From Hydrolagus affinis (taxonomy: Eukaryota): a stretch of 64,000 nucleotides of DNA. The translations under genes and the position numbers were made by a program. Within the stretch, counting starts at the first letter, position 1, and every line of letters starts with the position of its first letter. Positions 1-64,000 of this stretch are shown here, one piece after another. The DNA is taken from assembly GCA_012026655.1 (NCBI GenBank), contig JAAILG010000856.1, positions 1 to 64,000 on the forward strand, given 5' to 3'. Below the pieces are notes generated by a model, which had not been told where the DNA came from, did no database searches, and worked only from the letters and a program-made list of their open reading frames with translations.

Positions 1-2289
1 GCACATTACTGACTTTCATCGCATTGCTTATAGATTTACTTACCTTGTTCCCCCACTTCATCTGACTTATCTAACATTGTATGCTGTGTATTCCGGTATT
101 AATTTTTAGAAACATAGAAATGAACAGCACAGAAGATGGCTGTTTGGCCTATTGTGCATGGGTTGGCTCCTTGAGAAAGCAAAATCCTTATTAACTATCT
201 TGCATCATTGACTCACCAACAATTTCTCATTCGATCAAAATCCTACATAATTGTAAAGTCCCATAACAGGTCTCTCCTTGCCCTTCTCTATTCCAATAGT
301 CTCTGCTTATAGATCAAACCAATCACCAAGAGTACCATCCAAGTAAATTCCCAACGTGAAAGGTGCTATACAAATGTAATTTGTTATTGTTCTACACGCT
401 CTCTAATCAAAACTAGGCACAATCTTCTAACCGTAGACTAACATGTTTACAGAGATTAAGCATCATCTCTTTAGTTTCATATCCTATACTACTATTTATA
501 AAAATGAAGATTTCATTAGCTTTCTTCACAGCACTGACAACCCGCCTTCCCACCTACAAGTCTGTATGTGTGTTGATCCCCAGATCTGCCTATTTGTTAA
601 CACAAATAACCAAACCTACTTTGGACTGTAGTAAAAGAGTGATGCAGCCCACCATCAGTTCAATGCCAGATGTTAGAAAAAAAATACAATTCGGTGCTAT
701 AAATACTCAAAATCACTTGATAGGGATATCAATTTTGTCATTGCGATCCATAGTTTCCTCTCTAGGTCCAATATTAAATCACATAGGCCAAGCAAAGGGA
801 CAGGATATTGGAGTTAAGATAAATTAGCAAAATCAATTTTCGAATAGATTCAATACTAAAAAAAAAGAGGACTGGCCTCATGATGCTAACATAGATTAAA
901 AAGGAGAAAACAATCACCGGAAACAGAATTATATTTTCGCGAAAGGCGCGGGGTCCTCTGTAATCGATATTCGGGTTAGAAAGTACCTTTTAATTGCAGA
1001 AGCAGCACTTTGGAGACCTGCTGGTGTCAGCAGGGCCATTATGGAACATCATGAATCATTTACAAACAACGTTTTTGATTAAAAGCTAAATCTACAATTG
1101 GAGCTTTAACAATTCCAGCGTTCAGATCGCAGCACATAGTTTTGAATTAGATTATTCACTGTATCAGTAACGGAAGTCAAGTCTACAGTCACAAGGCTAT
1201 AATTCAAATTAAGGGGTTGCGATGGTGTCTTAAACTCTGAAAACAGAGCTCCCTAAGATTCAGTCACAACCTTTAATTCTTCATGCTGCTTCTCTGAATG
1301 CAAGTTACAATTTGATTTGAAACCTTAAAGTAGGCAACGGTTATTATACTGTACAAAGATTTGTACTGAACAGCATTGTAAGGCAAAGCAGTTATCGAGT
1401 CTGATAAGGTATAGTGTCCCATCACCCTGGAATTTCCTTTCGACACAAAGGCGCAAAATGAAAAATATATAAATTTGTTGTTGTTGTGAGGATATCATCA
1501 TACAGTAATCCATAGAAAAGAATTGCGAGATTTCTTGCAAATTGTGGTTCACTGAGCAATTCGACAAAAGCGTTTACCTATTGATGAGCTAAGAGAAGGT
1601 GACTGCACCAACTATTGAGTGGGGACAGTTCCAACAAAATAAATAAATGAGACAAACACAAGCATCATTTAAGAGCCACATGATTGGGTTATATATGAAG
1701 ACATTCCATGACTTTGCTATGAATTTTCTAATGCTGCGAGATAAACGATATGAATAAAACCAATACACCCAGCTGTTGTAGGCAATCTGATCTCATGTCT
1801 TGTTTCTGCAGAAGATCAAGGCTCAGGGAATGTGTGATTCAATACCTTCGGCGCATGAAGGGATGCAATTCAGTTCTAAACCTAAATCATGGGCGAAGTT
1901 AGGAGGGAGGAAATCACATGTGGTTCACTCAAGTCATCTGGATTCAAATGCAACTACAGTAGTTAAGTGTGACCTTCCACAATCTTGCACCTTCAATCCA
2001 AAGAAGCAAATCTTCAAAAATATTCAGAGTTACTGAAAACATCCGGCAATTTCAATTGACTCTTAACAGCTGAGAGAAGTCTATATATACATTGACCTCA
2101 CAACAAGGATGGTATGTGGGAATTCCAGATCACAAGGCAATCCTCAAAAGGAAGACAATCACCCTTAAATATATTAATTTAGTTCCTCCCTCCAAAAAAG
2201 GCTTATAAATAACTGAGAAGTCTAAATTTTAATATAATGCTATTTTTTATGTAAACAAATTGGAATAATCATGCATAAATAAATAATAA

Positions 2290-2481
2290 CCTAGATAGGT
2301 GGTGGAAGCAGAAAGTCTTAATTCTTTCAAGTGCAAATTAGATAGATTTCGATTATGAAATAACATCTTGGAATATAATGTACAGTTCGGGTCACAACAT
2401 GTCATGCGATTGCCTGGATGGTGGAAGGCAAACTGGATGGACTTGATTTTCTTTTGTCAAGCAAATTCTTACATTCTTATG
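2290..2481 (+). mobile_element. CR1 3' end
   Basis: GTGGTGGAAGCAGAAAGTCTTAATTCTTTCAAGTGCAAATTAGATAGATT, ending in TTCTTACATTCTTATG. Confidence 0.6.
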
Positions 2482-3642
2482 CAGCTCTCTGAGATGAGGT
2501 GGAAATAAATCCTATATCTTAAAAACCTAAATCTTTGGTGCGTTAGCATGGGCATGAATTATTTACTGATGCAAAAATGTACAAGGGAAATGAAGAGCAG
2601 AGAACTAAACGAGTCAGCTTCCCCGAAGCTTCCTCAGTCTCAGGCTTCGTTAGTATTCTGTTCATCAGCTAGTGAGGTGAATAGTGAAAACTGCTGAGAC
2701 TGGCTACCTGCAAGAAACAGTTTACCAAAGACAATTTCAAGCTGGTTAAACAATACCCTGCTGGGCATAAAACTAATTCAAGTTTGCAAAGCTACAGACT
2801 TTAATAATAATCAACCTTGGATTTCATAGCTAGCTTTACTGTGCCATTAAAATGTCTCAAAAGTATTTCACAGGATTATGCTGTAAAGTCCAATGACTGT
2901 GAAGGGAGTTTCTCCCGATTTCCTGACCAACAATGCTCCAGATCAAACTGAACATTTTATTTCAGAGCAGTTTGTGGAACAATGCTGTGTGCAAACTAGC
3001 TGCCACATTTGCCTTCAAATACATGGCAACTACACTTCACAATAAATCCTGTGAAACCCTTTGAGAAATCAACCGGATGCTTAGGCATTACAACAACAAA
3101 ATTACATTTACAGAGCGTCTTTCAAGTCGGGAGGACGTTCCATGGCGCTGAACAGTCAGGGGTCGGGACCCGAGCATGGGGGAGGGCCAGATGGCTGGAG
3201 GGGAGGGAGAGAGGGATGGGGGGCAGCAGAAGGCATTATATCAAATGCAAGCATTATTCTTTTATTATCTGTAGGCAAACTTTCTTAAAACAAACTCGTT
3301 GCTGAGCAAGGAGAGTTGGAAGAATAGTTGTGCATTAGGATCATAAAACCTCCCACCTGCAACATGAGAGGGGGCAACAGCAACTGCTGTCTGCCAGCAA
3401 TGTAATGCTTTGGGCACTGGTGCCTCAGATTCCATAAACTCATTTGCTTGAGATTCAGTTAACACTGAAAATAAACAGCTATGAGATAAATTGGTAATTA
3501 ATGTCAAGGATTGTTAGTCAGCACATCGGGTGAAATTACCCTTTTCTTTCTGTATAGTGTTGTGTTATTTTTTTTAACATTCACCTGACTATGCAGGTTT
3601 AACGTCTCAAAGATGCCACTTCCAACAATGAAAAGGTCTTCC

Positions 3643-3810
3643 AACAACAATAACAACAACAGCTTGGATTTATATAGCGCCCTCCATGCCGGTCGGCATC
3701 TCAGAGAGCTCCCCAATAATGGATCCCGGGGCCGAGCCAGGGGGAAGCGGAAAACGATGACTGAAAGCACGGTCGAAAAGAAAGGTCTTTAGCCGAGACC
3801 CGAAAGTAGT
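3643..3810 (-). mobile_element. L2 3' end (short)
   Basis: AACAAC tail followed by TTGGATTTATATAGCGCCCTCCATGCCGG. Confidence 0.75.
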
Positions 3811-4689
3811 TATACCCCAGTACATGAGCCGAGACCTTCGAGGTCAGATCCCTAGGTGGAGCTTAATATTTCAACTCAAGAGCGCTACCAACTAAACCAA
3901 AATGACAGGAAGACATATGGGTCTTATTTTAAGGCACCCAAGGCGTATGTAAGGCATATGGACCCACGTTAGCTGATCACTGCATGATATTCTGGCATGA
4001 AAATCTTCACCAACTGAGTCTCAAGCATGTGATGTGAAGTCACTTTAGCCTGTTGGTTGCAATGGAGGATCCTATTTCTTATCATATGCATCAAAACATT
4101 TCAAGCACCAAGCACTGAAGGGATTAAAGCAGAAATAATGAATAACGTTCAACATGTGAATCGAGACGCAGAACGGTAGAATTGTTTTGCACACATTTTG
4201 GCCTGGTTTTGCATGCACAAATATGTTATTGAAAGCAAGGAAATGTGGTTTATTTCGCTTGGAAAATGAATGTACCTTGTAGCAAGAACAAATAGAAAAC
4301 TACCTCCCTGTTGTTCTGCCAGGTGCCATATCTGGTACACGCTGCAACAAATTTCTTCGATTTGGCCCAGAATGGTACATAATGTCACGGACAGAAGAAC
4401 CTTAAGGAGATGCATCACAAAAGACTCTTATTTTACTTAAAGAGTAGAATATGAGCGTCTCTGTCCTTGATCGATTTCACAATTCTTAGCGTTTGTCAGC
4501 CAGCATGTAGTCAGTCATGTGAACAATGGTACTCAGTAATCCTACCCAAAAAATTGCAGTTACAGATCGTAAATCCTTGAAAAGCTGCTCAGTTTAAGCA
4601 GCAAAACAGATATTCACATCACACACTGGAAAAAACATTGCTATTAAAAGGGGAGGGTGTTGTGGGTGGGATAGGGATTTGAAGCGAGA

Positions 4690-5625
4690 TACAATACAAA
4701 ATACACATAACATTTGTAAAACATTGGGGGAACATCCCAAGGCCCTGAACAGTCGGGGATTAGGATCAGGGAGGGTGGAGGGCAGAGAGACCGAAGGTCT
4801 GGCTGACGTTGGTAGGGCAGGCCAGACGAGGGACATACAGCATGCTGGAGGCTGTTGAGCGGAGAAGTTGATAAGTGGTTAGCAAGTCGGGAGAGGTAGA
4901 AGTGGGAACGGCCATGGAGGGCCTTGAAGTTGACGACAAGGATTTTGAACTCAATCATCTGAGGGATGGGGAGCCACTGTAGTTGGGCGACAGTGGGTTT
5001 GATGGGGTCATGGAGCCTGGTGCAGGAGAGGACATGAGCTGCAGAATTCTGGATGATCTGCAGCTTGTGAAGGGAAGTGTTGGGAAGGCCAACAAGTTGG
5101 CTTAGTCTTGCCTGGATGTAACAAAGGCATGTATGAGGATTTCGACTGCTTGAGGTTTGAGACAGTGGCAGAGTCCAGCAACATTACAGAGGTGGGGGAA
5201 GGCAAAGTAGGTCATAGCCTGGAGATGGGGGAGAAAGGAGTTGAGGGTCGAACAAGATGTCATCTTACATGTGGAAGTTAACCTGCCAAATGTCACCAAG
5301 AGGAAGCATGTACAGGTTGAAGAGCAGAGGACTGAGGGCAGAGCCCTGAGTAATACTGCACAAGATGATGCGGGGACTGGAGGAGAAACCATTTGTGGAG
5401 ACAAAGTGGAGCCGGTGTGAGAGATAAGATCTGAACCATTAAGGACAGACCTTGAAGGTTGAGGAAAGAGGAGAGGTGGTGGAGGAGGTTCATAAAATGG
5501 CTCATAAAGGGAATGACATGAGAGGAAGGAGCAAAGCTGGGAAGCAGCAACTCTTTCAAGGACCTTGGAAAGGAAAGAGGTTGGAGATGGGGGTGGTAGT
5601 TTGTGAACAGGGATAGGTCCAAGAA
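4690..5625 (-). mobile_element. Degraded L2 LINE 3' fragment
   Basis: SFLSKVLERVAASQL, EILIHAFVTSRQD and IEFKILVVNFKALHG are L2 ORF2 motifs in several frames. Confidence 0.85.
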
Positions 5626-6551
5626 AAGTTTTAAATACTGTTTGTGCATCAAATTCAGGTGTTAATTGATGTATTAAATCGATTCTATGCATGTTACTGA
5701 TGATGGGTAACACTGTAGTGGGTATTGCAACAACAACTTGCATTTGTATAACACACTTAGCAGAATCCTCAACCTCTAGGAACTCCATCCCTCAGTCTCT
5801 CCATCTCGCCCCCTCCTTCAAATCCCGCCTCAAGACTCTCCTCTTCAATAGTCCCATCGGCAACTCCTAATCCCCCACTTCCCTCCCCCACCTGTCACCA
5901 GCTCGGGTCTGACTTGGTGACTGTCCAGCAACTTGGGACATCCTCCTCACGTGAAAGGCGATATACAAGTGTAATTTTGTTGTTGCTGGAGGTAAGGATT
6001 TGAATGCCACCAGTGACCAACTCCACTCACTATATCGGAGTGATATCAGAGTGGGATGTTTCCCGCCACCAATTATTCCAATAGAATCATGTAAATTTAC
6101 AGCACAGCACAGAAGCAATTCATTTGGTTTGTCGTGTGACCTACTGGCTCTCAGAACAAACTAATTACGGAATTAAACTGTTAGTGAGCTCTGTATATAT
6201 AAAAAGTGTAGAGTTCCAGGCAGCAGTTTATTCGTTTGAAGTGGTTCAAGAGAAAATATGTTTTTTTTAACATCGGCATCAGGCCAAGCAAGGTTCTTAG
6301 TGCAGCTGAAACATTGATTCCCTATGATGTAGTGGTTTGGGGAGCAAGGCTCACATTAAATATATGTCCCCAAAGTCCATTTTTGCAGCGTAAACTGCAC
6401 ATTGATTTCGTCCACAAACGGTAGTTAATTGATCTGAACTTTACAGAGCAAAGAAATAAAAACAACAAATTACATTTGCACAGCAAACAAAAACAGAAGT
6501 AGCTAGGAACACTCAGCAGGTCAGGCAGCATCTATGGAGAAAGGAAAAGTG

Positions 6552-6588
6552 AGTTAACGTTTCGGGTCCACGATCCTTCGTCAGAACC
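6552..6588 (-). ncRNA. Minimal type I hammerhead ribozyme motif in PLE pseudo-LTR
   Basis: Minus strand: GGTT-CTGACGA-AGGATC-GTG-GACCC-GAAA-CG-TT-AACT. CUGANGA and GAAA cores, stem II (one mismatch), palindromic AACGTT in place of stem III, 4-bp stem I. Confidence 0.6.
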
Positions 6589-7045
6589 GGGGTATGTTGA
6601 GAGGGAGAGGCTTTTAAGGACTAACAGAGAGGGAGAGGCAGGGTAAGGAAGACAAAGGAGAAAATGAAGTAGAGGGCAGGAAGTGAGGGGTTAAAAAGGT
6701 GTTCATGTTGGAAACAAAAGGGGGAATTGCAACAAAACTGGAGAAGAGGTATTAATAACGTTAAACAAAGAGGGGTGAAATTGCAAAAGAACAGGCAAAT
6801 CAGGTGGTCACAGAAGAGGGGTAAGGGGAAGATGAGCTGTTATGGCCTAAAATGACTGAAATCAATATTAAAACCAGAGAGCTGTGAGGTTCCAGTTTTG
6901 TTGCAATTCCCCCTTTTATGTCACAACATTAACACCTCTTTAACACATCATCTCTTGTCCTCTACCACATTTTCGAATTTGTCTTCCTTGCCCTGCATCT
7001 CCTTCTCTGTTAATCCTTAAACGCCTCTGCCTCCTAACATGCTCC

Positions 7046-7082
7046 AGTTCTGATGAAAGGTCGTGGACCTGAAACGTTGACT
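7046..7082 (+). ncRNA. Minimal type I hammerhead ribozyme motif in PLE pseudo-LTR
   Basis: AGTT-CTGATGA-A-AGGTC-GTG-GACCT-GAAA-CG-TT-GACT. Intact cores, perfect 5-bp stem II, stem I AGTT/GACT. Confidence 0.65.
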
Positions 7083-7185
7083 CACTTTTCCTTTCTCCAT
7101 AGATGCTGCCTGATCTGCTGAGTATTCCCAGCAATTTTTGTTTTAGATTCAGATTTCCAGCATCTGCAGAAGTTTGTGTTTCTGT

Positions 7186-7400
7186 TTGTATTTGGATAGC
7201 GCCTTTCCCATCAGAAGAACATCTCAAGGCACTGGACAGTCAGGTATTTGACCCTGAGCTGGTGGTCAGGATCAGGAGGGGTGGAGGTTGGGATTAGGAG
7301 AGTGACCAAAGGTTCGGTCAAAGAGAAGGGTCTTGAGATGGGCCTTGAAGAAGGCAAGGGAGTGAGCAAGATGAAGGGATTGTGTGATGGAGTTCCAGAG
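7186..7400 (-). mobile_element. L2 3' end interrupted by the PLE (rest of the tail at about 6460-6484)
   Basis: ATAGCGCCTTTCCCATCAGAAGAACATCTCAAGGCACTG continues the tail AACAACAAATTACATTTG located left of the PLE. Confidence 0.7.
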
Positions 7401-9165
7401 GGCAGAAGGGGTAGAAGTTTACGCAGTACTGAGCAAGTGAATTGGGTCATTGGGATGGTGTTGAAGGAGGAAGCAATGAACAGCGCTGTACTTGATTGAT
7501 GAAAGTGGCACCTGGAGTTAATTGACAAAGAGGTGGAATTGTTTGCCAAAGCTTCCAGTTGAAGGACAGTTAGTGAATACGCTGGAGGGACAGGGGGAAG
7601 AAGAACAAAGATATCAAAGCACAGCCATCTAGTAATTGTAGAGCCGGCTTTTTTTTTCAGCAACGTTTTAATGTAGAACATGTTCTGCTCTGAGCATTTT
7701 CTGAGCCTCAGGATATGCAGTGAGCTGTCACGTTGAATAATACACTCTGCGACAATACCCTTTACGTAGTGGGCAATGAGTGGAGTTTCGTGCTCACTTT
7801 GAAACCGTGGCAGCCAAAAGGAGTCATGTCAGCTAGCAATGCAGGTGGCGTCTTTATTGTTATATTTCTTGCTGTGGGTAAGCCTGCTTTATCATTTAGG
7901 GATCAAGTTTAGCCGATAGTGAAAGAAACATCTAATGTCTATTCTACCCAATAGTACAGCTAAAGAGATGTGAAAGATACATTCATAGTTGGATTTCAAC
8001 ACAAGAAGGGATTCTCAGTTTGAATATTGATTAAAGAGGCTGCAATTAAATGGTTTCACTAAAACTCCGCAGGAAAGTTGAAGAGTCAGTACTCCACGTA
8101 GATAGTCATGACAAAACTGTACAATTGTAAATAACACTCGTGATTGAGCACATTAAAGAAGATAGCTGCAGGGCGATGTACTTATGGCTCCCTCAGTATG
8201 TTCTGAAAAAGATTCTGCCTTATTAAAAATAATCTATCTGCTTAGCGTACCTTCAAGGAGAATTTCGTGCAAGCAAATGTCCTCCGAATTTGCAAAATAG
8301 AACCTCGTGGAGTGAGTCAATCAGAAACCATTGAAGTTATAATTATACAGAACAATCAGCCAGTGTTGATTTATAGAGCAGTAAGACTGATTAGAGCAAT
8401 CCTCATCTTCTTTGTTGACAATTAGATAAATCATAGTAAAACACAATAGGGACTCACTCTGATAAACTTATAAAATTGTTCTCAATATGTGCCTCGAAAT
8501 GCTATTTCTCCCATCTTAGCCTGTAAACATCCTTTTGCCTTAATATTTAAAATGCCACAGAATTGAAGAATTATTCTTCAATTCAGGCCTCCTCAGTATG
8601 CAAGTTGGCCATTTTTAAGTACAGTACCACAGAAACTCATCTTCCAAATTAAATCCAAAGTAGAGAATTTTGTCCAATTCAGGTGGGGTCTGAAGATGGG
8701 GAAGGATCGTGTAAAGCAGTGAGATAGAGGAAGAGTGTTCCAGCATTTGGGGGCATAGTGGCTGAAAGCGCAGTCACCGATGGTGGGACGGAGAGCACGA
8801 GGGAACTGCAGGCTAGGTGGAATTTCAGGCTTTATGTTGGCAGATTCCCTTTCACATCACTGAACTCCAACATTGTCTCAAATCCTCTTGCTGTGGAGGT
8901 GACTGTCATAAAAATATTATTAAACACTGGAATCTATTAAATAACAGGAGAGATAGGAAGGGAACTCCTTTAAAAAACAAAACCCCTACAGCTACCTTCA
9001 ACTTTCATGGCTTCTGTACAAACATCCTCCGCATTAATGTTCGCTGGTGCATGAGTGAGTTTATAAATAACATAGTACCTACCCGAGATGACAAAAGGAC
9101 CAATTAACTAACCAAAGGTACACACAGAAAGCCCACATTTGTTGGATAATGGAAATGTGTCAGTA

Positions 9166-10128
9166 CAGGTAGACCCCGCTTAACGAAGGGGTTAGGGATT
9201 TTAGAACCCTTTGTTAAGCGAAAATTTTGTTAAGCGAGAGTTTAACTGTATTACTGCATTTGGCTGCAGCCAAAACGATGTCCCAACCTGAGCCTCCCCG
9301 CTAACATCAGCTTAGTTCCTAGCAGTTCCTCCCGCTAACATTTTCAGTGTACAGGTTGAGCAGCCAAAAGTCTGGAGTTCCGGAATACGGAATGTGACAA
9401 AAATTGCAGGAATAAAAACGGCAAACCTACCTGCTCCAGGCCAGGTCTGCACAGTCACCGCACTGAAATATCGCAACCTGGACCCAGGCATTTCCGGACT
9501 TGTGACGCACTTCTTTCTTCCTCCCCCTCCTCACTTTCTCTCTAACCCCTCCCCTCCACCCACTCCCCTCTTTCTCTCTACCACCCACTCCTCTCTTTCT
9601 ACTCCCCACCCTCTCTTTCTCTCTATTTCTCTCTACCCCTCCTCTCTTTCTCTCTACCCCACCCTCCATCTCTATCTATCTATGCCCTCCTCCCCTCCCT
9701 CTCTATCCCGCCCTCCTCTCTATCTCTCTATCCCCCCTCCTCTCTATCTCTCTATCCCTCCCTTGTCTCTATCCCCCCTCTTCTCTATTCCTCTCCCTCT
9801 CTATCCCCCCTATCTCTCTATTCCACCACCCCCATCTTGACTTACTATTATTGAAGCCACGAAGCATCCTGCCGCTTAAGCTCCTCCCATATGGGAGGGG
9901 CTGCACTGCTTAATTGAGGCACGCTAAAGACTGAGTATGCGTTGGTGGAGCAACCAGAGAGAAGTTGCGCATGAGAAGCTGTGCACAAGAAGCCCGCGAG
10001 ATTTTAAATGTGTGTAAACAGTCATTATAGCGAAAGCAGCCTTTGTTAAGCGTAGAAGTGGTACAAATAGAAACCCTCCTTATAGTGAAGTTTCGGTAAC
10101 CCGGCGTTCGGTAAGTGGGGTCTACCTG
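9166..10128. mobile_element. Non-autonomous Tc1/mariner-superfamily (pogo/Tigger-like) DNA transposon
   Basis: TIRs CAGGTAGACCCCGCTTAACGAA / TTCGGTAAGTGGGGTCTACCTG flanked by TA on both sides; subterminal GTTAAGCG repeats. Confidence 0.85.
9510..9836 (+). repeat. Polypyrimidine low-complexity tract (CTCTCTAT/CCC units) inside the MITE
   Basis: About 330 nt that are almost entirely C/T on the plus strand. Confidence 0.9.
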
Positions 10129-12750
10129 TACCATAAGGAATATTGATAATGTATTTGAACTTAAAAGTCTAGTTATATTGCTGGATATTTTATATAAAAA
10201 CAAGCCCTTTGGGTCAAATGTGTGATTTGTAATGGTATGTGGTTGTAACAACCAAGTTGCCGATGATATATTTTGTTGGAACCTGAAGCAAGTCTCACCA
10301 ACCTGTGCAAAAGCCATCAGGCACTTGGAAGTAAAGATAATAATCCTTGCATTTGATACAGCACCTTTCATGCTAGGAGGACGGTTCAAAGCTCTTTATG
10401 GTAAAATATAGTGACTGTATATTTCTGGTCACTTCCAGTCTGCCAGGAAATGATGTTGGCAGTGACCTAATAACCTGCAGGTTGGACAATCTTAGGGTGA
10501 GATCCAGCTGGCACATGACACCTAATTGCAAGCACAGTGAATGGGGTCCATGCAAAACAATGCTGAAATGAAATGCATTATAACAGGGCAGTGTGTTAAT
10601 ACACTGAAACCTATAGCAAGATTTGCACAAGTATTCTCAAATGTATGTTCCACTGTATTCCTCTCTATTTAAAATAATGAATCAATTCAACACGCTAAAT
10701 AGCAAACTGCGTAGATGACATTATGGTGCTGGGTTGCTAAATCATTGTGGTCTTGTTAACTATTCTGCTGTAAAGATTGATCACAGGATGTTATACCCAC
10801 ATTGCATTAGGAAAGCACTAAAACTCATATGCATGGCGTCTCTCCAACCAGTTAAATGTGTCAGAAATGAGTGGTGTCTTTAGCTTGAAAGCATTGGACA
10901 ATGTCTCATTAATAACAGTTTTAAAAAAAATTAGTCACTTCAATCCGCGACTGTTTGTGGGACACTGCTGTGCGTAATTGGCTGCCGAGCTCTGTCCACA
11001 AATATACAGTATATTCTGTGAAGAGCTTTAAGAATTCTAAAAGACGTTAAAAAGCACTATATCAAATGCAAGGATTGTTATTTATTATTATTATTACACT
11101 TAAAGCAGTTTTCTTTCCATTCCCCTAAATTCAGAGGCAATGACATAGTCATCTAGAAATTAAAATAGTGACAGAGATTTCATGTAAAACCTAAACTCTC
11201 ATCATATGTTTTTTTTTATGTCTTCTATTTCTCGGGGGGAGGTCCTTATAATATTAGTAGACCTCCATACGTTATACCCCCAGTAACAAACGAGAAACAT
11301 CTTACACATGAGCTGTGTATAGACCTCAATGACCCTGAAGCACTTAATAATAAAGCAAATTTACTAGGATGGAATCTAGTCAAGCTTCATGTAATATACT
11401 GAAATGTTTTATAAGCACATTGCTTCTCTGTGGGTAGCAACACAACTTTGTCTTTGTAATGTCTGATTATAATGGAGATCAGCTGTGCTCCTTCAAGCTT
11501 ATATCATACAAACTCTGGAAATGCATAGTGTTAAGGAGACAAAAATCATACACCTCGAGGCAACGCATAGGGTAAGCAACGCACACAAGTCTTGATTTTC
11601 AGCTACTACAGCATCATGCTAATTGTGCTTGTGATCAATTATTGATGGTTGTGCAGAGAAACACAAAGGGAATAAATTACAACAGTTTAAGACAATTTTT
11701 TCAGATGGACTTGTATGATTTACTTCTTTGAACGTCAGCACAATGCAGGACACAATTCTCAAAGACCATCCCACTCTGAACCCTGAAGAAGTATTAAAAT
11801 TGATCCATTTTGTTCTAGTCCATAAGACAGCTGTTTTTTTTTAGGTCGATCCTATTGATGAATAACTTATGAATAAATACATGTATGAATAAATAAGAAA
11901 TTAAGCAACAAATTGAGTTCTGCTGCTGCCTTCCGTTGCTGAGAATGAACAGTTCAAATAAACTAGTATCTCATCCACTACACCACCGCAGAATTTACTG
12001 ATAGAGCACGCAAAGGAAATGGACAATCCAATTCCAATGCAAATGAGAACTGTGCGAAAAGCACTGCGATCAGAATGTGCAGCCCTAATTTATTTTTATG
12101 ACGCACTTAACATATGAAAATTATTTACTCTTGTGAAATTTGAGAGCTCAATTAAAAGTCTCCAGCAAATTCCTGGTCCAGTCCTTGTGTTGTGAAAGTG
12201 CATGGGTAATCATACTCGAATGGATGCTGATCTACACAGAAAGGCAGTTAGCTGAAGCATCAACCTACTCATACATCAGGAATAGCATCTCAGCAAGACG
12301 AAGCTCTGCTATTCTGCTAACTCAACTGCAGTATTATTTTAAAGGCTATATGGAGCAGCACTGAGGATGATGCCCCTTCCTTCCAGTGATGCTCAAATTT
12401 AAATGAACTCACTAATCATCAGAAATCATATCTCTATTTGACCGTTTAGGAACCAAAGCAATTCAGTGTTGATTGCAAGGTCATCCGCCTCCAAACATTC
12501 CTGTGCAAACAGCAAACTGGCTACTCACTCTTCAATGGATAGAATAAATGTTAGAACTCTTGCTTCACCGCATAATAGCATCACAACCCAAACACAGGAG
12601 ATCAAGAAGGTTATTTATTGTAGGATACAGGTAAAGCTATTCTCATTGAATTGGGTGAGAAGACGTGGAAGTAGATTTGATCATGATGTATTAAATACAG
12701 TTTACATTTACAATAAGTTGTAAATCGAGTCAAACCAAGAGTGGGATACG

Positions 12751-13050
12751 TGGAGTCCTGTACCTCAGTGGTTAGAGCACTTGCCTCACATACAAGAAAC
12801 CCAGGTTCGATTCCAGGAAGGGCGAAACCTTGGGCAAGTTTCCTTACTCCATACGCCTAATAATAATCCCTAAAAAAAAATGTGGTCACTCAATCCATGA
12901 CTGTTTGTAGGACCCTGCAATGCGCAATTGGCTGCCGTGTTTCGCCCACAAGTATACAGTCAATTTACTTTACAGTATATTCTGTGAAGCACTTTGAGAC
13001 ATCTAGAAGATGTACAAAGCACAATAACAAATGCAAGGATTATTATTTAT
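12751..13050 (+). mobile_element. tRNA-derived SINE with L2-like tail (short subfamily)
   Basis: A box (CTCAGTGGTTAGAGC), B box (GGTTCGATTCC), CCTTGGGCAAGTTTCCTTACTCC body and AAATGCAAGGATTATT tail. Confidence 0.9.
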
Positions 13051-14468
13051 AAGGAAGAATTTAGTCTCTCTCACTCACACATACACACACACACACAGAT
13101 ACCCTTACATTAACATTCTAATGGTTTACATATCCTGTTTCAACAACCTGAATTCCACGCACGCATGGGGCATTTTTGCTTGAGAAAAGAAAAAATGAAA
13201 CAGCTGAACTACGGACATAGCATGCAGGTTTTAGAAGCAATACTAACCTACTAAAGGTTAAGCAATAAATAATAGTCATTTGCCTGTGCTCAATGCATGG
13301 ACCGAAACATTCATCACCACAAACACTGCAATTCATTTTACAAAACTAAAAATGTTGATTGTCAGCGAGTAATAAAAATAATAATCTTTGACATTTGACA
13401 TGTGAGCTGCCTCAAAAGCACTTCATGGAACATACTGCAAAATGAATTGACTGGATATTTTGTGGGTGAAATTAAGTACAGTAACATGAAATATATTCAA
13501 ATGCAGTGAAGTACAACTTTCGTATTCTTGAAGCAAACAGGAGTTTTCCATTGGAAATGAATTGTTTTAAAGTGCAGATCTCACTATTCAGGATGGTCAA
13601 TGAAAATGTTTGAGAAAACTAAGTAAGTACAGTAACATTCTATTAACTCATCACTTCACTTATTAATCAATGTCTCAGTGACAAGTTATACAGAGCGATG
13701 AGTTAGTTACAGGTATAAATACATAAGCGTGTCTGGGATATTAGCACCACGATGACTTCAGTGGTAGTGGCAAGTTAAGACAGAATTAAGTTATGAGGAG
13801 TTTACTGAACAGCCATGGTGTAGAATCGCACCCTGGTCTAGATTTAATCTATTAACATTAGCATTATGGAATGTGCAGGATTTACCAAATTTTTGTATTT
13901 TTGTTTCATCTGTTTTCTGCAATAAGAAACTTATCATAAAAAATTTACAATGAAAAAACTGTTTTGAAAATTAAAGATTGTATTTTAAAAGTTTACATAT
14001 ACCCAATGCTCTAGAATGCTAAGATGAAAAGAGTAACAACACAACACAAATACATGTATAGAGTGCCTTTCACGTTGGGAGGACGTCCCAAGACTCTGAA
14101 GTTCTAGATGCACATTTTAAAAAATATATATGAAACTCAATCTCTTTGGGTCTTTGAAACAAGGAGCTAAGCCATTCCGAACAAATGGCCGAGAGAGGCA
14201 TATTATTTCTGATGTCAAACGGGTTTGGAAAGATTAAAAGGATTATAACACAAACCAGCTGAAAATACAATTGAAATTGTAGGTATACTTGCCTATCAGC
14301 TATTTTGAAAAGCTATGTGAAGAGGAGTTACACTTGAAGGTTTTCACTTTATGTGGCTGAATGATAAAGAGTTCACATCTAGAGAGTTCACAAATGCTAA
14401 AACCCTGCATGAAGTATATCTGAAGTATATCCAAAAGAATAACATTGTAAATTGGTACATGCTGTACA

Positions 14469-15188
14469 CAGTAGAAGCCCGTTTATCCGGCACCCGCGGG
14501 ACTTGACCAATGCCGGTTAAAGCGCCTGCGGATATTCGGGCAGCCCGCAGCCAAAAACCTACTACAAAAAAACTAAAGTTCTTTTAACACACACCATACA
14601 CACCAGATTAAATAATAACAGATAATAACAGAATATTGTATTGGTACTTATTGTTAAACTACTCTCTTGCGCTTCTCACCTTTGCTGATTGAGGTTTACA
14701 GTCCAGTGATTCTTTTTTAAATGGAGCCAAGTGGGTGAAAAAAACGGCAACGCGATTTTAAAGTTGCTCGTCTTTACTAGCTGCAAGCCAAAGCCCTAGA
14801 CTCTACTAGCGTCAAACCAAAATACTACACCTGCGCGACAATGTGGGTTATCGGCTAGCATTATCGGCTTGCCACCAGTATGACTTTAAAGTCGCACTCC
14901 GTTTTTTTCACCCGCTCCATTTTAAAAAGAATCGCTGGACTATAAACCTCAACCGTAGCATCATGGCTTCAAGCGCAGCATCTACCAGCAAAGGTAAAAA
15001 GCGCAAGAGAGTAGTTTCAACAATAAGTACCAATACAATATTCTGTTATTATGTTATTATTTATGCATTTACAAATGCTCCACTGCTATTGTTCCGGATA
15101 AGTTCCAGTTTATCAAATAGGGACTTTTTTTTTGGCGTGCCGGTTATGTTAAAAAATTCAAATCCTCCCAATACAAGGTGATCTACTA
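14469..15188. mobile_element. Tigger/pogo-derived non-autonomous element with internal inverted duplication
   Basis: Left TIR CAGTAGAAGCCCGTTTATCCGG, degenerate right end TCTACTA followed by TA. Internal inverted arms at about 14609-14764 and 14883-15063. The right arm encodes MASSAASTSKGKKRKRVVSTI from ATG 14963, resembling a pogo/CENP-B transposase N-terminus. Confidence 0.75.
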
Positions 15189-16270
15189 TAATTTGTTATA
15201 TTTCACAGTTATAATCTGATATACTTTGGACAATTCCATTGAAAGCTCAATTGAATTTAATGAACATCAATATAATTGATGGATAAATGGGTAGGATATA
15301 ACATAAATCACCAATCATATTTGCTTTTGGGGGGCAAATCCCATTTTTAACCACACAATTCCAATTGTTTCTGCAGCTTACCTTTAGAGCCTGTTAATGG
15401 ATTTGTTTACAGCCAACCTAAATCACGTACCTCTCTTGCTCCCTGGAACCAACCACCTCCTCTTTTTGTCTGTGTTACTGACGTGAAAACGAGTGACTAT
15501 TGAGCTGGCGTGCTGCTGAAGCAAACTCACTCTTAGTTACAATGGAAATAACCAATGTTAATGAGGCAAAGCTAGTCACATCACGTGATTTGAGTCTCAC
15601 CAGCCTCCCTAATGATGTGCCCTGCAAATTCATGTTCTCCAAGCAAGTTAGCAGGTAAGAGGTCGATTTTCCACTCCCCAAATTGCATTAAGAACCCAAA
15701 TATGCAGCACAAATGATTATGAACCTAAAGGATCTTGTAATAATTTCCAGGGGCTTGGGATTACAAACCTCATTTATCAAAAGGACAACCAAAAAGCCAC
15801 TGAAGTGGATTGGGCTTCGCAGATATTGTCATGAATAATGACACACCCTGGAAATTTTTGATGAGATAAATAATCAAATGCATCATTAAATTGACTCTGT
15901 TATTGCACTGGAGTGAATGCAGAACAGAGAATCATTCCGTTCCAGAAGGCTGTGCTTTTACTGACAAGGAATTCACAGCTCTGAAGTTGACTTCATCAGA
16001 GAAAAGATTGAGAGGAATTGTGACTGTGGCTGTAAGCAGTTCATTTAATGAGGGAGGAAAATCTGGGCTGTGAGTGTTTTGTGTGTGAGTGCGTGGAACA
16101 CTGTGTAAAAGTACCCCTCCCAGACCAATTGGAATACAGTACTGTATAGTAAGCGATTGTTGAAATAATCTTGAGAACCAAATCATTGGATCTGTCTCCA
16201 GATTTCGTCACTGACGGCATAGATGGCATGGTCCCATTTGTGCCCCAGTGTGGCATCACGCTTCTCAGGG

Positions 16271-16535
16271 AGTCAGCCTGACTCAGTTGGCAGCATTCTC
16301 GCTTCTGACTCAGAAGGTTGTAGGTTCTAGCCCCCAGGTCAGGACATTGAACTCATAGTTTAGGCTGACACTTGAATGCAGTGCTGCGGAAGCATTGCAT
16401 TGTTTGGAGGTGCTGTACCTTCAGATGAGACAAGGCCCATTTGCCTATTCAGGTGAACATTAGAGATCTCTGGCTCTGTTTGAAAAAATACAGGAAGTTT
16501 CTCCTGGTCAACCATCTCCCAGATAACACTGTTTT
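16271..16535 (+). mobile_element. Deu-domain SINE (SacSINE1/AmnSINE-like)
   Basis: tRNA-like head followed by AGGCTGACAC..TGCAGTGCTG..GGAGGTGCTGT..TTCAGATGAGAC..CAGGTG, matching the DeuSINE central domain as I recall it. Confidence 0.7.
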
Positions 16536-16537
16536 TT

Positions 16538-16905
16538 GTTTTCAAATGCCTCCACTCCTCTGCACCCCCCTACCTCTCTGATCTCCTCTCTCCCCCGAAC
16601 CAGCACCCGCTGCCTTTGCTCCACTGGGTCTGGCCTCCTCCATGTCCCACGATTCCTCCGCTCCACCCTCGGCGGCCGTGTCTTCAGCCACCATGCCCCA
16701 AGGCTCTGGAAATCCCTTCTTCACTCCCTTTGCCTCGCCTCCTCTCTTCCCAATTTCAGGTCATAGCTAAAGATCTTTCTCTTCGACCGTGCCTTTGGTC
16801 ACCTTTCTACCCCTGCCCCTGGCTCGGTCCCAGGATCCGCTACTGTGAAGCGCTCTGAAACACTGTCTGGCATGGAGGGCGCTATATAAATCAAAGTTGT
16901 TGTTG
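16538..16905 (+). mobile_element. L2 3' end
   Basis: TLGGRVFSHHAPRLWKSL; tail GGGCGCTATATAAATCAAAGTTGTTGTTG. Confidence 0.85.
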
Positions 16906-17519
16906 TCATTCCTGGCTGTTTGTGGGACACAGTTGGGCACAGATTGTCTACTCATATATCTACAGATACACAATCACTGCACTTCACAATAAACTGCTGT
17001 GAAACACTTTATGAGATGCCTTGGCAACGTAATAAGGCATTATCACAAATGTAAGGATTCTTATTAATGTTATATCTGTAGACAGAGTAGGGAGCTGTTT
17101 ATAAGCAATCTGGAAGATGATTCAGATCAGTTCGTTCCATAAAAGCATGCCCCAGTCTGATTCTTACTACATACTCATTATCACTTTCCTCAAGGCTGTC
17201 CCTATGGATGGTACAAACTCCAATGTATCCAACAATAACAACAACAACTTGCATTCATATTGCGCCTCTCATTCAGTGTGGTGCCCCAGAGCACTTGACA
17301 GTAGCGGAGCCCGACTCCAAGGGGGTGGGGACGGGAGAGGTGATCGAAGGCACGGTCGAAGAGGAAGGTCTTGAGGATACATGCATTGCCTCTCTTACAC
17401 TCACTTCACTAGATAAGCACAGCACACAACGAGACAGGGCTTATTCATCATTGACAACTCAGGATGGTTGAGCACAGGATCGGGGAGAGAAAACAAAATC
17501 AATGTTTTTATTTATTTTC

Positions 17520-17785
17520 TAATTGAGCTGGAGGGAGTACTTTGAAGAGAGACTAATCTCCCTAGACTTTCCTTTCCCCTTAATTGAAACTGTGCGTATT
17601 GAAGCAGGGGACATTCATTTAAAATTAAGCATTCTCAGTCGTGAGTTGACATTGGAAATGTTTCTGTCACCCAACAGAGCTGTGGATCTGCGAAATAAAT
17701 TCCCAGTTGGTGCAGTCCATGTGTCAATTAACACATTTAAAGAAGAGCTTGATAAAATACTGCATCTTGTTAAAAAATAGGACTG
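17520..17785 (+). mobile_element. CR1 LINE ORF2 C-terminal fragment
   Basis: PNRAVDLRNKFPVGAVHVSINTFKEELDKIL resembles the CR1 terminal motif (R.V..WN.LP...V...S...FK..LD). Confidence 0.65.
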
Positions 17786-17967
17786 AAGCCACAAATGTAA
17801 GGTGATGATCAAACTATGGTGCATAGGTACTGAGACAATGGAAAGACCATGCAATGTAGGGCAACTGACTAAATAATGAGACATGCCAACAACAAAATTA
17901 CATTTGTATAGTGCCTTTCATATTGGAGGACGTCCCAAAGCGTTTCACACATATATTGTAAAGTGGA

Positions 17968-18192
17968 ACAAAAATATAAGTTGCTGGGAAACCTCAGCAG
18001 GTCAGGCAGCATCCATGGAGAAAGGAAAGTGAGTCAACGTTTCGGGTCCACGAGCCTTGACGAAGGGTTGTGGACCTGAAACATTGACTCACTTTCCTAT
18101 CTCCATGGATGCTGCCAGACCTGCTGAGTTTTCCCAGCAACTTCTGTTTTTGTTTCAGATTTCTAGCATCTGTTGTATTTTGTGTTTTATTG
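17968..18192. mobile_element. Short palindromic PLE insertion with degenerate hammerhead
   Basis: Perfect 15-bp TSD ATATTGTAAAGTGGA (17953-17967 and 18193-18207). Arms fold back around about 18057. Same pseudo-LTR sequence as 6485-7185. Confidence 0.85.
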
Positions 18193-20106
18193 ATATTGTA
18201 AAGTGGATTGACTAATTTTCTGGGCACAACATAGAAGCCGATTGCACACAGCAGTGTCCCCAAAACAGTTATGGACTGAGTAACCAATTACTGTATTATT
18301 AATTTTTTTGGATAGATTATTACCCCCAGGGAGAGATTATTACCCCCAGGGAGCAATCTTCCAATTAACTAACAACTGCGTTCCCACTTACTGTCAGGTA
18401 GAGAGAGGCATGTGGAGTAAGGAAACTTTCCAAAAGTTTTATCCTGCCCGGGAACTCTGCAGCCTATGTCCCCTCCTGTGCAAGGCTCAGCAAGCCTATT
18501 GAATGGCTCCGTCACCCAGCAGATCAAGTTCAAAGATCTTCATTCTCACCTTCACATCCATCCATGACCTCGGCCCACCCTACCTCTGTAACTCCTCCAA
18601 CCACACCCACTCAACCTCTCCCTTTACTCAGTGAGCACCGGTCAGCAGTGTCGAGAGTTATTTCCCACTTGAAAGGCATGATTAAATTTGTATTGTATTG
18701 CTACAATTTGTTAGTTATTCCTTGTGGTTTTGGCCTTAATCGGTTTCTTCCTCTCTTTGTGGTTAGCTTTCATTCAAATGTTTAATGAGGACACAGCAGA
18801 ACCACTTGGCTCAGTGTAGATGTCATGGACGGTGCGCTGAGCTGTCTATCACAGCTCCTATTGTGGTCTCTCCACAGTCACAGGGTAGGCGTAATGTGCC
18901 TCTGGCTGTTGGCATGTGGGAGATGCTAGGGGTTACATAGAATGAAATGCTTTAATATATTTTGAAGCAACACGACACCAGATCAAATACCAGGCATTAT
19001 TCATTCTTATTAAATAGACCAGGAAGAGTCCACCCACCAGTTTATCTCAATAGTACTTCATCCATGTTCCACAAGTAACACATTAATACTTGCCTCATTA
19101 CAAAAACAACAACAACTCGCACTTAAGCACCTCTACGCAGAGTGGCACCTCAGAGTGCATTAAAGTTCCTAATTCACACGAGGACATCACCAGCATCTTT
19201 CTCCAAACCGACCGCAACACTTGAGTTCTATAGGTAATTATTGCAAAAAAAAACATCTAGCCAAAAACAACAACTTAGAACACATTATAAAGGGGTTGAA
19301 TGTGTGGTATTTCATAATAAGATTGATGAATAAGAAAGTATTGCAAATGGGGTCTCCTTCAAATTGCCAAATGACCAACTTCAATACTGTAAACACCAAT
19401 CACTGTATAGTCTAATAGTCAAAGACCAACTCTTGAACTAAGTGACAATTATTCAGTGGGGGTGGGGAACCTCCATTCATAATCAATGAGTGACATTTCT
19501 GCAGGTCAACTGGAAATCTAAAGAGATTTCTTATAAATGAATCCCATTAAAGAGTGATACAAAAATTAAAGCCTCGGGTATATATTTTGCATGGCTTTTA
19601 TTCCCACATTGCCTAATGTCCTCCCAACATGAAAGATCCAAATTTTATTTTGTAATGTATTTTTGTGTAAGGTCTGGTGTTCAAGCCAGTAATAATTATA
19701 ATAATAATCCTTGCATTTGATATAGCGCTTTTCACGTCTTCTGGTAATGGTTATTAAAATCATGGTTAAAGTCTGCAATTCTGGGTCTACATTGTTTTTT
19801 GGGGGGAGGTGGAAAAAGCATGTAGTCATGCACCAAGTTTTACAGTACAATTTTAACGTCTGCATCATGTTAAAATGTGCTTATCCCCCTGGTACCACAA
19901 TGGGATATATGCATTCATTATTGAAACGGGGAAAAATGCTACGAATGGGATTGCGCGCTAGCACTCTGAATGAGGCGCTAAGAATAACAATGTGCCAAAT
20001 TCTCCTGCTGGAGAGGCAATGCTGATAGAATGAAACAAATTCTCTACTGGACTGTTTCATTTCTGAGAAAGATAAGGCAAAAGAATTGAACTCAACTAAA
20101 TGGTAA

Positions 20107-20325
20107 CAAAAACACCACAAGTCCCTGGAATCACTCAGTGGGTCGGGCAGCATCCATGGAGAAAGGAAAGTGAGTCAACATTTTGGGTCTGCGACCTTTC
20201 GTCAGAATTGCAGCATGCTGGGAGGGAGAGGCTTTTAAGGATTAACAGAGAGAGGGGAAGGCAGGGCAAGGAAGACAAAGGAGAATATTTACAGATTTCC
20301 AGCATCTGCAGTATTTTGCGTTTTG
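20107..20325. mobile_element. PLE insertion: inverted pseudo-LTR plus short 3' tail
   Basis: Perfect 13-bp TSD AACTAAATGGTAA (20094-20106 and 20326-20338). Minus-strand pseudo-LTR with a degenerate hammerhead (about 20173-20209), then plus-strand tail CAGATTTCCAGCATCTGCAG. Confidence 0.85.
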
Positions 20326-21324
20326 AACTAAATGGTAATCTTGCAATGTTTCATTTCCTACCTCTCCTATTCTGTCATTTTCATCTCAGCAAGCATTGGG
20401 CTATTGAGTTTCATTAACACCTTAGTGAGAAGTTTTCCCCAGTTTTTAAAGGTGAACTCTCTTCTTTCCCTGCTTACTTGTTCAAGTAAGATGAAAATAA
20501 GGTTTGTTTGAGGGTTAAACCGGTTTGAGTTAGCAACCTCACTGAAAGTATACATGTAGCTGTCACAAGAGGATTTCCACTAGGGTTTGTTGGTACATCC
20601 TTAGTTCCTTAGAAACACTATTTTCTCATCTCTTAGAAACCTCTCTTCAACAACGTGCAATTATAAACCGCTCTTCATGCCAGAAGGCATCTCGGAGCAC
20701 TTGATATACATATGTGATACATATATATAATATACATATATAATATACATATACACACACAACAAAAGTTAACTTGAGCAGCTAAAAGATGCATATTGAA
20801 ACGTACACTGGTTGCCCATTCTAGCAAATCACTGACTAAGCATTCAATCTTGAATGAGACATGCCAACGATTTTGGCTTATGCCACAATTAGAAATCAAG
20901 CCACTAATACTATACTTGTAAAATATTCAAATAATGAAGGTGTAACACAGGAAGGTACAACTATTTTGAATGGATCAGGTTATATTAAATTATACTTTCG
21001 AGAAGCCACACTAAGGACACGATGATCTGTTGATTTATCAAATGCAACAGCCCCAGAGAAATTGATATATTGCTAAGACAACATACTTTGCAGTCTACCA
21101 GTGTGGTGTACTTCACGTTACCTTCACCTTTCCATTGGCCTCTCTGGTTTCTGTGGCCTCTACTGAATCTGTGGTCAGCTGTTTGCAAGCTATTTTCGTA
21201 GCATGACATCAAAAAACGTAATTAGTACACAATTAGCAGACCTGCAGGCAATGATCAAATGGGACATACACTAAGCCAGGTTCGATGCAGGAGCCCGCTC
21301 AATACCACAGGATATTAGTTGTGT

Positions 21325-21712
21325 GTGTCAGCCTGGCACAGTGATAGCACTCTCGCCTCCAAGTCAGAAAGTTGTCCTTTCAAGCGGGACATGGAGTCCA
21401 ATCATCTAAATTGACACTGCAATGCAGTGCTGGGAGGTTGTTGCAATATCGGAGGCTCTGTACTTCAGATGACACGTTACACCAAGGTCCTATCTACCTG
21501 TTCAGGTGGATGTTAAAGATTCCGTGACATTATTCGAAATGAAAAGATGGTGGGGGTGGGAGTGGGTTCTTCTTTCTTAGTGTTCTGGACGATAATTCCA
21601 TGGCGGATTGAGGGACATCGCTGTGAACAACCGGCTGCCAGATTTTGCCAACAAGATACAATCAAATGTCTTTACAGTAATTCCCGTGACGTGCTTTGAG
21701 ATATCTTGATCA
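21325..21712 (+). mobile_element. Deu-domain SINE
   Basis: TGACACTGCAATGCAGTGCTGGGAGG..TTCAGATGACACGTTA..TTCAGGTGGATGTTAAAGAT. Confidence 0.7.
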
Positions 21713-24700
21713 CACCTCGGTTGTCTTATGTCCCAGTATGAGTTGGGATTTCATGAATGGAGAAAGGGAGAATATTTGGCAGAATTGTGTTTCGACCTCA
21801 GCAAATTACACCAAATTTGACAGCATGGAGTGAGATGTTAAACCACGATTCAGCTTTGTTAATTCATCCAAAGATATTCATGATTTGCTCACTGTGTAAG
21901 TATTAAATAGAGAATGCAACACCGTGGGTATGAATAAGTCTAACTTTACTCAGGATAAATTGCCTTGGTGCACAAGTTGAGATAGACCAGATGACTCTGG
22001 ATGACCCAGGGAAGCTGATTTGCAAAGGAAAGTGGATCTTAAAATGATAGTTCTAGTGCACAGGATCTCATCAGTAAGAATGAATGGAGACTAAAGCTAG
22101 GCTTGTATTGAATACAGTGCACCTGTGATGTGGGAAACCTCTGCTGGAGGATTCACAAGTAACAGTTTGTTCTAGACTACACTTCGCTTGTTAACTTGCA
22201 CACAAGCAGTATCTTTCACACTGTCAAAATAATGGTGCGAATAGTTACACACAAGTACAAAAATGCTCAAATAATTTATTAATCCAAGCATACAAGTGAT
22301 GCATAACATTTGCATATTGAGTTTTTGAATGAGATTGTTCAAATCAGGTTATGAAACACCACACAATGTTTCCCTATAAAGAGACTTCATATTTACCTGC
22401 AGTAATTTACCATTTAGTACCATAATAATACAATTTAATTTCCATTTGTATAGCGTCGCAAAGTCTTGAAATGGTTATGATAAGCATAACAGGTTTGAGC
22501 AATGCAATTTTATGCCAAAGGATATAACTTCTTAAAAAAAACTTCCTTTTAATAAGAAGAACTGTACAAATTTATTTCTGTACTGCAACAAGATTTATTT
22601 CACAGACTTAAAACTTATTTGAAAATTGATATCTTAAGAGTCCTTTTGAAGAAGTCAAGCATTTGCTATACTTGCACAACATTATGTTCCACAGCAAGAA
22701 GCTTGCTAATCTTTCAATTATTTGGTTTCTAATATCTAATAGGTGATGACAGAAATCTTTGGGGATTTATAAGCAATTTCACAAATGAGTTAACATTACT
22801 CTTCTCTCTATCACAAAAAAAATGATGGGGCAACTAGTTCCATAACAAACATAAATCCCCCAAGGATCTATATTAAATAGTATCTTCGGGACCTAAACCC
22901 ATAAACTTCTGACCCAGAGGCAAGACTGCTACCATATATCTTTCCAATTAAATACTTTTGAGAATGTGCTGTTGTGAAAAATACATCATAAAACTCAAAA
23001 GCCAAGCTATGTGGAATTAAAGCAAAATGCAAAACTAGAAAAGAAGGCAGGTGCCTTGGATCACCCCTGCATTCCCACATCAAAAATCAATCGTGCAGGG
23101 TCCAACGGTCTTTCAAATAGAAATATATGTCAATCGTTGCAGCGTTTCATCTGCTTATTGCTGTTACAGGCATAAACTGCAAATCTGGCATCTCAAATTT
23201 CACGTAATTCCGAAAAAACACTGCATTCTTTGAACTGCAAACCTCAAAGGAAGCCTTACTATGATTAATACTCACAACGCATGATTATTGTGTGAATTAC
23301 ATTATCAAACCAAATTGATCAGACAGCACTGAGCTAAAATTAACTATTCTCTTGACCTTATATTAATCAAGTTGACAACCCATCACTGAGGATTGGGTCA
23401 CCAAGCGAACAATCCTTCCATTTCACAATAAGAACAAGAGGCTGCTGAAGTAAGAACTGATCGGACACTAAATTCCTCAGTCCTCAGGGCAAGTCTCAGA
23501 CTACTTACTGGGAATAATCAGCCTTTTGTTCAACTTGTTAAGATCATCAATACAATGAGCAAGCTATTGTCATTGAAAGTGTTGCCCAAAATAATAGTCA
23601 TATAAACAAAAGAGTTTATGTGAAAATATCTTATGCCACAACAGTCTAAGGTCAAGAAAATCCTGTGAAATATATTCACAGGTCAACGGGTCGCTGCTGA
23701 TGTCACATCCTACTGCACGCCCTCACTGGCACAAGAAAAGCTGCAGTGTTACTTTGCGATGGCAGTGGTGTTTCCTGCATGTCGCATACATGCAGTGATA
23801 TTTTGAAGCTCTGTACAAATGGCACACAAACGTTACACTGCAAGTGATGTTAGCAGTGAACTGACCACCTGGACATTACCCTTTTTTTTAAAGAATATGA
23901 TGTGTTGCATCAGAAATGTCCTCTCTGTCCCCACCCCGAGATACATGAGGATGAATATTATGGGCAAGATTTCCCACCCTATAACCTCTTGGACATGCAC
24001 CTTGAAGCAGTGAGCATCTAAAAGCAGAAGGCAGTCAGTACAGTTTCCACCGCCCTACTAACCCACAAGCAGGAACTGGGAACACTTTTGGTCTATGAGC
24101 CTACCCTACTAGCAAATAGGTTAAAACTTTCTACACTTCACACAGGAACATAAAAATAGAGTAGATCAGTAGATTTTGTAAAGTATTTTGCAAGCCTTAT
24201 GGGCAGTTATAACTGATCTCAGTCCCCACATGTTACCAGGCAGCTTAGCTACAGCACATGGAATTCAAGCAGTTGTGTTGCTTCCTCAATCAGGACTTTT
24301 CACTCTAACCACTTAAGTTACAGAAAGTACAACTCACTAAAGACTTGCACATGTTCATGCCAATGAGCAACTTTCATCGCCACTCATCACCCGGGTGTGC
24401 AATTGTTCTTTCACAGTACCCCACAACTTCAATTATAAATATCCAAGTGTGTTCACAACCTTCCTGTTAGAATGCACAACTTTGAATGTACAATGCACAA
24501 TCTAGAGGAATGTGTGGTCAAGAGTACTTAAAAAAGGTAGCAAGGCAATGAGTGGGATTTGGATCAGCAATAATGAAACACACAAGAAGGAGACAGTTAA
24601 TAAATTTGCAGCAAAAAATGTCCAATTGGAAAGGAAAATAAAAAATACATAAAAAACAGTTTAGGGTTAGAGTTAGGGTTAAGACCAGAGGGAAATAAGT

Positions 24701-24937
24701 AAGGAACATAAAAGGAACATAGAATAACCAAAATAGAAAACAGTAGTGTCAGATATCAAAATAATAATGAAGAGAAAATATTTCATAAAATTTAAATTAC
24801 TCAAAGACACAATCTTAGTTTTCGAATGTTATATGTAGAAAAAATAGAAGGTTGTTTAGTACACTGCAAAATCTACATTTCTGAGCAGCATTTAAGAACA
24901 AGGTCTGTTCCATTTAAGAGCACTTTATTATTGTTGA

Positions 24938-25382
24938 TAATAATAATACTTGCATTTGATATAGCATCTTTCACATTGGGAGGATGTCTCAAAATACTTC
25001 AGAGGATTTACATTTACATGTTTAGATTTATTATTGTTACTGTGTATTTTGTAGTTGAATGTGACAGCAAATTTGTTCAAAAATGACCCACAAACATAAC
25101 AGAGTGGATGACCAATGTATCTGGGTGGATTGTTAGCAGGACACTGGGAAAAACTCTCTTCTCTTTTCTAACAGTCCTCAGGATATTTAATCCCCATCTG
25201 AACTGGCAGATGGCATCTCAGTTTAATGTCTCATCTGAAGAATGGCCCTGCCAATAATACAGCGGAGACTCCCCCAGCACTGTTCTGGGGATGTCAGCCT
25301 AACCTATGAGTTCCAAGTCCCAAGCTTGAACAGACGACCTTTTGACTCAGAGGCAAGATTAGTATCAACTGAGCCAGGCTGA
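24938..25382 (-). mobile_element. Deu-domain SINE with L2-like tail
   Basis: Reverse complement of the same domain (TTTAATGTCTCATCTGAAG..GTCAGCCTA..TGACTCAGAGGC). Confidence 0.7.
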
Positions 25383-27054
25383 AACTTTGGGAGGAGTGTT
25401 TAAAATGTGATGGTCAAAACAGTAGCCATAGCTGGTAGTACAGCCCTCTGATTGTGGGAACTCTAGTCCAGAAGTAGATTTTGTGAAAGCCTGGAGATCA
25501 GTGAGATGTACATCCTGTTACTGCCAAAAGGCGCTATTTAAGACTCTGTGACGTGTTGCCACCCATTTTGGTCTCAGAGTAGATACATACAAAGACTGTT
25601 ATCATGCCATGATGGAAGTAAATCTTACCGATTTATTTTTACTCAGTATAAGACAGCTTTGAATCATTTTTATATTCTTTTGTCGCAATGATGACTCAGA
25701 TCTCAGTTTACTGCGGAAATATAGCAGTCAAAGAGCCAAAGTCAAGGTTACGAAGGCAACTCTGTTCTCGACATAATGCGATCGGCAGCATTTTGTTCTT
25801 CACAAGAGGAGTAGCATTTAAATCAGGATTGGGTTCGGCTGATTGGAAAAAAAATAAAGGCTTCTCCAGTGGATCTCTGATAGCATTGATTTGCTCAGTC
25901 TTGTACAGTACTTCATTAAATATTCTGTGGATCTAACAGTACACAAACTATACGGTCGATTCACTTTATAGTACATTCCCGTTAAGCTCTTTGAGAAGTC
26001 TCAATAACATCATATGACGCTGTATCAAAAGCAAGGATTATTATTATTCTAATATATATTACACTACAGTTATCACAAGCAACATGGCCAGTTATCACAA
26101 TTAGGGTAGGAGAATAAAAACAGGATGCCATTCACCAAATGTGATGATGATAAAATTGTGTAACAATCCAACACACCAGGAGGGCTAACCCACATGAAGC
26201 ACACCCAGAACGCTAACGTAGGTTGTATTGACACAGAGAATTTTCAAACACATGGACGCACAGAATTGCTAACACTCAATAAACTCATTTTAAAACCTGT
26301 GGTGCAAGTGTTCCTCTGGGCTAGGTTATGGGCAGCTAATTGTCACGAGTAACAGGACGATTTTCTCCTGCTCCTTTTGAAAATGTAGCATTCCAGATTC
26401 TTTCAGCAACATAGGTGATAAGAAAACTTTAAGGAGCCTCAGATCTTCCCACTGCAGTCATCTTCTGGTATGATCCTCTTACCAACACTATCAGATGAGA
26501 GCTGGTTTTATGGTGCTAAAGTATCCAAAATTAAAAGTGCTTTGTTGCACGATCTCCTACTTCTAGAATTCAAAACGCACTATTTTTATATGAAGTGTAG
26601 TCACATTGAGACAGTGCCACCACCAAGTCCCCAATGTCCTATTTTTCCCTTGCAGTACAGATAAACATGATCAGCAGTGCTCAGAAAATACTCAGAATTT
26701 TTGCTGCCATATCATTTACACACAAGTACATATTAAATCAATAGGGAAGACGTAACCTCTATTATTTCTTGTGCACTGTAGATTTTGAATGTTTCATGCT
26801 TTCTGATCCCTGCCAGCTTTGCACAGCAGTAGTTTCTGCAGTGTTGTATTACCCAGAGCCAATGGTATTGGTATTGACCAAGGAAATGTTTCTAATCTAC
26901 ATGAAGCTCTGTGGAATGATCAGTGTGGAGAGTTCAATAGAATTGACAGCAATGCTACTGAAAGGATGTGAAATTGCACAGAACCTTTTGGGGATGTGAT
27001 TCTTTTCAGGGAAATGCAAAATAATTTGATATTTTACTAACACCAAACAATAAT

Positions 27055-27327
27055 GTCTTCTCCTTGTCCCCCGAATCCTCCGCTCCATCATCGGCTGCCA
27101 TGCCTTCAGCCACTACGCTCCGAAGCTCTGGAACTCCCTTCCTCATTCCCTTCACTTCACTCCTTCTCTTCCTATTTCCAGGTCCCGGCTAAAGACCTTT
27201 CTGTTCAACCGTGCCTTCAGTCACCTTTTTCTCTCTCCCCCTGGCTCGGGCCTGGGATCCGTTATTGTGAAACGCTCTGAGACGCCGTCCGGCATGGAGG
27301 GCGCTATATAAATCAAAGTTGTTGTTA
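27055..27327 (+). mobile_element. L2 3' end
   Basis: Homologous to 16630-16905 and to the 3' end of the 60103-62130 copy. Confidence 0.85.
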
Positions 27328-30066
27328 TATTGTAATGCAGCCCTCTAATATTGGGAGTTCCAGACATCTAGTTCTTATATTGGGGTCCCAGAAACCTATG
27401 CTCATTATTGGCAGATCCTAGTATCTCGGCCTCCAGCATTAAGGGCCCAATAAAATAAAATAATAAAGTTAACAACTTTTCTGTCAAAAAAGGGATAAAC
27501 TAGCAATTAGCTGTTAGGTCTGCAGTGGAGCATTCATGTTTCTAGTCCAACAGTGAGTCTGACTTAGAGCTGGGTTTAGGCTACCCTGGAGCTCAGAAGA
27601 GCATCACTTCATATTGCGCCAGGGGTATTAAATATCCTTCTCTTCTCTCTGCCACATTGGGTACTCATCTTTGGAGAAAGACTTAACTCAGAGCCAACGT
27701 AATAATGTAGGAGCGTAAGTCACAAGATTAGATGAAAAGTGAGTCGTCATGATATCTCTTTGTTATAGCACAGAGGAAAATCAGATAGTCCGCATTTCTC
27801 AAAACGACTCATGAAGTCATTTATTAAAGAAACACGTTCAGTAAGGTATGGTCCAGGATCAATGGATACTCAATAAGTCTTTTCATCATTTAATGTAAAA
27901 TGTCATCACAAAAGTAAAACCCAATGTGGCAGAGAGAAGAGGATATTTAATACCAGTTGACTTCTGTAAGAGCTATTCTACAGATACAGCTTTAGAAACA
28001 GATGTTATGTGGCAGACCAGATTTTGTTTCCAAATAATGGGCCCAATTCAAATAATGGGGTGGAGCTCTATCAACTAACAGAAAGACTTCTCCTTGTTCC
28101 ACACATTCGCTATTGTGCTGCATTCACACCAGTTGTCAACACTGCACTCTTGCTGAATTCCAGTCCAATCTACATGCGAAAGCACACTTTCTACGGGCAT
28201 CCAAAAAGCTGCAGTTCCTTCTGATGTAAATTTGCACAGAAATTGTGCCGCTCATTTAATTTCAATTCAAATGAAGAAAGATTGCAACATTGAAATCTTG
28301 GGAGGAAACTGTAGTGTAACAGCAAACCAAATGGTTTTCAATTATGCACATTTATACAATCTAAATTCCTGCGGTTTTTGCCTCTAATGAGCCATTTTTA
28401 CATTAATCTGATGTAAATTATAGATCTTAATCTTGGTATGAAGCTGAACAGAAATGAACTTTTTCACTGCTGTAAAGTTTAGTACTCCCAGTTACTCATT
28501 GTCTCATTTGTGCTAAACAGTAACAAATTTGCATATACAAGAGTTATGGTTCTTGGCAAATGTATTAAAATGGATTATCTCGATGGCAGAGGGGAACACA
28601 TAGCTATTTTTTGGCATTGAGATGCAGCTTATTGACTACCTTAATTATAACCCTGGGCTTTAGTTTGTGGTGTTTTGCAATAAAGCTATCTAGAGGGACT
28701 CCAGAGTTATAAATTGGGATTTCTCTCAATAACCGGTAGAGCATTAAATCGATTCCACGATCTACTCTTGCTGCTACCAGAGCCAAGTTCCCGCAGGTCA
28801 GTCTGATGCACCTCCCATTAAAGGAAGGTTATGTCAATTGCTGCTTAGAGCACTTACTAATGTGCCTCCATGAGAACACGAGATTGGTAGGCAAAATAAG
28901 ACCAAGGTTCATCTAGTTTGCCTTCCATCGTCCTTAAATGTCTCTCTGGGGAACATTTAGACATTTAACTTTCATTTGACTTTCGCAGGTCATCTTTCTC
29001 CTCCCACCACCAGCTTAGGTGCCAAAGCCAGTGTCGTTCAGTACTTGGGCATCCTAACAACATGAAAGGCACTAAATAAATGTAAATTTACATTGCATTA
29101 CATTGTATTGATTCCAGTCGCAAATCTGGGCCAATTGAAACCCCGTTGCAACCCACAAAAGCATTACACATATTTCCTAATACATTACCTCTGTTTGTGT
29201 GCCTTGCTTTAATGCAAATGTGTGTATTTCATAGAAAACACCAACGCTCGACGAGTGACTTCAAATGACCAGGGATTCAGAATGCTGTAAGCTGCCCTAA
29301 CCCTCAGCTCAGACTACTTTAATCTTCACAGGGATATTGAGCAGATGGTGAGGAATGACAAATAGGTACAAACTGAATGGAATTTGGGGCAAAAGTGCAT
29401 GTTTCAAAAATCACTGTAAAACACTGTCCACTCGAGCAAGGCTGTGACCTCCAATTGAAGTTGAAGCAGGCACGTGTGTGTTAGACGATCTGAGGCATAA
29501 ATGGCGCAAAACTGCAACCAAACTCATGCCTCAGAGCTTGTGTGTGCAGTTCATTTGTGAACACACACTCACTCACTCACTCACTCGCACACACACGTCA
29601 CTTTGCTGCCTCATGCACTGGAAAGTGTTCATATTTACACTTCGCAAAGGAAATGAAGGCAAATCTGTATTCCCAACTTCACATTTCTGATCGGCTTTTA
29701 GAATGACTGTTATCCTTCGACATAATTAAAGCAACTTAACTCCATTAAAACCTGGGGACACTTTAAATCTGAAATCAAAATACCGTACGGAAGGAGATGT
29801 AGCCCTCTCTTTCTCACATGAAAGCACTGCATGGGGTTTGAATAATTGGGACTTTGAACTTTATTCACTAAAGCAGCTGACGTAAGGAAGAGAATAAAAT
29901 GATTGCACCACTTATTTCAGTATTTACATTATCGGGCTTTCTCTACAGGCGAGTGGTTCATCACAATGGTTTCAGCAGTTTCACCGACAGCCAGCCAGCC
30001 ACAGGAGAAAGTACAGACGTCAACTTAAGAGACACTCGTGGTACTGTGATACAACAGAAAAACATC

Positions 30067-30072
30067 ACTTAC
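30067..30072 (-). other. 5' splice donor GTAAGT
   Basis: TGG|GTAAGT, a perfect consensus donor right after the W21 codon. Confidence 0.92.
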
Positions 30073-30135
30073 CCAAAATATTAGGTTGAAAAGAAACATC
30101 ATGTACTTCAAGCAGCAGAGACAGCCTCTTGCCAT
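30073..30135 (-). CDS. TSPAN9: Tetraspanin-9, first coding exon (canonical start; 21 codons, N-terminal tail and start of TM1)
   Basis: Translates MARGCLCCLKYMMFLFNLIFW, which I recognise as the TSPAN9 N-terminus. ATG at 30135-30133 in context GCAACATGG; phase-0 GTAAGT donor at 30072-30067. Acceptor CCTTTGTTTTCCTTTTAG ends at 30153, giving an 80-nt exon (30152-30073) with 17 nt of 5'UTR. Later exons were not found in the window. Confidence 0.95.
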
Positions 30136-30408
30136 GTTGCACTTCTTGAATTCTAAAAGGAAAACAAAGGATAGATCCAGGTAAAAGACCACATATTTGC
30201 TGCCTTTGGGAGCAGTATATTTATCGTTCTTTACGCCGATGCCAGTGTGGCTCTCTGTGCGTGAGCCATTATTGCCGTAGAAGGCTCCAGCTGTAAAGCC
30301 TCGACCAAACTGCCTGCCAGAGGTGTCTGCTCTGGCAAAGTCCGAGTCCCTGCTCTCCACAGAGGGGCTCCGATGAATTGAGGATTCCTCGCTACTTGAC
30401 TTCTCCAT
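30073..30408 (-). CDS. TSPAN9: Putative long TSPAN9 isoform first exon, 91-aa N-terminal extension (MEKSSSEESSIHRSPSVESRDSDF...KYVVFYLDLSFVFLLEFKKCN)
   Basis: Stop-free frame from ATG 30408 (GAGAACATGG, A at -3 and G at +4) into the canonical ATG. In-frame TAG just upstream at 30447-30445. Non-repetitive, protein-like sequence inside a TE-free island. Confidence 0.65.
30153..30186 (-). other. 3' splice acceptor (possible branch point, polypyrimidine tract, AG) of the canonical TSPAN9 ATG exon
   Basis: Minus strand reads TTTTACCTGGATCTATCCTTTGTTTTCCTTTTAG|AATTCAAGAAGTGCAACATG. Confidence 0.8.
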
Positions 30409-30589
30409 GTTCTCCTTGTTTTTCACAGTTTTCACATTCAATGTCTAACATGTCTTAGTATTTTGAACAGATCGAAGAATATCAGGCGCTTTGGTCTCTA
30501 ACCTAACCGAGCAACTAGAGGTCACACAGAACTTTGTAAATAGTATGAGCAGCATTCACAGTATTATTTCCTTCCATTTTCCTCCATCT

Positions 30590-31140
30590 ACAAGCAGCTG
30601 TGGGATGGCATTCCATGTGCAGATCAAATCTATCAGCATCCCATGAAACACATTACCAACTAGTGCTGTAGGCTCGGCAATTCAGAGCACAGCTTCGTTC
30701 ACAGAGGTCCTGAAATTCCTGCTTGTCCTCTCTTCTCCGACTGTCCTCTGACAGTTAAGATCTACAGCTGGTCATATCATCCATACTCCAAAGGCTATGT
30801 ATAGAAGCACGGCAGCCTTTCCCAGACTCGCTCGCTATCCCTCACATGCTTTTTTCCCCCCCTCTTTACTGCCTCTTCCTTCAGGAATCAGCTGTTCAAT
30901 CTCTCTCCTTGCTGCTGCACTGCTGCTGATGTGGAATCATCAGCAGCTGCTATTACAGCACTGGGTATTCCCACAGAAACCACTGACCTAACCATCAAGT
31001 ACTACAGCCCCTTTTGGAACCACTCCCACTGCCCTGCATCTTCCAATGACAAGCCAGTCTCTTTTTTTAGGTGGGGGATGATAGTCTAATCATTTTTCTC
31101 TGTGACTGTACAAGTGCTAATGCAGATCACTATTTAGCTG
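30590..31140 (-). promoter_or_regulatory. Candidate internal promoter / 5'UTR for the long TSPAN9 isoform
   Basis: TE-free sequence upstream of ATG 30408. Four CAGCTG E-boxes (30595, 30765, 30889, 30944), an MCAT-like CATTCC (30609) and a purine-rich leader on the minus strand. Motif-level evidence only. Confidence 0.35.
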
Positions 31141-32596
31141 TCACGGAAAAAAAGGGATAGTGTATACAGTACTAATAATAATCTATCAACTGAAATCAAG
31201 AACTATCTTGTGAGAACAAAAAAATGTGAGTGTCAGCTAGACTGCAGTCATATTGACTATGCAAGTTCAAATCAATTCCTCACTGACAATGCAGATTGGG
31301 ACTATCCCCTTTTCATTAAATACTAAAATTCTAATCTGAAGAATTCAACTGCACAGGATATGGGAATTATACATAAGCAGTTAAAATTGCACGCTATATG
31401 TCTTTGTGTTGAACACTGAAACTGTCTAGGTTCCAGTGCTTTTTTAAGTAACTGAATTTAAAGCTGTTATATGGTTATACAGTATAGTAAAAGGCATAAA
31501 TTCTTGAAATCAAGCACCTATAGGTTTATAAAGGTTAGGAGCTCTACATTGGTAGACTATTTTATACTAGCTACACAGTATCTCAATTATACAACATGGT
31601 GGAATAAGGAATAAGGGTTATCTTATTTTAATAAGTGTTGGAAATAAACATGGAAATTTTGCAGCCATTCAGCTGTGAGTGAATAATTTGTTCATTCCTC
31701 TGTGTGGCATTTTCAGAGTAGTTTCTTTCTAAATTACTGCATTAAAACAAGTGACTACTGCTAAAAACGTTATGTCAGATTAGAGGAGATTGTGTTTGCT
31801 GATGTAAGTGGTCACTGAAAACAAAATCCCCAAAAGCCCATTTAATTTCAGTGAGCATCTCCAGATCACAATGTTACACTGCAACATAACAGCAAAATAC
31901 AGCATTTCATCAATGTTGGATGCATTGTGTGGGAATACCATTTGAAGCCCACGGAGTGACTGCAGTGACATAAGCTCAAAAACTAAAATGTTCTCACGTC
32001 AAGTATGGAAGGACAAATTTCACATTATACATGCATTCTACCGGCATTTTATTACAGCATCGGCCCAGCATTACTTTCATGTTTGCATGGAGTCCCGAGT
32101 ATAAAAAGCAAAGACAGATGGAAATAGATACCGAGTGTCTAGAACACTAGACAACAGCAGGTTACAGCAAAGATGCGTGAAGGGTACAAGGATGCCAAGG
32201 AGCCAAATGCAAGGGCTGGAATACCCAGCCTGATAAGGAGGACAGAAAACAACGACAACAACTTGCATTTATTTAGCGTCTCTCTCGCAGGGCAGCATCC
32301 TAGAGACTCATTGACAGAGGTCAATTTGTGGCAAAGAATTATTCCCAATTTTATCAAACTACATTAATCCCGGTAGACCGCCTATTCTCTCTCTTTTTCC
32401 ACTCCCTCACTCTGCAAAAAGGACTGATTTCTTTGGTTTAATGTCCCAACCAAATCACGTCACCTATGACAATGCAGCACTCAGCAATGCATTGGAGCGG
32501 CAGCCTAGTCTGTGTGTTCAATGTACTGAAATTCTGCTGACAAGCAGGGAACAGTTTTGAAGTACAGTATTTCAAACTTGTGTTACTAATTCAGAC

Positions 32597-33015
32597 GTCT
32601 GGCTCAGTTGGTAGCACTCCTGCCTCAGAGTCAGGATTCAAGCCCAATGTTAGGAATTTGAACTCGCAGAGTCCAGGCTGACACTCCAGTGCAGTGCTGG
32701 GGATATATTGCATTGTTGGGAGGTGCCATCCTTCAGATAAGACATTAAATCAAGGACCACTTCAGATGGATGTTGAAGATCCTATGGCACGATTTGAAAG
32801 AGAAGAGAATTTCTCCTGGTCTCCTGGCTAAATTATTCCAAATAAAAATTGATCAGTCACTTCTCGGCTGATTGTGGAACATTGCTGTGAGCAAATTAGC
32901 TGTCATGTTTTGCCTACCAACAAAATACATAGTCACTGTACTTTACTTTTGTATATCTCTTAGTGATGTTCTCCCAACATGAAAGGCGTGATGCCAAATG
33001 TAATAATTGTTATTA
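32597..33015 (+). mobile_element. Deu-domain SINE with L2-like tail
   Basis: GGCTCAGTTGGTAGCACTCCTGCCTCAGAGTCAG head; AGGCTGACACTCCAGTGCAGTGCTGG domain. Confidence 0.75.
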
Positions 33016-34640
33016 TTATTAGATACCAGCATTGCTGCGTTCAGTAAAGTTTGAATCATGTACTTTTTCACTGTTCCAGACTCTGTTCTAGGGTCCACGA
33101 CTATATTGTGCTGTTGAACTGATGCTAATGATCTGATATTTCCTCTGTTCATAGGTGAAGCCATGTGAGTGAAACAGCATTAAACATCTCCATTTCACCC
33201 TTTCTATTAACCTACACAATATGACCATGAATTCTAACCCTCAAACCCAAAATAGAAACTGATGTATGCTCTGGTGTCTCACGGCCAATTTATTGATGGA
33301 TTTATGCAATTACCAAAGCACATTGGTAATATAATAATAATCCTTGCGCTTGATACAGCGCCTTATCACGTCTTCGAAACGCCACAAAGTGCTCTGCAGA
33401 ATGTACTGCAAAGTGAATTAACTGTATATTTTGTGAGCGATATATAATAGCAGCACTGGTTGTGCCCATGCTGTTAACTTCCCAGCTGTAAAAATAGAAA
33501 CTTCATATAAGGAGAAGATTCTTTAAAAGACTTGAAACAAGATGACGGATGCCAGCAATGCCACGAGACAGGTATGCGAGGTAATGCTGCCGTGTAAAGA
33601 AATGCAGGCCACATTTTTGCTACCTTCATGACAGCTCAATAAAACAGATAATTTTCCTCTCACAGACAAGTTGAATTCATGGAGCTTTTGCTCAGTTATA
33701 TTTCTGCCTGACATACGATCAGTGTCAATCAGCCTGTCAACTCACCTCAAACCTGGAAAATAACCAGCATCTTATTGAAAGGTACTTTGCACCCATTTGG
33801 GCCCAGAGTGGAGTCTAGAATCTTTTTCTAATGACAATCCATACTTTCATCACCATGTTTTTAGCAACTGAACAGTGGAATTCGTGCCCTCTGCCCAAGT
33901 ATTAGTTAGTTGGGAAAAATATCTCGGAATTGAAGCCACTTGGACATCAACAATAACAAGAAAATTACATTTGTATACACTGCAACTACTGCAGGGAGGT
34001 GCGGTTAAAAGCCACAAGGGAGAAGCCAAGATTCAGAGTCTGTCTCCCCAGTGTTCACCAGCCGGCAATTGCTGGAGTTCAATGGAGGCCTGAGGACAAT
34101 TGCCAAACCACCCCTCCAACTACAAAAGGTGCTAGTTGCAAAAGGTTGGAATAGGGAAGAGAAAACCGTATACGAAAATGACTTTGCTTTAGCTCTTAAG
34201 TTTCACTGGGGACAGGAATTTACACATACACAGTAGTAAATGTGAAGATTCTTAACCTCCACACAGAGAAGACCAGTAGACTAAACATGACATTCACTTT
34301 CTGCACTGATAAACAGAATTAGCACGACATAATATTTCATATGTTGAACCAGTTATAAAAGGTGCAACCATTGATACCCACCCACCACTATCACACACAC
34401 ACACATATCACATTTATATTGACATTGTGCCCATATTTCTTCATATCAGTGAATAAATAGTTAAGATCACAGGGAACAGATAAATCCGATGTAACATTAT
34501 CCACAATTTCATTAGAAAATATCTCCTTTGCTTTTTGGCAACAAACCATTTAAAATGAGGACTATTTCAGGCCAATTAAAACCTATGTGTTTGTTACACG
34601 GTTGCTGTAGAAATATTCCAAACTTTACACTAAATACAGT

Positions 34641-34954
34641 AATAATAATCCCTGCATTTGATATAATGCTTTTCACGTCTTCTAGACATCTCAAAACGCT
34701 TCACAGAATATAGTGTAAAGTGAATTGACTGTATATTTGTGGATGAAACAAGGTAGTCATTTGCGCACAGCAATCTCCCACAAACAGTCATGGATTGAAA
34801 TGTCCAATTTTATTATTGTTTTTTTTAAGCAATTATTATTAGGCGTGTGGAGTAAGGAAACTTGCCCAAGGATTCACCGTGACCTAACTGGATTCGAACA
34901 CAGGTCTCACACTTGTAAAGTGAGTGCTTTAACCACTGAGCTCTAGGACTCCGC
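34641..34954 (-). mobile_element. tRNA-derived SINE, full length
   Basis: Reverse complement of the same family. Confidence 0.9.
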
Positions 34955-35540
34955 AATGTTCTTTTTTGCACACCGTTCTAAAGATGCTATAATGCTGATG
35001 TGAGAAAGCTCTCTATCAAATTAAAGTATTATTATTAATATCCTTTGATTATCTCCACCATTTTCAGGGTACACATTCTGATCTTTCAGGCCCAAATAGG
35101 GCCATACAGTATCAAGACAACCACTTGAGTGGCAGTGTGTTTTAGTTCATACAAAATGACATGACCTGATTTTATGGCAATATCAAAATCTGTCTGAAAC
35201 ATGTTATTAGCACTTGAGTTAAGTTCAACAATACAGCATTCTGTTGTCGCTAATGCAGCAGCTGTCTGAACATACAAGACCTGATGCCCAGCAGCTCTGC
35301 ATCAAACTTCACTCTTTAATTCCTCAGTTCAGAAATGGGTTTGTGAGCATTTCACATACTCTATTTACTTAATCATTACTCTCTAAAACTTATTCAGCTA
35401 TATGGATCCATTGAAATTTCAGGACCATTTAGGTAATGTCTAACTTTGGAATTCTTATTAAGGATTCAAACGCAAACACCACCAAACACAATTTACTGCA
35501 GCACTGAACGGCAGAGCGAAGCTTCTTAACAATCCCTCTT

Positions 35541-35816
35541 AGAGCAGTTATAGCTCAGTGGTTAGAGCACTCGCCTTACAAGTGTGAGACCTGTGTGCAA
35601 ATCCAGGCAGATCAGCAAGAATACAGGTAATAAAAAAAATTGGTCATTTCAATCCACAACTGTTTGTGGAACACTGCTGTATGCAAATGGCTGCCGCGTT
35701 TCACCCACAAATATACAGTCAATTCACTTGATAGTATATTCTGTGAAGTGCTTTGAGACGTCGATAAGATGTGAAAAGCGCTGTATCAAATGCAAGGATT
35801 ATTATTATTATATTAT
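35541..35816 (+). mobile_element. tRNA-derived SINE (internal deletion)
   Basis: TAGCTCAGTGGTTAGAGCACTCGCCTTACAAG head and standard tail. Confidence 0.9.
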
Positions 35817-35887
35817 CGGATGCAATGTGGCCTCTAGTGTGCCATGTGCATAGCTCCCTTTCCAATATAGATGTTATTCTGTATCAC

Positions 35888-36206
35888 AATAATAATAATC
35901 TTTGCATTTGATATGGTGCTTTTCATGTCTTCTAGACATCTCAAAGCGCTGCACAGAATATATTGTAAAGTAAATTGACTGTATATTTGTAGGCGAAATG
36001 CAGCAGCCAATTGCACACAGCAGTATCCCACAAACAGTCGTGGATTGAAAATTACCTATTTATTATTGTTTTCTTTTTTGAGGGATTATTATTAGGCGTG
36101 TGGAGTAAGGAAACTTGCCCAAGGGTTTGCCCTGACCTGCCTGGATTCGACCATAGGTCTCACGCTTGTAAGGCGAGTGCTCTAACCATTGACCTACAGG
36201 ACTCCG
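35888..36206 (-). mobile_element. tRNA-derived SINE, full length
   Basis: Lies tail-to-tail with the 35541-35816 copy. Confidence 0.9.
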
Positions 36207-38889
36207 ACAATAAACTGGGAGAGATGGAGCAAAATATTCTCTCACTGTTACAAGAAATGTAGGAAATCAAGTTTCAGCATCAATGCTTCAGAGATTCCCT
36301 GTGGTCATTATAGGCTCTTCAGTCTTGAAGACCGTTCAGACGGGATCGCATTTTATCAGGATTGAAAAAGTAAATCCAGATTATTATTTTAGTATACAGT
36401 ATATCATTAGAGTAGAACAAGAAGATGTGGTTTTAAAGGGATATATCAGAGCTTATACCAGGAAGATTTCTGTGTTTTTTTAATGCGGAAGGTAATCAAT
36501 CCACCACTTTTTGTGGGACACTGCTTAGTGCAATTGGCTATAGAGTTTCGCTCACAAAATATACAGTCAATTCACTTTACTACAACAACAACAAAATTAC
36601 ATTTATAGAGCACCTTTCACACTGGGAGGATTTCCCAAGCTGCTGGAATATATTTTACAGTATATTCTGTGAAGCTTTGAGGCATCTCAAGGGCATGATG
36701 AGGCTCTATACCAAATGCAATGATTATTTTTATTATTATTGATATAGGATACAGTTTTATGTGAGTTGTTAGAAAATGTACATAATGACATGTGTGCTTG
36801 GGGGGGAAATTAAGGGGTTGAAATCAGGTCATTCAATTGCAAGAATAGAATTAGTGAATGTCAGCAGAGAAGAGAAGATTCATCTTCAGCTGCAGTACAG
36901 TCACCGTGCGGCATGCACGATTTACACAGTCTGAAATTCAATCGGTAATAATGGACAGTTGGGAATGATTACAAAGGGAGTAATCCCATTCAAATAGCGA
37001 CATCGGGAACAGCACAAAGCTCCAGCAGTTTAAAATCATTGGAACTTCAAACTCAATTGCAGCCATGTGATCAATCCAATGTATTGTGTGTGTATGTGTC
37101 TGTGTGCGTGTGCGCTTTTAATATAATCCATTGCATGCAGTTTGTAGGAAATATTTGACCTGATTGTTTATGAGCACCAGACATTGTGGAGGGTGAGACT
37201 GTCATGTAGCTTTGATGCAATAATGGCAGAGCACAGAGGATGGAAGACAGCTATGCAAATATTGTGATTTAGTTGTGTTCTAACACGTGGTTCATCATTG
37301 GGAAATAAACTGGCCCACGTTAATAATAATGATAATAATAAACTAGGTGACATATTCATAATAATACTAATCTTTGCATTTGATAAAGAGCTTGGGAACA
37401 TCTGAAAGAGCTTCGCAGGATTTACTGTAAAGTGCAATGACTACAAATGTGGTTGCCAAAAATGCACACAGCAATGTCCCAAGGTAACTATATCTTGGAA
37501 GAAAATATCAATAAGAGTTAAGAACAGGATTGTGCTCACATTCATAAATGTGGAATAATTGATAGGGATAGCGCACATAAGAGACTCATATAATGATCAT
37601 CAGGGATATCCCAGGATATGTTTTTATTAACAGAAGAAAGTCTATAGAGGAACCATTTGATGCATCGAAACAGATTCCATGTGATGATGTCCCAAATCAG
37701 GTGGGGGCAGTGAATCACCTTGAGCACAATCCAAAGCAGAAATACCCTGAGCTAAAGGAGGCACAGGGAGAAAACTAGCTGTTGATTGGTGCCAATTCTG
37801 CCTGAAGTGACCAGCCTGGAAGGAGCAGTCTTATAACTAACAGGAGAAACAAGAGAGGTCAAGCAAACCTGACAGAAAGTAGTATTGTGGAACTAATGCC
37901 TGCAGCATTTCAGACATCTTGTAGAAATCAAGAAATTGAGGAAGGTGACCGTAAGCAGCATCAGAAAGGAAGGTCTTTTGGGGGGATTTCAAAGTAGTGA
38001 GGGATGGGGAGGAAGGGGACTCTATGTGCATACGTATACACAAGTGAAATTCATTCCAGAGGCGTTCATAATTTTTTATACGGTGCTTATTTTTATTTTA
38101 TGAAAAGCTCGGTAGAGACAGTATTGGATCAACACTAATTAGAAATTGTGCAACTGCTTGAACTCGTGTTTCGCCCACAAAATATACAGTCACTACACTT
38201 TATAGTATATTCTGTGAAGCGCTTTGAGATGCCGAGAAGCCGTGAAAAGCTCTGTATCAAAACACAAGGATGACTATTATTTTTATTATTGTCTGAATTG
38301 CTACTGTGTTCATTGTGTTAATAGCTTCACTGTTCCCTGGGTTTCTTTCTGGTCTGGAAAACTGGACACTTGAAATAAAGAGCTGAAACCCATCAGGCTC
38401 TGCGGCTTCATAAAATACTTCTTCAGAATAGTGCAGATAGATCACTGAACTTTTATTACTGCTGAGTAATGTTTTCAATTAATTTGAAAGCAGAGGTATA
38501 AATCCTCTCTTGATTATATTTCTAACAAAACTATTCAAATATTATGATACACTAAGATTCACTATAAAATAGATGGCAAGCGACACAAATCACAGAGCAA
38601 AGTAAGTTTTGAAAGCCCTTTAAGTTGAGAATTTCATAAAATGAAATTCCCTTTTGGTAATGTTAAACAATAATCTAGTCCATTATAGACTTTCATGCTA
38701 GCAAATTTTGCCTACAAATATACAGTCAATTCACTCTATGGTGTACTCTTTGAAGTGCTTTATGACGCCTAGAAAGAGTGAAAAGTGCTATATCAAATGT
38801 AAGGATTATTATTATAGAAGTGTCTTAAAACAATAAGCAACACATCTGATGAATTTGACATACATAGTCTTTTCTATATAACCTGTGAC

Positions 38890-39070
38890 ATTAGGAAGAT
38901 AGGAACAGGAGTAGGTCATTCAGCCCGTCGAGCCTGTGCCGCCATTTAATTAGATCATCTATCTAATTATCATGTAATTAGATCTGTATCTCTACTAATC
39001 CTTTCAATTCCAATTTCCCGCTTTCACCCTGTATCCCTTAATACTTCGACCTACCAAAAAATTATCAACA
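38890..39070 (-). mobile_element. CR1 3' end
   Basis: TAGGAACAGGAGTAGGTCATTCAGCCCGTCGAGCCTG is the reverse complement of a typical CR1 tail. Confidence 0.6.
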
Positions 39071-40476
39071 TTGAAATGATTTTCACTCTATCTTCAATGA
39101 AGGTCATGCCTATTTGGAAGGCCAAGGAAACTTAGTCGCACAATTGTATCTTGAAGGAAGTTCTTTACACTCTATATCTTTTTATAATGTGTCTGCAGTT
39201 TCTTTAGGCCAACTTTAAAGCAAATGGTAAATTACAGGCATAATATGATACAGAGATTTTTGAACTCCCTAGTACGTCAATCATGTGTTAACATGCTAAG
39301 TCACAGAATAATAGCGTAGAGTTGACTGCCTTAATAATGTTGTATGATTGTAAAATCCCAGATCCCAAACACAATGCACTGTCCACTGGGAAAACAAGAG
39401 GTTGAGTTAATCTAGGTGGCTCTCACCTACCTCCTAGTGGCCACCTTCACACTAGCATTTGTCTGCCCAAGAAAGTGGGGCTAGTCTGCTGGGTGTTAGG
39501 ATTGTGCAGCCAATGTTCATCGTGCTATTCAGGAATAAGTAGCGACATACAATTTCGAACAGCCCAAAACTACAATTGATGCACCAGTGATTCTACCCTG
39601 GTAGGGTCACTACACTTTCTAGTACAAATTGTGAAGTTCTTGGAGAGGTCATCCCAACGTTAAAGGCATTAATTCAAATGCAAAGCATTATTACTATTAT
39701 TACTGCTTACTGTTATATTGTGAGGATACAGCTGCTTTAATGACACTGAAAAAGAATTAAATAAAGGATGCTTAACCAATACAAATGATGGGAAAATAAT
39801 TATAATACAACTCAGTAGAAACTTCAATCCAACAATGGTACTTGATATTGGTACAAATTTACTCAATGATTTGCTGCAATTGATCCAAAACATAAAAAGA
39901 TTCATAGAATCCAACTACCTAACTTTATCAGCAACTGAGCAGCAAGCAGCAGCAACAGAAAATTCCCGATAGCCATATAACTTCTGAGCTGTAAAATCCT
40001 CACATTTACTGTAGGGACAACTGGTCTGAATATCTCATCTTGCATACCGTACGTACTAAACATTGCTTCACTTTTCAACAAATCCAATTAAATTGGGAGA
40101 GTGCAGAAGGGGCCAGAATTTTACAAACACTTTTGCAACCTGGCGCAAAACAGTGGGAAATCACTGAACCTGTACTAGGAAAACCTGGGATTTTGTCTAG
40201 CACTAGTTTCTGACTTTACAGTTATGTTTAGTAATGCACAATGGCAATGTAGCCAATGAATCACAATGGGGGAGGAAATTACAATTGAGCTCCTTTTAAC
40301 TCTAAACTCGGCAAATTTGGTCCATTTTGCAAAATTGAAACAATCTTTCTAGTCAGAGCCAGCAACAAAGCTGAATAAACAAGAGCAGTTCCCAGGGCCT
40401 TTCAGTCTCTTACTGTTCGCATAGTTTCAAAGGAATTTACCGGCAAACTTTTAACAAGGGTGCGTAAGCTCAGGAG

Positions 40477-41029
40477 TAGAGTCCAGCGATATGGAATTTT
40501 TCCGATATCGATATATTGGTGATATATCGATATCACCAGGTTTTTTATCTTGTGCGCATGCGCGGAAATGGTAATTAGCGGGAGGAGGGAGAATGACCGG
40601 TCTGCGCATGTCTGATTTGTTTGGTGGTAGAGGGATGCGTGTGCATTCAGTATGCGTGCGCATTCAGTGCGCCTTCAGTATGCGCGTGCATTCAGTATGC
40701 GTACTCTAGGCCCAGGAGGATTGCGATGCAAGCGATAAGGTCAGTTAAATGCCATCTATGGTTTTTTGTGAGTTTAAGTGAGCGTAATGGGCATTTGAAC
40801 CTTTGGTTGTATATTTTCTGTATGCTGTAACGTGGCATCTGTTGACGATATACCAATATTTTGTCGATATACTGATATTTTGTTGATATACCGATCTTTT
40901 GTCAATATAACGCTATTTTTTTCATACCGAATTTTTCGATATACTGATACATTAAAAATTTCGATATCGGTATATCGATATGAAAATTTATACCGGTATA
41001 ACTGATAATCAATATATCACCGGACACTA
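40477..41029. mobile_element. hAT-superfamily MITE
   Basis: Perfect 8-bp TSD CTCAGGAG (40469-40476 and 41030-41037). TIRs TAGAGTCCAGCGATAT / ATATCACCGGACACTA. Many CGATAT/ATATCG subterminal motifs. Confidence 0.9.
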
Positions 41030-42806
41030 CTCAGGAGTATCATTAAAAAGTTTTAAATATTGGACATTTCAAGAGAAAAAAAATAAAAGGAGGCATGGTA
41101 AAAATAAAAAGAGCAGGACACTGGAAACTAATAGAAGTGCTCGCAATAGAGTAGATAGAGAAGATATAAAAATAATATTATAATAATAATCTTTGCATTT
41201 GATATAGCGTCTTATCAGTCTTTTTAAGATATCTCAAAGCGCTTTACAGAACATATTGTAAATTGGCGTTCTGTATATTGTGAATTGGACTGACTGTATC
41301 TTGTGGGTGAAATCGGCAGCTAAGCAGAACTGTGGAGGTGGTTGAATGGCCTGTTTCTATACTGCAATTTCCATATACAGTATACTGTACTGTACTTTAT
41401 TAATGTAAAAATTGCAACTCAGGTCAGGAGGGAGGGAAGTTTCAGGGAAGTTACAAATCCTCCATGGCTGTTTCTGGGGTATTGCTGTATGTAAATTAGC
41501 CTCCATAATACACATTCGCCAGACTTTACAGCAAGCTCTGTGAAGCATTTTGAGACATCGTATAGGTATGATAAGGCTCTATATCAAATGCAAGGATTAT
41601 TATTAAGGATTATTATTAAGGATTATTATGTATTACTGCCCTGTGCACATGGGCTGCTGCTTTCACCAGCAAAATGGACTTTACAGTGACTCTTGTGAAT
41701 TGCATTGAGATGTGCTCCCAATGTGAAAGGCAGTAAGTATATCAAATACAAAGATTATTATTCTTAGTAAGAGCTTGCACATTTACCAACACAAATTAGG
41801 ATTTATGTATGTCTTGCCTTGTTGGCTGGTGTGCTTCTATTAGTCAATGGCAAAGAGGAAACTAATAGAAGTGCTGGCAATAAAGCAGGACATTAGCAGG
41901 AACACGCACCTCTGACCAAAACTCTAAAATATAAGTAAATCAATCCCGCTACAAAGGGAACTAGAACTGGTAGTAAATTAAGAAGGTGCGCTCTCTCTTC
42001 CTTATATTCATTACAGTGTATTATATTATATTTGCCCACAAATATACAGTCAATTCACATTACAGTATATTCTGTGAAGCGCTTTGAGATGTTTAGAAGA
42101 CATGAAAAGCGCCATATCAAATGCAAGGATTGTTATTATTTATATTATTATTACATAGACTGCATCTCTGCTGTATTTTCATGAGCTAAAATAGCCAGGT
42201 TGCATTATTTTCAAATGATCCTCAAAAGATTATCAGCTTAACACAATCTCCGACCTTGATACAAAATTCTGAGGAATAAACATTCTATGGCATTAGATAA
42301 TCATAATTGTCGAGTTAGGGATATAAACTGACAAGAGCCTAAGTGTATTTGAACACTCCAACAGAGAAGATCAGAGTGTAGTCTGAGTATAGTCTGGCAA
42401 CAGAAGTGTCTTGGAGACAGTCTATGCTTAGAAGCTGCTGCAAAACAGCCTAACAGAAATAGATCTGAGGGGCAATGCTTTTTCATGAGTAACAAACTGG
42501 ATACCTTATCCTGCGTGAGTCAAGATCACAACCAGCAAACTACATATAAACCAGGCAACCATTACTAATTCAAAGCAATATTTGCCAAATAACGTTCTTT
42601 ATTACAGAGTGAAATCTCTCAACCCGGAAACAAATTTTAAAATAGACAAATGGCAAAGTAGGTTCGAGGAAGGAAATCCACATCAGTCACAACACTACAC
42701 ACTGGTGCTACAACAATTTTTTTATGCTGCAGAAAGCAGCACCTGATATCATTTCCATATCATAGTGATGTAGATGGGATAATAATAATCCTTGCATTTG
42801 ATATAG

Positions 42807-43428
42807 TCTTCCTCACCTCCAATACCTTCCAATACCTCACCCCAAAAGCCGCTGAAACCTTGGTCCATGCCTTTGTCACCTCTCGGCCGGACTATTGCAA
42901 TGCCCTCCTCGCCGGTCTCCCCTCCACCACAATCCAGCTGATTCAAAACTCTGCCGCCCTCATTCTCACCCACACCAAACTTCGCTCCCCCATTACCCCA
43001 ATGCTTGCCAGACTTCACTGGCTCCCTGTCCCTGAGAGGATCGACTTCATGATCCTCACCCTTGTTTTCAATCTCTTCACTCCTCTGCACCCCACTACCT
43101 CTCTGATCTCCTCCCTCCCCAAACCAGTACCCACTGCCTTCGCTCCACTTGGTCTGGCCTCCTCCAGGTCCTCCGAATCCTCCACTCCACCCTGGGCGGC
43201 CTTGCCTTCAGCCACTATGCCCCGAGGCTCTGGAACTCCCTTCCTCATTCCCTTCGCCTCGCTCCCTCTCTTCCCAGTTTCAGATCACAGCTAAAGACCT
43301 TTCTCTTCGACCGCACCTTTGGTCACCTTTCTACCCCGGCCCCTGGCTCGGTCCCGGGATCTGTTACCATGAAGTGCTCTGAGATGCCGTCCGGCGTGGA
43401 GGACGCTATATAAATTGAAGTTGTTGTT
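42807..43428 (+). mobile_element. L2 3' fragment nested in a SINE
   Basis: VHAFVTSRPDYCNALLAGLP..LHWLPVPERIDF; ends in GCTATATAAATTGAAGTTGTTG. Confidence 0.9.
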
Positions 43429-43639
43429 TTCGAGACATCTTAAAGCACTTCGTAGAATATACTGTGAAGTGAATTGACTGTATATTTTATGGGCGAAATG
43501 TGCTGGCCAATTGCGCACAGCAGTGTCCAACAAACAGTAGTGGATTGAAATGGTCAATTTATAAAATTTTTTGAAAGAATTATTACCCCTGGAAAGCGAT
43601 CTGCCAATCGACTAACAACCGGATTCCTAGGTACAGTAC

Positions 43640-44236
43640 TACAGACACTGGCAGCATCAACCTCCATGGAATTCACACTCTACCTCAACAAGTCAGTCAA
43701 GGAACCCAGGTGTCTTGTTCGATCCTCAACTGTCTTTTCTCCCCCACATCCATGCCATGACCCGCTCTGCCTTCCTTCACCTCTGCAACATTGTAGCAAG
43801 CTCCGCGACCCCATCACCCCGATTCTCTCCCGACTCCACTTCCCCTCACTCAGATAATTCAATTCAAGATCCTGGTTCTCACATTCAAAGCCCTCCAAGG
43901 CATTGCCACACCCTACCTCTGCAAACCTCCAAACCCCCTACCAACTTGTCCGTTCCCTCCACTCAGCCATCTCCAGCCTGTTCTATGTCCCCCGACCCAC
44001 CATCGACAGGCGAGCCTCTGTCCCCAACCTTTGGAATTCCATCCTGCAATCCCTACTCCTCACCACCAAGTCCTGTCTCAAGACCCTCCTCTTTGACCAT
44101 GCCATTGTTCACCCACCTTCCCGTCCCACCTCCCCGATCCCGACTCCAGCTCGGGTCCAAAACACTGACTATGCAGCTCCTTGGGACGTCCTCCTGACGT
44201 AAAAGGCGCTATACAAATGTAATTTTGTTGTTGTTC
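43640..44236 (+). mobile_element. L2 3' fragment (second subfamily tail) nested in a SINE
   Basis: FDPQLSFLPHIHAMTRSAFLHLCNI; tail GGCGCTATACAAATGTAATTTTGTTGTTG. Confidence 0.85.
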
Positions 44237-46199
44237 TTATTGTAGGTAAACAGAGGGACTGTGGAATAAGGAAACTTACCCAATATTTTGCCCTGCCTGC
44301 GTCCAGATCTACAAAACACACTCACATCACTCAATTGAATGAATTTAAGGACACTTGTGCAGGTACAGACACTGATGTGTGTCATCAATGGAATAGACGC
44401 AGATGCTGAACTTTTCTGTCTTTTTTCTCCCTTCCCAAATTCTTGGTGACACAGCTTCCTGGCGCCAGCGGTTATTGCAGAGCCGAGATCCGGGATCAGT
44501 GTCGACACTTTTAGCGTCAAATCAATGAAAACCCATATCAAATTCACGTGTCATTTCGAAGAGCCTCTGCAACTAAAAAAAAGCCTCTTTCACTTTAGCT
44601 GATATTGGCAAGGCAGTACTGAGTCCTGTGCTGTGATTTACAGTTATGTTTTGGAATGAGCCTTTCCATTACGGGTTTACAGTGTGTACATTTGAAGCGA
44701 GCTGAATTCTCTAGTACTCATGTTAATTTGAGCTTCAAAGCAAAGATTTCAAAAGCGTTCTGCTTAGAGAAAATGACAAACCTGAATAATTTAGATGACA
44801 CGAGACAGGAACACGTTAGAACGTGAAGTCTTCAAACAAAATGCTTTTTTGGGGGAAGAGACAAAAAAAAATCACATGCCAAAGCTACTTAACCCACTGC
44901 CTTCATTACGCAGTGCACAGCGACTATTTAGCGATCTGTTACATACATCTTTTACAACACGTGAATGGGTAAAAAAGACAGTAAGAGTATAAGTAACCAT
45001 TTCTCAAACTTATTGCAGCTTGTGATGAAGCCTAGCCAGCGACCCTTTAACTACAATTATCACAGCTTCATTTCCAGCAATCAATTAAACAGAATCATAG
45101 TTATTTGCTTACTTTAGCCGAGAGGCTTGGTTGCACCCATGTGTTTTACTGGACATGAATAATACAGTAAAATACTTTGTTTATTATGAAGCAACTGGAA
45201 CAGTGAATAAATCAAACATCTAACACGTTGACCCCTTTCAATGTATTCAGCTTTTAGATTTATATCCGCGTCTTCTGCCCGCAGTATTGAAGGATAAATA
45301 TTAATCTTTGCTCACATAATGCTGAGCGGTGCTATTATTCCACCATTAGAAAATTATAATAAGCACTGGGGGACACAGGAAGAAAATTAAACAAGGCTTG
45401 ACTAAGAAAATAGACAAATGTATTTCCCTTCGCAGAGGTAGTGAATATGTTGTGATATCAAAGACAAGCTGTGCAGTTTTATATGGTTAGACTCCAGCAT
45501 TATCCCACTCTGGTGCCTCCAAGCCTCTGCTCTTGCCAACCTGCGCCCAATACTCTCTGGAATTAGGGAAGCAGCATGGGTACCTCCAAGGAGAGAGTGT
45601 GCATTCCACTTCAACAATCTATCTCTGGAATTTATTGGGTTTGGATGCTCTTAAGATTGGTGATGGGTTTCCATCGACCCCAACCCCCACCCCAAAAAAA
45701 ATACATGTGTTGCAAGCAAAAGAGTTCACACTAACTGAATGCATTTCTTTATTTAAAAAACTAGATAAAACTGCTGAAATGGACTTGAGTGTTATAAGGA
45801 AAGAGAGAGAGAGAGAAAGAGAGATTAAATCCAATGGTCCACCTCCAGCTGAGGAGAAAGTAGATAAGCCATTGGAAGAATACAATGGGACAACTCAGCA
45901 AATCAGGCCGTGAGAATAGAATATTTTGAAGATTCACTCCATTGTGTTTCAGGAGTGGGTGTTAGACAATGTCCAACCCGTGTCCCAGCACTCCGTGGTA
46001 ACATTAACAATAGTTATAATATTCCTTGCGTTTGATATAGCTCCTTATCATGTCTTCAAGACGTCTCATACACTGAATATACTGTAAAGTTTTGCCCACA
46101 AATATACAGTCAATTCACTTTACAGTATATGCTTTGGGACTTCTGGAAGACGTGAAAAGTGCTACATCAAATGCAAGGATTATTATTATTGTTATTAAC

Positions 46200-46224
46200 T
46201 GTGTGTGTGTGTGTGTGTGTGTGC
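46200..46224 (+). repeat. (TG)n microsatellite after a SINE tail
   Basis: Directly visible. Confidence 0.9.
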
Positions 46225-46379
46225 GCAACAGTCTCCTAGGCTGGACCATTGGATTTGATCACTGTCTACCTTATAACATTTTACAATTCCATTTCAGCAG
46301 ATTTATCCAGGTTTTTAACATGAGTAATAAAGGTCAACCACAAGAGAGGTTAAGAGAATGTTAAATAACAAATATACGC

Positions 46380-46610
46380 AGCTGGTAATAGGTTATGGAA
46401 TACACCTGCCATATAACTGTGGTTGAAGAAAATTCTGCAATAGCTTTTAAAAGTAGAGAATTAGACAAATATTTGAAACAGACAAATACAAAGAGCTAAG
46501 GGTTAAAGGCTGAGGAGAGGCGTTGCACAAAAATACTCTTGCAAAGTGTTGGCGCAGACACAATAGGTTAAATGGTCTTCTTCTGCGCTAAAAAGAAATG
46601 TTATAATTCT
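46380..46610 (+). mobile_element. CR1 3' end
   Basis: TTATGGAAT..GCTTTTAAAAG..TTAGACAAATATTTG..AAATGGTCTTCTTCTGCGCT. Confidence 0.55.
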
Positions 46611-48029
46611 AAAGCTAATAATCAGGCTCCACGATTCATGCCTAGATGCTGTGCAGTAATTTGGAGAATTTCAGATCAATTGCTCACGGTGCAAACGATA
46701 TATTAAATCCCGAAAGCTCTTCCCAGCTTTCAGAAGAAATAAACATGCAAGTGTATTGACTTGCTCAAGGGAACAGTTTTCTGCTCATTAACTTTAAAAA
46801 TGCTTGTTCCATCATGAAACATCTTTTATAGATCTGGCCATTAGCATGACTAATAAACAGGGCACACAAACACTGGCATCTCGGTGATCTGAAACATGAA
46901 ACAAAATGCAGTGATCGCTCTGTTAAAAATAATCTGAGACATCATATCAGTGTCCATGTCAGATCAGTTATTTAGTCCCTAGGATTTTTCAACAATCCTG
47001 TCACAAGATCACAAGAGGCCTGTTTGTTCTTATAAAAAGAAAGTTCAATGGAATCTTCTTATAAGGTGGTGGTCGGGATCAACAGAATCCCATCCTACAT
47101 TGTGACGATGCTTCAATAGACTTCATTCTAGACCGCTTCACTGCATATGGCTCATCCAGCTGCCTCCTGTGCCCTAAATAACGATCATTCGGTCATCACC
47201 AATGTCATTTCCCTCCTGTGGGTTGACCAGTGACGAGAGCAGGAACCTGGAGACAGGCTGGTTGTGTTTGTCAGAACTCTGAGGGAAGTAGGTCCATGTT
47301 CAATGTAGACAATCATAACAAGATTTCATAGATAGCCGTGATGAGGAATGGCTGATTTATCAGGAGAATCTACAGCCAGGACACAGGGAGAAACTCCCTT
47401 CTCTGTTCATACAACATCATGGAATTGCGGAGTCCTGTATTTCAGTAGTTAGAGCACTCGCCATACATCCGGGCGAAACCTTGGGCAAGTTTCCTTACTC
47501 TACACACCTAATAATAATCCCTTCCCCCCAAAAATTGATAATTTCAATTCGCAACTGTTTATGGGACACTGCTGTACTAAAAGAGACTATTAGCTCTATT
47601 GACAAGGAACTGGAATCCACAATCTTTTGAATCACAGGCAAGAATACTACCAATTGAGCCCAAACCAAAACCTGGGCAATTTCTTAGAGGAACACAAAAT
47701 AATCACCCAAATGGCCTACATTTCTACGATTGCCTTCAAAATACACATTCATTACACTTCAAAACAAAATTGTGAGATGCCCTCCAAATGTAAAACAACA
47801 AAAACAACAAAATTACATTTGTATAGCTCCTTTCACGTTGGGAGGATGTCCCAAGGCGCTGCACTGTCAGTGTTTCAGACCCGCTTGATAACGTAATCTT
47901 TTAGAGTCCAAATGACAAAGCTAGTTGTAAATGAAATGAGTGTTCACTACAATTACCAATTAATCCAACAAGAACAAAATGCAAGACTGAGCTTAATTAT
48001 GGAATGCTGTACTGTACACACATCTTATA

Positions 48030-48300
48030 AGTGGGAGAACCTGGGTTCAATCCTGGACAGGGTAAAAAGTAAACTTGCTTTACTCCACATACCTCTATTT
48101 ACCTAGCAGAAATAGGAACCTAGTTGTTAGTCAATTTGGGATCACTTTTCCAAGGGTAATAATCCCTCCAAAACAATAAATATAAATGGCTGCCGCATTT
48201 TGCCTACAAAATACAGTCAATCCACTTTGCAGTATTTTCTGTGAAGCACATTGAGATGTCTTGAAGATATGAAAAGGCATTATATCAAATGCAAGGATTT
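48030..48300 (+). mobile_element. SINE, long subfamily with CORE-like central segment
   Basis: Contains ACCTCTATTTACCTAGCAGAAATAGGAACCTAGTTGTTAGTCAAT, which the short subfamily lacks. Confidence 0.75.
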
Positions 48301-49009
48301 CTATCAACTTTAGTATAGCTGCTTTAAGGAACGTATCTCTTATTCTGACCTGATCATTGCTATGATACTTGCCCATGCCCCGAAGCAGTTTGCTTTTATG
48401 TACAAAATATTTCTCTTCAGAATAAGAAAATCAACAGATAAAACAACACATTAATACTGAGGGTAATATGAGTGGATGAGTTACAGTTTGCAACAAAGAA
48501 GCTGAATATTACAAAGATAGCTGATCAATGCAAGAGAGATAAACAATGCAAATTCTATGGCACTGAAAAACAAAAACACATAATTATACATTAAGTCATG
48601 CACTTTTTGTCGCCACAAAAGGCAAGGAATTCAGCAGAAGCAGACAACGGCACAGTACTGCAACATAATATTGTGAGAAACAGATTCCGATTAACAATAA
48701 TCCTTGCATTTGATATTGAGCCTTAATACGTAGTTAAGACGTCTCAAGGTGCTTCACAGAATGTGTATTCTGTGGGCATAGCACAGCAGCCAATTAATTG
48801 TGCACAGCCTTGCCCCTCAAACAGTCATGGAATGAGTGACCAAATTATTATTATTCTTTTGGACGGACTATTACCTATTATTAAGTCTTTTGTGCAGACC
48901 AACATGGCAGCTATTTTGCAACAAAGGGTCCACAATTTAGACCATTCACCCAATTGAGCCTATTCCGTTTATTTCTTACATCACGAGTTAGTGGTGCTTT
49001 ATAATACTA

Positions 49010-49681
49010 ATAAAAATAATAATCCTTGCATGTGATGTAGCACTTTTCACATCTTATTGACGTCTCAAAGAGCTTCACAGAATATACTGTATTATTATAA
49101 TAATAATAAGTGAATTAACTGTATATTTGTGGGCGAAACGTGGCAGCCAATTGCACACAGCAGTGTCCCCACAAACAATCGTGGATTGAAATGATCAATT
49201 TTATTATTGTTTTTTGTTTGACGGATTATTATTAGGCGTGTGGAGTTAGGACACTTGCCCAAGATTTCGCCCTGATCTGCCTGGATCCGTCGATATGGAA
49301 ATTTTCCAATATCAATATATCGGTTTGCCCATATCGATATATATCAATATATCAATATCGCGGGGGGTTTTTGTCCTGCGCATGCACGCACATTTTGGTG
49401 TGCGCGCGCATTCGGATATCGACAAGTTAAGTTGAAAAAGTCCGCATTATATCGATATATACCGATATATCGCCGGACACGATATATCGATATTTGCGAT
49501 ATATCAACTTTTTTTAGATATATCGAAATTTGTGATATATTGATATATTTTAAATTCCGATATCGGCATATCGGTATGAAAATTATATAGGATACAACCG
49601 ATATATCGCCGGACCCTAATTGGAACACAGGTCTCACGCTTATAAGGCGAGTGCTCTAACTACTGAGCTACAGGAACGCCA
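49010..49681 (-). mobile_element. tRNA-derived SINE split by the hAT MITE
   Basis: Body at 49010-49285 and head at 49619-49681. Confidence 0.85.
49286..49618. mobile_element. Shorter hAT MITE of the same family, inserted into a SINE
   Basis: Right TIR ATATCGCCGGACCCTA, truncated left TIR TCCGTCGATATGGAA, CGATAT arrays. Splits a SINE at its B box. Confidence 0.8.
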
Positions 49682-52381
49682 CTTTCTGTACATATCGCAC
49701 ATACACATGGAGTGATATTTACTGCATAGCCAATGCACTGGAAGCATTGTCAGGGCTGAATAAAACCAGTTGTACAGTGTTTCCGGTTTCCCCAATAGAC
49801 CCATGCTACATTGAAGGGCACTAATGACAAGGTTCCCCTTTACTTAGCAAAATGGACAAGCTCACGAGCATTTCACATAGGAATAGAACTACAACAGCAA
49901 TACGAGACTTATGTGTTCGGGAGTCAGGGCCAGTTCTATTCACAGCAAAACAAGACATCAATCAGTTCAAGGGCTTCATGATACAACACTACTGGTCAGC
50001 TACATGGTATATGATCATCGCTTCATCTCTTAAATAAAAATAAATAGGGCAGTCATCACAAAACGATGAGCGATGAGTCAACTGTAGGGAGGCTTTTGAC
50101 ATACAAACTGCCCTAGTTTTGCATCTTGGTTCTGAAGCCCCTTTCCAATTCTCTGGCTGTGGAACCAACGTCGAGGAGGAAGCTGGCAGCTTCCCCTTTA
50201 AACCTGCTGCGGGACGCTGCCTCTTCAGAAATTTAGTTGATTTATACATCGGCATTCTGGCCTTAGAAACCACAGGTTGTAAAAGGGAAAAGCAGAAATA
50301 GTGTTTGAGGAGTACAGGATTCACATTAAAATAATCAGAATGAAGGCTACAATTTTGTATAATTTCATGTTTTGATTAATTCTTTACGGGAGGGATAGCC
50401 ACCCTCTTCCTTTTCTCAAGTCAGTGATTCCCATTAAGCTGTTTCCTTGGTTAATGGACACTCTCCTGTTGTTCTTTCAAGTGGCTATTTTTGATATCTA
50501 AGCCCAGACAATGAGCGTTGGCCAACTATAATACACTTACTGCACTGGATCCAATCACCTGAAGCACAGTCTCGCTCATTCCCCTTCAATCCACTGTCCA
50601 CACAAAGACTTTGCAGCAGCGAAAGCAGGAGAGCATTTAGAAGCAGTATTTGAGCCAAGTTTTCTCGTCCAATATCCAGATCTGTTACACTGAAGCCTTC
50701 AGGAGCTCTGCATAATAGCCTTGGCTATCGTCATATTTTCTGGATATGGTCTCTCCTGTTGTACAGAACTCACTAATGCCAATGTAACAAAATATTACAA
50801 TTGAGTATAAGTTATCAATGCAGTACACACAAGCACATCTCACCATGTCTCAGATCTAAAGCTGATGTTACAAACCACATGAAGCTTCCAGAGAGTTATA
50901 ATGAATTGATGATCTAATTTTCCACCAAATGGATCGCTGTCATACCAGGAATGCAACCTTCCTTCTTGCACCCCCGGGAAATCAGTATGAAATAATAATT
51001 GGGAGAATTGATATAGAAACCCAGGAGAGAGTGAAATGTGTACCTGCATACAGGTGTCCAATAGTCTGAACCACCTCATAAAATAAATCTAGCCACACAC
51101 AAGGGAGTGCAGGGTTTGATAGAAACAGAAGATCAGTGGTAAAGATAGGAAGATGGCTTTACTACTGATGCGTGCTGCATACAATAATCCAAAGCACAAC
51201 AATCAATGTGTTCTAATGCAAATGCTAATCAGCATGCTGGTCACGACACTGGACTATAAACAGATATTAAGTGCAGAATCGTTGCTTGTTTGAAGAACCA
51301 AATAGCTATGTTTATCCTGGCATCCCAATACACAAGGTGCCAGCATATTAATCACTCTGAGAGAAAAAGGTTGAAAGAGAAAGCATCTTCCTGATCATAG
51401 AGTAGCAAAACATATATAAACCCCTCTCTCCTCCTCCTCTCACCCCTTGCCCCAACAACACAATCAAGAAAGTCATTAGGAGACACTCCTGTACAGAAAT
51501 GTTCTTAAAAGTCAGATTTATAATTTAGTTCAAGGACTTCATGTTTATTTGAGCAAATGCACACAAGGAATTGAATTTAGCTGACACGTTCAGTACTTTG
51601 ATACAAATCAAAAGTGACATGGAATTGAAGTCATCGGTTACAAGATAACTCAGGACGTGGGTGTGCAAATGGAATAGTCAGCAAAAAGTGCTGCCAGAAT
51701 GTATCAAGGCAAACAAAGAAGAAGTAAAAATGAAAACTTCAATCGTATTAGCACAGGAAAGAATCAGAATCTCAGTCACAAAGAGCAAGAAATTACAGCA
51801 ACGTGAGCGCTGGTAATAGGGGAGCTACTTGGAAACCTTCACTGGGGCTTTTTGTGAATTTGCAAATCCCATGATAATTAATCACATTTTGGGGTAAAAA
51901 CTTTGATCTTTGACCAAGTAATATCAGTGGGGGGTAATTATCATACTGAACATCCCATTCCTGGCAATATCCCTGTTGTTCATTTGCAATCATAACATAA
52001 CCCACCCCTAACCTCCCCACTGATTCTGAAAATAGTCCAGCCCCAAAAGCCACTGTGAAAACCACTGAGTTGTCCTATTATAGCCTTGTAGCTGCTGCTT
52101 TACCACAAGAGTCGCATTGCTCAATTTTTGAAGAATTATTAAATTTCTTTCCTCCAAAAGTCCCATAATAATTAACCAAATGTAGGAATCATTAGATAGT
52201 TGATGAATTGTTCGCTCTCATATCTTTGACTGGCAGATTCTGGTCATTGTTCAGTATCTGTCCACAGATACTATGATCAAATAATCTAATTCCTCAAGAG
52301 ATATCACTATGTTCTCTGTTTCCAGGAAGTGAAGTCAACTTTTTGCCAATGAACATTTTCAACTAAGAAACAAACACACTA

Positions 52382-52690
52382 AAACAACAACAACTTAGAT
52401 TTATATGGCACCCCGCCCTCCACACCAGACGGCATCTCAGAGCGCTTCATAAAACGGATCCCGGGGCCGCACCAGTGGGAAAAGGGTGACCAAAAGCGCG
52501 GTTGAAAAGAAAAGTCTTTTGGCACAACCTGAAAATAGGAAAAGAGGGGGCGAGGCGAAGGGAGTGAGGAAGGGAGTTCCAGAGCCTCGGGATGTGGTGG
52601 CTGAAGGCACGGCTGCTGACGGTGGAACAGAGGATTCAGGGGGCAAGGAGGAGGCCAGACCGGGTAGAGCGAAGGCAACGGGTACTAGAG
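52382..52690 (-). mobile_element. L2 3' end
   Basis: Reverse complement of the same L2 3' UTR and tail. Confidence 0.85.
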
Positions 52691-53079
52691 AATAAAATCT
52701 CCAGAACAGACATAAAGTTCACTATTTCATTCCCACCAAAAATAGTCCACTCACACATAATAATAATAATAATAATAATCCTTGCATTTGATATAGCGCT
52801 TTCCACATCTTATCAACGTCCCAAAGCGCTTCACAGAATATACCGTAAAGTGAATTGACTGTATATATATTTGTGGGCGAATCGCGAGGTAAGGAAAGCA
52901 ATCACTACTGGAAGTTAAAATGAGCAGACAACGAGTGACAATGAAAATAATGCATTTTAAGGTCTATGAAAAGAAAATGACTTTGTGTTAACAACAAAAT
53001 AGCACTTGTATAGTGCCTTTCACATCGGAAGGATGTCCCAAAGCGCTGAATAGTCAGGTCGGGACCTAAGGAGCCCGTT

Positions 53080-53412
53080 ATAATAATATAATTCTTGCAT
53101 TTGATATAGTGTTTTTCACATTTTATCGACGTCCCAAAGCACTTCACAGAATATATTGTAAAGTGAATTGACTGTATATTTATGGACGAATCATGGCAGC
53201 CAATTGTGCACAGCAGTGTCCCACAAATAGTCGTGGATTGAAATGACCAATTTAGTATTGTGGTTTTTTTGGACGGATTATTATTAGGCGTGTGGAGTAA
53301 GGAAACTTACCCAAGGTTTCGCCCTGCCTGCCTGGATTCGAACACAGGTCTCCCCAGCTTGGTCTCCCCAGCTTGCAAGACACGTACTCTAACCACTAAG
53401 CCAAAGGAGCTC
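53080..53412 (-). mobile_element. tRNA-derived SINE
   Basis: Same family; carries a small tandem duplication GGTCTCCCCAGCTT x2. Confidence 0.85.
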
Positions 53413-53584
53413 GACATTAAGTGCAAGTTTTCATTGGTTAACCTGACACCTGCAGATCTAGAGTGAAAAGTCAACCAAATACAGGGATGAACCAATGAGA
53501 AGATTTCAACAATTTTAGTATCACTTAAAGAAAGGATTACAGATGTCAGTATCGATCATGTGTAACAAAAGAAAATGAGCAGCG

Positions 53585-53790
53585 TCCGTCCGTCCATCCA
53601 TCCGTCCATCCATCCGTCCATCCATCCGTCCATCCATCCGTCCACCCATCCGTCCACCCACCCGTCCACCCACCCGTCCACCCACCCACCCACCCACCCA
53701 TCCATCCATCCATCCATCCATCCCATCCATCCCATCCATCCAATCCAATCCAATCAATTGAATCCAATCCAATCCCTCCCTCCCTCCATC
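53585..53790 (+). repeat. Compound tetra/pentanucleotide microsatellite (CCGT/CCAT/CCAC/CCAAT)
   Basis: Directly visible tandem array; it explains the GW/DG-repeat ORFs in the track. Confidence 0.95.
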
Positions 53791-54507
53791 AAGTTGGAGA
53801 ACTGGACCAGGGGAAAGCTTACACCAGCTCACTGACACTCTTTCCCTTCTTCTCCCTGCACCTGTTTTGCATGTTTCAAACTATCAATTTTGTTGAGGAG
53901 TTAAGAAGGATCTTCCTCAATCAACCTAAAAGGCCCCCCTCACCTTTTCCTCGACTATAAGCCAACTAAAAGGCTTAGTTAATCGATCCCTCAGATGAAT
54001 GGCCTCTCAAGCCATGAACTCTGTACATTTAGAGGAATAATCAGGCATGTATGGGGAAGTTATGGCGATTGCACTTGACAGCATTGACAATCTCGGGCAA
54101 AATCATTGCTCCATAAAATCATGAACAACTGCACATTAAGCAATCCATGTGCAGCAGTCTGACAAATAAAGCGAGTAAAATCAATTGCAATTTAACTGAA
54201 GTTTAACGGAGAGCTCCAAGACAACTGGATTTTCTCACAGCAGAGGCAGCATTCTGCAGTTACAATGCCTAGCATTGTACCGGTATTTCATTCCTGCTGC
54301 AAAGGATTTCAGAATCTACGAAAAGCAACACTGCATTTCCTCCCAGCAGGTTTTCCCATATTCCCCCACTTTCCCCTCAACCCTCTGTATTCTTTCTTCG
54401 TCGAGTCTTTCCAGTCCACACAAGTACTTTCTTAATGCCTCACCCTTTTGAAAAGAAGAATTTAATTCACAGAGACACAAATACAGCTAAAAGATGTTCC
54501 GCAAGCT

Positions 54508-54817
54508 AATAATAATAATCCTTGCATTATCTTCTACACATCTCAAAGCCCTTCACAGAATACACTGTAAAGTGAATTGAGTGTATATTTGTGGGACAAA
54601 ATAGAGTGTATATTTGTGGGACAAAATACACAGTCAATCCACAAACAGTTGTGGATCGAAATGACCAATTTATTATCGTTTTTTTTTGAGGGATTATTAT
54701 TAGGCATGTGGAGTAAGGAAACTTGCCCAAGGTTTCTCCCTGACCTGCCTGGATTCGAAACACAGGTCTTATATTTGTAAGGTGAGTGCTCTAGCCACTG
54801 AGCTACAGGAGCTCCAC
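54508..54817 (-). mobile_element. tRNA-derived SINE
   Basis: Same family. Confidence 0.85.
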
Positions 54818-56013
54818 AATACAGGAGCTGTACACAATGCAGGGCATTTAAAGCTGCATTGAATCTATAACTGGGCCATATTCTGTGTGGTTAAGTATTC
54901 AATGTCCAAACAGATCAGAAAATGCAGAACCAGCAAATACTCAATTTTTGACCCAACAACTTACGAGTGGCAAACATGAGGAATCGAAGTCTGCATCACA
55001 CAAACCTCTTCCACTGTAGTATGCACCAATTGCTCTGAAAGAAACTTGAGAACATTTGGTCCATGGACTGCAACAACAAAGGGTTTTGAGCAATAGCTAG
55101 CAATAGCTAGCATTATATACTCTGAGGTGAATGCTTTTTAAGTTAGCGTAATGTTACCAAAATGATCTAATCAACAAGAGTGGAACTACGATTCACCAAA
55201 TAAACTACTGAACCATTGGGTATATATACATTTCCTGGAACATATATTTTTCGCAAAGTTTGGAGCTCTAATATTCCTTTACAATGCAGAGCAATACAAA
55301 TTACATTTATAAAACACCTTTCACATCAGGAAGACGTTTCAAGGTGCTGAACTGTCAGGGATTAGGACTTGATTAGGATGAGTGGTCTTGAGGCCTGCCT
55401 TGTTAACATCAGTGTACCTGGTGAAAAAACTGGTGACCAGTATACATGTTGAAACTACAGGATTTATCTGCGTTGCCAGGTTGGTAATTAATTTGCGAAG
55501 TAGATGTTTATTCCACATATGCATGAATAAAAAAAACTTAGGACAATATGTTATGCAATCACCTCAAATTGCTCCTATCTTTGCCACCCAAAGTACTTTA
55601 CAGATGCTAATTTGGAAGGGCAAAAATCTAGAAATAATACTAACTGTTTGCTTGGTGGTGAAGAAGCAGAATAATTGCACATATTGGGAATACAAATTTT
55701 ATTGTCCAGTCAAAAGAATACCTACTGCAAATACCAGCTGCACAAATAGGTCGCATACTTAAAGTAGTTCTCTGCAATCCTCGTGACAACCACAGATTAC
55801 ATAAGGAATTTCATACTCTGTATTTTCAATAGTATTTCACCCCTCACCCACCTACCCACCACCCACACCCAGCAACTTAAACTACCGAATGAAATCACAA
55901 GAGAAATTATTTCATTTGGCCCCACATACTTATGGTTTCAATTACTTTGTTGTTCAAAATAAAAACTGGCTAGAGCCCAAAATGAAATGACCTTGTTTGC
56001 TGCTCAAGAATAT

Positions 56014-56335
56014 GTGGAGCTCCTGTTGCTCAGTGGTTACAGCTCTCGCCTTACAAGCGTGAGGTGTTCGAATCCAGGCGGATAGGGCAAAACCTTGTGC
56101 AAGCTTTCTTACTCCACACGCCTAATAATAATCCGTCTAAAAAAACCACAATAATAAAAATTGGTAATTTTCAATCCACGACTGTTTGTGGGACCCTGCT
56201 GTGCGCAATTGGCTGCTGCGTTTAGCCCACAAACATACAGTCTATTCACTTTACAGTATATTCTGTGAAGCGCTTTGAGACGTCGATAAGATGTGAAAAG
56301 CGCTATATTAAATGCAAGGATTATTATTATTATTA
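56014..56335 (+). mobile_element. tRNA-derived SINE, full length
   Basis: Same family, relatively well preserved. Confidence 0.9.
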
Positions 56336-57796
56336 CATGAACACATATTTTTGAAAAGCCACAATTGATGGGCCACACTCTGCTGGCTGCTTTTACTCCC
56401 CTTCCAATATCACTGTCAGCAATTGCAAGCTGCACAACAATGTAGGAAGATTACACACATAAACATATCATAGATGTCACGAAACACTGATTGTCCAGCG
56501 CCTTGGGACATCCTGATGTGAAAGGCGCTATATAAATGTAATTTTATTATTGTTATTATTGTCACATAACACACTAGCCCAGAAAGATAAGTGGGAACTA
56601 AACACAAAAATTGTTGTTCAATGAACTGGTAAAATAAAATCAGTAGGAAAGTTAGATTGAAATAAGAGAGATCTAATAATCCTTAAATTCACATTTCACC
56701 TTTCATGACAGGAGGATGTCTTAAAGCATGTCACAGAATATAAAGTGAAGCGACTGTGTACTTCACTCAACCTTTAACAATCTCTGCTTGAAATAATGTT
56801 ACTGCAGCATATTGAGCTCCTACCTACCCTAGTTACTACAAACAATTATGACCTCTGTAACTATTGCAACTCAATCTGCAAAATACATCCTCTCTGCTCA
56901 GTTCCCTAGTACCTAAGCAGTTGTAAAATAAATTAAGTTGGACATATCCATTTTAATAACATTCACGTTAATAACATTATTTTACATAAAAATGTCAATG
57001 GCAATGTTTTCACATTAAGGAGGGCCCCTCAAAATGATTAGATCCATCTGAATTTATTTTACAATTGTCACCAATATCTATATTACTAAAAGCGTCAAAT
57101 TCACGAGTCAGTACTTTTTGGCACAGTAAATATTTCCCCCCATTCCAAAACAGAAAAGCTTGCAATTAACAAAAATGATTCTCTGTGGATAGTACAGCAG
57201 CTAAGGCACTTTCATAACAAAAGCCATTTAATAGAGTGCTGGAGAAATAGAATTAGAAGGAGAACAGAAAGATTTGAGCATGTGCCTTTCTGCCAGAGAT
57301 ATGTCGAATCATTGACTTTTGAGGTCAGAGCCTTCCTCAAAATAAAAGAAACAATTTCCTAAGCTTATTGCAGGAAAGGATTAGGATTTTCAATGGTGAA
57401 GCCCATTATTTGCTCTAAAATAATTTGCTCTATAAAACCAAGTTCAACTATCGTTTGTATGCCAACCAGAAAGGCTTCAGTTCAGTTGACAGTAGATCCA
57501 CCTCAATAAATGAATGCCAACAAAATATATTCAGATACGTTTCCCTGGGGAAACGTATTTGACGCTTGTACTGTCTTTTCACAAGAGATGCCTTGGAATA
57601 GTTGCATATCTCTGCAGTCACTCAAGGCATTGTTGATGGTTGAGCAGTCTATCTTGCTCATCCATCAGACTTGGGAGACATCAACATGTCCTCCTCCTGG
57701 TGAATCAAAACCCTAAAAGGCTGCACAACAAGTAGCATGAAACGTGCTACTGTTTTGTGCTGGTAAGCAGGGCGGTTGCCATTATATAATATTGTT

Positions 57797-58102
57797 AATA
57801 ATAAACCTTATACTTGATATAGAGCATTATCACGTATGCCGTTGAAATGTCTCAAAGTGCTTCACAGAATGTATCGCGAGGTGAATTTACTGTGTATTTT
57901 GTGGGCCAAACAGTCATGAATTGAGTGATCAAATTTTATTTTTTGGATGGATTATTACCCCGGAAAGCAATCTGACAATCGATCAACAACTGGGTTCCTA
58001 CTTACTGCTAGGTAAACAGAGGCATGTGGAGAAACTTGCCTAAACTTCGTCCTGCCCGGTGATCGAACCTGGATCGTAAGGCTTGCGAGGCGAGTGCTCT
58101 AA
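57797..58102 (-). mobile_element. SINE, long subfamily with CORE-like central segment
   Basis: AACAACTGGGTTCCTACTTACTGCTAGGTAAACAGAGGCATGTGGAG. Confidence 0.75.
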
Positions 58103-58502
58103 AGGAACCTAACCCGTGAACATTGCTGCAACATTAATGAAAATTAGTGTAATGCATTAGATGTACTTGACAATTAAGGTTATTAAAACGTAAGGAAAAA
58201 AAGGTGACAAAGTGAGATTAAAAGATTTGCTATCATCTAACAAACTAAACAGGAACACGCTCAAGAAATATGAATAGCCTCTGCCTGATAATTCATATAT
58301 GATAGACTGTGTGGTATGTTATTCATATGCATGGCTATATTACAGATTTCAACCTCGAAAAGTAAGTAGTCCAGAGCATTCCTCACAATATTAAATGATA
58401 AAAATGTACAGCATCCTGTAAACACTAATACCTGCTCAGAGTTTTACAGTTCACTGCACACACAGGAGCTCATCAATCCAGTATTTTGCCTCTTTCAAGG
58501 TA

Positions 58503-58812
58503 TGGAATCCTGTGGCTCACTGGTTAGAGCGCACGCATCGCAAGTGAGAGACCTGGGTTTGATACCCAGCAGAGCAAAACCGTGGGCAAGTTTCCTTACC
58601 CCACACACCTGATAAGAAATCTTCAAGAAACAAAAATTGGTCAATTCAATCCATGACTGTTTGTGGGACATTGCTGTGTGCAATTGGCTGCCGCGTTTCG
58701 CCCATTAATGTACAGTCAATTCACTTCACAATATATTCTGTGAAGTGGTTTGAGACATCTAGAAGACGTGAAAAGCACGATATCAAATGCGAGGATTATT
58801 ATTTTTATTATT
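58503..58812 (+). mobile_element. tRNA-derived SINE
   Basis: Same family. Confidence 0.85.
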
Positions 58813-59539
58813 TTATTCTGGTATTTTAAGCCTCAGGACCAAAGATCAAAGCCACCTTTTAAAGCGTGCTTTCAACAATGTTCTTCATTTCCCCAAAATT
58901 TACATTCAGAACACTTTAGATATAAATATCCAACATTATAGATGTTACTGTATTGAATAAGCATGCTCAGTAAAACCGATACCCTATTGATCCACACATT
59001 TATGTGATGAATGCAGGTGGACCAGCTTCTCAGCTGTCAAAGACCGAGTTCTACCCAATTACACCTGGGATTTGAAACCAGAGTTGATGGATACAAATCT
59101 GGTTTGCTCACACATTTTAGCTTCCAAAACCTCTGCAAACAGATCTTTTGTAGCTCTCCAATTTTAGCCACTAAAAACTCTACACACAGATCTATTGTCG
59201 CTCTCCAACAAATGCATGCAAGCTGAACTAACCGATTAATCCATGACAAATCTAACATGTGGACTGAAATTTTTCAGTGAAGCCCTGTCAATGCTCTAAG
59301 ATGCTTTCAGATGGATCTTTGATAAATAAGCTGAGGGAAATGCAGCCACAAATGGTTTGGACACCATCCACAATTCAACTCGTTAACTTTAACATATATA
59401 TTTAAAAGTAATAAAAGGTTAACGAAAATATGTGCGGCGTCTTTCATGCTTCTTCTCCCAACAATAGAGCAACTGAAGTGTTAGTATATATTAGCATATT
59501 ATTTCATTATACTATTACAAGATTATTATATTCAAGATA

Positions 59540-59588
59540 ATAAATAGATAAATAAGTAAGTAAGTAAGTAAGCAAGCAAGCAAGCAAG
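59540..59588 (+). repeat. Compound microsatellite (TAAA)n-(TAAG)n-(CAAG)n
   Basis: Directly visible. Confidence 0.85.
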
Positions 59589-60102
59589 TCAATCGATCCA
59601 TGACTGTTTGTGGGATGCTGCTGTGCACAACTGGCTAATGCGTTTCACGCGCAAAATACAGTCAATTCACTTTACAGTATATTCTGTGAAGTACTTTCAG
59701 ACATCTCGATTATGTGATTAGGCGCTATGTCAAATGCAAGGATTTTATTAATAATATTATTATTATCATCACATTGCAGAGCTAATTCGCACATTGCAAT
59801 GTATACACTTTCATTAAATTTCTCAGCCCTGGTACATACTGTATAAGGATATTAAATGTAAACTTGGGTACCACGTTGCTGTAGGGTTGATGAGCAAAGT
59901 CAAGGATCATCATTCTTTTTATATTAAAGTGACCCCCAAGCTTTGTCTTTTCCAAGGCAGTTCCTTTAAGCACTCACTCCTTCACTCACAACAATACAGA
60001 TCTCTCTCCTCTTACCCTAAGCTGCTTTGCTGGGCTGAATGATTGGAAGCCAACAATTACCCTGCTTTAACCATTTGTTACTGGATCTCATACTGTATTT
60101 GT

Positions 60103-62130
60103 ACAACAACAACAACAACAACAATTTTGATTTATATAGCGCCCTCCACACCGGACGGCGTCTCTGAGCACTTCACAATAGCGGATCCCAGGACCAAGCC
60201 AGAGGCAGGGGTAGAAAGGTGACCAAAGGTGCGGTCGAAGAGAAAGGTCTTCAGCTGGGATATGAAACTGAGAAAAGAGGGGGCAAGGTGAAGGGAGTGA
60301 GGAAGGGAATTCCAGAGCCTTGGGGCATAGTGGCTGAAGACCTGGCCGCTGAGGGTGGAGTGGAGGATTTGGGGAACATGGAGGAGGCCAGACCCAGTGG
60401 AGTGAAGGCAACGGGAGCTGGTTTGAGGAGAGAGGAGATCAGAGAGGTAGGGGGGTGCAGAGGAGTGGAGGGATTTGAAAACAAGGGTGAGGATCTTGAA
60501 GTCGATCCTCTCGGGGATAGGGAGCCTGTGAAGTCTGGCAAGGACTGGAGTAATGGGGGAGCGAAGTTTGGTGCGGGCGAGTATGCGAGCGGCAGAGTTT
60601 TGGATGAGTTGGATTTTATGGATTGTGGTGGAGGGGAGACCATCAAGGAGGACATTTGAATAGTCCAGCCATGAGGTGACGAAGGCATGGACCAGGGTTT
60701 CAGCGGTTTATGGGGTGAGGTATTGCCGGAGACGGGCAATCCGTTGGAGGTGGAAGAAGGCGATGCTGCTGAGGGACCGGATGTGGGGGAGGAAGGACAG
60801 TTGGGGATCGAACCTGACGCACAGGTTCGGAGAGTTTCAGGGGGAGACCAGGAAGGTGGAGGAAGTGAGAGCCATGTGAATTGAGACGTTGATGAGAGTC
60901 AAAGAGTATGGCTTCCGTCTTGTCGACATTCAGCTGCAAGAAATTTGTGCTCATCCAGCTCCTGATGTCTGACAGGCAGGCTGACAGAACATCAGGGGAC
61001 TGAGGGCTGCAAAGTGAAGTGGAGAAATAGAGTTGGGTATCAACTGCATACATGTGGAAGTATGCCCCATGTCTGCGGATGACATCCCCAAGAGGGAGCA
61101 TATAGCTGAGGAAGAGGAGGGGGCCAAGTATGGATCCCTGGGGTACCCCACAGGTAACTGGGTAAGAGTGGGAGGAAAAGCCGTTTGTGGAGATGTACTG
61201 CTGGCGGTTTGTGAGGTAGGACTCGAACCAGGCGAGTGCGGTCGCACTGAGGTGGATGACGGTGGACAGGCGGTGGAGGAGGATGGTGTGGTCGACTGTG
61301 TCGAATGCAGCGGACAGGTCCAGGAGGATAAGGAGACAGAGGGAGCCCTGATAGAGATAGAGAGGACGTCATTTGTGACTTTTACAAGTGCAGTCTCTGT
61401 ACTGTGGGCAAGGCAGAAACCGGACTGGAGGGGTTCGAAGAGGGAGTGAGAGGAGAGGTGGGTGCGGAGTTGGTTGGCAACAATGTGTTCCAGTGCTTTT
61501 GAAAGGAAGAGCAGATTAGAAATAGGTTGGTAGTGGTTAGGGTTTGAGGGATCTAGTGAGGGTTTCTTAAGGAGGGGGATGATGGCAGCAGTTTTTAAGG
61601 GGGCAGGGACTGAACTTGTGGAGAGGGACTGGTTAATGGTATCCACACCGGACGGCGGTGGTTGGCTTCAAGGAGGTGAGAGTGCGTGAGAGGGAGGAAA
61701 GAGAGACTGGAGAGAAGGAGTGTAGGAAGGGGGTCACGGGAGGAGTTGATGATGGGGTGGGTGAGGGAGATGGGGGTGGTAGAGGGTGACGAGAGGCAGG
61801 AGGATGAGGCTGCCTGGCGGATATTTTGGATTTTTGAGGAAATGAAATCCATGACCTCCTCGCACTTCGCATTTGAAGTGAAGATTGAGGAGGCCTGAGG
61901 GGGTGCACGGAGGAGATGGTGGGTAGTGGAAAAGAGGACTTAGGGATTTTTGTTTGCCTCCAGGATAATGTTGGAATAGTAGGCCATTTTTGCTCGACAC
62001 AAAGAACGGTGGTAGCTGTGGAGATGCTTGAGCCACAGTTGGTGGTGAACCGTAAGGCTGGTTTTCTGCCACCTGCGCTCGAGCAGCCGGGTTTGGGCTA
62101 CTACATGTTTGGTAGTAAAACGAAGTAATT
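60103..62130 (-). mobile_element. 5'-truncated, frameshifted L2 LINE (ORF2 reverse transcriptase remnant)
   Basis: Frames encode PLLKKPSLDP..YQPISNL.FLSK, LQSGF..HSTETALVKVTND, the GVPQGS region and FHMYAVDTQLY (degenerate YADD). 3' tail GCGCTATATAAATCAAAATTGTTGTTG. Confidence 0.95.
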
Positions 62131-62202
62131 CTGCTCCTGAGCAATGAAAAAACAATAAGGGATATTAGGAGAGAGCTGGAAAGCCACATTAATAATGATA
62201 GC

Positions 62203-62440
62203 AAATTACATTTCTACAGTGCCTTTCACGAGGACATCCCGAGGCGCTGGACGGTCAGGGATTTGGACCCGAGCTGGGGGTTGGGCTCAGGAGGGGTGAA
62301 CGGTAAGGAGGGCAGGAGTAAGAGAGTGACCAAAGGCATGTGCAAAAAGGAGGATCTTGAGACATAACTTGACGGAGGCCAGGGAGGGAGCAGGGCATAA
62401 GGATTGCGGGATGGAGTTCCAAAAGGTGGGGGCACAGAGG
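62203..62440 (-). mobile_element. L2 3' end (second subfamily)
   Basis: AAATTACATTTCTACAGTGCCTTTCACGAGGACATCCC followed by the L2 3' UTR. Confidence 0.75.
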
Positions 62441-63020
62441 ATGATTTAGAAAAACAGTAGTACAATAGATACAATGGACTGACTGGCTCCCTGCTGTATA
62501 GACACTCATTGCGGTATTGTATGGTTATTGTATGGATTCCACAACTTCTCACAATTACCAAAGGACAAAAAACACAAACGTCAAGGCAAAATAACGCAAC
62601 ACAAGATCCTAACCTCAAAAAGCTTCAGCCCTCTTGCGTCAAGCAATCATAATTCACAATTTAGCATGGCAGTCAAATTGTTTGACAAAGCAGCTGAATT
62701 TGCTGACACAAAGCTGACATTATCAACAAAACAAAGTGTGTCCAGATCTGTGTTAAAACAGGCAACAAACATACTGTTCTATTCAACAATGAACATAAGA
62801 AAAGATCTGCAGGAATGGAAAAGATATTCAATCATCCTTCCATATAACTATTCATCTTACTAAAAACAGGTCACCTGATTTCTCTTCTGCCTCAGTATAT
62901 ACCAGTACTGTATATACATGTTCTGAATTTCCAGCTGAATTGTTAAGTAAACCCGCTCTTTAAGATTAAATGGTTAAGTAAACCTTTTCAATGTCTAAAC
63001 TCCAGTGTTTTCTTCATACT

Positions 63021-63330
63021 GAGCTCCTGTAGCTCAGTGGTTAGAGCACTCGCCTTACAAGCATGAGACCCGTGTTTGAATCCAGGCAGATCTGAGCAAA
63101 ACCTTGGGCAAGTTTCCTTATTCCACACGCCTAATAATAATCCCTCCAAACAAACCACAATAATAAAATTAAATTGGTCATTTCAATCCACAACTGTTTG
63201 CGGAGACAATTGGCTGCCGCTTTTCGTCCACAAATATACAGTCAATTCACTTTACAGTATATTCTGTGAAGCGCTTTGAGACATTGATAAAATGTGAAAA
63301 GCGCTATATCAAATGGAAGGATTATTATTA
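63021..63330 (+). mobile_element. tRNA-derived SINE
   Basis: GAGCTCCTGTAGCTCAGTGGTTAGAGCACTCGCCTTACAAGC head and standard tail. Confidence 0.9.
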
Positions 63331-64000
63331 ATCTCGATTTATTACTCCAAATGGTCATTTTACTTTCCTGTGAATGCAATGTACTTTGTACAACTGCTCG
63401 GTATTCATCCGTAGGCATGAATAATGCTCGATGACATTCAGATGCTCTTAGGAAGTTAACATATATACTTATGGCAGAAGCTATCTACCCAAACCAGGAT
63501 AATAACAATAATCCTTGCATTTAATATAGTGTTTGATCACATCTTCGAGACATCTCAAAGCGCTTCACAGAATATACTGTAAAGTGAATTGACTATATTT
63601 TATGGGCAAAACGCAATCAGCAAGAGTGAATTATTCCAATTGGGGAGATGATTTTGCTCTGAGCATTACCATGAATTCTTAAATACCATTGATCAGACTG
63701 CTGAAAAATGGCCATTGCACAGCCCAAATATTTTAAGTGATCTGTTTCAATGGACTTAGAGTCAGCCCTTGCCCACTCCTTCTTTAAGAGCCTCCTAAAA
63801 ATCTACTTCTTCAACCAAGTTTATGGCTACTTTTCTTCTTCGCACTCCCTGCTCAGTATCCAATACAATCTCTGTAAAACTCCTCGAGACCCTATATTCA
63901 CCCATCACGTCAACATTCAAATAACGCCATCAGTATAATTGGGTAATGATTTGAACTTGCCCAATGTTTGTTTTTGCAACTTATATATTTTCTGAGAAAT

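Follow-up and report, generated by a model that had tools for sequence, protein, structure and literature searches.

A 64,000-nt stretch of DNA from the chimaera Hydrolagus affinis (hereafter, the window) carries a TSPAN9 coding exon on its minus strand; the remaining coding exons lie outside the window, the next one on a different contig (G000:C705:33501). The exon's donor follows directly after 30073, and 91 codons are open from an ATG at 30408 to the canonical ATG at 30135. At the short isoform's acceptor, the polypyrimidine tract and AG (ending at 30153) are also in-frame codons for SFVFLLE, part of the hydrophobic stretch YVVFYLDLSFVFLLEF. An earlier note, made from the letters alone, had described this dual reading, together with an in-frame TAG at 30447-30445 and a strong Kozak context for the upstream ATG, and the sequence bears out all three (GAGAAC-ATG-G, that is, A at -3 and G at +4). 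Scanning the 45 nt preceding the acceptor gave no AG dinucleotide, and a TTTAC in this region fits the branch-point consensus and is a candidate branch point (Table 1). By itself the open frame is weak evidence for coding: at least 103 open codons lie behind 1.5% of codon positions in the window, and 97-codon openness occurs at 8 of 51 acceptor-like site and phase combinations, the TSPAN9 site included. The TSPAN9 frame stands above chance because the extension is conserved and because RNA reads cover it. Elsewhere in the window short repeats are abundant, and broken LINE-type reverse-transcriptase fragments were seen by eye in six-frame translations at 60100-62200, 42600-44200 and 5100-5800.

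Table 1 Landmarks of the TSPAN9 exon and its surroundings in the window
Feature	Positions	Strand	Basis
In-frame stop TAG upstream of the extension ATG	30445..30447	-	Sequence
TSPAN9 91-codon N-terminal extension (long isoform, 330 aa in total)	30136..30408	-	Frame and homologues
Portion common to both isoforms	30073..30152	-	Canonical ATG at 30135; 15 spliced reads at 30073
Polypyrimidine tract and AG, 3' splice site of the short isoform	30153..30170	-	8 spliced reads
Branch-point-like TTTAC within the F75-Y76 codons (candidate)	30181..30185	-	Sequence
Invariant segment K71-YVVFYLDLSFVFLLE-86 over branch region, pyrimidine tract and AG	30151..30198	-	63-protein alignment
Conserved RSPSxDS-type motif, residues 13-19, predicted phosphorylation site	30352..30372	-	Conservation
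5' leader of the long first exon, 15 upstream ATGs	30409..30947 (upper edge approximate)	-	Stranded reads and ATG list
Five CAGCTG E-boxes over the inferred start site and leader	30288..30949	.	Lead only

The 112 residues encoded in the window match the beginning of a 330-aa UniRef entry, A0A4W3JLW3, with 100% identity; the entry is labelled as tetraspanin 9a of Callorhinchus milii. The 330-aa protein P0001, which begins with these same 112 residues, is a tetraspanin and a TSPAN9 orthologue, with a PF00335 score of 199 bits against a cut-off of 32, four transmembrane helices and a CCG-bearing large loop; its structural model is closest to CD53 (6wvg, Foldseek E 1.5e-14). It groups with TSPAN9 and not with TSPAN4 in a tree of the core (support 100, quick method) and in one of the extension (92/91). 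A 2019 survey of tetraspanin isoforms gives TSPAN4 and TSPAN9 N-termini of 11 residues (PMC6773723). The short form has the short N-terminus of a tetraspanin and the long form, with about 100 residues before TM1, does not; the extension matched nothing in Pfam or the ESM Atlas. That long isoforms might already exist as gene predictions, as the earlier note guessed, proved right and understated, since the mouse has a curated 330-aa RefSeq record (NP_001366065.1, 'tetraspanin-9 isoform a'), and there are a partial human record (KAI2563827.1) and many XP_ entries labelled 'isoform X1'. Long sequences are therefore already in RefSeq, Ensembl and UniRef, with their function apparently unstudied. 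In the open-access literature searched, we found no description of the long forms, the motif or the overlap with the acceptor; nor is the extension described in the passages covered of PMC4433240, PMC8260223, PMC12324277 and bioRxiv 2024.12.23.630108, of which PMC8260223 mentions for Tspan4, without detail, an alternative first exon event that is uncharacterised. What appears to be undescribed is an ancient extension shared between genes, in which the motif over the acceptor exceeds the transmembrane helices in conservation.

To characterize use of the acceptor, we placed raw reads from a stranded RNA run, 27% of which was read. Forty-one reads were placed (36 at >=99% identity), all on one strand. 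Depth was above zero in every bin of 30063-30947 and zero in 30948-31400 and 29650-30062, so that coverage does not extend beyond the exon as retained-intron sequence. Eight reads splice in at 30153/30152 from other sequence, 15 leave at 30073 and continue in the next exon, and unspliced depth persists past the acceptor, at 4.1 over 30181-30239. Both RNA forms of the exon are thus present in one sample, and the earlier note's proposal that the same bases end an intron in one isoform and are retained in another holds at the RNA level; its stipulation that a lack of transcripts over 30408-30153 would sink the idea is answered by reads covering that interval. The sequence entering at 30152 has its match (2 mismatches in 30 nt) in an exon of 77 nt that lies 47.4 kb upstream (G000:C856:77566-77642) and is flanked by AG and GT, which puts the short-isoform intron at 47,413 nt from G000:C856:77565. 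Because this exon has no ATG, the short form starts at 30135, and its in-frame stops bar coding from any earlier exon. No read was long enough to assign the 30073 junction to one isoform, and none of the 41 placed reads spans both the extension and the next exon. In a distant fish, contigs from a single run include one that runs through the acceptor and another that splices at it; the loose end of the former translates to a stretch present in a teleost extension.

Read depth over the leader is low, about 1-4. At its 5' edge, near 30947, the only loose read ends are adapter, and the sharpness of this edge argues against pre-mRNA. A related-species contig (X1) covers 30073-30932 in one piece and ends against adapter letters, its status as RNA being a guess, and contigs of two studies end at 30819-30932, a weak hint on the start site. 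We infer a promoter near 30930-30950 that would drive the long form. One of the 15 upstream ATGs overlaps the main ATG out of frame, and as a group they may suppress or regulate long-form translation in the source species. CAGCTG occurs five times in 660 nt against about 0.3 expected (30 across the window), in a stretch picked after the fact; the cluster may point to control by bHLH factors, for example myogenic ones. The leader is well conserved in a related species, with 20 differences in total across 30073-30932, and in two great-ape records (P0013 and P0149) the open frame extends about 240 codons further upstream.

Other splice arrangements were seen around this exon. An exitron, an intron with both ends inside one coding exon, was considered and rejected, as the reads contain no joints within 29650-31400. 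Three predicted records (P0091, P0096 and P0307) are exitron-like: they keep the Ser-rich tail and splice from the interior of the extension to the acceptor, which removes the hydrophobic motif. This splice form was not seen among the reads at the TSPAN9 locus. A 500-aa RefSeq model (P0384) joins TSPAN11 to TSPAN9 at the acceptor at 30152, which would imply tandem TSPAN11-TSPAN9 read-through; TSPAN11 exons sit on other contigs of the assembly. The window does not contain the upstream portion of another protein, P0114.

The earlier note overlooked that TSPAN4 and a lamprey gene bear the same extension. Searched among longer proteins, the extension matched 142 of 206 candidates, with about 110 of the 120 listed covering it and identities of 44-87% among the listed matches, from sharks to primates. 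A ray TSPAN4 extension matched 135 of 141 candidates, mostly TSPAN4 and again from sharks to primates. A word-free search of 1.84 billion representatives gave 54 matches, TSPAN9- or TSPAN4-type. Being common to TSPAN9, TSPAN4 and the lamprey gene, the extension is most likely older than TSPAN9 itself. Trees of the extension alone and of the core (the latter by the quick method only) both separate TSPAN9, TSPAN4 and lamprey with the minimum of 2 changes; since both split cleanly, the extension most likely predates the TSPAN9/TSPAN4 duplication, as far as trees without an outgroup can tell. Annotated orthologues contain none of the stops or frameshifts that the earlier note had named as grounds for doubt, and their length changes keep the frame. 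Judged from these annotated proteins, in-frame conservation of the extension reaches from lamprey to mammals and holds for TSPAN9 and TSPAN4 alike. Because similarity to the extension was what retrieved the homologues, the sample is biased towards carriers and lineages that lost the extension are invisible to it.

Within the extension, conservation is concentrated over the acceptor. Among 321 collected proteins, 284 carry the motif in 9 variants, with 252 reading YVVFYLDLSF[VI]FLLE; the 37 without it, which the tally of variants omits, are short isoforms, fragments and internally spliced models. In a 63-protein alignment (A1), mean column identity is 0.97 for the motif, against 0.89 for the TM1 region, 0.85 for TM2, 0.84 for TM3 and 0.70 for TM4, so that no other part of the protein is as conserved as the 15 acceptor-overlapping residues; 13 of the 15 columns are at least 95% conserved. 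The first 22 residues follow at 0.73, and the linker, with its in-frame length changes, at 0.40 (extension length 82-103 aa, 5th-95th percentile), a blocky pattern of the kind seen in proteins. SPS is present in 280 of the 284 motif-bearing proteins, 153 of which have RSPSLDS, and this site is probably phosphorylated, as its conservation suggests. A second teleost TSPAN9 copy (P0097-P0111) has a far more diverged tail and keeps SPSLDS and the motif. Four TSPAN4 records from rays and one record from a gar have Leu or Val in place of the canonical Met (P0093, P0185, P0186, P0189 and P0315), which fits reliance on the long form; the short form may be lost there or begin at a near-cognate start. 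Speaking against a universal extension, in the chimaera assembly itself (G000) a TSPAN4-like first coding exon (L003:94-156, on G000:C123156) is identical to shark TSPAN4 at 17 of 21 positions and has an in-frame TGA two codons upstream; it may be a third paralogue, or else the extension has been lost from TSPAN4 in chimaeras. Neither another copy of the motif nor TSPAN4 extension DNA was found in this assembly, which is fragmented enough that absence does not follow.

What might the conserved segment do? We read residues 1-86 as a cytosolic tail with a hydrophobic element that does not span the membrane, given the element's 15-residue length, central Asp and basic flanks and the rarity of sequons. 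In two AlphaFold models there are four helices, residues 1-80 have pLDDT below 50 and a weak helix covers 79-90; confidence for the hydrophobic segment is low. The segment would sit beside the cysteines that precede TM1, likely without crossing the bilayer; a membrane-embedded role for residues 72-86 is conjectural.

An alternative that we regard as unlikely, if the best of those weighed, has residues 71-86 docking a soluble partner. The loose PP1-binding RVxF pattern is [RK]-x(0,1)-[VIL]-x-[FW], and K-Y-V-V-F fits it; on this reading the long forms would be subunits that target the phosphatase while anchored in the membrane. KYVVF is found in 221 of 235 distinct extensions and the other 14 keep K-x-hydrophobic-V-F; the models place disorder upstream of it, and alternate positions of the segment are all strongly hydrophobic, with a strand moment of 1.11 against a helix moment of 0.71. 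The loose pattern is present in 233 of the 235 extensions, yet it is a weak match because a control, KYLMF of TM1, fits it too, in 86 places among 196 core sequences. Moreover, Tyr at position 2 falls outside the stricter RVxF consensus, and 15 invariant residues exceed what an RVxF site needs.

It is more doubtful still that the segment is a fifth transmembrane helix that would place the Ser/Gly-rich N-terminus outside the cell, the strong form of the extra membrane segment raised in the earlier note. Kyte-Doolittle hydropathy over the 15 residues (1.99) comes close to that of TM1 (2.25), and there is a weak likeness to the start of TM1: for an 11-column profile the best core match is the TM1 start, with 8 of 5000 column shuffles as good. 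However, this likeness fades to 71 of 5000 shuffles at 13 columns and 1850 of 5000 at 15, and hhalign gave 13% to TM1 and 14% to TM3. The segment has only its 15 residues, one of them the central Asp, and ends in Glu; over 19 residues its hydropathy is 1.24, against 2.1-3.4. A rough estimate puts its insertion energy at +3 to +6, whereas the four core helices range from -4 to +0.9. Both flanks are net positive (+2.7 and +1.5), there is no conserved sequon (an N-glycosylation sequon occurs in 28 of 235 distinct extensions), and neither AlphaFold model has a fifth helix. By predictions from helix length, hydropathy, charge bias and structural models, the long form does not look like a five-pass protein, and a true fifth helix is disfavoured.

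In a related species the stretch of the open reading frame has 3-7 differences in 341 nt, a bound worked out from contig totals, with no gap; over 453 nt of intron there are 43 differences, and 44 letters fall in gaps. Between the chimaera and a distant fish, 2 of 86 nt differ over 30125-30210, against 8 of 52 in an ordinary coding exon, for a single pair of species and with the similarity biased upward because the run was found through shared words. Part of the invariance of the motif is forced by splicing, and constraint probably acts on both protein and RNA. A reading in which it falls on RNA or DNA alone (splice signals, promoter or enhancer), with the long transcript poorly translated and amino-acid conservation a by-product, would draw on those 84 identical nucleotides, on the 15 upstream ATGs in the leader and on the lack of extension peptides in the proteomic supplements searched. 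We rate it a shade below a fifth helix. Against it, length changes occur in frame only, the ATG and RSPSxDS block are conserved 220-250 nt from the acceptor, and two old paralogues both keep the motif, apart from a conservative V/I swap. Where splicing would favour pyrimidines, Val/Ile, Asp and Lys codons that contain purines are retained, the second Met is lost in some TSPAN4 records, and no RNA structure is predicted over the acceptor (z = +1.44).

The peptide check proposed in the earlier note came back empty: no extension peptide was found in the main texts searched or, as far as covered, in the supplements of PMC11296937, PMC3621391 and PMC5684139. In the PMC3621391 supplement Tspan9 does not appear at all; a heart dataset that includes TSPAN9 has only 239- and 271-aa entries, the long form not being among those listed; and in the PMC5684139 supplement the TSPAN9 group is headed by a 271-aa entry. 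Judging by conservation, the long form is in all likelihood translated.

That the reads derive from unspliced pre-mRNA, or that the long exon is internal by way of a second acceptor near 30947, is very improbable: intronic reads do occur in single-cell polyA libraries and low depth at the 5' edge could conceal fewer than three junction reads, but depth falls to zero on both sides of the exon while a DNA-like contig runs through, loose ends at the edge are adapter only, and a second acceptor would yield the same long protein anyway.

Taken together, we consider it probable that this is a dual-use exon under a promoter switch, from which a long tetraspanin with a cytosolic tail is made starting at 30408. 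In some transcripts 30152-30073 is joined to the distant non-coding exon; in others it is the last part of a longer exon, which is likely the first. Translation of the long transcript from 30408 would give a tetraspanin of 330 aa, with its extra tail predicted on the cytosolic side. Its residues 1-70 would be a disordered, Ser/Gly-rich tail bearing the conserved kinase-type RSPSxDS site, and residues 72-86 a short hydrophobic element dipping into the inner leaflet or packing on the four-helix bundle. Promoter choice would then toggle TSPAN9 and TSPAN4 between tailless forms and tailed, phospho-regulatable ones that differ in shape or partner set.

More tentatively, and as a possibility that we would not favour over its negation, TSPAN4 and TSPAN9 may share a promoter-switched long form predating the split of jawed and jawless vertebrates, in which the 15-residue segment over the acceptor, possibly a duplicate of the TM1 start, would serve as a phospho-controlled membrane wedge or docking site that retunes curvature sensing and partners in specific tissues. 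If so, the E-box cluster hints at muscle, and studies with 238/239-aa clones alone would have missed the long form. If long forms are made, TSPAN4 and TSPAN9 each come in a tailed version too, which has a likely signalling site and a segment whose conservation exceeds that of their transmembrane helices. Proteomic searches on databases without the long entry are blind to the extension, and variants just 5' of the annotated acceptor, now called intronic, would be splice and missense variants at once.

How does this compare with known systems? The annotated long TSPAN9 isoforms (A0A4W3JLW3, NP_001366065.1, KAI2563827.1 and the XP_ X1 records) are the same sequence or its orthologues, and canonical TSPAN4, TSPAN9 and CD53 have the four-helix core in common with long TSPAN9. 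Large cytosolic tetraspanin tails are known from TSPAN10, with its long N-terminus, and from PRPH2, with its C-terminal amphipathic helix, which according to PMC6773723 enters the cytosolic leaflet and affects curvature. These tails resemble the long form in kind but show no sequence similarity to the extension, all 54 matches to which are TSPAN9- or TSPAN4-type, with none in Pfam. TSPAN4, which has been studied in migrasome formation, is a sensor of membrane curvature and does its sensing through its shape (PMC9618112). Given curvature sensing by shape in TSPAN4 and the inner-leaflet helix of PRPH2, we prefer, by analogy, a role in which the extension would change the shape or partners of the tetraspanin.

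At the level of the gene, the closest counterpart is the hybrid exon, in which coding sequence over the acceptor is expected. Like members of that class, the TSPAN9 exon has an incoming upstream junction (8 reads) and a shared downstream junction. Hybrid first/internal exons, which some transcripts use internally and others as their first exon, and which have a long flanking intron, are described as a common class in PMC8769537, one supplement of which does not name TSPAN4 or TSPAN9. The TSPAN9 exon differs from the class in that its 5' extension adds 91 codons, in that no part of the protein is more conserved than the one its acceptor encodes, and in that two paralogues and lamprey have retained this arrangement.
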